DNA from: Cenarchaeum sp.
Lineage (GTDB): Archaea > Thermoproteota > Nitrososphaeria > Nitrososphaerales > Nitrosopumilaceae
Direction: 5' to 3'
DNA: 64,000 nt
Assembly: GCA_965212015.1 (NCBI GenBank)
Contig: OZ243037.1
Coordinates: forward strand, 1,568,001-1,632,000
Position numbers and translations under genes: made by a program. Positions 1-64,000 of this stretch are shown piece by piece (within the stretch, counting starts at the first letter, position 1; every line of letters begins with the position of its first letter). A model generated the notes under the pieces. It worked only from the letters and a program-made list of their open reading frames with translations, was not told the DNA's origin and searched no databases.

Positions 1-52
1 ACTGCGCCACCGCTCGCAGTAAACGCTATACGACGGCCCGTAACGGTATGGG

Positions 53-589
53 GTGATGAAAAAGCAAAGACTGCCCGCACGGCGGGCCTATCTGATATTT
101 GGCACAGCGGCCCTTGCCATTGCGTTTGCATACTCTTATCTTGACTCTGACATGTCGCCTGACTCTGCGGGAACGGACGACTCTGCCGCACAGTATGCAC
201 ACATGGAGCATCCGCCGGATGGGGCCGCGATACACGGAAGGATTACCGGGATAATCGACGGCGATACGCTTGAAATTGACGGCACGCGAATAAGGCTGGC
301 CCTTGTGGATGCCCCAGAACGCGGTGATGCGGGATACCGCGAGGCGGCAGAGTTTGCAAGAGAAGAGTGTCCGGTGGATTCTGCCGCAATGTACGATGTG
401 GATGACGGGCAAAAAGAAGGCTCGTATGGCAGGATTATCGCAAAGGTGTGGTGTTTTAAAAATTCAGATGTGGCGCCTGCCGAGTCGCTAAACAGCAGGC
501 TTGTGGGTTTGGGCCATGCAGAGATTATCCCGCACTTCTGCAAGACCAGCGAGTACGGCGGCGAGAAATGGGCCTCCGGCCGGTGTTGA
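53..589 (+). CDS. Thermonuclease (SNase-like) family protein, N-terminally membrane-anchored
   Basis: Motifs IIDGDTL..IRLALVDAPE, YGRIIAKV and LNSRLVGLGHA; hydrophobic N-terminus. Confidence 0.85.
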   Translation: MMKKQRLPARRAYLIFGTAALAIAFAYSYLDSDMSPDSAGTDDSAAQYAHMEHPPDGAAIHGRITGIIDGDTLEIDGTRIRLALVDAPERGDAGYREAAEFAREECPVDSAAMYDVDDGQKEGSYGRIIAKVWCFKNSDVAPAESLNSRLVGLGHAEIIPHFCKTSEYGGEKWASGRC

Positions 590-659
590 GGATACGCAGG
601 GACACCGGCGCAGACGAATGCTCAGTATTGCTTAAAACTGCGGGACTGTAGCATCTGTA

Positions 660-863
660 ATGAAGGCCCGGTTTGTCCTGCTTGCCATACTCTCCGGCGT
701 CTTTATGATCGCCTTCCTGCCGGTGGGGATTTTGTTCTTTGTACTGGTCTGCATGTATTATCTTAAATCAGAGACCCGGGACGATTCAGGCGGGGCATAT
801 CCTGACTTTCAAAAACTACTTGGCAGCCGGGGCTATGCTGATGCCCAAAAGCGCCTGAAATAA
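660..863 (+). CDS. Small hypothetical membrane protein
   Basis: 67-aa ORF with a long hydrophobic N-terminal half; TATA-like CTTAAAA at ~631. Confidence 0.55.
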   Translation: MKARFVLLAILSGVFMIAFLPVGILFFVLVCMYYLKSETRDDSGGAYPDFQKLLGSRGYADAQKRLK

Positions 864-898
864 TGCCGGCCGGCTGCAAAAGCCGAATCTAAATGAAG

Positions 899-982
899 CG
901 CAGAGAGAGGGATTCGAACCCCCGCGCGATTGCTCACACAGGCTCTCAAGGCCCGCGCCCTACCAGGCTAGGCGACCTCTGC
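899..982 (-). tRNA. tRNA-Ser(TGA)
   Basis: Reverse complement GCAGAGGTCGCCTAGCCTGGTAGGGCGCGGGC-CTTGAGA-GCCTG..long variable arm..GGTTCGAATCCCTCTCTCTGCG. Confidence 0.93.
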
Positions 983-1106
983 GAACTATATTTGTAACAA
1001 CCGATTAAAATTTGTTGAGATGGCGCGGCAGTAGCGGGCTGAGACATTCGGATCCGCGGGCCTCGTGTGTGTGCGGCAGATACAAAATAAAAAGAGAAAA
1101 AAAAGA

Positions 1107-1640
1107 CTAGTGTGCGTGTGGATTGGCAGAGCTGCCCTTCATCTGTACGAACGTTCCGTCTGCCTTTTCGTGGTGTTCCTGGTATGACGGTTCAATCAGG
1201 ATTGCCTTTTCCGGGCAGGCCTCCTGGCACGCCATGCACTGAGTGCAGTCGTGCTCCCTGATTGGCTGCGACTTGTCAGAATAGTCTAGACGTTCGTCCT
1301 GTTCAGTTAGTCCGGTTCCCTCAAAGGTATCGTCGAGACACTTGTCTGCCGAGACGTCCTTTTCGGTCCTGTACCACTGAAATGTCTGGACGGGACATAC
1401 GCTCATGCATGATCCTTGGGCCGTACAGTCGTCCCAGTCCACTGCGACTACCGTGCCGTGGATGCCGAGAGGAACCTGCTTTTCACCGTGTGCCTCGTAC
1501 GCCTCTTTTACCTGATCGTTGCTAAATGCCGCCCCGTCTTTTTTGCCCTTGCCCCAAATGAAGTGCTTGTTTTCACCGTCTGAGTGACTCGTCTTTCCAG
1601 TCACCTTGAGATTTTCGACAAATTTGTCATCAATTGGCAT
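1107..1640 (-). CDS. Zinc-type (Zfx-like) dicluster ferredoxin, copy 1
   Basis: GIHGTVVAVDWDDCTAQGSCMSVCP and CTQCMACQEACP motifs; His-containing N-terminal extension as in Sulfolobales Zfx. Confidence 0.88.
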   Translation of the reverse strand: MPIDDKFVENLKVTGKTSHSDGENKHFIWGKGKKDGAAFSNDQVKEAYEAHGEKQVPLGIHGTVVAVDWDDCTAQGSCMSVCPVQTFQWYRTEKDVSADKCLDDTFEGTGLTEQDERLDYSDKSQPIREHDCTQCMACQEACPEKAILIEPSYQEHHEKADGTFVQMKGSSANPHAH

Positions 1641-1656
1641 GGATTAAAACCCATTT

Positions 1657-1695
1657 GGATAATATTTAAATCTAGACAAACTTAGTTTGGACTAA
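1657..1695 (-). promoter_or_regulatory. Ferredoxin 1 promoter (TATA) with upstream palindrome TTAGT-N4-ACTAA
   Basis: TTTAAATA box ~25 nt upstream of the ATG; palindrome at 1682-1695. Confidence 0.6.
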
Positions 1696-1740
1696 ATTAT
1701 TGCCAGGATATCAAAGAAAAAACCGGATCTGCTCGGGTGC

Positions 1741-2277
1741 CTAGTCGTGTGAGTGGGGATTGTGCGATCCCGATTCCATCTTTACAAACGTGCCTGCCGC
1801 CTTTTCGTGGTGCTCCAGACATGACTGGTCCACCTTGATGGCCTGGGGCGGACACACAGAGACGCAGGCCATGCACCAGATGCAGTCGTGCTCCCTGATT
1901 ACGTCTGCCTTGTCGCTATGATCCTTTCTCTCCTCCTTTACGGTACTGCCGGTCCCCTCAAAGGTCTCGTGGATGGCCTGTATGGCAGGAATGTCCTTTT
2001 CGGTCCTGTACCACTGGAACACCTGGACCGGACATGCCTCGATACACGCGCCGTCGGCCACGCAAGAGTCCCAGTCCACTGCCACCATGGTCCCGCTGAT
2101 GCCTAGGGGCTCGAATTTCTCGCCATGCGCCTTGTATGCTGCCTGTACCTCGTCGCTAGTTGCAGTCTCGGCGTCACCCCTGCCCGGACCCCAGACAAAA
2201 TGAAAATGCTCCCCGTCTGCATGCTTTATCTTTCCGATGGGCTTTAGACCCTCCGGGAAATTTTCCGCAATCGGCAT
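1741..2277 (-). CDS. Zinc-type (Zfx-like) dicluster ferredoxin, copy 2
   Basis: CVADGACIEACP and CIWCMACVSVCP; clear paralog of 1107-1640. Confidence 0.9.
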   Translation of the reverse strand: MPIAENFPEGLKPIGKIKHADGEHFHFVWGPGRGDAETATSDEVQAAYKAHGEKFEPLGISGTMVAVDWDSCVADGACIEACPVQVFQWYRTEKDIPAIQAIHETFEGTGSTVKEERKDHSDKADVIREHDCIWCMACVSVCPPQAIKVDQSCLEHHEKAAGTFVKMESGSHNPHSHD

Positions 2278-2459
2278 GAGTCTGAAAACTTGAGGATATT
2301 ATTTAAATCTAGGCAATACGTCCGTGCGGGGCCGCACCCAGTTGGGCGCGAATCGCACGGGTCCTAGGCGGCCCGGAGGGGCCGCCCGGGTATAAAAGCA
2401 TGCAGGCAGCCCAATCATACGCATATCCCTACGTTCATATTTTTTAGAATACCAGTTGA

Positions 2460-3128
2460 TTGGTGGATATTTTTACGTACGACGTGTACCGTGGCCCGAA
2501 TATCGGAATCTATGCCACGGTAAACGATGAAAAGATCTTTTTGCCCAGGGGCTTTGCAAAATCAAAGGCCTCCAATCTGGAAAAATACCTCGATGCCGAG
2601 GCGCTTTATACCTCGGTAGCAAACACGAGGCTGATGGGAATACTGATGGTGGTAAACAACCACGGGATTTTGCTGCCAAACACCATCTCAGAGATGGAGC
2701 TGGAATTTTACAAAAAGCACACGGATCTCAACGTCGCCGTCCTGGATACAAAGTTTACCGCGCTGGGAAACATGATAAGCGCCAACGACAAGGGCTGCGT
2801 GGTCTCGCCGGTAATCCCGAAAAAGCAGGCCGAACAGGTATCTGATGTACTTGACGTGGAGGTCATACAAAAGAGGATAGCAGGATACGATCAGATCGGG
2901 GCAATGATGACGGCGACATCGCACGGCGGTATAATACACCCAGAGACTGACGACGCAGACGTCAGAAAAATCTCCGACGTCCTGGGCATAAACATGGAGC
3001 CGGCCACCATCAACGGCGGAATACCGTTTGTCGCATCCGGGGTGCTGGCCAACAACAAGAGCATGGTGGTGGGATCCTTTACTAGCGGCCCGGAGATAAT
3101 GATGCTCACAAGGGCCTTTGCAGGCTAG
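2460..3128 (+). CDS. eif6: Translation initiation factor 6 (aIF6)
   Basis: PNIGIY, ALGNMISANDKG, ATINGGIPFVASG, TSGPE motifs. Confidence 0.93.
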   Translation: MVDIFTYDVYRGPNIGIYATVNDEKIFLPRGFAKSKASNLEKYLDAEALYTSVANTRLMGILMVVNNHGILLPNTISEMELEFYKKHTDLNVAVLDTKFTALGNMISANDKGCVVSPVIPKKQAEQVSDVLDVEVIQKRIAGYDQIGAMMTATSHGGIIHPETDDADVRKISDVLGINMEPATINGGIPFVASGVLANNKSMVVGSFTSGPEIMMLTRAFAG

Positions 3129-4408
3129 GCGTCACAAAGATACTTGCCTGCGTCCCCCAAAAGCTCGTCGATACTTACTGCGGATTCCGTCCCGTCTGCC
3201 ATGTTTTTGAGCACTATCTGGCCCCGGCTTGCCTCCTTGGGGCCCACTATCACTGCCAGGCCTGCGTCTGAGGCCGCCTCCATCTGCTTTTTCAGGCTCC
3301 TTCCCACAAGATCAATCTCTACTGGTATGTTTTTTGCGCGAATGCGTGACGCAAGATTCATCGCCTGCCTTTGCATGTCAGCATTCACATACAGCACTGC
3401 AATCTTTTGCACTTTGGGTGCGTGCCGTATGCCCTGCTCGTCCATCGCAAGTATCATCCGCTCCACGCCGCCTGCAATCCCCGTCGCGCCAATGTCGTCG
3501 CGCCCAAACGCCCTTGTCAGCTTGTCGTACCTGCCCCCGCCTGCAAGGGCGCCGAGCTTTGAGCTTGTATCGAACACCTCAAAGACCGTCCCCGAATAAT
3601 AGTCCAGTCCGCGGACAATCCCAAAGTTTATCGCGATATTGTCAACAGAGCGGTTTTGCAGCAGGATCCAAAGCTGCTCTAGATAGTCCCATGATTCCAG
3701 CCCCGATACGTCGGTTCTGGCCCTTACCTGTTCTGGCGTTCCTGCAATCGTGGCAAAGTCCAGCAGGTTCTGCGCAAACTCTTGCGGCACGTGCCTGTAT
3801 TCTGCGAGCAGGCTCTCCCTTGGCTTTTTTGCCGCCTTGTCGACAAGCCTGAACGAGTCGGCGAATATCTCCTCCTGCCGCCCCGGATCAAAATCCGGGT
3901 AATTCTTGCGGATATAGGACTCTACAAGCCTGCGGTGGTTGATCTGAATCTCGATGCCCTCGAGGCCTAGGTCCCCGAACAGCCTGGATGTAAACTCGAT
4001 CACCTCGGATTCGGACTCTGGACTGGGCCTTCCGAAAATCTCAATGTTCCACTGGTGAAAAAACCGGTATCTCCCCCTTTGCGGCTCGTCGTACCGGAAC
4101 ACGCCCCCAAACGAGCCGAGCTTTGCGGGAAGCTTTAGCGACTGCTGGGATGCGACGTACCTGGTCAGGCCGACGGTAAAGTCAAAGCGCAGCGCCACAT
4201 CGCGCATGCCCTTGTCCTTGAAGAAATAAATCTCGTCTTTTATCGCGGATCCGGACTTTGCCTCCAGCGTCGAGAGCGATTCAATCGGCGAGGGCTCCAT
4301 CATTTTGAATGAAAACAGCCTTGCAGTCTGGATGAATTTTTCCCTGACGGCCTCTATCCTTGAGGCCTCCTCCGGCGCAAAATCCTTCATTCCGCGTGGC
4401 AGTTCCAA
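3125..4408 (-). CDS. hisS: Histidyl-tRNA synthetase
   Basis: PRGMKDF, LRFDFT, FRYDEPQRGRYR, RGLDYYSG, GGGRYD. Confidence 0.97.
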   Translation of the reverse strand: MELPRGMKDFAPEEASRIEAVREKFIQTARLFSFKMMEPSPIESLSTLEAKSGSAIKDEIYFFKDKGMRDVALRFDFTVGLTRYVASQQSLKLPAKLGSFGGVFRYDEPQRGRYRFFHQWNIEIFGRPSPESESEVIEFTSRLFGDLGLEGIEIQINHRRLVESYIRKNYPDFDPGRQEEIFADSFRLVDKAAKKPRESLLAEYRHVPQEFAQNLLDFATIAGTPEQVRARTDVSGLESWDYLEQLWILLQNRSVDNIAINFGIVRGLDYYSGTVFEVFDTSSKLGALAGGGRYDKLTRAFGRDDIGATGIAGGVERMILAMDEQGIRHAPKVQKIAVLYVNADMQRQAMNLASRIRAKNIPVEIDLVGRSLKKQMEAASDAGLAVIVGPKEASRGQIVLKNMADGTESAVSIDELLGDAGKYLCDA

Positions 4409-4539
4409 ACCAACTTGGGAGTCGGGATCTACTGATTTAAGATTTTGGGAGGCCCGCCGGGACGGCGTATCGGGATTGTCTTGATCCCCCGGCCAGACTC
4501 CTAAAACAGATTAATTACTGGGCTTGTTTTCTGCCTCTT

Positions 4540-5445
4540 GTGGATTCAAAGTTCATCTGGCTTGACGGCGAATTTGTCGCACACGACAGGGCAACGGTGC
4601 CGATTACCACGCATGCCATCCACTACGGGACGTCGGTATTTGAGGGGGTAAGGGCGTACTGGAACTCGGAGAACCTGCACGTCTTTAGGCTGCCTGAGCA
4701 CATCAGGCGGTTCAGGCGATCGGGGGAGTACTATTCAATGTCGCTGAACTTTACAGACGATCAGATAAGGGACGCCGTCATAAACCTGTGCAAAAAAAAC
4801 AAGACCAGACAATCGTGCTATATCAGGCCGTTTTATTTCGTAGGCCAGCACGGGATCAACTTGCATGTGACAAAAAAGACCCCCACGGTTGCGGCCATTA
4901 TCATGTTTCCGCTGGGGGACCTGTTTGACAAGGGCGGCATTACTGCGGCCGTGTCGTCCTGGAGAAAGTTCTCAGATGCGTCCACCCCGACGCAGGCAAA
5001 GATGGGGGGCAACTATCTCAACTCGATAATCTCCACGCAGGAGGCAAAGGGCAGGGGATTTGACGAGGCGATACTGCTGGACTTGCAGGGATATGTAAGT
5101 GAGGCCCCCGGCGAGAACATTTTTGTCGTAAAGGACGGCCACCTGACTACCCCGCCTGCCTCGCCTGCGCTGGACGGAATCACGCGCGACTCTATTCTTG
5201 GGATTGCCGGGGATTCGGGATACAAGGTGTCGGTTAAAAAATTCAGAAAACAGACGCTGTATCGTGCCGACGAGGTATTTCTTTGCGGCACGGCGGCTGA
5301 AATTACCCCGGTAGTCAAAGTCGACGGAAAAAAGATCGGCGACGGCAAGGCAGGCAAGACTACCAAAAGCCTGATGGGCGCGTATGCCAGAATCGTGGCA
5401 GGCGGGGATTCAAGGTACGCCGGATGGCTGACTGCGGTATATTGA
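4540..5445 (+). CDS. ilvE: Branched-chain amino acid aminotransferase
   Basis: HYGTSVFEG, KMGGNY, EAPGENIF, LDGITR, GTAAEITP. Confidence 0.95.
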   Translation: MDSKFIWLDGEFVAHDRATVPITTHAIHYGTSVFEGVRAYWNSENLHVFRLPEHIRRFRRSGEYYSMSLNFTDDQIRDAVINLCKKNKTRQSCYIRPFYFVGQHGINLHVTKKTPTVAAIIMFPLGDLFDKGGITAAVSSWRKFSDASTPTQAKMGGNYLNSIISTQEAKGRGFDEAILLDLQGYVSEAPGENIFVVKDGHLTTPPASPALDGITRDSILGIAGDSGYKVSVKKFRKQTLYRADEVFLCGTAAEITPVVKVDGKKIGDGKAGKTTKSLMGAYARIVAGGDSRYAGWLTAVY

Positions 5446-5461
5446 CTGCGGTATATTGACT
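5429..5461 (+). repeat. 14-bp tandem duplication across the ilvE stop codon
   Basis: TGACTGCGGTATAT x2 followed by TGACT. Confidence 0.85.
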
Positions 5462-5577
5462 ACAGGCCGGATGCGGACTGTCACGGCGGCTAGAATCCGG
5501 CTGCGGCACGCCTCTGCCTTGATCGCCTGAATCGGCACTTTTATCAAGCCAAAAAGTCCACGGTTTGCTTGTCTAAA

Positions 5578-5847
5578 ATGAACAGGAAAATGATGGACAT
5601 TCTGGCGTGTCCTATTGACAAGCACGCGCCGCTGGAGATCTTTGAGTGCAAGGCCAAAGACGAGACAGTCAGTGAGGGGGCGCTCTACTGCACAGAGTGC
5701 ACTAGGTTCTATCCCATAATCGACGACATTCCAATCATGCTGCCCGACGAGCTAAGGGACAAGGGACAGGACATGGACTTTCTGAGGGCCAACATGGGGG
5801 CGCTTCCAGAAAAAATAACCAAGCAGTCGATGCCGTGGCACGTGTGA
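5578..5847 (+). CDS. Trm112 family methyltransferase activator
   Basis: ILACPIDK..EGALYCTEC.RFYPIIDDIPIML. Confidence 0.9.
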   Translation: MNRKMMDILACPIDKHAPLEIFECKAKDETVSEGALYCTECTRFYPIIDDIPIMLPDELRDKGQDMDFLRANMGALPEKITKQSMPWHV

Positions 5848-5929
5848 CTATACGATGCGGATTTTTCCGGCATGATTCGTCCTGCGCGGGACTAGCTCCA
5901 TTAATTAGATGTGACTGCAACCAGGGTGC

Positions 5930-7087
5930 ATGCCACAAAACCCTGCTGATGTCAAGAGGGCGATGGAGGCAAAATGGAACAGGTACCTGTCCCGGTACGG
6001 AAACCTCTTTTCATCAGACAGCCTGAGCGGCTCTAGCCCGCCTTCTGTGTTTGTCGGATCATACGACTATCCAAAGGTAAACGTCGGGCCGATGCTCCCC
6101 CCGGTCCACGGGGACACGTCCATCCTTGATGCGCCAGAAAAATGGGCCGGCAAGACGCTCGGCGAGATTGTAAACTTTAGGCTGGGTCTGGTCAGGGGAG
6201 TCCAAAAAATCCCGGCACACAGGCCGGAGGGCCGCTATATCGAGAACCTGCAGGACATGGAAATGTCCTGCCGTCCCGCCGACTCTGACATACAGTTTGA
6301 AAAACCCGCATCCCCCGTGTCGCTAATAGACGGGTATGCCGCCCCGTTTGGGCCGATCGGGCAGATAAAGCGCGCGAAATTCTCAAACCCTCCGGCCGAG
6401 GGCCGGATTGAAAAGGTGTACTATGACAGGGATCTCAGGGCAGACGACGCAGTCCTAAAGCTTTACAACGGCGGAATAGAGATCTCGAAAATCCAGAAAT
6501 GCCTCTCGATTGGAATGATGGGCCGCAAAAGAAGGCTTGTTCCCACCCGCTGGAGCATCACTGCCACTGACGACATTGTATCAAGATCGCTAATTGACGG
6601 CATACTGGATGCGCCGGTAATCGACTCGCACAGGGTCTTTTTTTTCGGGCACCTGGGAAACCTGTTCTCGGTGGTGCTGTTTCCGCACAGGTGGATTTAC
6701 GAGATGATTGAGGCGTGGTATTCTGACGGGGTTCCCGGTTTTGGCTCTGATCACGAGGATTCGCGGGGAATGAACCACACGCCTGCAATTGCGGGGGCCT
6801 ATTTTGCAGCAAAGCTGGCAGTCGGGGAGTATCTTGCAGAAAACAAGATACAGGCAGGCGTGCTGGTGCTGCGCGAGATACGCCCCGAATACGCAGTCCC
6901 GGTGGGGGTCTGGCAGATAAGGGAGGGAGTCCGGCAGGCAATGCGGCAGGCGCCTGCGATTAAAGACGACATGGAGCACAGCCTTGATGCGGCATGCAGG
7001 CATTTGGGCATCTCAAAGAACGAGTGGCTCTCGCACGGCGTGATTCTCAGGATGATGAGGCAAAAGACAATCACGGATTTTTTCTAG
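5930..7087 (+). CDS. Nre family DNA repair protein with C-terminal PIP box
   Basis: SPPSVFVGSYDYP, LVPTRWSITATD, PVGVWQIRE; C-terminal QKTITDFF. Confidence 0.9.
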   Translation: MPQNPADVKRAMEAKWNRYLSRYGNLFSSDSLSGSSPPSVFVGSYDYPKVNVGPMLPPVHGDTSILDAPEKWAGKTLGEIVNFRLGLVRGVQKIPAHRPEGRYIENLQDMEMSCRPADSDIQFEKPASPVSLIDGYAAPFGPIGQIKRAKFSNPPAEGRIEKVYYDRDLRADDAVLKLYNGGIEISKIQKCLSIGMMGRKRRLVPTRWSITATDDIVSRSLIDGILDAPVIDSHRVFFFGHLGNLFSVVLFPHRWIYEMIEAWYSDGVPGFGSDHEDSRGMNHTPAIAGAYFAAKLAVGEYLAENKIQAGVLVLREIRPEYAVPVGVWQIREGVRQAMRQAPAIKDDMEHSLDAACRHLGISKNEWLSHGVILRMMRQKTITDFF

Positions 7088-7109
7088 AATCTGCAGCCGT
7101 CTGCGCGTA

Positions 7110-7694
7110 TCACGTCAGGACGGCCTCTCCAAAGTATACCCCAAAGGGCTGGCAGTAGATTACCACCGTATCATACACGTCAGTATCGATGTCGCCCAGG
7201 GGATAGTTCTGGGATCCCACGCTGCCCTTGAGCTTTGCCAGCTGGATTCCCTGGTTTACGTCCCCGCCCTGCGTGACGTATACCCTGAGATCTGGCCCGT
7301 TTGTAACCTCGAAATTCTCAAACCTGAGATACGCGTCGCCCCCCACATCCAGGACCAGCGCGTCGCCGCCGGCACGGTGTCCCGCCAGCCCGTCGAATTG
7401 GCCGGACTTTGGAGTAATCGTCCACGCCTCATCCATCTCCTCTGAGACGGTGCTGGGCAGTTTTGCCGACTCCATTATCTTTTCTTTTTGCTCATCTGAC
7501 ATTGTGTCTACCAGAATCACCCTCGAATCCTCATCCATGCTTGCAAACTTTTCAAGTGTAATGTCTTTTGCCGTGCCCTCTGGCGGAACCGGCAGCTCCT
7601 CGTTTACCTCGGTGTCATAAAACAGCGGACTGGCAAGCGCGCCGCCTACTATGGCTATTGCAACTGCAATGCCGGCTATCACGATCCTGTTCAT
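7110..7694 (-). CDS. DM13 domain-containing exported protein
   Basis: N-terminal TM segment; LRFENF..NGPDLRVY, LKG..GSQNY, VVIYCQPFGVYFG. Confidence 0.88.
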   Translation of the reverse strand: MNRIVIAGIAVAIAIVGGALASPLFYDTEVNEELPVPPEGTAKDITLEKFASMDEDSRVILVDTMSDEQKEKIMESAKLPSTVSEEMDEAWTITPKSGQFDGLAGHRAGGDALVLDVGGDAYLRFENFEVTNGPDLRVYVTQGGDVNQGIQLAKLKGSVGSQNYPLGDIDTDVYDTVVIYCQPFGVYFGEAVLT

Positions 7695-7802
7695 CTGTAT
7701 GGCCTGTTGCGGCTGCCTATATGTATTAATCCAAACGGGCGGGGCCGTCCCGGTGCCAAACCAAAGCCATGTTATTTATGTCCCGATCCGGCCTGAAAAA
7801 CC

Positions 7803-8723
7803 GTGCAGAACAAAAACCTCTTGGTTGCCATCGCGGTAATCTCCAGCCCCATAGTGTTTGCGCTTGTTGCATACTCGGACTCGTTTAGCCTCAGCTGGAA
7901 TCAGGGGCGCGGCGGGTTTCTGTTCGGCGTCGCATTCATTGTAGCCGAGCTAATCGGGCTGAGGATTGTAATCTCGAGGAGGAGAATCCTTGCCGCCGTC
8001 CCGCTGGCGGCTGCAACTATAGCATACATTGTGGCCATTGAAAACGGGCTGCGGCAGTACATCGAGGCGGGATCAGAGTTTTACAGCGTGCAGCTGGTGT
8101 TTTCGTGGATCTGGCTGTGGGATTTCATCGTCATGACGCTGTTCGTAATCGCCGTACTGAGCATCTATTTTGGCACCAAATGGATAAGAATCGCACCCGC
8201 CGGCCCGATCTTCCTTGGGGGAAGCGCGATAATCCTGTCCCTTGATGCGTTTTTCCCGTACGATTCGCTGGGGCCGCTGCAGTTTTTTGTCCCGTATCTG
8301 GTAGAGCTGAACGTGTGGCTTGTGGGCCTGTTTGATCTAGGGATGGCGACTGCGAGGGACAACCTGATGTTTCTGAGGGGCGACCACGGGCCGTTTGCCC
8401 TGCAGGTATTCTGGCCGTCTGCAGGCGTGCACAGCATAATCATCTATTCGCTAGTCATGATGGCGTTTTTGCTAAAGATGAACATAGCCCGGCCAAGAAA
8501 GCTGGCGTGGTTTGCAATAGGGATCATCGGCACCATAACGGTGAACGTAATCCGGATCTTTTCGCTTTCGTGGTACGCCCTCAAGGTCACAACAGATACG
8601 GCCAAATGGGAAGAGTTCCACTCTGTCGCCGGCGAGATAATGTTCCTGCCGTGGCTGTTCATATTCCTGATGATCGTAATGCTGGTGGAAAGCAGGAGGC
8701 TCCGCCGGCTTGAAAAGGCCTAG
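7803..8723 (+). CDS. Thaumarchaeosortase (exosortase/archaeosortase family)
   Basis: Multi-pass membrane protein; WNQGRGG, VFWPSAGVHS, NVIRI, EEFHSVAGE. Confidence 0.85.
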   Translation: MQNKNLLVAIAVISSPIVFALVAYSDSFSLSWNQGRGGFLFGVAFIVAELIGLRIVISRRRILAAVPLAAATIAYIVAIENGLRQYIEAGSEFYSVQLVFSWIWLWDFIVMTLFVIAVLSIYFGTKWIRIAPAGPIFLGGSAIILSLDAFFPYDSLGPLQFFVPYLVELNVWLVGLFDLGMATARDNLMFLRGDHGPFALQVFWPSAGVHSIIIYSLVMMAFLLKMNIARPRKLAWFAIGIIGTITVNVIRIFSLSWYALKVTTDTAKWEEFHSVAGEIMFLPWLFIFLMIVMLVESRRLRRLEKA

Positions 8724-9811
8724 CCGATGTAATCGTCCATCATGCTCTGGCCGCTGATATCTGACAGCTCAGACACCTTGACGCCCAGCCTGCGAACGGT
8801 CTTTTTTTGATCCTCGAGGGCCTCCAGGAGCAGCTGCTGCGCGTTTTTTTCAAGCTCTGCAAGACTCAAAGTCGGGTTTCGCAGCATCCTGGATCTGGAC
8901 CTTTGGGACAGATCAGAGTGGACAAACTGTATGCCGACTGACTTGTAGCGGCTATTGTTCTTTAAAATGATCTTGTGCAGCTCTGCGCATATCCTCACAA
9001 TGTTTTCTGCGAGGAATTCCGGCTCGTCTGAATCCCTCTTTAGCGTGACTATCTTGCTGTACTGTACGTTTGGCTCTTTTTCTGCGACGGGTTCCTCGTT
9101 GATTCCCCTGGCGGATCTGTGTATGTACGTGCCGGTCTTTCTTCCAAACATCTGCTGCAGTGCAAAGACGTCAAGGGACTGCAAGTCAGGTACGGTCTTG
9201 AGGCCCATCTCTGCAAAGATCTTTTCGGTCTTTTTTCCGATTCCCGGAATGTCCCTGATGTTCAGGGATTCCAGAAACGATCCGGTTTTATCCTGCGGCA
9301 CTACTGTCAGCCCGTCTGGTTTTTTATAGTCCGATGCGATTTTTGAGAGCAGCTTGTTGGGGGTGACGCCGACAGAGCAGGTAAGCCTTGTCTTGTCCCT
9401 TATGGCGTTTTTGATCTGCTGCGCCAGGTGAGCTGCCCTGTCATAGCCGCCGCCGGTCCTTTCTGTGACGTCCAGATACGCCTCGTCCCTGCCGACGTAC
9501 TCAAAGATGTCTGCAAATTCCGCCATGACGTCCATGGCCTTTTGCGACATGTCCGAGTAATAGCCAAAATCGGTGGGCAAAAACACCGTGCCCTCCTCCT
9601 GCATGCCCCTTGCAGTGCGTATCGGCATGCCGGATTTTATGCCGGACTTTCTTGCGGTATAGTTTGCAGTTGCGACTGCCCCGCTGTCGTTGCCCCTGTC
9701 TGAGAACACGCAGACCGCTATGGGCTTTGACTTTAGCTCCGGCCTGCGGATCTCCTCGCACTGGGCGTAAAAATAGTCGAAATCAACGTGAAGTATTATC
9801 CGGCCTCCCAT
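8720..9811 (-). CDS. dinB: Y-family DNA polymerase IV (Dpo4/Dbh)
   Basis: HVDFDYFYAQ, ANYTAR, GRDEAYLD, KIASDYKKPDG, PGIGKKT. Confidence 0.95.
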   Translation of the reverse strand: MGGRIILHVDFDYFYAQCEEIRRPELKSKPIAVCVFSDRGNDSGAVATANYTARKSGIKSGMPIRTARGMQEEGTVFLPTDFGYYSDMSQKAMDVMAEFADIFEYVGRDEAYLDVTERTGGGYDRAAHLAQQIKNAIRDKTRLTCSVGVTPNKLLSKIASDYKKPDGLTVVPQDKTGSFLESLNIRDIPGIGKKTEKIFAEMGLKTVPDLQSLDVFALQQMFGRKTGTYIHRSARGINEEPVAEKEPNVQYSKIVTLKRDSDEPEFLAENIVRICAELHKIILKNNSRYKSVGIQFVHSDLSQRSRSRMLRNPTLSLAELEKNAQQLLLEALEDQKKTVRRLGVKVSELSDISGQSMMDDYIG

Positions 9812-9901
9812 GATCCGTGTCAGTCAAAATGCCTTTTATAACATTCGAGCTGCGGCGCGATGTGAGGTTACTCTAAATACGACGCACGGCCTGCAGCCAT
9901 T

Positions 9902-10147
9902 ATGGTGTATCCCCTGGTCGCAAACGACGACGGCATCAAGATGATGCCCGAGCACATGGAGGATGAAAAACTGTACCACTGCATCTTTGGGAAAAAGGTA
10001 ATGCTGCTGTACAGGGACAACCAGCAGGTCCTTCACTGCTACGAGATAGAAGAGAAGAATCTAGTAGAACAGATAAGGCAGTGCGGCGACAATGAGATGA
10101 TTGCGAAAATTCTGGAGGATTACATTGCCGACCGGAATCTGAAATAA
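9902..10147 (+). CDS. Hypothetical protein
   Basis: 81-aa ORF with plausible composition that fills the gap between dinB and alba. Confidence 0.7.
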   Translation: MVYPLVANDDGIKMMPEHMEDEKLYHCIFGKKVMLLYRDNQQVLHCYEIEEKNLVEQIRQCGDNEMIAKILEDYIADRNLK

Positions 10148-10187
10148 TTAAATAAAAGAGCGATTTTATGAGCCTAGGAATGACGAT

Positions 10188-10907
10188 TTGAGCGAAAACA
10201 AAAAGCAGACAGATGCCGAGGACATTCTGTCAGAGTTTCAACAGGCCAGGGAACAGCAGACCGAACCGGAACCCGCAGCCGACCCCGCACAACAGGCAAC
10301 GGATTCACAGGACAAACCCGCAGAGGCTGACTCGCAGGGAGAGCCGGCAGCCGACCCCGCACAACAGGCAGAAAACACACAGGACGCAGAATCGGCAGCC
10401 GACCCCGCACAACAGGCAGAAAACACACAGGACGCAGAATCGGCAGCCGACCCCGCACAACAGGCAAAAGTTTCTCAGGACAAGCCTGCAGAGTCAGCGG
10501 CTGATCCTATACAACAGGCAACGGATTCGCAGGACAAACCCGCAGAATCGGCAGCCGACCCCGCACAACAGGCAAAAGTTTCTCAGGACAAGCCTGCAGA
10601 GTCAGACCAGAAAACAACACAAAACAGCTCCGTGCCGGAGCGGAACATAATCTTTGTTGGAACAAAGCCCATCATGGCGTACGTTACTGCTACACTGACA
10701 CAGCTTGCAAGCCATCCGATCATTACGATCAAGGCAAGGGGCAAGCGCATTACCCAGGCGGTGGATATATCACAGATAATTGTAAAGAGAATCGGCACCG
10801 TGGGATTCATTGTCGGAGACATCCGGATATCCTCTGATGCGCTAGAGTCCCAGGATGGAAAGACGCGCAATGTCTCCACCATAGAAATAGATGTCACGAA
10901 AAACTAG
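10188..10907 (+). CDS. Alba chromatin/RNA-binding protein with long acidic repeat N-terminal extension
   Basis: C-terminal IFVGTKPIMAY..IKARGKRITQAVD..RNVSTIEI. Confidence 0.9.
   Translation: MSENKKQTDAEDILSEFQQAREQQTEPEPAADPAQQATDSQDKPAEADSQGEPAADPAQQAENTQDAESAADPAQQAENTQDAESAADPAQQAKVSQDKPAESAADPIQQATDSQDKPAESAADPAQQAKVSQDKPAESDQKTTQNSSVPERNIIFVGTKPIMAYVTATLTQLASHPIITIKARGKRITQAVDISQIIVKRIGTVGFIVGDIRISSDALESQDGKTRNVSTIEIDVTKN
10269..10605 (+). repeat. In-frame tandem repeats (AADPAQQA core, six copies, mostly 48-54 nt period)
   Basis: GCAGCCGACCCCGCACAACAGGCA recurs inside the alba ORF. Confidence 0.9.
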
Positions 10908-11112
10908 GCTAGTTGCGATAACCGTGCCGCTAATCGGAATCGTCCTTCTGCTGGCGCTGGGATCCTGCGGCGTGGATTATGTGGCGATAGCCGGCGATAT
11001 TGCAAGATACGGCGAGACTCTGGATCCAGAGTTCTGCGAGTCGATAGTGCACAGGATTGGACAATACAACCAAGAATGCCCCCTGCGGTTTGAAATTCTG
11101 GACTGCGGCTAG
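10891..11112 (+). CDS. Small exported/lipoprotein-like hypothetical protein
   Basis: Signal-like N-terminus ending LGSC; further Cys residues. Confidence 0.6.
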   Translation: MSRKTRLVAITVPLIGIVLLLALGSCGVDYVAIAGDIARYGETLDPEFCESIVHRIGQYNQECPLRFEILDCG

Positions 11113-11114
11113 AC

Positions 11115-11825
11115 TTACTGGTACATGCCGTCTGTGAGGCGCTTTGTCTCCTCCTTTGTCTCTTTTATTACGACGTCAATCTTTTCTGCCTCCTTTTGCA
11201 GCGCAGGTATGTCGCATGTGGCCCCGGGGACCAGCTTTGCCATCGCAGTGCACAGGTCCACGCTGGATTTAAAGTCCGGTCCTGCGCGGTGCGGATTAAA
11301 CAGCACCACGATGACGTCCTGATCGTTTGTCATGCCCCGGTTTAGCATGGCCCCCGGAATGCCCGGAATCGTACCGTGCTCCAAAACGCGCATTCCGCAC
11401 TCTTTTATCTTTGCCCTTGCCGCATCCGTGCTTCCGACGGCAACAGTATCGGTGATTTCGGCCTTTATGGCGGCGCTGCTTATCACGTATGACACGCCGT
11501 GTTTTTGCGCCCACTCTAGCATTGTCTTTGCCATCGTCTTTTGCATCGGCTCATTTAGCGTAAGATACGACGAAAAGACGCCCACGTTTAGCTCATTGTT
11601 GACGTATACGTTAGTCGGATAATTCGGCCTGCCGTTTCTGACCAGGCTGACTGCGGGAAACTTGTTCGAGTCTACAAACCCGGCAAGCTCAAACTGCGTG
11701 GTGTGTATCAGCGATTCGGCGGCTATCGCACTGGTGTATCCCACGGAGGGAAACCCGTCTATGAGATATCCGCCCTTGATGCTAATGGGCCTAAGCTCAG
11801 TTATCCTGAATTGATGCGGAATCAT
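11115..11825 (-). CDS. Proteasome assembly chaperone (PAC2) family protein
   Basis: LIDGFPSVG..SAIA, GIPGAML, PDF motifs; start moved to the ATG at 11825 to avoid overlap with dys. Confidence 0.85.
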   Translation of the reverse strand: MIPHQFRITELRPISIKGGYLIDGFPSVGYTSAIAAESLIHTTQFELAGFVDSNKFPAVSLVRNGRPNYPTNVYVNNELNVGVFSSYLTLNEPMQKTMAKTMLEWAQKHGVSYVISSAAIKAEITDTVAVGSTDAARAKIKECGMRVLEHGTIPGIPGAMLNRGMTNDQDVIVVLFNPHRAGPDFKSSVDLCTAMAKLVPGATCDIPALQKEAEKIDVVIKETKEETKRLTDGMYQ

Positions 11826-11859
11826 GTAATGCCTCGCCTGACTGGCAGCTAGCCCACAT

Positions 11860-12801
11860 TTATTTTGAAAGCCTTGAGAGCAGCGCCGCATATAAGAAGG
11901 GAAGCACAGTCGTGGCCTCTGCGTGGAGCGTGGCCTGTTTTGCCTTTTGGGTGACTTTGCCCCACGATACTGCCTCCCGGACAAGCGCGCCGCTGAGGCT
12001 CCCGTCGAACTCTTGGGCAGTGGTGATATACAGGGCATAGTCTAGCCCCCCGCGATACTGGTTCCACCACAGCGTGTGGTGCTTTGATATCCCGCCCCCG
12101 ATCATCAGCGCGCCTGACCTTTCTGCCTTGAAGATCAAGCCGGACAGGAGGTCTGCATCGCGTGTGAGGCTCAGCTTAAAGTCGGCGTGCTTTTGCGCAA
12201 ACATCCACACCTGGCTTCCGACTGCGCCGTCCATTATTCCGGGAACTATTACGGGCACGCCGTTTTTCTCAGCCCAGCTTAGAAACGACTCGTCCCCCAG
12301 ATGCCTTCCGATCATGCCGGCAATGTCTGCTGTAGACATTTCCCGTACTCCCGACTTGTATTCCTCCTCCAAAAACGCCTGCATCTTTTGCTCGATGAGC
12401 GGGCCATAGCTGTCCATCGGAACCAGTATGTTTCCCAGCCTGTGTATGTTTTGGTCTGCAAGCTCGCAGTCATCCATCGTAAAGGAGCCCTCCTTGTAAT
12501 CGGAATAAAACCTTGCAATGTCGTGATCCAGCGCGCCACAGGTGGTAATCACGGCATCGAACATTCTGTTTTTTATCATGTCTTTGATTATTCCGCGCAG
12601 TCCGGTGGAGACGACTGCCCCGACAAACGACACGAACCTCAAACACTTTTTGTCAGAGACCATGGAATGCAGTATGTCCAGGCCCTCTGCCATGTTTTTT
12701 GATTCAAACCCGCCTGATTTGGACAGCTCGTCGAAAATCCGCTCCACGCTCGTGTCCCCGTCTATCCTGATGTCCCTTACCGCATTTCCCGGCTTGATCA
12801 T
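11860..12801 (-). CDS. dys: Deoxyhypusine synthase
   Basis: VSTGLRG, GGGISKHH, EFDGSLSGA..EAVSWGK. Confidence 0.95.
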   Translation of the reverse strand: MIKPGNAVRDIRIDGDTSVERIFDELSKSGGFESKNMAEGLDILHSMVSDKKCLRFVSFVGAVVSTGLRGIIKDMIKNRMFDAVITTCGALDHDIARFYSDYKEGSFTMDDCELADQNIHRLGNILVPMDSYGPLIEQKMQAFLEEEYKSGVREMSTADIAGMIGRHLGDESFLSWAEKNGVPVIVPGIMDGAVGSQVWMFAQKHADFKLSLTRDADLLSGLIFKAERSGALMIGGGISKHHTLWWNQYRGGLDYALYITTAQEFDGSLSGALVREAVSWGKVTQKAKQATLHAEATTVLPFLYAALLSRLSK

Positions 12802-12900
12802 GTGAAAAAAACTTGGCATACGGCTATAAAACCCTGTCTTACTTGTCGGCGATTATTTTCTAGCAAAGCTTTAAACCCTTTTGGTAAGGACAGACTATGA

Positions 12901-14037
12901 ATGGCTGCAAGGATAAAGGTCGGTCTGGTGGGGATAGGCAACTGTTTTTCCGGCCTGATTCAGGGAATAGAGTACTATCGGAAAAACCCCTCGCAGCAAG
13001 TCATCGGCATAATCCACGACAAGCTGCGCGATTACGGAATTTATGACATTGACTTTGTCTGCGGCTTTGATGTGGCAGAAAACAAGATTGGCAAGCCGAT
13101 CAACGAGGCGATATACGAATACCCCAACATGGTCGACTGGATTTCAAAAGGCGACATGCCGGAGACTGGCGCCCTGGTGTATGAGGGCCCCGCGCTAGAC
13201 GGCGTGGGACTGTGGGTCCAAAACAGGGTAAAGCCGATTTCAAGCACAAAGACAAACGAGGATCTCGCCGCAGAGGCCAAGAAAATCATGAGGGACGCAG
13301 GCGTGGAGATTCTAGTCTCGTACCTTCCCGTGGGCTCCGAGCAGGCGACGCAGTTCTGGGCGCAGATCTGCCTTGATACCGGCACGGCGTTTGTAAACTG
13401 CATCCCGTCTTTTATCGCCTCAAGCGAGGAATGGAGCAAAAAATTCGAGCAAAAAAACATACCCGTAATCGGCGACGACATAAAGGGGCAGGTCGGCGCG
13501 ACCATAGTCCACAGGACCCTGGCACGGCTGTGCAACGACCGGGGCACCAAGATCGAAAAGACGTACCAGATCAACGTCGGCGGAAACACCGACTTTCTGA
13601 ACATGAAGGAGCAGGAACGGCTGGTAAGCAAGAGGATATCAAAGACCGAAAGCGTGCAAAGCCAGCTCGACGAGAGGCTTGATGACGATCAAATCTATGT
13701 GGGGCCGTCTGATTTCATCCCGTTTCTGGGAAATACAAAGCTCATGTTTATGAGAATCGAGGGGCGCCAGTGGGCAAACATCCCGTACAACATGGAGGTG
13801 AGGCTGGACGTCGACGACAAGGCAAACTCTGCCGGAATCGTAATTGACGCAATAAGGCTGGCAAAGATCGCCCTGGATGACGGGATTGGCGGCTCGATAA
13901 TACCTGCCAGCGCGTATCTTATGAAGCACCCGATACTACAAATGACTGATCCCCTTGCAAAGCAGGCGTGCGAGGATTTTGTCGACGGCGGGACGCAGGA
14001 CCCCAGTCGTGGCACAAGCCAAGTCCATAGAAAATAA
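12901..14037 (+). CDS. ino1: myo-inositol-1-phosphate synthase
   Basis: VGIGNC, YLPVGS, GDDIKGQVGAT, NVGGNTDF, DKANSAG. Confidence 0.95.
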   Translation: MAARIKVGLVGIGNCFSGLIQGIEYYRKNPSQQVIGIIHDKLRDYGIYDIDFVCGFDVAENKIGKPINEAIYEYPNMVDWISKGDMPETGALVYEGPALDGVGLWVQNRVKPISSTKTNEDLAAEAKKIMRDAGVEILVSYLPVGSEQATQFWAQICLDTGTAFVNCIPSFIASSEEWSKKFEQKNIPVIGDDIKGQVGATIVHRTLARLCNDRGTKIEKTYQINVGGNTDFLNMKEQERLVSKRISKTESVQSQLDERLDDDQIYVGPSDFIPFLGNTKLMFMRIEGRQWANIPYNMEVRLDVDDKANSAGIVIDAIRLAKIALDDGIGGSIIPASAYLMKHPILQMTDPLAKQACEDFVDGGTQDPSRGTSQVHRK

Positions 14038-14099
14038 ACCGTCTTGTCAACTAAACTTGTTAGTAATCGATTATCCTGTATGGGTGCGCAGGATTACAC

Positions 14100-17000
14100 A
14101 TGGTTCACATTAACAAAGTCGAGATCTTTGGATTCAAGTCGTTTGGCTTTAAGAACACCATAGTGGATTTCAAGCAGGGGCTGGTCTCGATCTCGGGGCC
14201 GAACGGATCCGGCAAAAGCAACATACTGGATGCGATAATCTTTGCAATGGGGGAGAACCGCCCAAAGACGATGCGGGTGGACAAGCTGAGATCCCTGCTG
14301 CACGACATAGAGGGCTCCAGAAGGGGGCCCAAGCTGACGCGCGTCAGCGTGCATTTTGACAATTCAGACAGAAAGATACCTGTGGACTCTGACGCAGTGG
14401 AGATTACGCGGGAGCTAGACGGCGGCGGCGATAACACCTATTTTCTCAACAAGAAAAAGACCAACCGGGGCCACATTTTGGATCTGCTCGACATGGCAAA
14501 CGCCGGCCTGCACCAGCTAAACGCAGTCCAGCAGGGGACAGTCACCCGAATATCGGAATTCTCGCCTGAGGAAAAGCGCGAGGCCATAGAAAACCTGATA
14601 GGGCTGTCGTATTTCGACGAAAAAAAGACAGAGTCCGAAAAGCAGCTCAGCGATGCGGACAGGAGGCTGGAGATTGCGCTGGCCACGATGGATGAGATCA
14701 AAAAGCGCATAGACGAGCTAGAAGAGGAGAGAAACCTCAAGCTCCGCCACGACGTCCTTGAGCGGGAGCTAAACCGGCTCAATGCGATATCGGCCTCTGG
14801 CAAGCTCAAGGTGATAACAAGGCAAAAGGAGGAAAAGGACGCAGAGCTGGGCTCGCTGAGCTCAGAGACTAGGGAGCTTGAGGAGCGGCGCGGCGTCATC
14901 AAGGCGGAGATTGGCGCAATCGAGGGGGAAAAATCGGCGTTTCTGGACAATGTAAACGAGTTCAACCAGGCAAAACTCACCATCGATACCGAGCTGAGCT
15001 CCGAGATGCGCGGCTTTGAGGAGGCCAATACGGGAATTCTTGCGGCCAAAAAACACATAGGGCAGATGGAGTCCCAGATTCCGAGGATCAAACAGGATAT
15101 TCTGGACATCCGGGATGCCGGCGGCGCAAATGCCGCCAGCATTGGCAAGCTCAGATCAGAGCTGGAGAAATTCGATGCGCAAAAACAGCAGGCCGGCGAG
15201 GAGATAAGGGGGATAAACTCTGCGCGCGATGCGGTGCTAAAACAGCAGACTGACATTCTAAAAAGAAAGTCGAGCTTTGATGCAAAAATAAAAGAGCTGA
15301 CCCTGCAGTTCAACGATTCCCAGCTAAAGCTGTCGCAGTTCAGGTCCGCACAGTCGGACATTGGCGGAAAACTGGAAACCAACTCTTCAAAGCACGGCGA
15401 TTACGAACAGGACGCCGCAAAACTCTCAAAGCTGCACGAAGAGCTAGAGTCCGTGTCTGCGAACCACCAAAGGTCGGTCTCTGAGATAAAGTCAATCCTC
15501 TCAAACCTGAATGCGAAAAAGACGAAAATCCAGGGCGACATTGAGGATCTCGGAATGATGCTGGAAAAGTCAAGCAAGGCGGGAAACCAGTACGATGCAA
15601 AGATAAAGATGGTAAAGGGAATGATGCACGAGGATTATTCTGCGGCAAAGCTAAAACAAAACGCAGGCGAGCTTGGAATCATGGGGCTGGTCTATGAGCT
15701 GATCTCGTGGGACAAGAAATACGAGAGGGCGGTGCTGGCAGTGGGCTCTGACTGGGTAAAGGCAACGGTGGTGCAGGACTTTGCTGCACTGGTAAGCCTG
15801 GCAGAGTATGTGAGATACAAGAACCTTCCCAAGCTCAAGATAATCCCGCTTGATGCGATTCCAAAGCTAAGGCTGGAGCCGCCCAACCACAAGGGCGTCG
15901 TGGGCATACTGTCTGACTATGTAAAGTGCGACAGGAAATACGCCGCGCTAAAGACGTTTCTGTTTGGCAGCGTGGTGCTTGTCGACTCGAAGGAATCGGC
16001 CCACGAGATATCAAAGTCCGGGTACAGGGCGGCCACCCTTGAGGGCGAGTTCTTTGAGTCCAAGGCCACAGTAGTGGTAATCGACATCAATTCCAAGATA
16101 TCAAAGCTGACAAAGATCATCTCGATGAGCACCTCAGTTGACGGGCTTTTGGCCTCAATCACCCTTTTAAGAAAGTACATGCAGCGAAAAAAGCACTCGC
16201 TGGCAAAGCTGGAGGCGGGAATCCAGGGCTACCGGGATCGGCTCCAGGTCTCTGAGACGGGGCTGGCCACTAGCAGCCAGGCCTGCGGCGATCTGAGGCT
16301 GCAGATAAGGGGCAAATCAAGGATACAGACGGATCTAGCGGCAAGGCTCTCTATTCTTGCAAAACAAAGAGAAGAAACGTCCACCAAGATTGCAAAGCAA
16401 GAGTCTCTAGTGTCCTCCCTGCGCGAGAGGATTTCGCTGACCCGGGAAAACTATTCTGACGGCGAGCTTGGGCGGATTGCAGGCGAGCTTGACATGATAA
16501 ACTCCCAGAAATCACAGCTGGAGATAAAACAGGCAGACGTCCTAAGCGACTTTCAGGACAAGCACTCCCAGATAGCGGAGCTTGAGGCCCGAAACATCAG
16601 GGACAGCACTGCCATCCAAAACCTCAACGACGACAGGGACAGGCTGATTGCCCAAAAGTCAGAGACGGAACGCAGGATTACAGACTTGGAAAAGACGCGC
16701 GGGGAGAAGAACCAGAACCTGGTGCGGCTCAGGCAAAAAGAGCAGGAGCTCATCTCGACGTCGGGAACGTCCGTCTCCAAGGTAAACGAGTTCGACGGCC
16801 GGCTCGCGGATCTAGTCGACCAGGAAAAGGCGCTGACAAAAAAGATCGGCCAGCTGGAGCGGCAGACATACTCGCTTTCGCGCGACTTGCAGGACCTCGC
16901 CCAGAGCAGGGCGGAGATTCAAAAGATGCTTGCAAAGTTCGGGTACAGCGGTAATGTTGACGACTTTGATGTGGAGCCGATCCTGCGCGCCCTGGATGCG

Positions 17001-17624
17001 GAATACCGCGCACTGACGGCGCTCAACGCAAAGGCGCCAGAGACATACCTTGAAGTCTCCAACAGGTACAGGTCAATGTCCACCAGAAAGAACTCGCTGG
17101 AAGAAGAGCGCAATTCCATCGTAAAGTTCATCGAGCTGATTGAAAAGGACAAGAGGCAGACGTTCCTTGACGCGTTTGACAAGGTGGACAAGGAGATCCG
17201 CCACGCGTTCTCCAAGATGACCGGGGGAAACGCCTGGCTTGAGCTGCAAAACGAGGACGACATATTCAATTCCGGAATATCGTACATGATCCAGTTCCAA
17301 AACAAGCCAAAGCGGGAGTCCACGTCCATCAGCGGCGGCGAAAAGACCCTGGCCGCGATAGTCTTTGTGCTTGCGCTTCAAAAGCTAAAGCCGTCCCCGT
17401 TTTACCTGTTCGACGAGGTCGACGCCCACCTTGATGCGCCAAACTCCGAAAGCCTCTCCAAGATACTCGAGGAGAGGGCAAAGGAGAGCCAGTTTATCAT
17501 GGTGTCGCTAAAGGACTCGATGGTGCAAAAGGCCAAGCTCATCTATGGCGTATACGGGAGAAACGGCGTATCGCACGTGGTGACCTATAAAAACAAGCAC
17601 CTGCCGTCCGTGGCCACAAGATAG
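14100..17624 (+). CDS. smc: Chromosome segregation protein SMC
   Basis: GPNGSGKSN, coiled coils with central hinge, SGGEK, FDEVDAHLD. Confidence 0.97.
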   Translation: MVHINKVEIFGFKSFGFKNTIVDFKQGLVSISGPNGSGKSNILDAIIFAMGENRPKTMRVDKLRSLLHDIEGSRRGPKLTRVSVHFDNSDRKIPVDSDAVEITRELDGGGDNTYFLNKKKTNRGHILDLLDMANAGLHQLNAVQQGTVTRISEFSPEEKREAIENLIGLSYFDEKKTESEKQLSDADRRLEIALATMDEIKKRIDELEEERNLKLRHDVLERELNRLNAISASGKLKVITRQKEEKDAELGSLSSETRELEERRGVIKAEIGAIEGEKSAFLDNVNEFNQAKLTIDTELSSEMRGFEEANTGILAAKKHIGQMESQIPRIKQDILDIRDAGGANAASIGKLRSELEKFDAQKQQAGEEIRGINSARDAVLKQQTDILKRKSSFDAKIKELTLQFNDSQLKLSQFRSAQSDIGGKLETNSSKHGDYEQDAAKLSKLHEELESVSANHQRSVSEIKSILSNLNAKKTKIQGDIEDLGMMLEKSSKAGNQYDAKIKMVKGMMHEDYSAAKLKQNAGELGIMGLVYELISWDKKYERAVLAVGSDWVKATVVQDFAALVSLAEYVRYKNLPKLKIIPLDAIPKLRLEPPNHKGVVGILSDYVKCDRKYAALKTFLFGSVVLVDSKESAHEISKSGYRAATLEGEFFESKATVVVIDINSKISKLTKIISMSTSVDGLLASITLLRKYMQRKKHSLAKLEAGIQGYRDRLQVSETGLATSSQACGDLRLQIRGKSRIQTDLAARLSILAKQREETSTKIAKQESLVSSLRERISLTRENYSDGELGRIAGELDMINSQKSQLEIKQADVLSDFQDKHSQIAELEARNIRDSTAIQNLNDDRDRLIAQKSETERRITDLEKTRGEKNQNLVRLRQKEQELISTSGTSVSKVNEFDGRLADLVDQEKALTKKIGQLERQTYSLSRDLQDLAQSRAEIQKMLAKFGYSGNVDDFDVEPILRALDAEYRALTALNAKAPETYLEVSNRYRSMSTRKNSLEEERNSIVKFIELIEKDKRQTFLDAFDKVDKEIRHAFSKMTGGNAWLELQNEDDIFNSGISYMIQFQNKPKRESTSISGGEKTLAAIVFVLALQKLKPSPFYLFDEVDAHLDAPNSESLSKILEERAKESQFIMVSLKDSMVQKAKLIYGVYGRNGVSHVVTYKNKHLPSVATR

Positions 17625-17666
17625 CATAAAGAAACAATTTTGAATACCCCCCGCGCTAAAACTGCC

Positions 17667-18236
17667 ATGGAGAGGGACATTGTAGACGACGTCAATGCGC
17701 TGCTAAAGCTCGGCGTGGGCGACATCTACCGCCTGGAGCATATAAAGCAGGCGTATATGGCCAACAAGACCATCTGGGACAGCGACGCCAAGTACATGGC
17801 GCACATGAAGAGCAAGTATCTCAAGCCGGATGCTGACGCACCGGAGGACGCAAAAGACGCAGAAGACGAGGAGATAATACACTGCTGGAAATGCGGCCAA
17901 AAAAACTCGCTAAAGGCCAACTTTTGCATGGTGTGCGGCGTCTCTTTGTTCGAGATAGACTCAAAGCCAGAGACGGAATCAAAGCAGACACACCGTGCCT
18001 CGCGCGGCATAAAGTCCCGGCTGAAAAAACCAATCCTGATTGCAATTCCCATCCTGATACTGCTGGCAGCGGGGGCCGCAATAGCCACGGGATCAGTTGA
18101 CGTCGGCCTGCCACAGTTTGGCTCTGGGGGGACCGTACCTGTGGTGGTACCTGATGACCCTACAGTAACACACTCAAAGTGCGGCACGGGCACCGTGTTT
18201 GATCCCGTTTCTAATACCTGCGCCCTTGCGCCCTAG
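17667..18236 (+). CDS. Zinc-ribbon membrane protein
   Basis: CWKC..NFCMVCG, one TM helix, C-terminal CGTGTVFD..C motif. Confidence 0.75.
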   Translation: MERDIVDDVNALLKLGVGDIYRLEHIKQAYMANKTIWDSDAKYMAHMKSKYLKPDADAPEDAKDAEDEEIIHCWKCGQKNSLKANFCMVCGVSLFEIDSKPETESKQTHRASRGIKSRLKKPILIAIPILILLAAGAAIATGSVDVGLPQFGSGGTVPVVVPDDPTVTHSKCGTGTVFDPVSNTCALAP

Positions 18237-19180
18237 TCGAGCTTGGCAAAGCACGCCGCCTGCCTTTTCGCATCGCCCTCCAGTTCCGGCTCTGTCTTGC
18301 ATTTTTCTATCGCATAGGGGCACCTTGCCCTGAACCTGCATCCCGCATACGCGTCGACGTCAAGCGGCTCGTTTATGCGAATCATCTTTTCCCTGTTGAG
18401 GTTTTCTGGGTCGGGTACGGAGATGGCGTCAATCAGGGCCTGCGTGTACGGGTGCCTCGGATGCAGCAGCACGTCGTCGACTGGTCCGATCTCCATGATC
18501 TTTCCGAGATACATGATTGCAATCCTCTTTCCGAAATACCTCGCAGTGGCAAGATCGTGTGTAATGTATATGAAGGATATTCCGTGTTTTTTTTGCAGCT
18601 CCGATAGGAGCTCCAGCATCTCTGCACGTATGGAGACGTCCAGCATCGATACTGGCTCGTCGGCAATTATTATCCTGGGATTCAGCGCCAGCGCCCTTGC
18701 CAGTACCACCCTCTGCCTCTGTCCGCCCGAAAGCACGTGCGGATACCTGCCTGCGATATCCTCGGCGGGCTCTAGCTTTACCTCCCTGAGCACCTCGATT
18801 ACCCTTTCTGCCCTGGATCTCTTGTCCCCCGCACCGTGGATGCCAAGCGGCTCGGCGACAATGTCGGAGACTTTCATCCTGGGGTTTATAGAGTCGTACG
18901 GATCCTGGTGGATCATCTGGCACTGCATTCTAAGACCCCTGGCGTCATCCACCCTGGCCCCGTCCAAAAACACGTCCCCGCGATCCGCCCTTGCCGACTT
19001 CATAATCAGCTTGGCCACAGTCGTTTTTCCGGATCCGGACTCGCCTGCCAGCACCAGTATGTCGTCCCTGTAGAGTGCAAACGACACCCCGTCCACGGCC
19101 CTTGTGGTTTTTTGCGCTCCAAACAGGCTCTTTTTTGTGTAATGCTTGACAAGTCCCTCGACGCGCAAGACTTTGTCCAA
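18233..19180 (-). CDS. Oligopeptide/dipeptide ABC transporter ATP-binding subunit
   Basis: GESGSGKT, LSGGQRQR, ADEPVSMLD, HPYT, GCRFRARC. Confidence 0.93.
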   Translation of the reverse strand: MDKVLRVEGLVKHYTKKSLFGAQKTTRAVDGVSFALYRDDILVLAGESGSGKTTVAKLIMKSARADRGDVFLDGARVDDARGLRMQCQMIHQDPYDSINPRMKVSDIVAEPLGIHGAGDKRSRAERVIEVLREVKLEPAEDIAGRYPHVLSGGQRQRVVLARALALNPRIIIADEPVSMLDVSIRAEMLELLSELQKKHGISFIYITHDLATARYFGKRIAIMYLGKIMEIGPVDDVLLHPRHPYTQALIDAISVPDPENLNREKMIRINEPLDVDAYAGCRFRARCPYAIEKCKTEPELEGDAKRQAACFAKLD

Positions 19181-19284
19181 TTACCGGACTATTCCGCACG
19201 GGTATATCAAGCTGCATCATGCGCCTGTGAAAAACCCGGCTTTTGGGATAAGGCATTTATGGGCTAAAATGCGGCTAACCATAC

Positions 19285-20310
19285 TTGAATCCCCGGGCCG
19301 TTCAGGAGATATCTGACTATGAGCACCACCTGATACATGACAGGCTGGACTATTTCAAGCCGCGCAGCGCCGCTAGCAGACAGACGTTTGCGCAGCAGGT
19401 CCGCAGCGGCCTGGGCGGCACGCCAAAGTCGTTAAGCCCGAAATTCTTTTATGACTGTAGGGGCTCGTCGCTTTTTGAGCAAATCTGCAGGCTGCCGGAA
19501 TACTATCTGACCCGGACTGAGATCAAAATCCTCGGCGGGCTGGGAGATGAGCTGGCGCCATACATCGCAGCAGACACGCGCCTGGTGGAGCTTGGCAGCG
19601 GCTCGTCGGTAAAGACCAGGCTAATCCTTGACGTCTTTGAGAGGATTCAGGGCAGGACGGAGTATTTTCCGATAGACGTCTCTGACATACTCGAGGACAG
19701 CTCCCGGCGGCTGCTAGGCGACTATGCAAACCTGCACGTTACTGGCATTATTGACACGTACGACAGGGGCCTGGAGTTTGTCAGGAATTTTGACGACGCC
19801 CCGAATTTGATCGCCTTTTTGGGATCCAGCTTTGGCAACTTTTCTGCCGGCGAGGGCGGCGCCTTTTTGAGGCTGCTCAACTCGTCGATGGGCGACTCTG
19901 ATCACTTTCTTGTGGGCCTTGACCTGCTAAAGGATGCGCGCCTTTTGGAGGATGCGTACGACGACTCGCGGGGGGTCACTGCAAAATTCAACCTCAACGT
20001 GCTCTCCAGGATAAACGGGGAGCTAGGCGGCAACTTTGATCTGGGAAAATTCTCGCACCATATAGTCTTTAACAGGGACATGCAGAGAATCGAGATGTAT
20101 CTGAGATCAAAGGAGGCCCAGTCGGCAAGGATTCCAAAGTCGGATCTGGAGGTGCACCTGTACGAAAACGAGCTGATTCACACGGAGCACTCGCACAAGT
20201 ATACCGTGCCGCAAATCCGCCGGATGCTGGGCGATTCGGGATTTGCAATAGACAGGATATGGCGTGATGACATGGCGCACTATGCGCTGGTGCTGTGCTC
20301 AAAGGCCTAG
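19285..20310 (+). CDS. egtD: L-histidine N-alpha-methyltransferase (ergothioneine pathway)
   Basis: PKFFYD.RGS.LFEQI..LPEYYLTRTE, VELGSG, AYDDSRGVTAKFNLN, IHTEHSHKY. Confidence 0.95.
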   Translation: MNPRAVQEISDYEHHLIHDRLDYFKPRSAASRQTFAQQVRSGLGGTPKSLSPKFFYDCRGSSLFEQICRLPEYYLTRTEIKILGGLGDELAPYIAADTRLVELGSGSSVKTRLILDVFERIQGRTEYFPIDVSDILEDSSRRLLGDYANLHVTGIIDTYDRGLEFVRNFDDAPNLIAFLGSSFGNFSAGEGGAFLRLLNSSMGDSDHFLVGLDLLKDARLLEDAYDDSRGVTAKFNLNVLSRINGELGGNFDLGKFSHHIVFNRDMQRIEMYLRSKEAQSARIPKSDLEVHLYENELIHTEHSHKYTVPQIRRMLGDSGFAIDRIWRDDMAHYALVLCSKA

Positions 20311-21617
20311 GCGTCCTGGGCGCACCTGAACCCGGCAAACATCCATCTCTCATCCAGCCTGAAAAAGTTCCTATAGCTTCCCCTGATTGACATTGCCGGG
20401 GTTCCAAACGAGCCGCCCCTTAGGACCTTCTGGCCTGTAAACCACTTGTCGTTGTACTCATCAAAGCCGGTCTTGAACTTTGGATATCCGGCAAACTCTG
20501 AGGACGTCCACTCCCACACGTCTCCGATCATCTGGTGGCACCCGCTCGGGCTCCTTCCCTCCGGATACGAGCCTGCCGGGGTGCACCCCCACTGGTATGA
20601 CTCTAAAAGGTTGGCAGTGCCGGCGTCTGGCATTTTGTCGCCCCACGGAAACAAGAGCTTTCTCTGCTTTTGCTCGCTCCACAGCGCGGCCTTTTCCCAC
20701 TCTGCCTCAGAAGGCAGCCTCCTTTCGGCCCACTTGCAGTATGCGCTGGCCTCGTAAAAGCTCACGTGGCACACCGGATCCTCCGGACTGATCCTCCTTT
20801 TTCCTGCAAAATCGGCCACAAACCACCGCCCGTCGGCCTTTTCCCAGTACATCGGCGACTCCCACAGGTTTTCCTTGAGCTTTTCCCATCCGTCGGCAAG
20901 CCAGAACTTGTAGTCGCCGTATCCGCCGTCGTCCATGAACTCCATGTACTGCCCGTTGGTGACTGGCAGCGAGTCTATCTTGTAGTCGTCAAGATACACC
21001 CTGTGTTCGGGCAGCTCAATGTCGTAGCAAAACCCGTCGCCGCCGTATCCCGCATGGTACAATCCGCCCCCGATTGCGATCTGGCGGTTTTTCACGTGTG
21101 GCTGTGCGGGCCGCCGGTTTTTTCTTGCGGGGGCATACCTGTCGCCGAGCATGTGCTGTAAATCATACACGAGCAGCTCCTGGTGCTGGCATTCGTGGTG
21201 GAACCCCGTCGTGATTAGCTTGTATTCGCGCGCGCCAATCCGGCGGGTCCCGATAAAATCCCTTACGCGCCTGTTGACTGCATCAAAGTATTCAAAGACC
21301 TGCTCTAGCGTGGGCCTGGACACCGTTCCCCTGCTTGCCTTGTCCTTTGGCACCCCGAACTGCTGATAGTACGAGTTGAGGTATTCTGAAAACTCTTTGG
21401 AGTAAAATTCGTAATCCCCGTCAATCTTGTACAGTATGGCCTCGTATATCCAGCTTACGTGGCCCAGGTGCCACTTTGGCGGGCTTGTGTACGATTCTGT
21501 CTGCGCCATAAAGTCGTCCTTTTCCAGGGTCCTTACCAGCTCGAGTGTCCTGTCTCGGGTGCACTCGAACTGTTCTAGGAGCGGTTTTTTTAGCTCCTGT
21601 CCCGGAATAACAATCAC
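20307..21617 (-). CDS. egtB: Ergothioneine biosynthesis sulfoxide synthase
   Basis: SPPKWHLGH, HHECQHQE, FGE-sulfatase domain (RLPSEAEWEKAA, GDVWEWT, YRNFF); start estimated so it does not overlap proS. Confidence 0.9.
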   Translation of the reverse strand: MIVIPGQELKKPLLEQFECTRDRTLELVRTLEKDDFMAQTESYTSPPKWHLGHVSWIYEAILYKIDGDYEFYSKEFSEYLNSYYQQFGVPKDKASRGTVSRPTLEQVFEYFDAVNRRVRDFIGTRRIGAREYKLITTGFHHECQHQELLVYDLQHMLGDRYAPARKNRRPAQPHVKNRQIAIGGGLYHAGYGGDGFCYDIELPEHRVYLDDYKIDSLPVTNGQYMEFMDDGGYGDYKFWLADGWEKLKENLWESPMYWEKADGRWFVADFAGKRRISPEDPVCHVSFYEASAYCKWAERRLPSEAEWEKAALWSEQKQRKLLFPWGDKMPDAGTANLLESYQWGCTPAGSYPEGRSPSGCHQMIGDVWEWTSSEFAGYPKFKTGFDEYNDKWFTGQKVLRGGSFGTPAMSIRGSYRNFFRLDERWMFAGFRCAQDA

Positions 21618-21657
21618 AGGCCATTTCCCGCATGCGGCATTATTATGTCTGTGGTGC

Positions 21658-23097
21658 CTAGTATCCCCTGGCAAACAGGGGTGCTGACTCTGAGGGCTTT
21701 TTGCAGACGATGCACGTGCCGGACCCTGCTCCGGAGGGTATGACCCTGATGTCGGCCCCTGTATCGCCCTTGATCTTTTCCTCGCAGCCTGAATCCCCGC
21801 ACCAGCCGGCCCTGACGAATCCGCCCTTTTTGAGCTCATTTACAAAGTCGGGGTACTGCTCGGCGTCTTTGGTATTCGCATCCAGGATCTTTTTTGCCGC
21901 GGCTAGCATCTTTTTTTGTATCGAGTCTAGCAGGCCTGATATGTGGGAATCTAGGCCATCAAACGAATGGCTTGACTTTTCCCTGTTGAACCTGGTCGCA
22001 ATGACGGTCTTTTTGTCTTGTATGTCCCTCGGGCCGATCTCGATTCTTATCGGCACGCCCCTTAGCTCCCAGTCGTGAAATTTAAAGCCCGGGGTCAGCT
22101 CCTGTCTTGAGTCCATGTGCGTCCTGATGCCGGATTCCAGCAGCTGCTCTTTTATCCTGCCTGCCTCGGACATTACTGCCTTTTTGTCGTCCATGGAATA
22201 GTAGATTGGAATTATGACGACCTGGACTGGGGCCACCTTTGGCGGCAGGACAAGCCCGCTGTCGTCTCCGTGCACCATGATCATGGCGCCTATCAGCCTC
22301 CACGAGACGCCCCACGACGTCTGCCATGAATGGTGCTCTATGTTTTTCTTGTCTACAAACTTTATCCCAAACGGCCTTGAAAAGTTCTGCCCGAGAAAGT
22401 GCGAGGTTCCCATCTGCAGCGCCTTTCCGTCTGGCATCATCGATTCCATGGTGCTGGTGTATACGGCCCCCACGAACTTTTCACTCTCGCTTTTCTTGCC
22501 GGTGATCACGGGGATTGCCAGCTCTTCTTCTACTGTCTTTTGGTATACCTTTAGAATCTCCTCTGTCTCGGCCCTGGCCTCCACCTCGTCTGCGTGGACC
22601 GTGTGGCCCTCCTGCCACAAAAACTCCGATGTCCTAAGAAACGGCTTTGTGCCCTTGATCTCCGCCCGCAGGGCGGTGTTCCAAAAATTGATCCGCAGCG
22701 GAAGATCACGCCAGCTTTTTATCCATTTTGCGTACAGCGAATAGGCCAGAGTCTCCGAAGTCGGCCTCAGGGCCAGCCTTTCGCCCATCTCGCCGTCGCC
22801 AGAATGCGTCACCCAGAACACCTCCGGATTAAACCCCGCAAAATGCTCCTTCTCCTTGCTCAAAAGGGATTCGGGAATCAGCACGGGCAGAAATCCGTTT
22901 CTGACGCCGCGCCTGGAAAACTTTTCATCAAGCGATCTTTTCAGCGACTCCCATATGGAATAGCCGTCGGGCCTCAGGACGATGAGTCCCTTGACTGGGG
23001 CATAGTCGGCAAGCTCTGCCTTGATGACTAGCTGCGTGTACCATTCGCTAAAATCATCCTTTTTTGATACGGTAATCCCAATGTCTTCCTTGCCCAA
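21658..23097 (-). CDS. proS: Prolyl-tRNA synthetase (archaeal type)
   Basis: FSEWY, LRPTSE, FLRTSEFLWQEGHT, QTSWGVS, C-terminal FARGY. Confidence 0.97.
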   Translation of the reverse strand: MGKEDIGITVSKKDDFSEWYTQLVIKAELADYAPVKGLIVLRPDGYSIWESLKRSLDEKFSRRGVRNGFLPVLIPESLLSKEKEHFAGFNPEVFWVTHSGDGEMGERLALRPTSETLAYSLYAKWIKSWRDLPLRINFWNTALRAEIKGTKPFLRTSEFLWQEGHTVHADEVEARAETEEILKVYQKTVEEELAIPVITGKKSESEKFVGAVYTSTMESMMPDGKALQMGTSHFLGQNFSRPFGIKFVDKKNIEHHSWQTSWGVSWRLIGAMIMVHGDDSGLVLPPKVAPVQVVIIPIYYSMDDKKAVMSEAGRIKEQLLESGIRTHMDSRQELTPGFKFHDWELRGVPIRIEIGPRDIQDKKTVIATRFNREKSSHSFDGLDSHISGLLDSIQKKMLAAAKKILDANTKDAEQYPDFVNELKKGGFVRAGWCGDSGCEEKIKGDTGADIRVIPSGAGSGTCIVCKKPSESAPLFARGY

Positions 23098-23250
23098 GCC
23101 GATTCTCGGTGGGAATTTTCATTAATGAGCTTTTTGATTGATCCCGCGCTGCCGGGGTTGCCCGGTGTTTTTTTGTATAATGCGTCCTGTCGAAATTCGC
23201 GCGATTCCGCAGGCTAACCTTAAAATAATTAGCTGCCAGTTGCCAAGTAA

Positions 23251-23940
23251 TTGCTTGCAATTTTTGATGTTGAGGGAGTTTTATTTGACGCAGAATACCT
23301 TCCGATCCTGGCAGAAAAACTGCACAAGGAAGACAGGATATGGGAGATTACAAAAAAAGGAATCCAGGGCGCGATAAACTGGGAGGAGGGACTCAAAACC
23401 AGAGTCGAGGAGCTAAGGGGCCTTGGGTACGATACGTGCAAAAGGGTGGCCGACGACCTGCCGATAATGACCGGCGCAAGGGAGGCGTGCGGGGCCCTCA
23501 AGGACGCCGGATGGAGGATCATGGCAGTATCTGGCGGCTTTACCATAATGACTGACAGGCTAAAGGAGGAACTTGGCCTTGATTACGTGTATTCCAATGA
23601 GCTGCTCTTCCGGGACGGAAGGCTCGACGGGGTGCAGATCAATGTGGATTCGGACAAGGCAAAGTCGGCGATAATGAAAATCCGCGAATGGGGCCAGAAA
23701 AAAGACGAGATCGTAGTAATTGTCGACGGGGCCAACGACATAAAGCTCTTTGACATATGCGGGCTGGGAATCGCCTTTAGGGCGCAAGACAAGGTCAAGG
23801 ATCTCGCCGACGTGACGCTGGACGAAAAGGATCTCTCAAAGATACTTGGAATAATCAACAAGCACTACGGCGTGGCCCTCGGGGCCCCGGCAAAGCTATC
23901 GGAACCCAGGCGCGAATTCTCGAATCCAAACATGCGCTAG
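23251..23940 (+). CDS. serB: Phosphoserine phosphatase (HAD family)
   Basis: FDVEGVL, VSGGF, DGAND motifs. Confidence 0.88.
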   Translation: MLAIFDVEGVLFDAEYLPILAEKLHKEDRIWEITKKGIQGAINWEEGLKTRVEELRGLGYDTCKRVADDLPIMTGAREACGALKDAGWRIMAVSGGFTIMTDRLKEELGLDYVYSNELLFRDGRLDGVQINVDSDKAKSAIMKIREWGQKKDEIVVIVDGANDIKLFDICGLGIAFRAQDKVKDLADVTLDEKDLSKILGIINKHYGVALGAPAKLSEPRREFSNPNMR

Positions 23941-24099
23941 AATGGTCCGGGTTGTACAGTCGGCAGTTTTGTAGATCCGGCGGGATATTTGTGGGAACCG
24001 GCCGGGGCTATGTGGGATGCGCAGCATCCGGCGCGCGCCATAATACGGGTGGAATCTGCCGGCGTAACTGATATTTCCTACCATATGGTACCACCAGTG

Positions 24100-24831
24100 A
24101 TGTCCCTTGAGATAATCCCGGTCCGAATATCGCGCGAAATAATCCAGGATGAGAAACTCGAGGATTTGATAAAATCCAAGGTAAAGCTGTGTGACGGCGA
24201 CATTGTAGTCGTTTCGCAAAAGATCATCTCCAAGCAGGAGGGCAGGATAATGAGGCTCTCGCTGGTCATTCCGTCCCTGCTGTCAGTCGGCATCGCGTCT
24301 GAATACCGCAAGGATCCAAGACTAGTCGAGGTGATACTCTCCGAGTCCAAGAGAATCGTCAGGATGCAAAACGGGGTGATCATAGTTGAGACAAACGGGG
24401 GGTTTGTCTGCGCCAATGCAGGCGTGGACCAGAGCAACCTTGATGACGATCTGGTGGCGCTGCTTCCGGAGGATCCCGACGCGTCTGCTGCGAGGCTGCG
24501 CGGCGCGATTCTAGAAAAGACCGGCAGGCAGGTGGCCGTGATAATATCGGACACCTTTGGCAGGCCGTTTAGGATGGGGCAGACTGACTGCGCGATAGGC
24601 GTCTCTGGAATCGACTCCATACTGGACTATGCGGGAACAACAGACACGTTTGGCAACACGCTGCGCGTCACTGCAATCGCCGTATCCGACGAGATGTGCG
24701 GTGCGGCAGAACTGGTCTGCAACAAGGCGACTAACACGCCGATAGCCGTGATTAGAAACTACAAGTTTTCTGCAGGCACCGGCAGCGCAAGGGACCTGCT
24801 GCGCCCCAAGGCCGTGGACTTGTTTCGATAA
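24100..24831 (+). CDS. cofE: Coenzyme F420-0:L-glutamate ligase
   Basis: KIISKQEG, CANAGVDQSN, LLPEDPD.SA, DTFGRPFR. Confidence 0.93.
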   Translation: MSLEIIPVRISREIIQDEKLEDLIKSKVKLCDGDIVVVSQKIISKQEGRIMRLSLVIPSLLSVGIASEYRKDPRLVEVILSESKRIVRMQNGVIIVETNGGFVCANAGVDQSNLDDDLVALLPEDPDASAARLRGAILEKTGRQVAVIISDTFGRPFRMGQTDCAIGVSGIDSILDYAGTTDTFGNTLRVTAIAVSDEMCGAAELVCNKATNTPIAVIRNYKFSAGTGSARDLLRPKAVDLFR

Positions 24832-25005
24832 GCCCGGGACGCCGCCGGATGCAAAAGGTGCGAGTGCCCTCGGCGCCGGACTTTTGCACGGCTGCAACAA
24901 TGTGCGCGGCTGGACGGATCGCATCCCCGAGTCCGAATTCCAAACCTGTTTCTGTACTGCCATAGCAATGCTTTTAATCTCAAATATTTTCCCTAGAGCG
25001 ATCCA

Positions 25006-26892
25006 ATGTCCACAAGGCACGCACCGCTTGTAAATTTTTCCCTGCGCCGGGAGATCTTTTTCGTCACTGCGGGATCCATAGCCGGCGGCATCGTGATGCA
25101 TCTTGTGATATTCGCCCTGGATCTTTTGGGAAGCGCCTCGTATCTTACGACCCTGCTTGTGGCCGCACGCGTGGTAGGCTCGCCTGTCCCAGTGGCGGGG
25201 CTGTTGCTGCACCTGTTCGTCTCGACTGTAATCGGAATCGTAACGGGAATATTCCTGCACAGGATGATAAAGTTCAACATATCCAAGATTGCCAGGGGGC
25301 TTGCCTATGGCGTAACTGCGGGAATAGTGGTGTTTGTCGTGTTTGCAATCCCCGTATACAACATACTGCTGGTACCCAACCTTGCACAGGTGCTAATGGA
25401 GTTTGATCCGCAAATGACATTCGGCGAGATCTCTGATGACATCAACGACGGCCTGCCCGTCACTCTGCTGTATTCGTTTTTGTACCATATAATATGGGGG
25501 CTGACCCTCGGCGCGACTAGCTCGCTGCTGACAAGAAGGGCCGGCGCCAACTATCGGTGCCACATATGCGACATCGAGTTCTCAAGGATTCGCACCTATG
25601 AGAGGCACCAGACGGTCCACCAGGATCCCCCGCCTGCAATGAAAAAGATTCTCATCCTGGGAGGGGGATACGCAGGCGTCAATGTACTCAACAAAATCCA
25701 AAAGAGCTTTGAAGGCGACATAAGCGTGGATATCCGGCTGGTCAGCGAGTCGAATTTTTTCCTGCATACGCCGATGCTGCCTGAGATGGCCACCGGCACG
25801 ATCGAGCCGCGCCACATAGCGACTCCGATCAGAAAGTTCTGCAAGCGCGCAAAGTTCCATCAGGCAAGGGCGGTGGGCATAGACCTAGAGTCAAGGCAGG
25901 TGACAATACAGAGGGACTCTGACGGAACCCGCAAAAACCTCCGGTATGACTATCTGGTCCTGGCAATGGGGGGCAGGACCAATTTCTTTGGAAACAAGAA
26001 CATTGAGGAGCACGCCATGACGATAAAGACCCTCGATGACGCCATACGCCTCAGAAACCACGTCATAAGCGCGCTGGAGGACGCAGATCAGGAGACGGAT
26101 CCCGCCATACAGTCGAGGCTAGTCACGTTTGTTATAGTGGGCGGCGGCTTTTCGGGAGTCGAGACGGCAGGCGAGCTAAACGACTTTATCAGAGAGTCAG
26201 TCGAAAAGTTCTACCGCAACATAGACCCCGATATGGTAAAGGTGGTCCTGGTGGCATCGGGAGAAAAGATCCTGCCGGAGATCGGAAGTCTCGGCGGATA
26301 TGCCAAAAGATCGCTGCAAAAAGCAGGCGTTACGATTCTTGTCAATACGAGGCTGGCAGACGCGTCGCCTGCCGGGGCGGTGCTAAGCGGCGGCGATGAA
26401 ATCCCCTGCGGCACGCTGGTCTGGGCCGGCGGCGTGGCAGTGGATGCCGTCATAGAAAAGCTGGACACAGAGCACCACAAGGGCGGCAGGATAATGGTAG
26501 ACGAGCACCTCCGGCTGAAAAACCACGGCGAGGTCTATGCCCTGGGCGACTGCGCCCTAGTCACCGATCCCAGGTCCGGCAAGCCGTATCCGCCCACCGC
26601 GCAGCATGCAATCCGGCAGGCAGGTACGGTGTCAGAAAACCTGATCAGCGCAGTCTGCGGCAGGCCGGTGCAGTCGTCGTTCGTGTATGACGCCAAGGGC
26701 TCGATGGCAAAGATTGGCAAAAAGGACGGCGTCGCGCTTTTAATGGGCCACGAGTTCAGCGGGTTTTTCGCGTGGTTTGTCTGGAAGCAGTACTATCTCT
26801 CCACGCTGCCCACGAACGAAAAGAAGATCCGGGTGGGGCTGGACTGGTTTGTAGACTTGTTCTTTCCCAAGGACATCACGCGGCTGTCCTAG
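25006..26892 (+). CDS. Type II NADH:quinone oxidoreductase-like flavoprotein with N-terminal membrane domain and C2H2 zinc finger
   Basis: ILGGGYAG, VGGGFSGVE.AGE, YALGD, PPTAQHA; ~180-aa hydrophobic N-terminus then CHIC-x12-HQTVH. Confidence 0.85.
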   Translation: MSTRHAPLVNFSLRREIFFVTAGSIAGGIVMHLVIFALDLLGSASYLTTLLVAARVVGSPVPVAGLLLHLFVSTVIGIVTGIFLHRMIKFNISKIARGLAYGVTAGIVVFVVFAIPVYNILLVPNLAQVLMEFDPQMTFGEISDDINDGLPVTLLYSFLYHIIWGLTLGATSSLLTRRAGANYRCHICDIEFSRIRTYERHQTVHQDPPPAMKKILILGGGYAGVNVLNKIQKSFEGDISVDIRLVSESNFFLHTPMLPEMATGTIEPRHIATPIRKFCKRAKFHQARAVGIDLESRQVTIQRDSDGTRKNLRYDYLVLAMGGRTNFFGNKNIEEHAMTIKTLDDAIRLRNHVISALEDADQETDPAIQSRLVTFVIVGGGFSGVETAGELNDFIRESVEKFYRNIDPDMVKVVLVASGEKILPEIGSLGGYAKRSLQKAGVTILVNTRLADASPAGAVLSGGDEIPCGTLVWAGGVAVDAVIEKLDTEHHKGGRIMVDEHLRLKNHGEVYALGDCALVTDPRSGKPYPPTAQHAIRQAGTVSENLISAVCGRPVQSSFVYDAKGSMAKIGKKDGVALLMGHEFSGFFAWFVWKQYYLSTLPTNEKKIRVGLDWFVDLFFPKDITRLS

Positions 26893-26936
26893 AACGGTAT
26901 GGTGTGAGACGGCGTGTTTTTTGGAATGCAAAGACA

Positions 26937-27012
26937 TGCTCCCGCCGGGATTTGAACCCGGGATCACTGCCTTGAGAGGGCAGTATGCTTAGCCGGACTA
27001 CACCACAGGAGC
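26937..27012 (-). tRNA. tRNA-Glu(CTC)
   Basis: Reverse complement GCTCCTGTGGTGTAGTCCGGCTAAGCATACTGCC-CTCTCAA-GGCAGTGATCCCGGGTTCAAATCCCGGCGGGAGCA. Confidence 0.94.
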
Positions 27013-27050
27013 TCGTAAAAATCCAGCGATCATAGCAATTTAAAGCTAGG

Positions 27051-27620
27051 TTAATCCCCGGCGTTTTTTTTCACAAACTTTGCCAGTCCCAGCTTGCGGA
27101 GACTCTCTGACTCTTTTAGCACGGAATCGTACTGCCTGAACTTGTGGTCTTTTAGTTCCCTTTTCAGGGACGAATCCCCGTTTGCCAGGATCTTGATTGC
27201 ATATATGCCGGCATTGGCAGCCTTGTTGACCCCGACGCTTACCACGGGGGAGCCGGTGGGCATCTCTGAGATTGACAGCAGCGAATCAAGCCCGCCAAAC
27301 GCCGAAAACCGTAGCTTCTCTGATCCGCCGTGCCTGTCGTTGTATACCAGTATGGGGACCCCGATTACCGGAATCGTGGTGTGCGATGCGATCATGCCCG
27401 GCAGGTGTGCCGCACCGCCTGCCCCCGCGATGATTACCTTGAATTTGTTTTTTTCTGCGTGCTTTGCATACTCTTCTAGCCTGGTAGGCGTCCTGTGTGC
27501 CGAGACGATTTGATCCTCGTGGCCCACCCCGAACTCGTCTAGGATGGCCGCCGCCCCGTGCATGATCCTGCTATCCGAGCTGGACCCCATGATGATGCCT
27601 ATCTGCGTCTTGTCATCCAT
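27051..27620 (-). CDS. purE: N5-carboxyaminoimidazole ribonucleotide mutase
   Basis: IIMGSSSD, VSAHRTP, AGAGGAAHLPG, PVIGVP. Confidence 0.95.
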   Translation of the reverse strand: MDDKTQIGIIMGSSSDSRIMHGAAAILDEFGVGHEDQIVSAHRTPTRLEEYAKHAEKNKFKVIIAGAGGAAHLPGMIASHTTIPVIGVPILVYNDRHGGSEKLRFSAFGGLDSLLSISEMPTGSPVVSVGVNKAANAGIYAIKILANGDSSLKRELKDHKFRQYDSVLKESESLRKLGLAKFVKKNAGD

Positions 27621-27763
27621 GCCAGTTCTAATCCGCCCCGTGTTATTATCTATAGCTAAACTGCAGCGGGCCTCCATCCGCACGGCTGGTCTTAAGATTT
27701 TAAATTCAATGGTAAAAATTAGTGCGTTTGGGAGTTTATAGAAAAAGGCCGCGACGGCATACC

Positions 27764-28633
27764 GTGGACATCCCGGGACTGCTTGAGAAATATTCGTTGG
27801 CCGATTTTCCCGCGGGACTGGGCGGGTGCCGCAACGACGGCGAGCCCCATGCATGCTGCGAGTATGACGTGTCCGTGTTTGACGAAAAAGACGAGCAGGA
27901 TACGATAGTTGAATTCCGCGGCGAGACGGCGGTGATTCACCACTGTTCGCTGGGCGAGACGCGCTCTGATGTACTGGTGCAGCTTTTGGGAATCGACATA
28001 ATCCAAGACGAGCAGTGGGAGCTACGAATGATGCTGTCTCGAATCCGCGAGAAAAGAGACGCGCTGTACCGGGACTATATGAAAAACTGCCTGATTGACT
28101 CTCTTTTTTGCATTACAAAATCGCGCGAGGGCCTGAGGACGTCGGACCTGTTTGCCCCGTGCTGGATAAAGTGCGCCGCGTTTTACCTTGCCGACGCAAT
28201 TTTGCTGTACCATGCAATCCGGCCCAGCCCCGCGCATTCCCTGCAGGGCCTGCGGACGCTGGGGGGCAGGATAGGCCAAAAGTTTTCGGCCGTAAATGAG
28301 TGCATCGGAATAGAGAGATCCACCCCGGTGCTGCTAGAGCGCATGTCAAAGTCCACGATCGGATTCTCCGACATGGTGGAGGGCGGCGGCCGCTCTGGGA
28401 TAATCCGGGCCAAAGGCGACTATTTCATGAAAAACTCGCTGTTTGCGGACTGGTACTTTTACCTCGGATGCGTCAACCGGAACAACCTGGTGGGGATAAA
28501 GCGCGATCTTGCAAAGAGGCCAGAGCTCATCCACGTCCTCAAGACCGCATTTGACATCGAAAGCGACAGGCAGGCGGTGCTGAGGCAGGCCGACGTGCTG
28601 TTTGGGGCCGCCCACGAGATTCTCGCACTCTGA
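27764..28633 (+). CDS. Hypothetical protein, possibly a degenerate nucleotidyltransferase fold
   Basis: Long open ORF; GLGGCR..CEYDV resembles the GS..DxD motif. Confidence 0.65.
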   Translation: MDIPGLLEKYSLADFPAGLGGCRNDGEPHACCEYDVSVFDEKDEQDTIVEFRGETAVIHHCSLGETRSDVLVQLLGIDIIQDEQWELRMMLSRIREKRDALYRDYMKNCLIDSLFCITKSREGLRTSDLFAPCWIKCAAFYLADAILLYHAIRPSPAHSLQGLRTLGGRIGQKFSAVNECIGIERSTPVLLERMSKSTIGFSDMVEGGGRSGIIRAKGDYFMKNSLFADWYFYLGCVNRNNLVGIKRDLAKRPELIHVLKTAFDIESDRQAVLRQADVLFGAAHEILAL

Positions 28634-28687
28634 GCGCCGGATCTGCTATTCTAAACCTTTAAAATCTAGGGCGAGATCCACATTATT

Positions 28688-28822
28688 ATGTCAGATGCAG
28701 CATGCGGATGTGCAGCACAGGCCGAAAACGGCACAGAATGTGACTGTACTATGCAAGGTGAGTGCTATTGTGACGCTACTTGTGATTGTAAACTGGATCT
28801 TTGCAAAAACGCAGAACACTAG
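28688..28822 (+). CDS. Metallothionein-like Cys-rich peptide (44 aa; not in the ORF track)
   Basis: MSDAACGCAAQAENGTECDCTMQGECYCDATCDCKLDLCKNAEH; TTTAAAA box ~25-30 nt upstream; T-rich tract downstream. Confidence 0.8.
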   Translation: MSDAACGCAAQAENGTECDCTMQGECYCDATCDCKLDLCKNAEH

Positions 28823-28850
28823 CTACTTTATCTCTTATTTTTTTATCAGG

Positions 28851-29033
28851 TCAGTCTTCCTCTTCATCCTCTAGTCCCCACGACTTTACCAGCTCCTTTC
28901 GGAACACGTCTGACTGCTTGTCATTTAGACTGACGCCGCAGTTTTTGTGCGTGGGAACCACGATCAATCCCTTTAGCTTGAATTCCACTTCAAAAAGGTG
29001 GATCTTTGGGCAGTCGCACATATCTGAGTTCAA
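28851..29033 (-). CDS. Small putative metal-binding protein
   Basis: CDCPKIH..HKNC motifs and an acidic tail. Confidence 0.65.
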   Translation of the reverse strand: MNSDMCDCPKIHLFEVEFKLKGLIVVPTHKNCGVSLNDKQSDVFRKELVKSWGLEDEEED

Positions 29034-29100
29034 AACAACACCTCCTCTATATTTGCCTTTGAATAAACTTTAACTAGGGATTGCCTGAATCCCATACCGT

Positions 29101-30573
29101 ATGAAAGTGGTGCTTGCCGTGCTGGCAGTGTTGATCTCGGGATACGCCGTGTTCGGACTTGCATACGCGCAGGATTTTGGCGGCGGGGTGGACAAGGATG
29201 GATCCTGGTACGCCGGCGAGGGGCTAAAGCACGGGGATTATTTCTATTATGAAATGTGCCACGAGTCCCACAACGACTGTATCGACTTTGAGATGGAGCT
29301 CTGGGTACGGGGGGACGTCCAGGTGGGCACTGAGACAAAATGGCTCGTAGGAACGGTCGTGTATGACGGAAACAAGATAGTAAAGGGAAACATGACGCTG
29401 GGAAAGGTCGCCTCGGAGCCTAGCGGGCATACGACCGGCCTGACGCAATACGCCGCCGCATTCAAGTCCTCAGTCGTCTGGCTTTCTGCGTTTGCGTCGT
29501 CCTATGACGGGGGCGGCGACAAGGGTCCCAAGAAATTCAGGGACATCTCTTGGGGAAAAATTGCAAACATCGGAGGCGAGCAGGTAAAGCCGCTTGCGCT
29601 GGAATCCATTACCGTCCCTGCCGGCACGTTTGATGCCGTGGTGATAGGATGGAAGACCGGCGGACAGCTAAGCCAAATCTGGGTGGTGGACGACTTTCCG
29701 TTTCCGGTAAAGGCCAGCACGTGGGTGCACACCTCTGAGGGAATACCCCCGCAGGAATACCGCTTTGAGCTCAAGGACTACAAGGAGAACGTGCAAAAAG
29801 ACCCGTTTTCTGACGTGGTAGGCAAGGACAGGATAAAGCCGGAGGGCTGTCCTGAGAACTATGATCTTGTAAAGGTCCGCAAGTCCACGAAAAATTTTGA
29901 TTATCTGATCGATCTGAAATACGGCCCGGAAAACCCCAAACAGGGCTGTGACATACAGTGGATTATCAACTTTCATAAAAAAACAGACGAGACAGAGTTT
30001 CTCTCCCAGGTGCAGTACGACATTCTGGTGGTGGACGACGATCTGAACCTGATCCGCTCCATTGCCCAGGATAACGGCAGGAAATCCTTCTATTCCGGAT
30101 CCGGACAGGTGCGCACATTCACCCCGGTCGACGAGCCGGTGGGGACTGCACACTATGTGGTCTGGATTTACGGCCTGTCCCCAAAGCACATAGTCCCCTC
30201 CACCACGCCTGACTATCTTTTGGTGGAAATTGAGATAGAGCCGGAACCCGGAGGCGATGCGGCCCGGAGCACAGGCGAGGATCCGGCCATAGACACCGGC
30301 AGGACGGCAGGCATCCCCGAGTGGATCAAGACAGTCGCGGGATACTGGACCGGCGGCCAGAGCTCAGACGGCGAGTTTATCGGCGCAATAGAGTTCCTAA
30401 TCCGCGCGGGGATCATAACTGTCTCTGCTGAATCATCGGGTGCCTCCACCGGGGCAGACGTGCCGGCATGGGTAAAGACTACCACCGGATACTGGACCGG
30501 CGGCCAGAGCTCAGATGACGAGTTTATCGGGGCGATCGAGTATTTAATTGGGCAGGGAATAATCGGCATCTGA
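29101..30573 (+). CDS. Exported thaumarchaeal surface protein with two C-terminal (I/V)P.W(I/V)K..W..EF.GAIE.LI domains
   Basis: Signal peptide; VTVPAGTF-like motif; duplicated C-terminal domain with a near-identical DNA repeat (~30340 and ~30487). Confidence 0.8.
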   Translation: MKVVLAVLAVLISGYAVFGLAYAQDFGGGVDKDGSWYAGEGLKHGDYFYYEMCHESHNDCIDFEMELWVRGDVQVGTETKWLVGTVVYDGNKIVKGNMTLGKVASEPSGHTTGLTQYAAAFKSSVVWLSAFASSYDGGGDKGPKKFRDISWGKIANIGGEQVKPLALESITVPAGTFDAVVIGWKTGGQLSQIWVVDDFPFPVKASTWVHTSEGIPPQEYRFELKDYKENVQKDPFSDVVGKDRIKPEGCPENYDLVKVRKSTKNFDYLIDLKYGPENPKQGCDIQWIINFHKKTDETEFLSQVQYDILVVDDDLNLIRSIAQDNGRKSFYSGSGQVRTFTPVDEPVGTAHYVVWIYGLSPKHIVPSTTPDYLLVEIEIEPEPGGDAARSTGEDPAIDTGRTAGIPEWIKTVAGYWTGGQSSDGEFIGAIEFLIRAGIITVSAESSGASTGADVPAWVKTTTGYWTGGQSSDDEFIGAIEYLIGQGIIGI

Positions 30574-30613
30574 TGCGTCGAACCATTAAAAAACTCTCAC
30601 ACCATGGGTGCGT

Positions 30614-30964
30614 ATGACCGGCCTGTTTAGATATCCAAAACGCAAGCTCCGAAAGCTGGCCAACAACGGGGAATACCGCAAGGCCCTGGAGTTTGGGGAC
30701 AGCATAGAGCAGGATTATTCCCGCGATCCGGACTTTCTTTTCATCATGGGCAGCATCTATTACATGATCGAGAATGCGGACAGTGCGATACACTATTTTG
30801 ACCGGGTACTCCAGATCAACGACTCTGACATTGACGCGCTGTGGCTCAAGGCCAACGCCCACCTGTCACTCGGGGAGACAGGCGATGTGTGCAGGTGCTG
30901 TGACAGGATACTGGAAGTTGATCCCGATCATAACGGCGCCAAGGAAATCCTGGAGGATCTATAG
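30614..30964 (+). CDS. Tetratricopeptide repeat protein
   Basis: AIHYFDRVLQI..ALWLKA..CCDRILEVDP TPR pattern. Confidence 0.85.
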   Translation: MTGLFRYPKRKLRKLANNGEYRKALEFGDSIEQDYSRDPDFLFIMGSIYYMIENADSAIHYFDRVLQINDSDIDALWLKANAHLSLGETGDVCRCCDRILEVDPDHNGAKEILEDL

Positions 30965-31426
30965 CCCGTATGCGTTTTCCAGCAGCCAGTCGCAGTACTG
31001 CGTGACGGGCCCTGTAAACTCGCACCAGACGTGCAGCGAATGCGGAAGAATGTCGATTCTCCCGTCGTCAAAAAACACCTTTAGGCCCTCTTTTCCCTCG
31101 TCCATATAGGCATCCTCAATCCTCGCATCTGCAAAAAACTCTTGCGCCTTTTGGCGCATCGCCTCGCGCTTTATGGGAAATCGCTTTTTTTGAAGATCCA
31201 TGATCATGCTCAGATCACGCCTTCCGTACATCTCAAACTCGTCAATCCTGCCCTTTTTTGGAAAGTTTACCACCAGCTTCATGCCGTACTTTTTCCCGAC
31301 TCCCCTCCCAAGCTCGGTAATCCTGGTGTATCCCATCGCCGGGTTTCTCTTTAGGAGGAGCCTGATCTGCGGCAGGTTTGATCTCAGGACCGACTGTAGA
31401 TCCCGGGTAATCTCTGAGAAGGACAT
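30959..31426 (-). CDS. Hypothetical protein
   Basis: 155-aa ORF with protein-like composition. Confidence 0.7.
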   Translation of the reverse strand: MSFSEITRDLQSVLRSNLPQIRLLLKRNPAMGYTRITELGRGVGKKYGMKLVVNFPKKGRIDEFEMYGRRDLSMIMDLQKKRFPIKREAMRQKAQEFFADARIEDAYMDEGKEGLKVFFDDGRIDILPHSLHVWCEFTGPVTQYCDWLLENAYGL

Positions 31427-31477
31427 CTAGCATGGTTTTTTAGATGCCCCGCAATATTATTTTTGTTGAGCCTTCCG

Positions 31478-32110
31478 ATGGATTATGACGGCATGAGGAC
31501 CGGTGACGAGTCAGAGAGGACCAGTAATGTCGAAAGCTACAAGATTACCTGCATGGACTTTATCAAGGACATCTCTGGGGACTATCTGGCCTGGGTGGAC
31601 TATTACAAGCTGCCGCCAGAAGAAGACAAGAGACGCCGCGCCGGGATTGCCGCGACGATACTGCGCACAAACGACTGGATAGCCAAGGTGGCCCAGACAA
31701 TCAAGGCAGTGGACGTTGTGATGAATGACGGGATACAAAAGATGGCCGAAGCCACTGCGGGAAAGCCGTTTCAAATAGGGGTCTTTGTCAACCAGAAATC
31801 AAGCTATACGATGGCCAAGCCCGGGACGATAAGGGTCAATGTAAAGTCGGCGGCAAGGCAGGACAGAAAAACCAGGCTTGGCTTTCACTTTAAGGACGAC
31901 CGGTTCCGAATCGAGTCGACTGCCGGCGCGTCCTTTGATGAGACGAACCTGCCCACAGGCGAGTTTGATCTGATGGACGTCCATTTGGATTTGGATGCGA
32001 CCAGGTGCCGGCAGCGCGACGTGATATCATTCACCGTGACAGTCGGCGAGGTTAAAGACGGGCAAGAGTACGACAAGCGGGGAGTCTCTACGATCATTCA
32101 CATAGTGTGA
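31478..32110 (+). CDS. Hypothetical protein
   Basis: ~210-aa ORF with genome-typical codon usage. Confidence 0.7.
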   Translation: MDYDGMRTGDESERTSNVESYKITCMDFIKDISGDYLAWVDYYKLPPEEDKRRRAGIAATILRTNDWIAKVAQTIKAVDVVMNDGIQKMAEATAGKPFQIGVFVNQKSSYTMAKPGTIRVNVKSAARQDRKTRLGFHFKDDRFRIESTAGASFDETNLPTGEFDLMDVHLDLDATRCRQRDVISFTVTVGEVKDGQEYDKRGVSTIIHIV

Positions 32111-32414
32111 CCTTGATTACGACCCTTTTTTCCCGGGCCCTCTCGCTGCCCGGATACTTTAGGCCCGATATCCTCGCCGCAAGCCCATTATCAGTCACCA
32201 GGCTGGCCCTGCCGGCAAGCTCTGAGCCGTCAATGCGCACCGTTACGTCCGGGTTTTTCAGCGCGTTTTGAAACCAGTCGCCATCGGGCCTGTGCCTTGA
32301 AAAATAAATCCCGCCCCCGTACATTACTGCTAGCAGCCACACAGAGTGCCTCTGCCCCGACCTTCTTCCCAGCGTGGTCAGCACCGCCTTGAATGGCTGA
32401 TCCTTGCCTTGCAT
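32094..32414 (-). CDS. Deazaflavin (F420)-dependent nitroreductase family protein
   Basis: LTTLGRRSG..WFQNALKNPDVTV split-barrel motif. Confidence 0.8.
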   Translation of the reverse strand: MQGKDQPFKAVLTTLGRRSGQRHSVWLLAVMYGGGIYFSRHRPDGDWFQNALKNPDVTVRIDGSELAGRASLVTDNGLAARISGLKYPGSERAREKRVVIKVTLCE

Positions 32415-32501
32415 GGTGCGCGTAGGATGTCAAGTAATTTAACCCCATGGATGGATTTTTCTGATATTCGGTATGATAAGGAAATCCCAAAACCATGACC
32501 C

Positions 32502-32948
32502 ATGTCAAAGCCAGAAATGAGCCCGAAACTCGTGGCAGCGGACGCCTTTACCGGCAAGAAGGTAGTTGACCGCGAGGGAACAAAGTTCGGCAAAGTCAAG
32601 CACATTCACATAAACCAGGACACCATGACCGTGTCGGGAGTAACCGTCAACCACGGGTATCGCAAGGACTATTTTCTTCCAGAGACGTTCATTGACAAAT
32701 TCACCGACGAGACGCTTTTGCTCAGCACCCCTCCCGTGAGAACGTCAATTCCGGTAGTGGACATTGACGGACACAAGATCGGCAAGGTAAAACAGCTAAA
32801 CAAAAACCCGGACACAGGCGAGCTTGAATCAATCACAGTCTCTGACGGAATTCTAAGCTCAAAGATAGTCTCAAAGACGGAGATATGGGGGATTGGCGAA
32901 AAGATAATCCTCAAGGTAACAAAAAAAGAGTTTGAAAAGCTGGCCTGA
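32502..32948 (+). CDS. Tandem PRC-barrel domain protein
   Basis: GKKVVDREGTKFGKV and PVVDIDGHKIGKV. Confidence 0.88.
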   Translation: MSKPEMSPKLVAADAFTGKKVVDREGTKFGKVKHIHINQDTMTVSGVTVNHGYRKDYFLPETFIDKFTDETLLLSTPPVRTSIPVVDIDGHKIGKVKQLNKNPDTGELESITVSDGILSSKIVSKTEIWGIGEKIILKVTKKEFEKLA

Positions 32949-33108
32949 TTCGGGCATCCGTGCCGGGGCCCGGCCAGACTCGTCGCAGGACATGATAGAT
33001 TTAGTAAGGCAGGATGCCGCCGTTGGGTGATAATGAAAATTGGCAGTAATTCTGGGATCGGTTTACAAAAACAAACCCTTATAACGTACCAGTACCGTAC
33101 ATTACGGT

Positions 33109-34269
33109 ATGAACATGGATAACTTTGATTTGTCAGATCTCGAAGGCGTGGGACCTGTCACAAAAAAGAAACTTGAGGAAGCCGGAATACACAACATGAT
33201 GGATCTTGTCGTAAGAGGCCCAGTAGAACTGGGAGAGATATCCAGCATGACTCCTGAAACCTGTGACAAAATAGTCACCATTGCACGAAAACAGCTTGCA
33301 GAAAGCGGGACAATAACTAAAGACTTTGCATCCGCAACTGAAATCTACAAAAAGAGGCAAAACATCGGAAAAATCACGACTAGTACGGAATCGCTTGATA
33401 AATTATTGGGCGGAGGAATCGAAACGCAGGCAATCACGGAAATATTCGGCGAGTTTGGCTCTGGTAAGACACAGATATGTCATACCATGTGTGTCATGAC
33501 TCAAAAACCCAAAGAGGAAGGCGGTCTTGATGGCGGAGTTTTGTACATCGATACGGAAGGAACATTCAGGCCGGAAAGAGTCGTATCTATTGCCAAAGCA
33601 CACAATATGGATCCAGAAAAAGTACTGGACAGGATAATTGTTGCAAGGGCGTACAATAGCGCGCATCAGGTTCTGATACTGGAAGAGGCAGGAAAGACGA
33701 TACAGGAAGAAAACATCAAACTGATTATATCTGATTCCACCACCGGGTTGTTTAGGGCCGAATATTTGGGACGAGGAACTCTGGCAAACAGACAGCAAAA
33801 GCTTGGACGGTACATACGATTGTTATCAAGGATTGCAGAGACATACAACTGTGCAGTCATTGCGACAAACCAGGTATCATCCAGCCCAGACTCCTTCTTT
33901 GGCGATCCGACAAGACCGGTCGGCGGCAACATAATGGGGCACGCAAGCACGTATAGGATTTACTTTAGAAAAGGAGGTAAAAACAAGCGTGTTGCAAAAA
34001 TCATTGACAGCCCGCACCACGCCGCTAGCGAAGAGGTCTTTGAGCTAGGCGAAAAAGGGGTTCAGGACACAGAAGACTATCTAAAGCAGATGGAAAAAGA
34101 CGCCAAAAAAGCAGAAAAAGAGGTCGAAAAGTTGGCCAAAGAGACGGCCAAGCAGGAAAAACAGACGGCAAAGAAAAACCCGCCTGCGAATCCAAAAAAC
34201 GATCAACCATCCGTCACAGAGTCACCTGATCTGGAATCCTTTGACGAGTCTGAACCAGACATCGAATAG
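33109..34269 (+). CDS. radA: DNA repair and recombination protein RadA with charged C-terminal tail
   Basis: N-terminal HhH (LEGVGP), GEFGSGKTQ, YIDTEGTFRPER, TNQV; no intein. Confidence 0.95.
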   Translation: MNMDNFDLSDLEGVGPVTKKKLEEAGIHNMMDLVVRGPVELGEISSMTPETCDKIVTIARKQLAESGTITKDFASATEIYKKRQNIGKITTSTESLDKLLGGGIETQAITEIFGEFGSGKTQICHTMCVMTQKPKEEGGLDGGVLYIDTEGTFRPERVVSIAKAHNMDPEKVLDRIIVARAYNSAHQVLILEEAGKTIQEENIKLIISDSTTGLFRAEYLGRGTLANRQQKLGRYIRLLSRIAETYNCAVIATNQVSSSPDSFFGDPTRPVGGNIMGHASTYRIYFRKGGKNKRVAKIIDSPHHAASEEVFELGEKGVQDTEDYLKQMEKDAKKAEKEVEKLAKETAKQEKQTAKKNPPANPKNDQPSVTESPDLESFDESEPDIE

Positions 34270-34278
34270 GACAATCCT

Positions 34279-34297
34279 ATTTTTTTATTTTTTTTTA
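34279..34297 (+). terminator. Oligo-T terminator of radA
   Basis: Two T-runs just after the stop codon. Confidence 0.6.
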
Positions 34298-34611
34298 CGA
34301 CCAGTGTGACATGCCGTCTTGCCGCAAAATAACGGCCCTGGAAAACGCCCCGTCTGGCCAAACAGTGATGCGCCTGATCTGTCTGCTATACGTGGCTGCC
34401 TTTTTCCAGTCCCGCCTTTGCGTCCACAGAAACGCATGGCATTTCCTTGCGGCCTGCATGCAATCCGGCGCCGCATCCGGAGGGCTCATGCGGGCAGAAA
34501 TCTGGCCGGATTGGCGGGGCCCCCAAGCACCGGTTTTACGATATCCTGCCCCGTGCGTCCTGCCAGTTGTTTTTAATCATTAAAATAAGGCTTTTTGATC
34601 CCTACTCAAAT

Positions 34612-34911
34612 ATGGCTACAAAGAAAACATCCGGCAGATCCCACGGATTCAGGCATAAATCAAGATCCGTAATGACAAAGAAATTCTCCAGGGGCGTGTC
34701 GTTTCTTCTCAGGGAGTATCACGAGGGGCAGAGGGCCCTAGTTATAATCGACCCCAGGCAGCACAAGGGGCTGCCTCACAGGAGATACCATGGAAAGGTA
34801 GGCACAGTCACCAATGTGGGCAGGCGTGCCGTTACCCTGGATGTGAATCTGGGCAACAAAACAAAAACCTTAATCACTAGATACGACCACATAAAACCGT
34901 TCGGTGTATAG
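34612..34911 (+). CDS. rpl21e: 50S ribosomal protein L21e
   Basis: SHGFRHKSR, KGLPHRRYHGKVG. Confidence 0.95.
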   Translation: MATKKTSGRSHGFRHKSRSVMTKKFSRGVSFLLREYHEGQRALVIIDPRQHKGLPHRRYHGKVGTVTNVGRRAVTLDVNLGNKTKTLITRYDHIKPFGV

Positions 34912-34913
34912 CG

Positions 34914-35240
34914 ATGGAAGAGGTAAAAAAGAAACAGGCGATATCTATTTCTGAGGTCAAGGAAATTCTTGGAAAGGAGGATCCTGAGAAAATGGATCAA
35001 ATCCAGCGCTGGGCGTTTGACTATGTCACAAAGTTCGTAAAGACTGATCCAAAGGACGCCAAAAAAATGAAACGGCAGCTAGTCAAGGAATGCGAGCTAA
35101 CGGAGGAGGAGGCCGTCGAGATAGTGAACATCAGGCCCACGACCCTGGCAGAACTGCGCTCCTTTACGTTTGGATGGAAGAAACTGATTCTTGCAGAGAC
35201 GCTTGAAAAAATACTCAAAACGATAAAGGAGTATTCCTAA
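34914..35240 (+). CDS. rpo4: RNA polymerase subunit Rpo4 (RpoF)
   Basis: ISEVKEIL..EIVNIRP..ELR; canonical position after rpl21e. Confidence 0.9.
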   Translation: MEEVKKKQAISISEVKEILGKEDPEKMDQIQRWAFDYVTKFVKTDPKDAKKMKRQLVKECELTEEEAVEIVNIRPTTLAELRSFTFGWKKLILAETLEKILKTIKEYS

Positions 35241-35248
35241 TTAAACCG

Positions 35249-35824
35249 GTGAATTCTTTGCAAGGTGAAGACGCCCCGGTTAGAAAATACGAGGAATATG
35301 CATGTGTTCTGGATTATAACGTCATGGACAGGTCTACTACGATAAAGGGCCGGGAGGGAATCATAGTCATTGCAATAGGCGAGGACTGGCTGACGCTGCT
35401 GGAAATACTCGGGATTCCAAACACGGATTTTGAGATTGGCGAAAAAATATTCATAGGCAAGGAGGGCAGGACCAAGGTGCTCTCCGTGCTGGGAAAGATG
35501 GAGTATAAAAAAATCTCAGACACGGCAAAGCACGAGCTGCCTGCAATAGTCGAGAACATAGTGACCACCAACGAGAAAAGATTCGTTGACTATCTGAACA
35601 ACGCGCGCCCGCTGACCCCGCGCGTGCACGCATTTGAGCTGATTCCCGGAATCGGCAAGGCCTACATGAAGGTAATGCTGGAGGAAAGGGACAGGCAAAA
35701 ATTCGAAAGCTATGCGGATCTTCAAGAGAGGGTGGGACTGAAAAACCCGATCAAACACATCACGGAGAGAATACTCGACGAGATTACCGGGGACCAGAGA
35801 ATGAACATTTTTGTAAAGCGATGA
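35249..35824 (+). CDS. DUF655 family putative RNA-binding protein
   Basis: EEYA.VLDY, AIGE..LTLLE, ELIPGIGK; conserved rpl21e-rpo4-DUF655-ksgA order. Confidence 0.9.
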   Translation: MNSLQGEDAPVRKYEEYACVLDYNVMDRSTTIKGREGIIVIAIGEDWLTLLEILGIPNTDFEIGEKIFIGKEGRTKVLSVLGKMEYKKISDTAKHELPAIVENIVTTNEKRFVDYLNNARPLTPRVHAFELIPGIGKAYMKVMLEERDRQKFESYADLQERVGLKNPIKHITERILDEITGDQRMNIFVKR

Positions 35825-36522
35825 AGAGGCAGCGGCTGGGACAACATTTCTTAAAATCCAAAAAAATCGCCCGGCTTGTGGTGGACGCGGCGCAACTGAC
35901 CAAGCGCGACACCGTCCTTGAAATAGGGACGGGACGCGGGATTCTGACCGGTCTTCTGTGCGAGGGCGCGCGCAGGGTGGTCTCTGTGGAATCCGACAAA
36001 AAGCTGTACGCCGATGCGGCCGGTGCGATGGGCGGCCTTGCAAACCTCAGTCTGGTGTGCGGGGACGGATTCAAGACCAAAGAAAAGTTTACCGTCTTTG
36101 TATCCAACCTGCCGTACTCTGAGAGCAAAAAGGCCATAGAGTGGCTCGTACAGCGGAATTTTTCGCGCGGGGTGGTGATGGTCCAAAAAGAGTTCGCCCA
36201 AAAGCTGGCCGCAGTGTCTGCCGGGGACCGCAAGGCGATCAGCGTTCTTGCCAGGCACTCGTTTGACATAAAGGAGATTGCGCGCGTGCAAAAAAGCAGC
36301 TTTGATCCCGCGCCGACGGTGGATTCCGTAATACTGGAGCTAAAAAAGATAAAGACCCTGCCGCATCCGGTCATAAAGACGGTAAACAGGATATTTTCAT
36401 ACAGGCGCAAGACACTGCAAAACATACTAGTGCAGTTTGGCAAAAGGACAAATGATCAGAGGCGCCTCGCTGATCTGACGGGCGATGAGATAATCGGGAT
36501 TGCAAGGCATGTCCTCAGATAG
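35821..36522 (+). CDS. ksgA: 16S rRNA adenine dimethyltransferase
   Basis: LGQHFL, VLEIGTGRG, VSNLPY, MVQKEFA, P.PTVDS. Confidence 0.93.
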   Translation: MKRQRLGQHFLKSKKIARLVVDAAQLTKRDTVLEIGTGRGILTGLLCEGARRVVSVESDKKLYADAAGAMGGLANLSLVCGDGFKTKEKFTVFVSNLPYSESKKAIEWLVQRNFSRGVVMVQKEFAQKLAAVSAGDRKAISVLARHSFDIKEIARVQKSSFDPAPTVDSVILELKKIKTLPHPVIKTVNRIFSYRRKTLQNILVQFGKRTNDQRRLADLTGDEIIGIARHVLR

Positions 36523-37039
36523 CGCGCAGTATGATCCGGCGGAGGACACCTTTTTCCTCGACGATCACATAAAAAACAAAAGCGGGCACTCTGCACTTGA
36601 CATTGGCAGCGGTTCTGGATACCTCACCCGGGCGCTCTCAAAGTCATTCGAGTTCGTCGTGGGCACCGACATTAGCCACTCCGTACTGAGGCAGCAGACC
36701 TACAAGACCCCCAACATCATATGCTGTAATGGGGCAGATGCCATACGCCACACGTTTGATCTGATCGTCTGCAACCTTCCGTACCTTGCGACTGACGAAA
36801 TCCTGGACGTGGCGACTGACGGCGGGAAGGAGGGAACAGAGGTTCCGCTTTTGATAATAAAATCGGCGATTCCGCGCATAAAAAAGGGGGGCAAGTTCCT
36901 CTTTGTCACATCATCGCTTTCAAACCACCAAAAGCTCGTCGATGCCGTGAAATCCTGCGGCCTTGATGCAAAAATACTGTCACGAAAAAAGCTTTTTTTT
37001 GAAGAGCTGATAATAATAGAGGCCTCGCAGTCACCCTAG
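36509..37039 (+). CDS. HemK2/Mtq2-like methyltransferase
   Basis: YDPAEDTF, LDIGSGSG, NLPY, DGGKEG, LFFEEL. Confidence 0.88.
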   Translation: MSSDSAQYDPAEDTFFLDDHIKNKSGHSALDIGSGSGYLTRALSKSFEFVVGTDISHSVLRQQTYKTPNIICCNGADAIRHTFDLIVCNLPYLATDEILDVATDGGKEGTEVPLLIIKSAIPRIKKGGKFLFVTSSLSNHQKLVDAVKSCGLDAKILSRKKLFFEELIIIEASQSP

Positions 37040-38068
37040 TCTCTGCTGCGCCCTCTTGGATATCTCGTCGGACATTTGCGTCATGGTTGCGCTGCCGCCG
37101 ATATCAAACGTGACGAACTTTCCCTCGTTGATCACGTCCTGCGTGGCCCCAAATATCGCGTCCCTGATGTCCGTCTCGCCCAGATACTCTGCCATCCACG
37201 CCCCGGAGAGCACGGCTGCGGTGGGGTTTACCTTGTTTTGTCCCGCAAACGACGGCGCGCTTCCGTGCGCCGCCTCAAACATTGCAAAGCCGTCGCCCAT
37301 GTTTGCCGAATAGATCAGTCCGATCGAGCCTACCAGTCCCGAGGCCAGCTCGGAGATTATGTCCATGAACAGGTTCGTGCTGACTAGCACCGCGCCGTTA
37401 TAGTCCTCGGTAGCCACGATCAGCTGCTGGGCCATGTTGTCTATGTATATCTCGGAGAGCTTTATGTCCGGATGATCGCCTGTCGCCGCCTGCATCTCCT
37501 CCCAAAAGATTCCGTCTGTCTGCCTTAGTATGTTCCTTTTTGTGATGGCCACCATCTTTTTGTTGCCGTGTTTTTCCGCCCACCGTACGGCCATCCTTGC
37601 GAACCTGCGGCAGCCCTGGCGCGTGATCTTTCTTATTGCAATGGCAGCATCGTCTGTGATCTTTGCCTCCACTCCGGTGTAAAGGCCCTCTGTGGCCTCC
37701 CTAAAGCACACGCAGTCCAGCTTTTTGTCTGTCAGCCTTGAATACGTCTTGCACGGCCTGATGTTGGAGTAGAGCTCGAACTTTTGCCTCAGGGTCACTG
37801 CCACGCTTTTTGGCATGTCCGGCTCGGGGATTGTAGTCGTGGGACCCTTGAAGCACGCGTCGGACTCTTTGAGTATCTCCATGGTGTGGTCGGGAATGTA
37901 TGACTCGTCCCTGCGGCGGTTTTTCTCCCACTGTTCGGATCCCGCCTCGCAGACGACAAGCTCCGACTGCATGCCGCAGTCCCTGAGAATTCCCAGCATG
38001 CTGTCTACTAGCTCCGGACCTATGCCGTCTCCCCTCATGACGGCAGCTTTTTTTACCAAGGCAGGCAC
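37031..38068 (-). CDS. Isocitrate/isopropylmalate dehydrogenase family protein
   Basis: GDGIGPE, KGPTT, NIRP, REATEGLY, FEAAHGSAP, NPTA. Confidence 0.92.
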   Translation of the reverse strand: MPALVKKAAVMRGDGIGPELVDSMLGILRDCGMQSELVVCEAGSEQWEKNRRRDESYIPDHTMEILKESDACFKGPTTTIPEPDMPKSVAVTLRQKFELYSNIRPCKTYSRLTDKKLDCVCFREATEGLYTGVEAKITDDAAIAIRKITRQGCRRFARMAVRWAEKHGNKKMVAITKRNILRQTDGIFWEEMQAATGDHPDIKLSEIYIDNMAQQLIVATEDYNGAVLVSTNLFMDIISELASGLVGSIGLIYSANMGDGFAMFEAAHGSAPSFAGQNKVNPTAAVLSGAWMAEYLGETDIRDAIFGATQDVINEGKFVTFDIGGSATMTQMSDEISKRAQQRLG

Positions 38069-38126
38069 ATTTCAAGAAATTATTATTTAACTCTTGATAA
38101 TCGTGGCCGGCGCCCGTCATGCGCCT

Positions 38127-38408
38127 CTAGGAGGTGACCTCGACGCCGTTCCAAAAGGCTATTCTTCCCCTGATCTTTTTTGCGGCGTCGTTTGGCTCTG
38201 CATAGTACCACGCGCAGTCCTTGTTTGTCTGCCCGCCTGCGTTTACCGAGTAATAGCTCGCAGTCCCCTTCCATCCGCAAAACGACGTAAAGTCGCTTTG
38301 TTCCAGAAATTCCTTTTTTACGGACTCGGCGGGAAAATAGTGGTTTCCCTCGACTATTACAGTGTCGTCGCTTTCCGCTATTACGGTGCCGTTCCAGACT
38401 GCCTTCAT
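38127..38408 (-). CDS. DUF427 family protein
   Basis: VIAESD..VEGNHYFP, C.WKG.ASYY, AWYY. Confidence 0.9.
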   Translation of the reverse strand: MKAVWNGTVIAESDDTVIVEGNHYFPAESVKKEFLEQSDFTSFCGWKGTASYYSVNAGGQTNKDCAWYYAEPNDAAKKIRGRIAFWNGVEVTS

Positions 38409-38708
38409 GGTATGCCTGTGTCTGGAACTTATTTAAAACAATCCCCGACTCGGGCGGCAAGTCATACGATCAAGGGGGGCTCGCCCCAATCATGATGGCC
38501 GTCTGTGTTATTTACCACGGGTCTTTCTGGAACGTGATTTACGTGCCTTTACCTCCGTTTGTATTCCTTATGATATTCTCGCTGTATTTCTGCGCATGAT
38601 TTTGTGAAACTGTGTGTTTTTTGTGCGTTATGGATCGTATTTTGCCGTGTTTTGTAACTTTGAGATGTGCAGTTATGTTCAAGTCATGCAAAATTGTTGC
38701 GAGATGGT

Positions 38709-39533
38709 CTAATCCGCATATCCTCTAATCTTTGAATTGTTTTTCCCTTTAAAACTGTTAACCACATTTTTCATTTCAGTTTTTGTGATTCCGATGGCGC
38801 CAGCCGCCATTTGATAGTCGCGTTCCTCGATTTTAGAGAGCGCATCGTATATGACATTCTTGGCCATTAAATCCAAAACTCTGGTTTTTAGCTTTTCCGG
38901 TTTCATTCCGGAATGCCATATCAGGGCATAAATGTCCGCAATATCCTTCCATTTTTTGTGATCTTTGGTTCTTTGTGGTAATGATTTTATCTTGGTAGCG
39001 AGTAAAACTTCGGGTTTTGGAATTTGAATCAATACGTCAAAATACTTGATTTCAACAAACTGTCTTTCCTCAAATATCATTCCCAATAGCGTTTCATCTA
39101 TGGGTTGTACGCCCAAAACATCCTTAATGTTGTCAGGAATATTATCGACAATTGGATCCACATACAAATCAAACAAATCATATTGTGGAGTTTTTTTTGC
39201 CTGTTCTGGGGTCAGCGCATGTTTAGTTTCCCTATGATAATGCTGAACCAGCCTAAAACTAATGGAATAAAACCCAATCTCTTCCAATGCCTGTATGGAC
39301 TGATTAAAAGCAGACGTCTTCAATGATTCCTTGGTCTCATTTTTGGAAAAATGAAATCCCAAATCAATATCTTTGGAGCCATGATAATCTCTTCCTTTCT
39401 CCTTTCTATAGTTTGCATTTACGGTAAAATAAATGGCCCATCCACCAAGCAGGCAGACAGGTTTTGTTACTTTGGAGAATACAGCACCCAAATTATTTTT
39501 TGAGATTTCGGTCTCATAATCTTCGTATAGCAT
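38709..39533 (-). CDS. Nucleotidyltransferase, AbiEii/type IV toxin-like
   Basis: LLGGWAI..GSKDIDL, LLATKI..R.K..KWKDIADIY. Confidence 0.8.
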   Translation of the reverse strand: MLYEDYETEISKNNLGAVFSKVTKPVCLLGGWAIYFTVNANYRKEKGRDYHGSKDIDLGFHFSKNETKESLKTSAFNQSIQALEEIGFYSISFRLVQHYHRETKHALTPEQAKKTPQYDLFDLYVDPIVDNIPDNIKDVLGVQPIDETLLGMIFEERQFVEIKYFDVLIQIPKPEVLLATKIKSLPQRTKDHKKWKDIADIYALIWHSGMKPEKLKTRVLDLMAKNVIYDALSKIEERDYQMAAGAIGITKTEMKNVVNSFKGKNNSKIRGYAD

Positions 39534-40119
39534 CCTTTTCCACCTTTTCTAGCAGCATGTCCCCCGCTTCGGTACATACGCCGTTCTCATTATATAAATC
39601 CAGCACCACTTGGGGTACTGACACCAGTGTAAGATCGTCCACTTTGAATGACTTGTAAAAAACATGATCATCTCCCGTTAAAATTCGAACGTTTCCCTGT
39701 CCGACCAGACCGTTTTCACTCATTAACTCGTGCCATTTTTGCTTGTCCTTGGAATGAATATAGATGTCAGTCCGTGACGGAAACAGATAGTTCTGTATCC
39801 TGTTTTCCGCCTGGTACGTTGTCAGCGCGTATTCCAGATCCGTTCCTTTCAAAAGATCCAGCGGTCCTTGCACCATATAGTCCCGATATTTTGGAGCGGG
39901 CTGCCATCTTTTCCACCATTCCATTAACAAGCTGAAATTTTTTACCTGGGTTTTGTGGATGATCCCCTGCTCATCTAATCCCCGCAACACATTGTAAATC
40001 CATGGATATGCGCTTTCCGCCAGTTTTGCTATTCGGTATTTTGTCATTGTGCCGTTAGGATCATTAAACAGGATTCTTGCCACCCTGCCCTTGATGTCAG
40101 TCCTCGTTTCTTTTTTCAT
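39514..40119 (-). CDS. AbiEi-like antitoxin / winged-HTH regulator
   Basis: N-terminal HTH (YRIAKLA..WIYNVLRGLD); YALT..A, GNV, VSVPQVVLDLY..EAG; overlaps the toxin start. Confidence 0.75.
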   Translation of the reverse strand: MKKETRTDIKGRVARILFNDPNGTMTKYRIAKLAESAYPWIYNVLRGLDEQGIIHKTQVKNFSLLMEWWKRWQPAPKYRDYMVQGPLDLLKGTDLEYALTTYQAENRIQNYLFPSRTDIYIHSKDKQKWHELMSENGLVGQGNVRILTGDDHVFYKSFKVDDLTLVSVPQVVLDLYNENGVCTEAGDMLLEKVEKDAIRRL

Positions 40120-40195
40120 TATATAGTTTTATATTAAATAATATGCCTAATAAAGATATATAGTTTTATGTTAAATATATATTGTAAAAACTATA
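40120..40195 (-). promoter_or_regulatory. Repeated operator-like elements upstream of the TA operon
   Basis: TATATAGTTTTAT(A/G)TTAAATA at 40120-40140 and 40157-40177; inverted half-site AAAACTATA at 40187-40195. Confidence 0.6.
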
Positions 40196-40404
40196 ATTCA
40201 TGCCTATATTTGATTAATTTTATGAAAAATCAGGCATAATTTTCTTTAAATAGTGTTTTAGGATGATATGAGGCCACCATGCCAGCTGCCTCTACTGCTA
40301 TACACAGGCCGTATATGCCCTCTCATTTATTGAGCCAAAAACGTCCTCATTTTATGGGGTCCAGTCCAATTTTCACCCGATGAGAAAACTAGCATGTCCA
40401 TCAA

Positions 40405-43400
40405 TCAGGATTTTGCCATCTTTACTGCCTCGATATGTGAGCATGTCGGAATCGTTCCCGGCTTTATTTTACCATACGTCTTGAACCCCTTGCACTGGCA
40501 GCCCGTACTAGTCACCCGATACGTTCTGCCCGGATCGCTCTCCGATGGAATCAGATACGCACCACCCGCATCGGACCTTATCACGCCGGCAGTAATTTCT
40601 GCCGCAATCCTGGTCGCTTTAACTTTCATTCCAGCGCTTACGATCGAGGGACCAGAACGCTCATCTATATGGATCGTCTCGTCGGTTCTAGCCGGCATCT
40701 TGCGTTTCGCATGGTCTGCCGGCTGAAAATTGACCCCGACATCAAAGCCCTTGTGGGGACAAATAGCCCTGAAATCGCACACGCCGCACATTGTATTCTC
40801 CGGCGTGGCCGCAAACTTGCCCTCCAGTATATGGTCTATTTTTGATTCTATGCCCTTTCTGGTCTTTTCGAGCTTTTCATCGCCGATATCCACGTAATCC
40901 TTCCTGTTCGTGTCAAGATGGTGCACTATGGCCTTTGCCGGCAGAATTCCCAGCGAATGCCTTGCGGCATACGAGTAGAATCGAATCTGCTCGGCATAAT
41001 CCGGATCATACACCCCGCCCTCCTTGTCCGCCTTGAAATCTATAATCTCCACCTCGGTCACGTCCCCCTTTTCGTTGATCCTTTTGAGCAGGTCTATGCT
41101 TCCCGATACCAGGGCCTTGTCCATCACAAACTCGAATCTTTTTTCCGTATCAAGAATGCTCCCAAAGCCGCCCTTGTGCAGCAGGATATAGTTGGATACC
41201 ACTTTTTTTCCCGCCTTTTTCATGTTCTCATTCTGCCTGCTTGATGCAAACCGCAGGTGGAACATGCTCTCAAACATGTCCCCGAGATCCTCTTCTGTCG
41301 GTATCCTTTTGTTTCTGATATAGTTGGAATGGACCAGATTCAGTATGTTGTGTATGTTTGTCCCGTATCCATATGCAGATGGCACCCCCGGATTAAACCC
41401 GAACACGTGCCGGAGCTTGTAATCGTACGGACACCTGTCATAGACGCTCAGCTGGCTGTATGTGGTGGGAAATGTCCCATCCGTCGGGATGCGGGGCTTC
41501 AGCTTGGTCTTTGTTTTTTTCACCTGTGACATTGCAGAAAACCTTCCGTTTTTCATCTCGTCGATGAACGGGTGCTGGACAATAATGTTCTTGGACGGGT
41601 ATGATTTTACAGTTATCTCCCTTTTTTGCGCACCCGTCAGGAACAGGTACTTTTGCGAGCGGGTTACTGCGGTATAGTATGCCCTTCGCTCATCCTCGAT
41701 GGTACCCGCATATCTCTCCCGGTCATACAGGTCATCGTTTACAAAGCACTCAGAGGGCGGGGGGCGTCTCCGGGATACAAAGCTGGGCACAAAGACTGCC
41801 GGAAATTCCAGTCCCTTTGCCTTCCATATGGTAAGTATCCTGACTGCGTCAACCATGCCCGGATCATCATGGCGCGGATCCGTATAGTACGTCTCTGCAA
41901 ACTGGGTGATAAACCACCTAAAGCCGGCAATTTCGCGGACTCTGAGCGTCTGGTATACGTATTCAAAGTCAGATACTGCCGTGCTCAGGACGGCCAGATT
42001 GTACATGGCCACATCATCAAAGACGTCCCTCTCGGATCCCATCGCGACCAGGATTCGCTGGTAAAACTCCTGCAGTCCCAGATTCGGAAGCCAGCCTCCG
42101 TGTGCAGATAGGGCCTCTGCCTGTCCCCTTGTCCGGGATAGCCCGTCTGCAAATTTCTGTCCGTTCTTCCCTGTAATCAGGGTATATCTTTCTGCCAGCT
42201 CGTCCAGGTTTGGAACCCCGCCGGTCGTATATCCCTCACAGTCAAATGTATAGCATATGCAGTCGACTGTAAAAGATACGATGTGGCGATCAAATATCCC
42301 GCTGCCGCTGTCTGCCACGCACGGGATGCCTTTTTGCTCAAAATAGCCGATTATTCTTGCCGCATCCTCGTTTGTCTTTACTATTACGGCCATGTCCCGG
42401 TAGGAGAGCGCAAAAGGGGCCCCCTGCTTGTCGACAAACTCTGTACCGCATAGCGCAGTCATGACAGATCGTATATAGTCAAACTCGTCGGTGTCGGTGG
42501 CAAAATGGTGGTGTATAATGTCCCCGCGCTCGTATACGCGGGGTTGTTTTTTGTGCGCCTCCATGTTCTTTTCAATTCGCCTATTGTTGTTTTTGATGAG
42601 TCTCTTTGCCACATCCACCAGCCCGTCCGTTGCCCTATAGTTGATGTCCAGCCCTTCTGTGGTGACGCCGTATTTTGCGTATTTTTTCTTGAAATCTATC
42701 ATGTGTTTTATGCTGCTTCCCCTCCACTGGAATATGTTCTGGTCATCGTCTCCCACCACGCAGACAGAGTCAGAAGCGCGCGAGAGGTATTCGAGTAGCT
42801 TTTCCTGCAGCCTGTTGACGTCCTGGTATTCGTCAAAGACCACGTGCTTTACAGAGTCGCCAAGATATTGCCGTGCTGTTTTGTCGCGGTCCAGCAGACT
42901 AGTCAGCTGGAATATTACGGACGTAAAGTCAAAGAATTTTTTTTCCTCCAGTTTTTTTACATATCTGTCATAACATTTGGCAAATCCGTTTGTGCGTATC
43001 ATTGATGTGTCTATGCCTTCGGTCATTACCATGTCGGCGCTACTACAGAATATCTGCATCACTCTCCATTTTCCTGTTCTTGGTCCCTGCATCACATCAA
43101 ATTTCATGTCGTAATACCACCTGTCGATAAACGCCATCCTTCTTGCAGAGTCCAGTATCTCAAAGGACTGGAATTCCGGCCGTATCTTTCGGATGATATG
43201 CAGGCAGAACGAGTCGATTGTGCCAATGTACATCTCGCCAAAGTCTGATTTTCCCTGTGTGTTCTCCAGGATTCTTCTTATTCTTAGCTTTAGCTCCTCG
43301 GCAGCCTTTTGCGTGAACGTAAAGGCCACTATCTTTGATGGGTCTGCGCCCTTTTTGATCAGCTGTGCGATGCGCCGGCTTACTACCTCTGTCTTTCCAG

Positions 43401-43485
43401 AGCCCGGACATGCCACTATTCTAAGGTGGCCCCTGTCGTGGCGTATTATGCGCTTTTGGATATCGGATAGCTGTATGTCCTGCAA
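40405..43485 (-). CDS. UvrD/PcrA-like SF1 helicase fused to PD-(D/E)XK nuclease (Fe-S) and C-terminal SWIM zinc finger
   Basis: ACPGSGKT, DEYQD, VGDDDQ, KAKGLEF, ERRAYYTAVTR; RCPY..GSID..IIDFK..Q..FY..CGVCDFRAIC; YRV..CQC..CSH. Confidence 0.88.
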   Translation of the reverse strand: MQDIQLSDIQKRIIRHDRGHLRIVACPGSGKTEVVSRRIAQLIKKGADPSKIVAFTFTQKAAEELKLRIRRILENTQGKSDFGEMYIGTIDSFCLHIIRKIRPEFQSFEILDSARRMAFIDRWYYDMKFDVMQGPRTGKWRVMQIFCSSADMVMTEGIDTSMIRTNGFAKCYDRYVKKLEEKKFFDFTSVIFQLTSLLDRDKTARQYLGDSVKHVVFDEYQDVNRLQEKLLEYLSRASDSVCVVGDDDQNIFQWRGSSIKHMIDFKKKYAKYGVTTEGLDINYRATDGLVDVAKRLIKNNNRRIEKNMEAHKKQPRVYERGDIIHHHFATDTDEFDYIRSVMTALCGTEFVDKQGAPFALSYRDMAVIVKTNEDAARIIGYFEQKGIPCVADSGSGIFDRHIVSFTVDCICYTFDCEGYTTGGVPNLDELAERYTLITGKNGQKFADGLSRTRGQAEALSAHGGWLPNLGLQEFYQRILVAMGSERDVFDDVAMYNLAVLSTAVSDFEYVYQTLRVREIAGFRWFITQFAETYYTDPRHDDPGMVDAVRILTIWKAKGLEFPAVFVPSFVSRRRPPPSECFVNDDLYDRERYAGTIEDERRAYYTAVTRSQKYLFLTGAQKREITVKSYPSKNIIVQHPFIDEMKNGRFSAMSQVKKTKTKLKPRIPTDGTFPTTYSQLSVYDRCPYDYKLRHVFGFNPGVPSAYGYGTNIHNILNLVHSNYIRNKRIPTEEDLGDMFESMFHLRFASSRQNENMKKAGKKVVSNYILLHKGGFGSILDTEKRFEFVMDKALVSGSIDLLKRINEKGDVTEVEIIDFKADKEGGVYDPDYAEQIRFYSYAARHSLGILPAKAIVHHLDTNRKDYVDIGDEKLEKTRKGIESKIDHILEGKFAATPENTMCGVCDFRAICPHKGFDVGVNFQPADHAKRKMPARTDETIHIDERSGPSIVSAGMKVKATRIAAEITAGVIRSDAGGAYLIPSESDPGRTYRVTSTGCQCKGFKTYGKIKPGTIPTCSHIEAVKMAKS

Positions 43486-43868
43486 TGCCTATGGGGTATG
43501 CCCTCTTGTAAAAAAACCCTGCCTTGCGTGTCCAGACACATTCTGATGTTTTGCCCTTATCCTAGATGTAGATTCGCCGCTTGTAAATCCGGAATTGTAA
43601 AGGCGCAATAGTTGGAGATTGCATGTTCACACAATCAGACTCAAAAAGCTTTAGATCATTACCGTTCTGGCATACATTCATCTCTAGGCCGCCATACAGA
43701 CAGACACAGATTCTTGCAGAATCGCTACTTGGCACGGATATGCCAGTCAGGCATTCTGGCCTTGCCACGAAAGCGACACGGAAGAAATTTGCAGTATATA
43801 AAGCACCAATCAACTTCACAGCGCCATTAGATATAATTCTTATATGTGGAAATAATCCTATATCATAC

Positions 43869-44018
43869 ATGACACTAAGAGACGTAAAACCATTTGATGA
43901 AGCCCAGTTGGCATTATTGCGAAAAAACTTGAAAAGAGGTGCGACTGCCAAACAGATAGAGAATTTAAAGAAAGCTGAAGAACACGTAGCCAAGGCCAAG
44001 GCAAACAGAAATTTCTGA
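43869..44018 (+). CDS. Small basic helical protein, putative antitoxin of the downstream GNAT
   Basis: MTLRDVKPFDEAQLALLRKNL..; stop lies 2 nt before the GNAT TTG start. Confidence 0.45.
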   Translation: MTLRDVKPFDEAQLALLRKNLKRGATAKQIENLKKAEEHVAKAKANRNF

Positions 44019-44020
44019 AA

Positions 44021-44313
44021 TTGCATTTAAATAAAATAAATTTTGGATCAACACCATATGACTTTCATCTTGTTACTGATAAGGATCTAATTGATGATGA
44101 TTTTGAGTCATCTGAATAAGAATTTACTGATTATTTTCATCGTGATAGCTGGCAGGATATTCTTGAGAAAATAGTAAAGATGTATGTATTAAAGATAGAC
44201 GGCAAGATATTGGGATTTGTTACGCTTGGAATGGCACATATTAGAAACGATGCAACATGCAAAATAAAAGATAAAGAAATTAATGGAACCATACCTGCTT
44301 TGCTGATAAGTCA
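44021..44313 (+). pseudogene. GNAT acetyltransferase toxin-like pseudogene
   Basis: Frame from TTG 44021: ..DFESSE*EFTDYF..YVLKIDGKILGFVTL..IPALLISH; in-frame TAA at 44117 and loss of similarity after ALLISH. Confidence 0.65.
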
Positions 44314-44513
44314 TCGGGGTGATTTCAAGCATGATAATGGCGGGTGGCTACATTTTGATTCACTATCTGTAGCAAAACAAATGGGACGAATTATCACAAA
44401 AAAGCTGGGATTGAATATGCAATCATGTGGAAAATGCACCATATCATACGATTGACAGTATGTGGAGGACTGATACTGTAAAGATTTATTGGCAATGTGT
44501 ATTGGCACTGCCT

Positions 44514-44624
44514 GTGAAATATTTCGCATACGGCTCCAATTTGAACCCGAAATGTTTGGACTACTGGTGCAGGAATAAATTACCCTGTTGTGATCGGAAA
44601 TTGATGCGGATCCCTCTAGAGTAA
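44514..44624 (+). pseudogene. Gamma-glutamylcyclotransferase-like N-terminal fragment
   Basis: VKYFAYGSNL signature followed by an early stop. Confidence 0.5.
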
Positions 44625-44946
44625 GACTCCTCCAAAATGGAGATTTTTTGAGCAGGCACAAACAAGGCCTGAATGGGACCTGCAAGAGATGCCTAGAGTA
44701 GACTGCTATACGGCCCGAGGTCACGTCCTGACATCGGACATGACGCATATGCCAGTCAGGCATATTCCGGCCTTGAAATAATCAGAGTGGCACGACTGGA
44801 AATTTTTAGCAAAGCACCACACAACCTCCCCCGACTCGGGAAGGCCGGCCCGGATGCGCCTGCAGCATGTGATCGCCCGGAGTGGCGGATTCCGCCCGAT
44901 ACGGGGACGAATGAATTTATTTACACACAGGTTTTAGCAAACACGT

Positions 44947-45033
44947 GCGGAGATCGCCTAGCTTGGTAGGGCGTGGGATTGCTAATCCCATGTCCGCAAG
45001 GACTCGAGGGTTCAAATCCCTCTCTCCGCGCCA
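44947..45033 (+). tRNA. tRNA-Ser(GCT), CCA encoded
   Basis: GCGGAGATCGCCTAGCTTGGTAGGGCGTGGGA-TTGCTAA-TCCCA..variable arm..GGTTCAAATCCCTCTCTCCGCGCCA. Confidence 0.95.
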
Positions 45034-45070
45034 TACTAATACTTAAAAAGCCCCTGCCATGTTTTTAGCC

Positions 45071-45232
45071 ATGGGACGTAGAAAAACCCAGAAAATTATA
45101 AAATCCGGACCGAAAAACGCCACTACGGGAATGTGTCCACTGTGCAAGACGATAGGACGCATCTTCATTACGGGGCAGGTGGGCCAGGAGCGCGGCAAGT
45201 GCCCTGCATGCAACCAGTCATTTGATCTCTGA
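45071..45232 (+). CDS. Small zinc-ribbon protein, Elf1-like (53 aa; not in the ORF track)
   Basis: MGRRKTQKIIKSGPKNATTGMCPLCKTIGRIFITGQVGQERGKCPACNQSFDL; own TATA (CTTAAAAA, ~45042). Confidence 0.72.
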   Translation: MGRRKTQKIIKSGPKNATTGMCPLCKTIGRIFITGQVGQERGKCPACNQSFDL

Positions 45233-45334
45233 GTCCGATCTTTTCTACAGTCGGATTGTGCCCAAGGCAGGCGATCCTGCCGCCGGCGCGGGTCTTGCCA
45301 ACGCTTATTTTCCCGCCCGCCGTTGCGTACCGCA

Positions 45335-45967
45335 ATGGAGATATCCGTCGAGCAGATGTACAGGATTGAAAACAACGGCCACGACATGGGGTTTTTGAAG
45401 AAATTCATGATGGAAAATGCAGGTGCTGCCGCCGTGAGGCGACTAGCAGAAAAGATTGACGTGGAATCCAAAAAAATACTAATCCTTGCGGGACTGGGAA
45501 ACAACGGCGGCGACGGGCTGGTGATGGCCAGGCATCTTGCGGGATACGGGGCCGACGTCACCGTGATGCTTCTTGGATCCCCTGATGGAATAAAGACCGA
45601 GGAGAGCGCCTGGAACTGGTCAATCCTGCAAAAAATGCCCTCAGTAAGGCTGGTGCACGAAACGGATTTTGCGGCAGATGTGATAATAGATGCGATACTT
45701 GGGACGGGGATATCCGGAAAAATCAAAGAGCCTTTTGCATCTGCAATTGGCCGCATCAACGCGGCCCGGTGCTACAAGCTTGCAGTAGACGTCCCATCCG
45801 GGCTGGACCCGCAGACAGGCGAGGCAGCTAATGTCTGCGTAAGGGCCGACATGACTGTCACGTTTCACAAAATGAAGCGGGGAATCCCGAAAAGGCGAGA
45901 TCTTACCGGCGACATACACGTAGAAAGGATAGGGATTCCGCCAGAGGCGGAGGGCGACGTCATATGA
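45335..45967 (+). CDS. nnrE: NAD(P)H-hydrate epimerase (YjeF N-terminal)
   Basis: MENAG, GNNGGDGLV.ARHL, IDAILGTG, AVDVPSG. Confidence 0.92.
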   Translation: MEISVEQMYRIENNGHDMGFLKKFMMENAGAAAVRRLAEKIDVESKKILILAGLGNNGGDGLVMARHLAGYGADVTVMLLGSPDGIKTEESAWNWSILQKMPSVRLVHETDFAADVIIDAILGTGISGKIKEPFASAIGRINAARCYKLAVDVPSGLDPQTGEAANVCVRADMTVTFHKMKRGIPKRRDLTGDIHVERIGIPPEAEGDVI

Positions 45968-46575
45968 TCGTGCACCAGATCCCGGTGGGCGGCATGCAAA
46001 ACTTTTGCTATGTGGTGTGCGACGAGGAGACCGACGAGTGCATTGTAATTGATCCCTCGTGGGATCTTGACAGGATAGAGGAGGTAATTTCCAGGGACTC
46101 GCTGCGCGTAAAATACGTGGTAAACACGCACCACCACTTTGATCACACCGCAGGCAACAGGGCAGTCGCTGACTCTACCGGGGCCAAGATAGTGCAGCAC
46201 GAGGCCTCGGATCTGGACTGTGACATATCGGTAAAGGACGGCGAAAAGATACGGTTTGGCAGCAGCGAGCTTGCAGTGGTGCACACGCCGGGCCACTCAA
46301 AGGACAGCATATGCCTGGTCGGGGACGGAAAGATTTTTTCCGGCGACACGCTGTTTGTCGGAAGCTGCGGCAGGGTGGATCTTCCAGGCGGCAGCGCCGG
46401 GGAGCTGTACCACAGCCTGTTTGATGCGCTGTACGGCATGGGCGACGATCTCGTCCTGTATTGCGGCCACGACTATGGAAGCTCAAAGACCTCGACTTTG
46501 GGCGCCGAAAAAAGAACCAACCCCGTGATGCAAAAAAGAACCGAGCGGGAATTCACAGAAATGATGGGACAGTGA
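45964..46575 (+). CDS. MBL-fold hydrolase (glyoxalase II-like)
   Basis: THHHFDH, HTPGHS, SGDTLF, GHDY. Confidence 0.92.
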   Translation: MIVHQIPVGGMQNFCYVVCDEETDECIVIDPSWDLDRIEEVISRDSLRVKYVVNTHHHFDHTAGNRAVADSTGAKIVQHEASDLDCDISVKDGEKIRFGSSELAVVHTPGHSKDSICLVGDGKIFSGDTLFVGSCGRVDLPGGSAGELYHSLFDALYGMGDDLVLYCGHDYGSSKTSTLGAEKRTNPVMQKRTEREFTEMMGQ

Positions 46576-46579
46576 TAGA

Positions 46580-47638
46580 TTGGATGACATCGGGCTTTAT
46601 GGCAACACTGCAAAGGCGAGGGGCTTTTCGGACTCGCTGAGGGGGAAAAACTTTCTCTTCTCCCTTGTCATCTCGTACACCAAAACGTGCGAGATTCCCG
46701 GAATAACCTTTGCCGGCTCTGATCCAGAGTCGGTAAGGTATACTGCGCCGGCAGACGCAGAGTTTCTTTACTACGGGCACTGCAAGTCAATTGACGGCAT
46801 CCCCGTGACGCCTGACGGAAAGCCGACTCCGGCGCTATTAACCAGAGTCGCCCTCGAATCTGCCGGCATACCGCATGTGACAGTCAATGCGGGCAGTGCC
46901 ATACCCCCGCAGCTGCCCTACATTCAGACCGGGCTGCCCTGTGGGCAGAACATTGCGCACGGGCATGCTATGGGCAAGGCAGACTTGCTCCGGGCAGTAG
47001 ACTATGGCCGGATAATCGGCCGCACCCTGGCATCCGTGACTGACTGCCTGGTGATAGGCGAGAGCATTCCCGGCGGAACCACCACTGCGCTTGCAGTCAT
47101 GCGGGGACTGGGCATAGACGCAAGCGTAAGCTCCAGCATTCCCGACAATCCTGTTGCGCTGAAAAACAAGACAGTCGAGGGCGCGCTGAAAAACGTCACA
47201 TCAGACGATCCGTTTGCAATTGCCGCCGCCCTGGGGGATCCGATGATTCCGACTGTAGCAGGCATGCTCAGCGGCGCAAGTGAAATCTCGCGCGTAATCC
47301 TTGCGGGCGGAACGCAGATGGCAGCCGTCCTGTCCTTTGGCAGATCGCTGGGCTTTAACGCAGACAATACCGCGGTGGGAACCACGTCATACATTACAGA
47401 CGACAAATCTGCGAACTTTCTTGACACCATGGGGCAGATTGCCGACATTCCCATCCTTGTGGTGGACCCGGGACTGGACGGGTCGTCCATCGACGGGCTG
47501 CGTGCATACTCTGAGGGGTTTGCAAAGGAGGGCGCCGGCGCAGGCGGGTGCCTTGCCGCATCGATGCTAAAGGCCGGAACGAGCCCCGAAAAGCTGCGCG
47601 AGCTTGCAGAAAGACAGTACGCGCGCATCCTTACCTGA
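46580..47638 (+). CDS. cobT: Archaeal nicotinate mononucleotide-dependent phosphoribosyltransferase (cobalamin lower ligand)
   Basis: TAPADAEF, PTPALL, GESIPGGTTTA, LAGGTQM, KEGAGAGG. Confidence 0.88.
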   Translation: MDDIGLYGNTAKARGFSDSLRGKNFLFSLVISYTKTCEIPGITFAGSDPESVRYTAPADAEFLYYGHCKSIDGIPVTPDGKPTPALLTRVALESAGIPHVTVNAGSAIPPQLPYIQTGLPCGQNIAHGHAMGKADLLRAVDYGRIIGRTLASVTDCLVIGESIPGGTTTALAVMRGLGIDASVSSSIPDNPVALKNKTVEGALKNVTSDDPFAIAAALGDPMIPTVAGMLSGASEISRVILAGGTQMAAVLSFGRSLGFNADNTAVGTTSYITDDKSANFLDTMGQIADIPILVVDPGLDGSSIDGLRAYSEGFAKEGAGAGGCLAASMLKAGTSPEKLRELAERQYARILT

Positions 47639-49388
47639 CTGTCACCGATTTTGCCAGGTTTCTTGGATGGTCGGGATCTGTGTCCTTTTTTATTGCCAGA
47701 TAGTATGCCAGCATCTGAACCGGGATAATCTCGGTAATGGGATACATTGACTCGCCGATCTTTGGAATCCTTATCCAGTGGTCGTACACGTCGCTGTTTT
47801 TGTCCGATATTCCGATAATCCTTGCGTTTCTGGCCCTGATCTCCCTGGCGCTGTTTATCGTGTCCTGGTATGTCGAGTCATCGGGGTTGATGATTATCAC
47901 ATAGACGCTAGAGTCCATCAGGGCAAGCGGGCCGTGCTTTATCTCGCCTCCGGGAATCCCCTCTGCGTGTATGTACGTGAGCTCCTTTAGCTTTAGCGCC
48001 GCCTCGCAGGCTATCGGATAGTGCACCCCCCTGCCCAGGACGTAAATGTCAGAGACGTCTGCGAGCTTGGCTGCCACGTCCTGTATGTCCTTGCAGGATG
48101 CCAGGATTTTTGAGACAGAGTCAGACACTGCCCCAAAGTCTACCCCCATGCTCCCCCCGCAGAGCTTTTCTGTAATGTTGTAGATTATGCCCAGCTGCGC
48201 CGTAAAGCTCTTTGTTGCCGCAACGCCTATCTCAGGTCCGCAGTTCATGCCCATGACCAGCGAGGACTCTTGTGCCAGCGACGACATTTGCATGTTGACA
48301 ATTGACAGCACCCTTGCGTTTGATCTCTTTGCAATGGCTGCTGCCTCTATGACGTCTGCGCTCTCGCCGCTCTGCGAGATTGCAATCAGAATCGAGCCGC
48401 TCTCCATGTAGATTGGCGAATGCGGCAGCTCGCTTGCAATCACCGGCTCTATTCTTATCTTTGCGTATTTTGATGCCAGGTGGCGGAATATCAGGGCGGC
48501 GTTATAGCTGGTGCCGCTTCCCGTGACGTATGTCACCTTTGCCTGCCTTATCTGCTCTGCGATGCGGCCTATCTCCGGGCTGTCCCTTCCTGCGCGCAAG
48601 ACGGTGTCTGGCTGCTCAAAGATCTCCTTGAGGGTGTAATGGGCATAGTCGCCCTTGTATGCGTCGGCAAACTCTTTTGAGACCTTGGTGATCTGCTTTT
48701 TTAGCGTGTTTCCCTCAAAATCATAGACGGACAGCCCGGAGGAGTCGAGTATCACAAAGTTGTTGTTCTCGATATAGATTGCGTCGTCTGTCTGCTCTAT
48801 AAAGCCCAGCACGTCGCTTGAGAGAAAATACGAGTCCCTTCCGACCCCGATTATCAGCGGTTCGCGAAACCGTGCTGCTGCCAGCGTCCCGTCATCGAAC
48901 ATGGCTACAAAGGCATAGTGGCCCCTTAGCTGCGCAAACGTCATCATCATGGCCTCCTTGATGTCTGAGCTTTTGGCATAGTTTTTTTGCAGCTGGTTGA
49001 CTAAAACCTCGGTGTCAGTCTCGCTCTTGAATGAAAACCCGTCGCCGACTAGTTTCTCCTTTAGCTCCGTATAGTTCTCTATCATGCCGTTGTGCACAAG
49101 CGCAATCCTTCCAGAGTTGCTTGGGTGCGGGTGTGCGTTGGCATCAGTTATCCCCCCGTGGCTGGCCCAGCGCGTGTGGCCAATGCCCACGCTTCCGGAC
49201 ATCTCGTCTAGCTTGAATGACCGGTTTACATCCGACACCCGTCCGATCCCCTTTCTGAGTGAGATATCCGAGCCGGTCCCCGTCGCAATCCCGACGCTGT
49301 CGTACCCCCGATACTCCATCCTCTTGAGGCCCCTTACCAGTATTGGAGCCGCCTTACCCTTGCCAGTGTATCCGATTATAGAGCACAA
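47631..49388 (-). CDS. glmS: Glutamine-fructose-6-phosphate aminotransferase
   Basis: N-terminal Cys, EYRGYDS, GHTRWA, SQSGE, KHGP, PRNLAKSVT. Confidence 0.97.
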   Translation of the reverse strand: MCSIIGYTGKGKAAPILVRGLKRMEYRGYDSVGIATGTGSDISLRKGIGRVSDVNRSFKLDEMSGSVGIGHTRWASHGGITDANAHPHPSNSGRIALVHNGMIENYTELKEKLVGDGFSFKSETDTEVLVNQLQKNYAKSSDIKEAMMMTFAQLRGHYAFVAMFDDGTLAAARFREPLIIGVGRDSYFLSSDVLGFIEQTDDAIYIENNNFVILDSSGLSVYDFEGNTLKKQITKVSKEFADAYKGDYAHYTLKEIFEQPDTVLRAGRDSPEIGRIAEQIRQAKVTYVTGSGTSYNAALIFRHLASKYAKIRIEPVIASELPHSPIYMESGSILIAISQSGESADVIEAAAIAKRSNARVLSIVNMQMSSLAQESSLVMGMNCGPEIGVAATKSFTAQLGIIYNITEKLCGGSMGVDFGAVSDSVSKILASCKDIQDVAAKLADVSDIYVLGRGVHYPIACEAALKLKELTYIHAEGIPGGEIKHGPLALMDSSVYVIIINPDDSTYQDTINSAREIRARNARIIGISDKNSDVYDHWIRIPKIGESMYPITEIIPVQMLAYYLAIKKDTDPDHPRNLAKSVTVR

Positions 49389-49443
49389 TTACACATCAGC
49401 TAAAAGCTTGTTTTATTTACGGATATTGAAAGTGCAAAATCCG

Positions 49444-50001
49444 TCACTGGGGCGGCTGCTCTGCGGGCTCTGCCTCGGCTTTGGCCGCCTCGTTCTTTTT
49501 TATCTCCTCTAGCAGCGCCTTTAGCGTGGAGCCGGGGGTGAGACTGACGTTTTTTTCCTCGCCTGCGTCTACCATGTATGACGGAATGGTGACGACACCG
49601 TCGCCGATCATTACATGTCCGTGCACTATTGCCTGCCTTGCCTGGTACGGCGTCTTGAATCCAAGGTTTCTCATCACTATTGTCTGCAGCCTTCTTGAGA
49701 GGAGGTCAGTCACCTGCAGGTTCAGGACGTCATCCAGCGTGGAGCTGTCCTCGACTAGGCCGATTCTTGAGAGCGACTTTATCAGGATCGGCTCCCTTTC
49801 CTGCCTTATCTCCTGTCCAAGGGCAAGCAGGGAGCGGGCCTGGTTTCTGACCCTTGATAGCTCCGTGTGGGCCTTCCACAGCTCCCTTTTGGTCTTTAAT
49901 CCAAACGTTCCGATGGTCTTTAGCTCCTCCATCTTTAGATCATAGTTGAATGGCCGCTTGGGCTTTCTCCAAACTCTTCGCGGTAGTTTTGTGTCTCCCA
50001 T
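49444..50001 (-). CDS. rps4: 30S ribosomal protein S4
   Basis: MGD..P, GLKTKRELW, RRLQT, ARQAIVHGH. Confidence 0.96.
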   Translation of the reverse strand: MGDTKLPRRVWRKPKRPFNYDLKMEELKTIGTFGLKTKRELWKAHTELSRVRNQARSLLALGQEIRQEREPILIKSLSRIGLVEDSSTLDDVLNLQVTDLLSRRLQTIVMRNLGFKTPYQARQAIVHGHVMIGDGVVTIPSYMVDAGEEKNVSLTPGSTLKALLEEIKKNEAAKAEAEPAEQPPQ

Positions 50002-50010
50002 CTGCCTCGC

Positions 50011-50580
50011 CTATTTCTTCTCTGACGGCTCTTTTTTCTCTGCCGGCTTGGCCTCTGCTGCCGCCTCTACAGGCGCATCCGTGCTTGCGGCCTCTGCAGG
50101 CGCACCTGCTCCGCCCTTTGCCGGCATTACCTTTCCGCCCTTTGCCACGCCGACTGCTCCTCCCTTTCTGCCAGTCGTCCTGGTCCTCTGTCCCCGGACC
50201 TTTAGTCCGAACATGTGGCGATGGCCCCTCCAGCTTCCGGCAATCCTCTCGCGCTCGATGTCGTTTCTGACGGTAAACTCTATATCTGATGTAAGAATGT
50301 GCTTGTCCTCGCCGGTCTCTGTGTCCTTTCTCCTGTTGAAGAACCATGCGGGAAAATTCGAGTCAGACGGGTTTTGAAGAATCTGCTCGATTGATTTTAC
50401 CTGCTGTTCTGAAAGATATCCGATATTCGTATTGGTGTCAATCTTTAGCGTGTCGAGAATCGCGGTGGCAAAGTTGTACCCGATGCCCCTGATCTGCGTT
50501 AGGCCGATTAGTATTTTCCTGTCCCCCAGTATGTCGTTTCCAATTATCCTGACTATGTGTCTGTATTCCTGGGCGCTCAA
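50011..50580 (-). CDS. rps13: 30S ribosomal protein S13 with Ala/Glu-rich tail
   Basis: [34 protein letters not shown]. Confidence 0.96.
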
Positions 50581-51160
50581 GTACGCACCGTTCTTTGCAC
50601 CCTAGATAAAAACCATGCTGGAATTGGTCTGGGCGGGATTCCCCGGATTCAAAATCATGGCCAAAAACAATTCGGCAAAACCCCGTCATCGGACTGTAGG
50701 CGGGTTTTCCCGGAATGCCAGAAACGGGTATCGTGCAGTGCCGCGCCCCCAGACGTGCGATGCCCTTCTCTGATCCCCGCGGGCCGGCCCAGAGTTTTTC
50801 AGTCCGGTATGAGGCTGCCACGGATACCGGTAAACGCCTGAATCGTGCCGGATATTGGCATGCGGCCATCTGGCGGGCCTGCGTGCAAATGCACGAGCCG
50901 CCAATACCCGGAATATTCTGGCATGGCAGTATGCGGGAATCTGCGGGGCCGGGATTGCCAATAGTATAATGCCCGCCGGGCCGGTCCGCACCGCCCGGGC
51001 TGCTGCCAAAAGGCGGATTTGCGCGTGCCGGCTGATATGGGTGTAGCGGCCAGAATCGGCGCACCGCAGCCGTTAGGGCAGTCTCGGGCCGCGCAGGCCC
51101 GGTGCCAATACGCCGCAAACCGCCCGACCGGAAAAGTTTTTAGCAAAAAGCATAGGCGGT

Positions 51161-51466
51161 ATGACGATGGCCGACTCTGCTGAGCGAGAAAAAGTAATCG
51201 AGTGCATATTTGATCCAGATGTATCCTCCATTCTCGCCGAGCTCGAAGACGGTGCAAAAGACGCAGCCTATCTTTCAGACAAGCTGGGAATCGACCCAGG
51301 CGAGATCAGAGACCGGCTCTCGTATCTGTTAGAGTGCGGCTATGTCGCCGAATCCGGTTCCGTTTATTCTGCGGACGCAGAAAAGCTTGCCAAAGTAATG
51401 GAGCACGACGAGAACTTTCAGTCGGCCATAGACGGCATGACAAAGCTGGACGGATTCCTAAACTAG
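51161..51466 (+). CDS. Winged-HTH (ArsR-like) protein
   Basis: ILAEL..LSDKLGI..IRDRLSYL..GYV. Confidence 0.65.
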   Translation: MTMADSAEREKVIECIFDPDVSSILAELEDGAKDAAYLSDKLGIDPGEIRDRLSYLLECGYVAESGSVYSADAEKLAKVMEHDENFQSAIDGMTKLDGFLN

Positions 51467-51954
51467 GTGCGCCTGCTTTTGACGGCATAAATTCCCACGA
51501 CACCCATCCCGACTAGTCCTATGATCAAAATGTAAAACCCCGCTGCGCCCACCAGGATTTTTCCCGTCCCCGGGGCGTGGCCTAGGGCGCCGGCCACATA
51601 CGTGTCCTCGCCGGAGTTTTCTATTGCCAGCGTAAACTCTCCGGCTGCTGACACCTCAAAGCTCTCCTCAAGGGAGCCCTCTACTATCTTTCCTGCGGCA
51701 ACCTGCCTGCCGGCGGGATCCCTTACCGTGGCAGAAACCGTGTCCTTTGGCGGCATTACCTGGACTGCAAATATTCCCTCTGCGCTTATCTTGGGATCAA
51801 GTGCTGCTACGATGGTCATCTCCTCGCCGCCCCCGATGTCTTTTGTATCCTGGACAAATCCCTCGATGATTACCATGGATCCGTAAAACGACAGCGCGAT
51901 TCCCGCTGCAATGAGGCCCCCCACGACGGCTAGCATCACGACTGGTTTTTGCAT
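51463..51954 (-). CDS. Hypothetical membrane protein (N- and C-terminal TM)
   Basis: Two hydrophobic termini flanking a beta-rich domain. Confidence 0.7.
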   Translation of the reverse strand: MQKPVVMLAVVGGLIAAGIALSFYGSMVIIEGFVQDTKDIGGGEEMTIVAALDPKISAEGIFAVQVMPPKDTVSATVRDPAGRQVAAGKIVEGSLEESFEVSAAGEFTLAIENSGEDTYVAGALGHAPGTGKILVGAAGFYILIIGLVGMGVVGIYAVKSRRT

Positions 51955-52005
51955 ACCGTACGGGGGCCCTCGGGGCTAGTTAAATCCTTTCGGGGCGTCC
52001 CTGTA

Positions 52006-52070
52006 AATTTAATACGTATTAAAAAAGTTAGTTTGAGGCAAAAAAGTTAACCCATATTAAATTTTAAATA
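52006..52070 (+). promoter_or_regulatory. Three tandem 19-bp operator-like units followed by the TATA box of the MCO-ZIP operon
   Basis: AATTTAATACGTATTAAAA / AAGTTAGTTTGAGGCAAAA / AAGTTAACCCATATTAAAT, then TTTAAATA. Confidence 0.65.
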
Positions 52071-52091
52071 TGCTGTCTATTACGTCATCAT

Positions 52092-53144
52092 GTGCTTGAT
52101 TCGCGCTCAATGATGATATTTGCAGTATTGCTGCTCGGCATGGCAGGCTCGCTCTACCTGCTCCTGCCGGAGCTTACAAGCGCCCAGCAGGAGGAAAAGA
52201 CGTTTCTGACCCATTCTGGCGGGATTGTGAGGACCACGGGCGAGATTCTCGATCCGCTGTACGCGCAAAGCACGGTGGAGTTTGATCCCATGGAGTATCT
52301 CCGGGATTTCAGCTATGGAAAGGTGACGCAGCTTCCGGACGGCACGGCGCTGCGCGAGTTTACCATCGTGGCTGCCGACGACCAGATAATGGAGGTGGCG
52401 CCGGACGTCTTTTACAACGTGTGGACCTTCAACGGGACGGTTCCCGGGCCGACGATACGCGCAACGCAGGGGGATCTCGTCCGGATCAACTTTATCAACA
52501 ACGGAACCAAGGAGCACACCATGCATTTTCACGGAATACACGAGTCGCATTTTGACGGGGTCTTCGAGCCCGTCGGGCCCGGCGGCAGGTTCACCTACGA
52601 ATGGAGGGCAGAACCCGTGGGGGTGCACCCGTACCACTGCCATGTCATGCCGCTAGAAGAGCACATTGTGCACGGGCTTTACGGCGTGTACATTGTGGAT
52701 CCAAAGGAAAAAAGGCCGCCTGCCGACGAGATGGTGATGGTACTCAACGGCCTGGATACCGACTTTGACGGGGAGAACAACTTTTATGCGGCAAACACCG
52801 TCCCGTTTTACTACCACCACCATCCGATCCAAATCGACACGGGGGATCTGATACGAATCTACGTGGTCAACATGCTAGAGTTTGATCCGATAAACAACTT
52901 TCATTTGCACGGAAACCTGTACCACTATTACCCGACTGGCACTGACACGGTTCCCTCGTTTTACACCGACATGCTGACGCTGTCGCAGACTGAGCGGGGC
53001 ATAATGGAGTTCACATACGACTATCCTGGCAGGTACCTGTTTCACGCACACAAGGTAGAGTTTTCAGAAAAAGGGTGGACCGGATTGTTTTTGGTGGGCG
53101 GCGAGCCGCTTGCAGAGACTATAGGGCAGATAGACTATGGCTAG
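52092..53144 (+). CDS. Two-domain multicopper oxidase (type 1 Cu in domain 1)
   Basis: HTMHFHG, YHCH..HIVHGL, FHLHG, LFHAH; N-terminal TM/signal. Confidence 0.92.
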   Translation: MLDSRSMMIFAVLLLGMAGSLYLLLPELTSAQQEEKTFLTHSGGIVRTTGEILDPLYAQSTVEFDPMEYLRDFSYGKVTQLPDGTALREFTIVAADDQIMEVAPDVFYNVWTFNGTVPGPTIRATQGDLVRINFINNGTKEHTMHFHGIHESHFDGVFEPVGPGGRFTYEWRAEPVGVHPYHCHVMPLEEHIVHGLYGVYIVDPKEKRPPADEMVMVLNGLDTDFDGENNFYAANTVPFYYHHHPIQIDTGDLIRIYVVNMLEFDPINNFHLHGNLYHYYPTGTDTVPSFYTDMLTLSQTERGIMEFTYDYPGRYLFHAHKVEFSEKGWTGLFLVGGEPLAETIGQIDYG

Positions 53145-54297
53145 CCTCGAATCTGCGCGGGTTTTTGCAAGCGGACTAGTCCCGCTTTTGTTTCTTGTGC
53201 TGGTAATGGCGTACATTCTCGGCCCCGGCTCGGATCTGCTGGACTTGGGCGTGCCGCTGCCTGAGCTAAGCATTGAAAGGGTCGATTTCATCGACTCGGA
53301 GATCCGCGCCACCGTAAGAAACACCGGCCCCATACCGCTACAGGTGGTGATAGCCGACGTCAATGACAGGATACAGCCTGCAGCAGTAGAGCCTGACGGG
53401 TTTTTGGAGCGCTATGAGACTGCCCTGGTCAGGATACCGTTTGAGTGGAACACGGCAGAGCCGTACACGATTGGCGTCACGGTGGGCGACGGGACCCGGT
53501 TTGAGAAAAGAATAGACGCCGCAGCACCGGCACTTGCGCCCACCCTTGAGCTTGTGGGATTCTTTGCGGTAATTGGCACGTACGTGGGGATTATCCCCGT
53601 CACGATAGGCCTGCTGTGGCTGCCGTTTATCAGGAGGATAGGCAGGGCCAAATACCACTTTTTTCTGGCGCTCACCGCCGGCCTTTTGCTGTTTCTGGGA
53701 GTCGACTCGCTTGAGGAGGCACTAGATGTATCCGAGGAAGGCCTTGCCGCCAGCTTTAATGGCGCGCTGCTCGTGGTGACCGTGGCGGTGCTGTCGTTTC
53801 TCGCACTGCACTATTCGGGGGCGGCGATAATGAAAAGGGCGGGACACTCAGGCGTCAGGCCCGTCATGATGGGACTGATGATCTCAATAGGCATAGGACT
53901 GCACAACTTTGGCGAGGGCCTTGCCATCGGCGCCGCACTCGGACTGGGCTCTGTCGCCTTTGGAAGCTTTCTTGTGGTGGGCTTTGCTTTACACAACACC
54001 ACCGAGGGAATCGCAATCGCAGCGCCAATGTCCCGGGGAAAGACAATGCTCAAAAAGCTGGCCCTGATGGGGCTGATTGCGGGATCCCCCACCATCCTTG
54101 GCGCGTGGACCGGCGGGTTTGCCTATTCCCCGTTTGCCGCAGTGGTGTTTCTGTCCGTCGGGGCCGGCGCCATATTTCAGATAATTATGATATTGCTGCG
54201 GTGGATACGAGAAGAGACCGGACTTTCAAGTGCGCCGGTAATTGCGGGATTTGCCGCCGGAATGCTGATAATGTACGCCACCAGCATACTGGTATAG
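53137..54297 (+). CDS. ZIP family divalent metal transporter with N-terminal extracellular domain
   Basis: GLHNFGEGLAIG and ALHNTTEGIAI; overlaps the MCO stop. Confidence 0.92.
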   Translation: MASLESARVFASGLVPLLFLVLVMAYILGPGSDLLDLGVPLPELSIERVDFIDSEIRATVRNTGPIPLQVVIADVNDRIQPAAVEPDGFLERYETALVRIPFEWNTAEPYTIGVTVGDGTRFEKRIDAAAPALAPTLELVGFFAVIGTYVGIIPVTIGLLWLPFIRRIGRAKYHFFLALTAGLLLFLGVDSLEEALDVSEEGLAASFNGALLVVTVAVLSFLALHYSGAAIMKRAGHSGVRPVMMGLMISIGIGLHNFGEGLAIGAALGLGSVAFGSFLVVGFALHNTTEGIAIAAPMSRGKTMLKKLALMGLIAGSPTILGAWTGGFAYSPFAAVVFLSVGAGAIFQIIMILLRWIREETGLSSAPVIAGFAAGMLIMYATSILV

Positions 54298-54301
54298 TAG
54301 G

Positions 54302-55660
54302 TCATATCGGCTCTGGATGTATCGTAATTACCGCGTTTTTGAAATTACCGCGTATCTTGCGCTCGATCTCGGTGGTCAGGTCGTGGACGTTCTCTATCGG
54401 GAGGCTCTTCTCAAAGGAGCAGTCAATGTCGATTTTTACAACGTCCTTAAAGTTAAACGTCACAATCCTTCCTATTTTTTTGATCTCCCGGTATTCGCTG
54501 ATCAGCTGCCTTATCTCGTCCTCTGTTTTTTTCCCCACCATCTCCAGCGTGTGGGGAACCGCAATGTACGGCTCTAGGTGTATGGTGACGTGCTCAATGT
54601 CCTCAAGGCTGACCCGTATCTGCTCCTCGATTCTCTCGGAGATTTTGTGCGCCTCCTCGAGGTTGATCTTTCCGTCGACCATCACGTGGAGGCTGACGTA
54701 CGGCCTTCCCTCCGAGCGGTAGGAGCTGATATTGTGCACCTCCTTTACCCCGTCGACTCTGGAGGCAATCTCGCCTATCCTGGGGTCGATGGGAACCTTG
54801 TCCCACGTGGGCTCAAAGTGAATCGTGACTGCCGAGTTTTCGATGACGCCCCTGATGTTGTCCTCCACCTTGCTGCTTATCTCGTGCGCCCCCTCAAAGC
54901 TGGTGTCTGCCCTCAGCGACACGGTAACGTCGGCAAACACCACGTCACCGGACTTTCTCATCAGTACGGGCCCGACGCCGACTACCCCCTGCGTGCCGGC
55001 CACTATTCCCCTGACTCTTGCCACCATCTCCGGCGATATGGTGTCTGTCAGATCCATTGCAGAGTTGTAGATCAGCTTTGTGCTCAGGGCGGCAAGCAGG
55101 ACTCCCAGTATGAGGGCGGCTGCAAAGTCGCCATAGTAAAACCCGTATGACACTATGACTATGCCCGCTATTGCAACCATGGTGGAGCCCAGATCCATGA
55201 GTGCGTGATAAAAGTCGGCCTTTAGCGTGGCGCCGCCCACCCTGGATATTGATCTCCGCAGGATGACTATCCTGAACATGTCTGCCCCGATGGTGTATAT
55301 GCCTGCTATTACGGCAAACAGCCCCGGCAGTATGTCCGGAGGGGGTTTTTGGGCGCGGCTCAGCGACTCGATTATGAAAAACACCGCTATTAGCAGGATT
55401 GCTATCCCGCCTATCAGGCCCCCGAGGGACTCTATCTTTCCGTGGCCGTAGGTGTGCTCTGCGTCTGGCGGCTTGAGGGCCATCCTTGCGGCAAGAAGCA
55501 GCACTATGGTGACTATGGCGTCTAGTAGCGCGTGTATGCTGTCAGTTATCAGCGCCAAACTGTTTGAGAACAGGCCGAATGCCAGCTCTACTACAAACGC
55601 AGAAAGAATGGCTACTAGCGACAGCTTTAGGACCCTGGTTCTCTGGACGAATGCCGACAT
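54302..55660 (-). CDS. Cation diffusion facilitator (CDF) transporter with repeated C-terminal dimerisation domains
   Basis: SLALITDSIHALLD, HTYGHGKIE, HALMD; three H..IE..TIH.EP units. Confidence 0.92.
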   Translation of the reverse strand: MSAFVQRTRVLKLSLVAILSAFVVELAFGLFSNSLALITDSIHALLDAIVTIVLLLAARMALKPPDAEHTYGHGKIESLGGLIGGIAILLIAVFFIIESLSRAQKPPPDILPGLFAVIAGIYTIGADMFRIVILRRSISRVGGATLKADFYHALMDLGSTMVAIAGIVIVSYGFYYGDFAAALILGVLLAALSTKLIYNSAMDLTDTISPEMVARVRGIVAGTQGVVGVGPVLMRKSGDVVFADVTVSLRADTSFEGAHEISSKVEDNIRGVIENSAVTIHFEPTWDKVPIDPRIGEIASRVDGVKEVHNISSYRSEGRPYVSLHVMVDGKINLEEAHKISERIEEQIRVSLEDIEHVTIHLEPYIAVPHTLEMVGKKTEDEIRQLISEYREIKKIGRIVTFNFKDVVKIDIDCSFEKSLPIENVHDLTTEIERKIRGNFKNAVITIHPEPI

Positions 55661-55750
55661 TTCTGCTATCCAACCCGGCGGGGAATGCTATAACTATTGT
55701 TGATTTAGTATGAATTATGCGACAACTATTTGTGTGTGGGGGCGGCAAGC

Positions 55751-58700
55751 TTGGATGTGCGGCTGGCAGCAATACTGGTTATTCTGACGGTTCCGCTTTT
55801 TATCGGCAGTGCCAGTGCGGCAAACACAAACCTGTTCGTCTCAGCAGAGAATTCTAGATTTGATGATCATTTTGCAGGCTCGATGATAGTCGAGGTAATA
55901 GTGCGCGATCCCGACATAAGCGGCGTTGGCAGTCCCATCGGCGAGCCAAACGTGACCATAAACGGAAACGATCTCCGCATGGTACAGGCCACCGACGGGG
56001 CGTGGTATGCGTATTTTGCACACATCGACGGGGCGCAGGCAGCCGATCAGGCGGTGGCCGATGCGGGGGCGCAAGGCGACAGCCTGGACTTTGGCGTCTT
56101 TTGCGGGGCCGACACGGATGTGGCAGTGCTGGGGGCAGACTTTACTGACTCGCAGGGCGTGGCAGTTCCGAGAACCGGCGAGCTGGAAGGCTTTGCAAAC
56201 GGCGATGCCGCCCTTGGGGCGTGCACCGGCAATGCCACGTCCACCCAGGTGATAAACGGCGTGCTAAGGCAGCCAAAACAGATAAACGAAAACCCGCGCA
56301 TTGCAACAGGACAGATAGGCCTTGACGCAGATGTCTGGCCGATAATACAGCTGTTCTCCTTTGGCAACGTGGAGATAAAGTACGACAGGGCAGGCGGCAG
56401 CCAGCAGGTAAATCTGGAATATTCCGAGATTCCAAACATTACACTCGAGCTTGACAGGGAGCAGTATCCGCCCGGCGCCGAGGTGTTTGTGACCATCTTT
56501 GATGCGCAGCTAAACCAGGATCCCACCGACGAGGACTCGTGGACCTTTGATGTGGGCTCGCAGGCCGTATTTTACAACGCCTTTACAGAGTCCGGCGCCG
56601 ATGCGGGAAACGGCGGCACGGGGCTGGTAAACCTGAACCCGCACCTCTCGTCGATTGGCTTTGAGGACAACGGGCGGGTCTCAATCGATCTGGGATCCGT
56701 CCTGGAGCTGAGGACAAACAGGCACCAGCCGGAATCCTCAGTCACCGACGGCAGTACGGCATACCGGCAGATTGTGACTTTTGTCGAGACCCGGTCAAAC
56801 TCTGGCGAGTTTCGAAGCTATGACACGGCCTCTGTGTCTGTAATCGGAATGCTGTCCGATGCGCCGAGGGGCATGGCCGGCTCCATCCGGTACAACGACG
56901 GCACGCAGTCCATATTTTCTGGCGTCTCTAGTGCGTCATTCCTGCCGGATTCTGGCGTGCCCGCCCCGGGAAAAAGGATTCCAGTCACAATAACGGATGA
57001 CGATCAGAACGTCAACTCTGCAAGAAGGGACAGCCTGGACGTCTTTAGGGCGTCTGCGATAATCCCGATTTTGAGTCTGGGGGCCCCCCTGACTTTACAG
57101 GACGCCTCTGATGTCCGGTTCTACGAGTCCTCCGGCGAGTGGACATCTGTTGCCTCCCGCGTGCTGCCGGATTTTTCTGGCAGGCTGGCAATAGACTCTG
57201 CGTCAGTTTCTGGCTTGGATTTTGAAACAATCACCATTGATGCCGGGTATACTGCCGGCATGCTGCGCTCGCTTTTTGTCGATTCGGGCGGCACGAGTGC
57301 GGGCACCAACTGGATAAACTATGACCTGCGCTCTATCCGGAATCTGGGGGTGGATTTCTCAGACGCCTCGATATCGCTGGCCTTCGGAGCTGCAGATGAT
57401 TCACCGATAGAGGTCGCCCGAATTGCATCGTCGCAGGGCTTTCTGGCCATTGACGATGCAGTTGTGGACTCTGTCGGATTACAGTCCGGCGGCGTCCATA
57501 TTGTGATAGACCTTGACGCATCAGGCGACTCGCAGGTGGTGGGCAGGACCGGCGGCGATGCGGGTCTGATGCCGGTGATAGTCGACTTTTTCTCCTTTGG
57601 AATAGAGGGCCCGCGCGAGGTCAACAATGCCATATACCGCTTTGAGCTAGAAGAGACGCAGCGCAATTCCGGCGTCTTTGCCGGCTCTGTAGAGTATGTG
57701 GTCGCAAACCAGCTCAACATTGCCGATCCCGGTTTCATCTCCACGCTGGATACCATCGGTGATGACATACGGCTAATAGTCGCCGGCGAGCGCCTAGACG
57801 AGGACGCGCTGGTGATATCGTACGCCGACCTGGACGTCGCATCGGTGTCAGAAAAGCGCTCAGAAAAGCACGACGTCAGGACGCACACCGGAAAGGTGTC
57901 TACTGATGCCGCAAGCTATGGCTTTGGCAGGCCCGTCACCATAATACTTGATGATCCAGACTTGAACCTGGACTATCAGACAATAGAGACGTACCGCGTG
58001 ATTAACAACCCGAACCTGCCCGGAGTCGACACGGTGGGAAACGACGACGGAAGCATACTGCTTGAGGTGTCCATCAAGGGCTTTAGGTACATGCGCTGTA
58101 TGATAGACGGCGTGGCGCACGGGGGGCTGGCGGCTACCGGCTTTACAATGTCCGAGACCGGGACTGACACGGGAATCTTTGAGGGCGTCTTTAAGATGCC
58201 GTCGCAGATATGCAGCGAGGACGGAACAGGGCTGGTCTCACCTGCGGGCGGGAGCATTGATGTGAGGTATTATGACTTTAGGGACTCGTCTGGAAACACA
58301 AACATCTCCAAGCTGTCAAGCCCCAAAAATGCCCAGTCCACCGTAAGGCTAAACGCCTACGAGTTTTCCATTCCGAAATACAACGGGTCAGTCGAAATAA
58401 TCCTGTCCGGCGAGCTGAGCAGGCACAGCAGGGGGATTCCGGTGTCCGTCATACTGTATGATCCGCTTGGCGCATCTGACACGTTTGGAGTGCTTCCTAC
58501 CGGCAGCGGGGCATACAGCATGCCGATAATCCTGCACCACGATTCGCCTGTAGGAACATACCTGATAGACATAATGTACGACGGCGAGCACGCAGGCTCT
58601 GCCTCCTTTGTGCTGTCCCCGAGGCCGGAGCCGCCGGCAGATCCTGTCCGGCAGCAGGAGGTCGCCCCGCCAAAGGCCCTGCCTGAAACCCCCGGTGAGC

Positions 58701-58939
58701 CCGTAATGGGGAACAATACGAAATGGCGGGACGGTGATGCCATGACGGACTCTGAGCTTTTGGACGGAATCGGGCAGCTAATCGACGAAAAACCCGCCGA
58801 AATGTGGCAGTACAATTCAACCGGGCTGCCCGACTGGGTAAAATCCGGAGCAGAATGGTGGGGTGAGGGCCTGATTACCGATGACGAGTTTGCCGCGATA
58901 CTGCAATTTTTGGTCAAAAAAGGTATAATTCAGGTATGA
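55751..58939 (+). CDS. Large S-layer-like surface protein
   Basis: Signal peptide; NLFVSAEN, LRMVQATDGAWYAYF, repeated ETG..SG.F motifs; C-terminal LPDWVK..WW..EF..ILQFL. Confidence 0.8.
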   Translation: MDVRLAAILVILTVPLFIGSASAANTNLFVSAENSRFDDHFAGSMIVEVIVRDPDISGVGSPIGEPNVTINGNDLRMVQATDGAWYAYFAHIDGAQAADQAVADAGAQGDSLDFGVFCGADTDVAVLGADFTDSQGVAVPRTGELEGFANGDAALGACTGNATSTQVINGVLRQPKQINENPRIATGQIGLDADVWPIIQLFSFGNVEIKYDRAGGSQQVNLEYSEIPNITLELDREQYPPGAEVFVTIFDAQLNQDPTDEDSWTFDVGSQAVFYNAFTESGADAGNGGTGLVNLNPHLSSIGFEDNGRVSIDLGSVLELRTNRHQPESSVTDGSTAYRQIVTFVETRSNSGEFRSYDTASVSVIGMLSDAPRGMAGSIRYNDGTQSIFSGVSSASFLPDSGVPAPGKRIPVTITDDDQNVNSARRDSLDVFRASAIIPILSLGAPLTLQDASDVRFYESSGEWTSVASRVLPDFSGRLAIDSASVSGLDFETITIDAGYTAGMLRSLFVDSGGTSAGTNWINYDLRSIRNLGVDFSDASISLAFGAADDSPIEVARIASSQGFLAIDDAVVDSVGLQSGGVHIVIDLDASGDSQVVGRTGGDAGLMPVIVDFFSFGIEGPREVNNAIYRFELEETQRNSGVFAGSVEYVVANQLNIADPGFISTLDTIGDDIRLIVAGERLDEDALVISYADLDVASVSEKRSEKHDVRTHTGKVSTDAASYGFGRPVTIILDDPDLNLDYQTIETYRVINNPNLPGVDTVGNDDGSILLEVSIKGFRYMRCMIDGVAHGGLAATGFTMSETGTDTGIFEGVFKMPSQICSEDGTGLVSPAGGSIDVRYYDFRDSSGNTNISKLSSPKNAQSTVRLNAYEFSIPKYNGSVEIILSGELSRHSRGIPVSVILYDPLGASDTFGVLPTGSGAYSMPIILHHDSPVGTYLIDIMYDGEHAGSASFVLSPRPEPPADPVRQQEVAPPKALPETPGEPVMGNNTKWRDGDAMTDSELLDGIGQLIDEKPAEMWQYNSTGLPDWVKSGAEWWGEGLITDDEFAAILQFLVKKGIIQV

Positions 58940-59001
58940 TAAAGTCAATTTTTCTTTCACTTAATACATAAATACCTTAAACCAGTCGTAAATTCTAACG
59001 A

Positions 59002-60135
59002 ATGAAACTTTCAAACGGATTCATGATGATCGTGCTGGCAGTATCAATCCTGTCATACGGAATCCCCGGTGCGAGCTTTGCACAGGAGGACGGCGAGGAT
59101 GACAGCGGCATAGTGGAGCAGCTGCTGCCCATTACCATCAGTACCGATTCTGAAACTTATGAGGCCGGTGACACCATTACCATTTCGGGACAGTTAAAGA
59201 CCATATCCAACCTAATGTCGGATGTTACAATTATCGTCGATGCTCCCAACAATCCGGCGTTTATCGTAGCTCAGCCAACTCCAGCCATGGACGGCTCATT
59301 TACCAAGACAGTTTTTACAGGGGGTTCCCTGTGGAAGGTGAGCGGAGAGTATACAATCACTGCCACATATCTACGAGGTGTGGGTGATTCGATTAACGCC
59401 GTTGGCACCTTTACATTTACAGCAGCAGGAGAAGAGCCGCCCGAGGAAATAACCTGCCCGGAGGGCCAGGTCCTTGAGGACGGCGCCTGCGTCGACGAGG
59501 TAGTGGAGCTAGAGTGCGCCGAAGGTGAAAAGGAGGTAGACGGGGAATGCGTCTCTATTGCACCCCCGCCACCAGAGTGCGCCGAAGATGAAAATCTAGT
59601 CAACGGGGAATGCGTCTCTATTGCGCCTCCCCCACTTGAATGCGGAGCCAATCAAATAGAAAAGAACGGGGAATGCGTAGACGAGCTTACATGTGGAGAG
59701 GGAACAATAAAGAACCCTACAACCGGACAGTGTGAGGCAGCGCCGCCAAAATCTGGCTGCCTGATTGCTACTGCGGCATACGGCTCTGAGCTTGCGCCAC
59801 AGGTACAGTTGCTGCGAGAGATTCGTGACAATACGCTGCTGTCCACCGAATCCGGAACATCATTTATGGGCGGATTCAGCCAGGCCTATTACTCGTTTTC
59901 ACCCACAATAGCGGACCTTGAGAGGGAGAATCCCGCATTCCGCGAGGCAGTAAAGCTGTTCATCACACCAATGCTTGCCACCCTGTCAATAATGACGCTG
60001 GCCGAAGAGGGCTCTGAATCACAGGTGCTTGCACTCGGAATATCGGTAATTGCGCTGAACCTTGGAATGTACATTGCGGCACCTGCCGTCGTGGGCCTCA
60101 AGATACGCGGTCATTTCAAGGCAAAAGACCTCTAA
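59002..60135 (+). CDS. CFI-box-CTERM domain surface protein with Cys-rich repeats
   Basis: GCLIATAAYGSELAPQVQLLREIRDN..YYSFSP; five C-x(10-12)-C modules; C-terminal TM. Confidence 0.88.
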   Translation: MKLSNGFMMIVLAVSILSYGIPGASFAQEDGEDDSGIVEQLLPITISTDSETYEAGDTITISGQLKTISNLMSDVTIIVDAPNNPAFIVAQPTPAMDGSFTKTVFTGGSLWKVSGEYTITATYLRGVGDSINAVGTFTFTAAGEEPPEEITCPEGQVLEDGACVDEVVELECAEGEKEVDGECVSIAPPPPECAEDENLVNGECVSIAPPPLECGANQIEKNGECVDELTCGEGTIKNPTTGQCEAAPPKSGCLIATAAYGSELAPQVQLLREIRDNTLLSTESGTSFMGGFSQAYYSFSPTIADLERENPAFREAVKLFITPMLATLSIMTLAEEGSESQVLALGISVIALNLGMYIAAPAVVGLKIRGHFKAKDL

Positions 60136-60166
60136 GTTATTATACTGAAAACCGCCCACAATACCC

Positions 60167-60490
60167 ATGAACATAGAGTATGAGGAGTTTGAGACGATCG
60201 GGGACATATTCATGTACATGTCGTCTGCCGCACCGCCGATGAAAAACACAATGCCTGTAAACTCTTACAAGGGATACGTGATGGCCTTTATCCCGCTCAG
60301 CCCTGCAACCGGCGATACGTACCTCATGATCTATGCCAAGGGCGACCTGGAGCAGGGAATATACGAGTTTGATCTTTCCACAAAAACCTACAAAAAAGTC
60401 GACGCAATAGAGCGGGCAGACAAGAATTACTTTGTATCCCTCACGCCAAAGCGAAACACCATAGCGGATGCCGCCATAGAAAAACTATAG
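60167..60490 (+). CDS. Hypothetical protein
   Basis: 107-aa ORF with genome-typical codon usage. Confidence 0.7.
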   Translation: MNIEYEEFETIGDIFMYMSSAAPPMKNTMPVNSYKGYVMAFIPLSPATGDTYLMIYAKGDLEQGIYEFDLSTKTYKKVDAIERADKNYFVSLTPKRNTIADAAIEKL

Positions 60491-62095
60491 CTTTTTGGTC
60501 TCTATCCTGGGGGCAGACACGGACCTGCTTCTGGCATACTTGTCGATTATCTCATCAGGAGTCCTTCCGTTAAAGAGATCCTTGCACAGGCCCCTCAGGT
60601 ACCTCATGATTGCCCAGCTTCCGGCCTTGATTATTCCGTACATGAATAGCTTCATGGGGGGCCCGTAGGTCTTGTTTCTGAGAATGATCGGAATAATGTC
60701 ATTGATCACCCGGAGGTTGTTCTCCCAGCACCTCCAAAAGAGGGTAAACTGCGCCTCGTTGAGGTTGCCAAAGTGCATAGAGTTCTTTTCGCCGAAATCC
60801 TGGTAAAGCAGCGGTGCCACCAGTCCCCTGAAATTCATGGCCCTAAAGTCCTTTGTCATGTCGATGGTGTACTGGACGTCCTCTGGCGTCTCATCGGGCC
60901 ATCCTATGATTATGGTAGCCGCCGGAAACCAGTGGTTTTTGTTGAGAATCTCTGCGCCCTCCCTTACCACGCTGCCCCACTCCTCCGGTGCAAACGGCTT
61001 TGTCTTTACGCCGAGGTGCTTTTTTACCATGCTTGGCGCGACTGTCTCGATTCCGAGGTTTGTTGCAAGCCACCTGTTGTCCTCGTGCTGCCTGTTGATA
61101 TCCGATATCTGCCGCATCAGCTCGGGATCCGCTGCCACTGCGGAGAATGTCATGTGCGTGGTTCCTATAAAGTTGGCACCAAGCCCCTTTAGGCCCCTCC
61201 ACAGCTCGGTGATTGCGTCCCTGTTTGGGATAAAGTCCCTGTTGTCGCATCCGTATAGTAGCATCTCGTCGGAGTGCAGCCATATCGAGTCGAATCCGTA
61301 CTTTAGGTTAATCTCCGCCTCGTGCTGGAGCCTATCTAGCGGCAGGTCCTTTTTCGATCTCTTGTTTACGTCGCAAAAGTCGCAGCCCCTCCCGCATCCG
61401 CGCATGGCCTCTATGAGCGAGTTGACAGTGGGCCCCTCTATTACCGGGATGTTTTGTATGTTTTTTACAAAGCAGTGCATAAGCTCAGGCGAGTCGTCAT
61501 TTTCCAGATCGTTGAACAAATCCAGCGCAAGCTCGTCTGCCTCGCCTATTACCACCGTGTCTATGCCGTGAATCTTCATCCTGTCAGTCTTTGCAAGCTC
61601 CCACGCCCCGTTGCCGCCGACGACTACGTGAAAGTCGTACTTTTTCTTTAGCTGGATTATCTGGGCGCACATGCGCTTGAACTTCATTGCGACATAGGAC
61701 AGCTTTTCTGGGGACATTGTGGTGGTGACCGGCGCCATGCCGAGCGGGTCCATTACGTTTATTCCGACCACCTTGGTGTCCGGCCCGATTGACTTTTCCA
61801 AATAGTCCGGATTTGACACAAAGACCTCGTCTCTGTCATACCCCTGCAAAAGGGCGCTCTCTATGCGCCTCAGCCCCACCTGTGCCACCTTGGCCTCGCC
61901 GGTAACCGGATCGGTCTCGACTGGCGGGCAGAACACCTTGTCGAAGACCCATTCTGGCAGGACCTCGTACGGCCCGCACGCGATAAACCCGTAAAGAAAA
62001 TTCCCCCTGTAATTTGTCATTAGGCTTCGATCCGCAGTAAGCACTATCCGTTTTCCTGACAATATCCCAAGCTGACCCAGCATTGTATATATCAT
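60485..62095 (-). CDS. B12-binding domain radical SAM protein
   Basis: RGCGRGCDFC (CxxxCxxC); VVGGNG and VIGEA B12-domain motifs; IIGWPDET. Confidence 0.88.
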   Translation of the reverse strand: MIYTMLGQLGILSGKRIVLTADRSLMTNYRGNFLYGFIACGPYEVLPEWVFDKVFCPPVETDPVTGEAKVAQVGLRRIESALLQGYDRDEVFVSNPDYLEKSIGPDTKVVGINVMDPLGMAPVTTTMSPEKLSYVAMKFKRMCAQIIQLKKKYDFHVVVGGNGAWELAKTDRMKIHGIDTVVIGEADELALDLFNDLENDDSPELMHCFVKNIQNIPVIEGPTVNSLIEAMRGCGRGCDFCDVNKRSKKDLPLDRLQHEAEINLKYGFDSIWLHSDEMLLYGCDNRDFIPNRDAITELWRGLKGLGANFIGTTHMTFSAVAADPELMRQISDINRQHEDNRWLATNLGIETVAPSMVKKHLGVKTKPFAPEEWGSVVREGAEILNKNHWFPAATIIIGWPDETPEDVQYTIDMTKDFRAMNFRGLVAPLLYQDFGEKNSMHFGNLNEAQFTLFWRCWENNLRVINDIIPIILRNKTYGPPMKLFMYGIIKAGSWAIMRYLRGLCKDLFNGRTPDEIIDKYARSRSVSAPRIETKKL

Positions 62096-62157
62096 TTACG
62101 AGAAGCCGCAGTACGAAAAGCCGCGTTTTTCAAGGCCGGCCCGATCCCATGCGGAGC

Positions 62158-62943
62158 CTATCGGTTTTTTTTGAGCCGTCTCCGGTGGACCATGTTGGAG
62201 ATGTTTGCAGCCGCCGCACCTGCCCCTATCCCGTTGTCTATGTTGACTATTGACATTCCCAGCGAGCAGCTCTGAAGCATCGATGCCAGGGCGGCGACCC
62301 CCCTGCTGCCGTATCCGTAGCCCACGGAGCTTGGCACCCCTATTACCGGCACGTCCACCAGCGACGATACGACTGTGGCAAGCGCCCCCTCCATTCCGGC
62401 CACCACTATTATCGCATCTGCGTTCCTTGAGACCAGATCCTTTAGCACCGGAAACAGCCTGTGCATTCCGGCCACGCCGACGTCATAGCTGCAGACGCCC
62501 TCGCAGCCCATCGCCTTGCACATGAGGCGCGCCTCCTCTGCCACCCCGATATCAGATGTCCCGGCGCAGACTATGCCCACTGTTCCGCGCATCCTGATTG
62601 GCTTTTTGTAAAACAGTATGGACGACGAGTTTCTTCCCTGATCCGACCGCACCCCGATTTTTTTTGCAAGCGCCGCAATTTTTGGATGATCGTCTTTGCG
62701 AATCCGTGAAACTAAAACCCTGTCTGATTTTTCCAGCGTACGCCGGACTATTTTTTTAATCTCTGCGAGCTGCTTGCCTTCTGCAAAGACCACCTCGGGG
62801 ACGCCCTTTCTGTTCCTTCTTCCCGAGTCAATCCTGGCAAAATCCTCGACTTTTTCTATAGAGTACAGCGACAGCAGCTTTTGTGCCCCTGGAACGTCTA
62901 TCCTTCCGGCCTTTAGTGATTCGAGGATCTCGTCTAGCTCCAA
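62158..62943 (-). CDS. larB: Nickel-pincer cofactor biosynthesis carboxylase LarB
   Basis: GVPEVVFAEGK, AGTSD, DVGVAG.HR, AGMEGAL, PSSVGYG, NIDNG. Confidence 0.92.
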   Translation of the reverse strand: MELDEILESLKAGRIDVPGAQKLLSLYSIEKVEDFARIDSGRRNRKGVPEVVFAEGKQLAEIKKIVRRTLEKSDRVLVSRIRKDDHPKIAALAKKIGVRSDQGRNSSSILFYKKPIRMRGTVGIVCAGTSDIGVAEEARLMCKAMGCEGVCSYDVGVAGMHRLFPVLKDLVSRNADAIIVVAGMEGALATVVSSLVDVPVIGVPSSVGYGYGSRGVAALASMLQSCSLGMSIVNIDNGIGAGAAAANISNMVHRRRLKKNR

Positions 62944-62975
62944 CTATAACACGGCCTGCTTGTCTGGATAAATAT

Positions 62976-63890
62976 CTAATCCGCAACGCCCGAAATGGCG
63001 CCCTTGACGCTGGCTATGCCCCTATCAAAGGTCGCCCTCTCCTCGCCGTCAAGATCAAGCTCTATTATCCTCTCGACGCCCCCCCTGCCAATCACGGCGG
63101 GAACGCCTATGGAGACGTCCGTATGGCCGTACTCCCCGTCAAGATATGTCGCAACGGGAATCACCTGCTTTTTGTCCATCTTTACTGATTCCACAATGGC
63201 AGATATTGCGTTTCCCGGGGCGTGAACCGTCGCGCCCTTTAGCTCGATTACCTTGGCTGCAACCTGCCTCGTATTCCTGACAAGCTCGTCGAGCTTTTCT
63301 TTTGGCAGGAGGCCGGAGAGCGGGATTCCGGATACCGACGAAAACCTGACAAGCGGAAGCATGTTCTCGCCGTGCTCGCCGATTACCAGCGCCCTGATAG
63401 AGTCCCTAGAGTGACCGGTGGACTCGTGGATAAACTGCCTGAATCTTGACAGATCCAGCATTCCGCCCATTCCAAACACCCTGTTTCTCTCAAAGCCGGA
63501 CGTCTTGTATGTAATGTACGCCATTGGATCAAGCGGGTTTGTCACCGGGATTATCATGGAATCGGCCGCATGCCGCTTTATGTTCCCGACTATATCCCTG
63601 ACTATTCCGGCATTGATCTTTAGCAGGTCCATTCTGGTCATTCCGGGCTTTCTTCCGGATCCTGCCACCACTATGACGATATCCGATCCCCCCATCTCCG
63701 AATAGTCGTTGGAGCCGCGCACCTGCACGTCTATTCCGCGCTCTGAGAGCATCTGGTTTATGTCCATGGCCTCGCCCTGCGGAAGGCCCTTGACTATGTC
63801 CAAAAGCACAATCTCCCGATCCAGCCTTTTGAGCGCGCAAAACATGGCCGCATCGCCGCCCACCTTGCCGGCGCCTATTATCGTAATCAT
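62976..63890 (-). CDS. mdh: Malate dehydrogenase (LDH-like)
   Basis: [33 protein letters not shown]. Confidence 0.95.
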
Positions 63891-63975
63891 GCCCGACAAT
63901 CCCGATTTTCAGTAATTAAATCTAGTGACAATATCTCCAGATATAATTTATATGCATTTTAGCCGTCCGTAAATA

Positions 63976-64000
63976 ATGGTACTGGTAATTGACTCCCAGG
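63976..64000 (+). CDS. 5' fragment of a gene, possibly LarC
   Basis: ATG MVLVIDSQ.. after an AT-rich promoter; resembles LarC N-termini and lies near larB; only 8 codons visible. Confidence 0.4.

Follow-up and report, generated by a model that had tools for sequence, protein, structure and literature searches.

Does a 44-codon frame with nine cysteines, passed over when the genome of a Cenarchaeum sp. was annotated, encode a genuine protein and, if so, is that protein a metallothionein? The question is raised by a stretch of 64,000 nucleotides from contig OZ243037.1 of this member of the Nitrosopumilaceae (the window; positions are counted from its first letter unless a genome position is given), for which an earlier note had proposed an unannotated, metallothionein-like gene whose product would serve as a cytoplasmic copper or zinc buffer. 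To our knowledge, and going by the reviews, no metallothionein has been characterised in Archaea, and our literature search, which covered metallothioneins and cysteine-rich proteins of these and other archaea, turned up no report of a metallothionein from Thaumarchaeota or Nitrosopumilus and none of the nine-Cys protein. A search of the transcription-start and copper-limitation transcriptome literature returned no paper on the nine-Cys protein.

Reading frame, promoter and terminator

The frame occupies 28688..28822 on the plus strand, from an ATG to a TAG at 28820-28822, and its 44 residues are those that the earlier note had quoted. Cysteines stand at residues 6, 8, 18, 20, 26, 28, 32, 34 and 39 in the pattern CxC-x9-CxC-x5-CxC-x3-CxC-x4-C, that is, as the four CxC pairs and one single Cys described previously. 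The protein has one Tyr and one terminal His, its N-terminus is without a hydrophobic stretch, and a signal peptide is absent, as had been claimed; a leader-core division is likewise absent. By its Cys fraction (20.5%) the frame ranks second among the 9,142 ATG frames of at least 35 aa in the 1.76-Mb closed genome. The surrounding DNA (28650-29100) has a G+C content of 43-44%, against 51% genome-wide. A second very Cys-rich frame, of 34 aa with nine Cys (genome position 255427, minus strand), was dropped after it gave no match in five relatives.

Upstream of the ATG lies an archaeal promoter (28652..28664, plus strand), composed of a purine-rich BRE-like TAAACC and then the TATA box TTTAAAA (28658-28664), whose centre is 27 nt ahead of the A of the start codon. 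The arrangement recurs in all 20 stand-alone copies that were compared: each starts with ATG and has a TT[TA]A[AT]A box beginning at -31 to -28, exactly TTTAAAA in 14 of them, and a Shine-Dalgarno-like word was found in only two. The spacing between box and start is the classical archaeal TATA-to-start distance, and for this reason the nine-Cys mRNA is predicted to be leaderless and to have its own promoter, the transcription start being placed from the sequence; the TATA box at leaderless spacing that had been pointed out earlier is thus borne out across the copies. The promoter looks like a strong and constitutive one. Upstream conservation among the stand-alone copies is limited to the BRE/TATA box, with no operator-like element, and hence no metal-responsive operator is visible.

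On the downstream side, a run of seven T residues (28838-28844, plus strand) lies 16 nt past the stop codon, inside the 28-nt gap between this stop and that of the convergent neighbouring gene. Since 19 of the 20 stand-alone copies have at least five consecutive T residues no more than 60 nt past the stop, the T-rich terminator suggested before keeps its place, and the T7 run is likely an archaeal oligo-T terminator. An Rfam search of 28300-29200 returned no RNA family.

Conservation, selection and distribution

The comparison drew on 20 stand-alone copies and 8 copies fused to a larger protein, taken from 30 of 31 loci, of which 27 sequences were aligned. Each aligned copy contains exactly nine Cys at a spacing of 1-9/10-1-5-1-3-1-4, and residues C6, G7, C8, C18, D19, C20, C26, C28, C32, C34 and C39 are invariant in all 27; Q23 is kept in at least 90% of the copies. 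The module is 44-49 aa long, with a Cys content of 18.4-20.5%, zero to two aromatic residues and zero to two non-conserved His per copy. Its net charge ranges from -2 to -8 with a median of -6, which makes it strongly acidic. The terminal His that had been noted in the window's copy is indeed there, but it appears in just 7 of the 27 copies and is therefore not a conserved ligand.

Homologues with conserved cysteines and a trace of purifying selection had been proposed as the check on the gene, and both were found. Among the eight closest copies (Nei-Gojobori method), pN is low, at 0.02-0.25, against a pS of 0.2 to >0.75 that is mostly saturated; the closest pair, which is the one close pair with a well-defined dS, gave a dN/dS of 0.025. 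Across the 190 pairs of stand-alone copies the median pN/pS is 0.41.

In a search of 40 related genomes the frame was present in all 24 that belong to the same family, and the other 16 families gave three weak matches only (E 0.005-0.39). When a profile was built from the 27 copies and searched against 223 further genomes of the window's family, 219 gave a match; this count includes the unpublished genomes G158, G249, G299 and G340 and becomes 215 of 219 without them. Outside the family but within the class, one genome was matched among 177 that belong to 19 families, and its E of 0.0047 is marginal. Judged by this comparison, the nine-Cys frame is a genuine gene under purifying selection, and the gene is strongly conserved, near-universal in one family of ammonia oxidisers and restricted to it. 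That the frame might be open by chance and not a gene at all is suggested by its shortness and by its having gone uncalled in this genome, but the comparative data refute the idea and leave it with virtually no probability: 25 of 25 genomes retain the frame together with its start codon, its nine Cys, its promoter and its terminator, the profile is found in 219 of 223, and amino-acid change is low although synonymous sites are saturated.

The database record gives the same picture of a narrow distribution. A HMMER search over 1.84 billion representative proteins gave just 30 matches at E<=0.001, and the 13 of these that were inspected all have either the free architecture or that of a membrane-protein tail (described below), or are fragments or read-throughs of one of the two. 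A word-indexed search for longer forms found two read-through fragments only. The named members of the orthologous clusters are Nitrosopumilus sp., Nitrosopumilaceae archaeon and Thaumarchaeota archaeon CSP1-1. Profile searches of the module found no relative in Pfam, NCBIfam or the PDB, the single PDB match, to a cyclotide, being without significance (E 3.3).

The exact 44-aa protein is absent from a collection of 15 billion proteins that does hold the products of the 56-aa, 490-aa and 386-aa neighbours from the same 1,764,220-bp contig, from which it follows that the gene caller missed the nine-Cys gene here. The description of the gene as unannotated is accordingly right for this genome. 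The broader statement that gene callers usually miss it is true of this genome too, but does not carry over to the relatives, many of which have called orthologues; these are nearly always labelled 'hypothetical protein', and two JGI members were automatically named 'metallothionein 4'. Given that the caller took the 56-aa neighbour and missed the 44-aa gene, existing transcriptomes and proteomes may never have scored the latter. A search for sequencing runs returned four contig-type data sets from two studies, and none of RNA.

The module as the tail of a membrane protein

A second copy of the module is encoded in the window's genome, where it forms the final 45 residues of a 524-codon open frame (genome position 1058293-1059867); it is 59% identical to the free copy and has all nine Cys at unchanged spacing. 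Fused forms were detected by genome searches and the full HMM search. The tailed protein, found in 14 of 25 genomes, is about 460 aa long, with a single predicted membrane pass and the module at its C-terminus. Its parts follow one another as an N-terminal hydrophobic anchor, an outer domain of about 330 aa, a 23-residue hydrophobic span and the stretch SNRQLKKEK, behind which come a conserved cytoplasmic motif (GIDPSRL...GGYQTNRGEAQL...), a variable Pro/Gln-rich spacer and the module. Because the stretch behind the 23-residue span is rich in Lys and Arg, the positive-inside rule puts the module on the cytoplasmic side. The module is thus cytoplasmic by its predicted topology, and the cytoplasmic location first proposed from the free protein, which has no signal peptide, is upheld by the side of the span on which the fused module lies.

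What is new here is that, as read from this architecture, the module doubles as the cytoplasmic tail of a membrane protein. The two forms are distributed unequally: all 25 genomes have the stand-alone gene, and 14 of them have the membrane protein with its tail. Counted with or without the tail, the membrane protein occurs in 24 of 24 family genomes besides the window's own, and it is also found, as tail-less frames of 354-361 aa, in three other ammonia-oxidiser families. In the 11 of 25 family genomes without a fused module the membrane-protein frames are 377-470 aa long, and in one of these genomes (L037) the conserved cytoplasmic motif is kept with no Cys module after it. The outer domain and the fused protein have no match in Pfam or NCBIfam; a language-model search with the outer domain returned only unnamed clusters of Nitrososphaerota, together with LppM at 0.78 as a weak lead.

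In a tree of the 27 modules, which has few columns and leaves most forks unresolved, fused tails mostly stand apart from free copies. One fused tail is nested inside a clade of free copies with a support of 100/99, which indicates that the module has been exchanged between the free and the tethered context, and on this ground the two kinds of module look interchangeable. A role in signalling, or one performed in the tethered state, would suit this use as a membrane tail no less well than that of a bulk buffer.

Neighbouring genes

Upstream on the same strand (27722..28633) lies a gene of about 300 aa, with an uncertain start codon, that ends 54 nt before the nine-Cys ATG. Its product belongs to no known family and had no Pfam or NCBIfam match; counterparts are found upstream on the same strand at 17 of the 20 stand-alone loci, mostly as the immediate neighbour but in L004 at a distance of about 850 nt.

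The convergent downstream gene (28851..29021, minus strand), which is a called protein of this contig, encodes 56 aa and directly follows the nine-Cys gene at 19 of 20 stand-alone loci. Residues C2, C4, H8, H25 and C28 of its product are invariant. An AlphaFold2 model (pLDDT 70.8) has short strands and one helix, and a fold search with it returned nothing at E<=0.001, the top rows being small zinc-finger proteins at E 0.58-1.1; its NCBIfam match is weak and below the cut-off (E 0.11). We consider it a candidate small metal-binding protein. Its spread is wider than that of the nine-Cys module: it occurs in 217 of 223 genomes of the family and in 10 of 10, 66 of 78 and 4 of 4 genomes of three other ammonia-oxidiser families, counts that include the unpublished G158, G249, G299, G340 and G376, and none was found in the remaining 16 families examined. 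The 56-aa gene is a conserved syntenic partner, but adjacency alone is insufficient to argue that it acts jointly with the nine-Cys gene.

Beyond it lies a gene for a secreted protein of 490 aa, which is downstream at 16 of the 20 loci and has its match on the opposite side in L016; the sole Pfam match of this protein is far below the cut-off (E 0.057). No neighbour of the nine-Cys gene gave a significant family match in Pfam or NCBIfam. Elsewhere the window has housekeeping genes, for an EgtB-like protein, ProRS, CofE, an NDH-2-like protein, PurE, RadA and L21e, and no metal-homeostasis gene was found in it or in the conserved neighbourhood.

The neighbourhood bears on the idea that the gene yields a disulfide-rich peptide for secretion, or else the precursor of a ribosomally synthesised and post-translationally modified peptide. 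Size and Cys density are alike, and the only PDB match was the cyclotide, at the non-significant E of 3.3. We nevertheless hold this idea to be highly improbable: the protein has neither signal peptide nor leader-core division, the predicted topology of the fused form places the module in the cytoplasm, the conserved neighbourhood contains no gene for a maturase (radical-SAM or other), a protease or an exporter, and no NCBIfam family of Cys-rich peptide precursors (for example the SCIFF type) was matched, nor is any maturase gene adjacent.

Relation to metallothioneins and other cysteine-rich proteins

Metallothioneins as a class are described, in section 4.3 of the review consulted, as small, Cys-rich and poor in aromatic residues (PMC7558416). 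At 44-49 aa the nine-Cys module lies below the class size limit of about 10 kDa; four CxC pairs and one further Cys are found in 27 of 27 copies, where CxC, CxxC or CC motifs would be expected, and aromatic residues are few, with no conserved His to suggest reliance on other ligands. On paper, then, the protein is metallothionein-like, and its nine invariant Cys amount to a metallothionein-like make-up in which metal-thiolate binding is putative. The language-model search points the same way, as its only named neighbours are metallothionein clusters (PF02067 at 0.87 with 182 shared features, PF02068 at 0.79 and PF00131 at 0.77); all these scores are below the 0.9 level, and they are therefore taken as leads only.

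Family membership is another matter. None of the 27 members scored above the cut-off of the vertebrate metallothionein family (Pfam PF00131), the nearest being a single member at E 0.019, and PF02069 (SmtA/BmtA) gave no match at E<=10. PF03860 (DUF326, Csp) gave no Pfam match either, and only one helix, of five residues, is predicted in the 44 aa. By these profile searches the module belongs to no known metallothionein sequence family (PF00131, PF02069, PF03860). The name metallothionein-like that the earlier note had given it therefore stands for the sequence-level features of the class and not for membership of any of its Pfam families. A metal-free AlphaFold2 model built on the 27-sequence alignment has no fold (pLDDT 52.8), and it is equally uninformative either way, since an apo-metallothionein would look alike.

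The closest resemblance in pattern is to the N-terminal (beta) domain of vertebrate metallothioneins, which has nine Cys arranged as four CxC and then a single Cys and holds an M(II)3Cys9 or a Cu(I)-thiolate cluster. The module has the Cys motifs in the same order, begins them a few residues past the Met and has almost no aromatic residues, but there is no significant sequence similarity to PF00131, and the loops of the module are longer (x9/10, x5, x3, x4). Vertebrate metallothioneins are also Lys-rich, whereas the nine-Cys protein is acidic, has a single domain, is archaeal and doubles as a membrane-protein tail. An anionic thiolate cluster on so acidic a protein would make the holo-form very negative.

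Three prokaryotic systems invite comparison. MymT of Mycobacterium tuberculosis is a tiny Cys-rich protein from a small non-annotated frame and is predicted to bind up to six Cu(I) (PMC7558416, section 4.3). Set beside it by description only, the nine-Cys protein is of the same size class and was likewise overlooked by annotation, but MymT is copper-induced, confers copper resistance and belongs to another taxon, and the source, in the section consulted, describes no fused membrane form of it. SmtA, for its part, also uses nine Cys. The SmtA/BmtA proteins (PF02069; PDB 1JJD) are described as prokaryotic, cytosolic and small, with multi-metal thiolate clusters, SmtA having a zinc-finger-like fold with His ligands (PMC7558416); the nine-Cys protein differs from them in having no conserved His and no Pfam or PDB match. 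The Csp proteins are, in the parts of the same review consulted, cytosolic Cys-thiolate stores of Cu(I) linked to copper-dependent monooxygenases, pre-folded as four-helix bundles of more than 100 aa that form tetramers (PMC7558416). They share with the module a Cys-thiolate chemistry, which in the module is putative as regards metal, a cytosolic location and a link to ammonia oxidisers, but differ from it in size and in the helix bundle, which is not predicted for the 44-aa protein.

For the tethered form the nearest analogues are eukaryotic. The C-terminal tail of yeast Ctr1, the regulators Ace1 and Mac1 and the Cys cluster of MTF-1 contain CxC-rich modules of 30-40 residues that fold round a small Cu(I) cluster of the Cu(I)4-thiolate type; some of these modules form the cytoplasmic end of a membrane protein and others belong to a regulator, and they serve to sense copper or to pass it on. 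The likeness is one of description, and it has a limit in that the carrier of the archaeal module, with its single membrane span, is no transporter.

A further possibility is that the nine Cys hold an iron-sulfur cluster, or constitute a pool of redox-active thiols by which NO, H2O2 or further oxidants produced in ammonia oxidation are scavenged. A Cys-rich, cytoplasmic protein limited to ammonia oxidisers would suit such a task, and the invariant Asp beside a Cys could be a cluster ligand. The motifs do not favour it: CxxC, CxxCxxC and CP are typical of Fe-S proteins, and the module has CxC only, with no ferredoxin-type motif. Furthermore, no Fe-S family was matched in Pfam, NCBIfam or the PDB, and no Fe-S assembly or redox gene is found in the conserved neighbourhood, so that we regard this possibility as quite improbable.

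Copper handling and proposed role

Ammonia oxidation and electron transport in Nitrosopumilaceae depend on copper enzymes, and Nitrososphaera viennensis, a soil ammonia oxidiser of another family, is reported to have a CopZ as well as a putative Csp, the latter induced under copper limitation (PMC7785015). In the present closed genome, whose completeness is 99.7%, neither DUF326/Csp nor an HMA/CopZ-type domain was found, although 14 of 14 control genomes have the latter. In the class-wide sample, Csp was found in 2 of 87 family genomes and HMA in 22 of 87 (21 of 86 without the unpublished G158), all of the HMA matches listed for the family lying within ATPase-type frames of about 800 aa. With HMA/CopZ and Csp missing, the near-universal nine-Cys protein is an obvious candidate for a cytoplasmic metal role; the argument is circumstantial, in that the missing usual handlers of cytoplasmic copper leave room for a thiolate-cluster metal buffer or hand-over point. 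Some observations weigh against a metallothionein: copper is a requirement of every ammonia-oxidising archaeon, yet the class-wide profile search revealed the module in just one family of them, no metal-homeostasis gene was found in the conserved neighbourhood, and the protein falls within none of the metallothionein families of Pfam.

Taking these lines together, we consider it somewhat probable, a little better than an even chance, that the gene encodes a small acidic cytoplasmic protein that carries a polynuclear metal-thiolate cluster and resembles a one-domain metallothionein, a reading in which we infer metal binding, type of cluster and role from sequence comparison. Transcription would proceed from the gene's own BRE/TATA promoter, yield a leaderless mRNA and end at the oligo-T run. 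The nine Cys of the product would wrap a polynuclear metal-thiolate cluster, which nine thiolates could plausibly form either with three divalent ions, as M3Cys9, or with some four to six Cu(I). The family would put the module to two uses, free in every genome sampled and on the flexible spacer of a membrane protein in about half. It could buffer or store Cu or Zn in a lineage that is mostly without CopZ and Csp, and such a Cu/Zn buffering role is possible; alternatively, it could hand metal over to the membrane protein or sense metal there.

Between these options, the rigid spacing, the invariant non-Cys residues and the occurrence as tail of a receptor-like protein suggest a defined recognition or signalling domain over a bulk buffer. 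Acidity, frozen spacing and residues, tethering, the lack of an operator and the absence from other families all favour a defined metal-cluster domain, for recognition, sensing or hand-over.

Much of the same evidence would also suit the main rival explanation, a structural zinc-cluster domain (for example Zn3Cys9 or two ZnCys4 knuckles) that serves recognition or signalling and does not handle metal at all, the tail coupling the membrane protein to a cytoplasmic partner and the free copy competing with it or modulating it. Nine-Cys, three-zinc clusters occur in domains that are not metallothioneins, for example pre-SET/CXC. In the 27 copies the spacing is fixed, G7 and D19 never vary and Q23 hardly does; at the C-terminus of the membrane protein the module is an optional extra, that protein being tailed in 14 of 25 genomes, tail-less in 11 of 25 and tail-less in three other families; free and fused modules have been exchanged, and the acidic surface would suit a basic partner. 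Yet no solved zinc domain is similar, the PDB profile having given only the cyclotide at E 3.3, AlphaFold2 gives no fold, and the stand-alone gene occurs throughout, genomes with a tail-less membrane protein included, behind a promoter that looks strong and constitutive. Weighing these points, we rate the structural zinc domain as unlikely, if the strongest of the rivals.

A bolder form of the preferred metal-thiolate reading can be speculated upon, although as a whole we think it rather improbable: with this module archaea would gain their first family of metallothioneins, and the marine ammonia oxidisers the cytoplasmic copper handler otherwise missing from them. In Nitrosopumilaceae it would stand in for CopZ and Csp, either as a mini-store of thiolate-bound Cu(I) or as a chaperone, and the tethered copy would pass copper to, or sense it for, a conserved envelope protein, thereby helping to set the copper limits of oceanic nitrification.

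The Nitrosopumilaceae are among the most abundant archaea of the ocean. If the nine-Cys protein binds metal, it would be a metallothionein-type protein in Archaea. We contend that the tethered module offers a concrete route to the function of a conserved membrane protein of ammonia-oxidising archaea, and that an archaeal, family-restricted nine-Cys module in free and tethered forms is new and bears on the copper economy of oceanic nitrifiers.

A membrane protein that carries the nine-cysteine module

Besides its stand-alone form of 44 residues, the nine-cysteine module is found as the C-terminal tail of a single-pass membrane protein that is conserved in ammonia-oxidising archaea. In the closed genome to which the window belongs (G000), this protein is encoded outside the window, on the forward strand (G000:C1:1058293-1059867, corresponding to positions 67-1641 of the extracted locus L002). 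An outer domain of approximately 330 residues, without named relatives, is combined with a conserved cytoplasmic motif, GIDPSRL...GGYQTNRGEAQL. The nine-cysteine tail is present on the membrane protein in 14 of the 25 family genomes and absent in the remaining 11, and the protein also occurs without the tail in three other families.

Recombination between the free nine-cysteine gene and the membrane-protein tail is suggested for one locus of a relative (L022 of genome G016), because the fused tail there begins with a methionine, is nearly identical in type to the free copies of the same clade, and nests among these free copies in the module tree with a support of 100/99.

Copper-related domains and further cysteine-rich frames of the genome

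The G000 genome is closed and 99.7% complete. No HMA domain of the CopZ/CopA type was detected in the whole genome, with matches obtained in all 14 control genomes, and a DUF326/Csp copper storage protein was likewise not found in the whole genome. Four small cysteine-rich frames lie outside the window, at G000 positions 456467 and 99975 on the forward strand and 719595 and 276320 on the reverse strand. They encode 41-59 residues with 7-10 cysteines each in CxxC/CxC patterns, and may be further small zinc or metal proteins. Another frame (255427, reverse strand; 34 residues, 9 cysteines) had no match among five relatives.

Neighbors of the nine-cysteine gene

Upstream of the nine-cysteine gene lies a protein of about 300 residues (window 27722-28633, forward strand, start codon uncertain) that has no family in Pfam or NCBIfam; a same-strand match to it precedes the nine-cysteine gene in 17/20 loci with stand-alone copies. 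On the downstream side, a 490-residue forward-strand protein (window 29101-30573) adjoins the conserved block in 16/20 loci. It has a signal-like segment at its N-terminus and two copies of a repeat of about 35 residues at its C-terminus (P.W[IV]KT..GYWTGGQSSD.EFIGAIE.LI..GII); its sole Pfam match, DUF3108_like, is far under the cut-off (E 0.057).

At 7 kb from the nine-cysteine gene, a 510-residue protein (window 20310-21839, reverse strand) pairs DinB_2 and FGE-sulfatase domains, as in the EgtB-type sulfoxide synthases that lead to ergothioneine-type thiols. G+C content falls to 43-44% at window 28650-29100, compared with 51% genome-wide, a dip that spans both tiny convergent genes and their spacers.

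The second of these genes (window 28851-29021, reverse strand) encodes 56 residues and is convergent to the nine-cysteine gene in 19/20 loci. Its product begins with MC[DE]C, ends in an acidic tail and has five invariant columns (C2, C4, H8, H25, and C28); family searches and a fold search returned no significant match. This protein occurs in four ammonia-oxidising archaeal families and in none of the 16 other families of the class. It is a candidate for a small zinc protein, or other metal protein, restricted to ammonia oxidisers.
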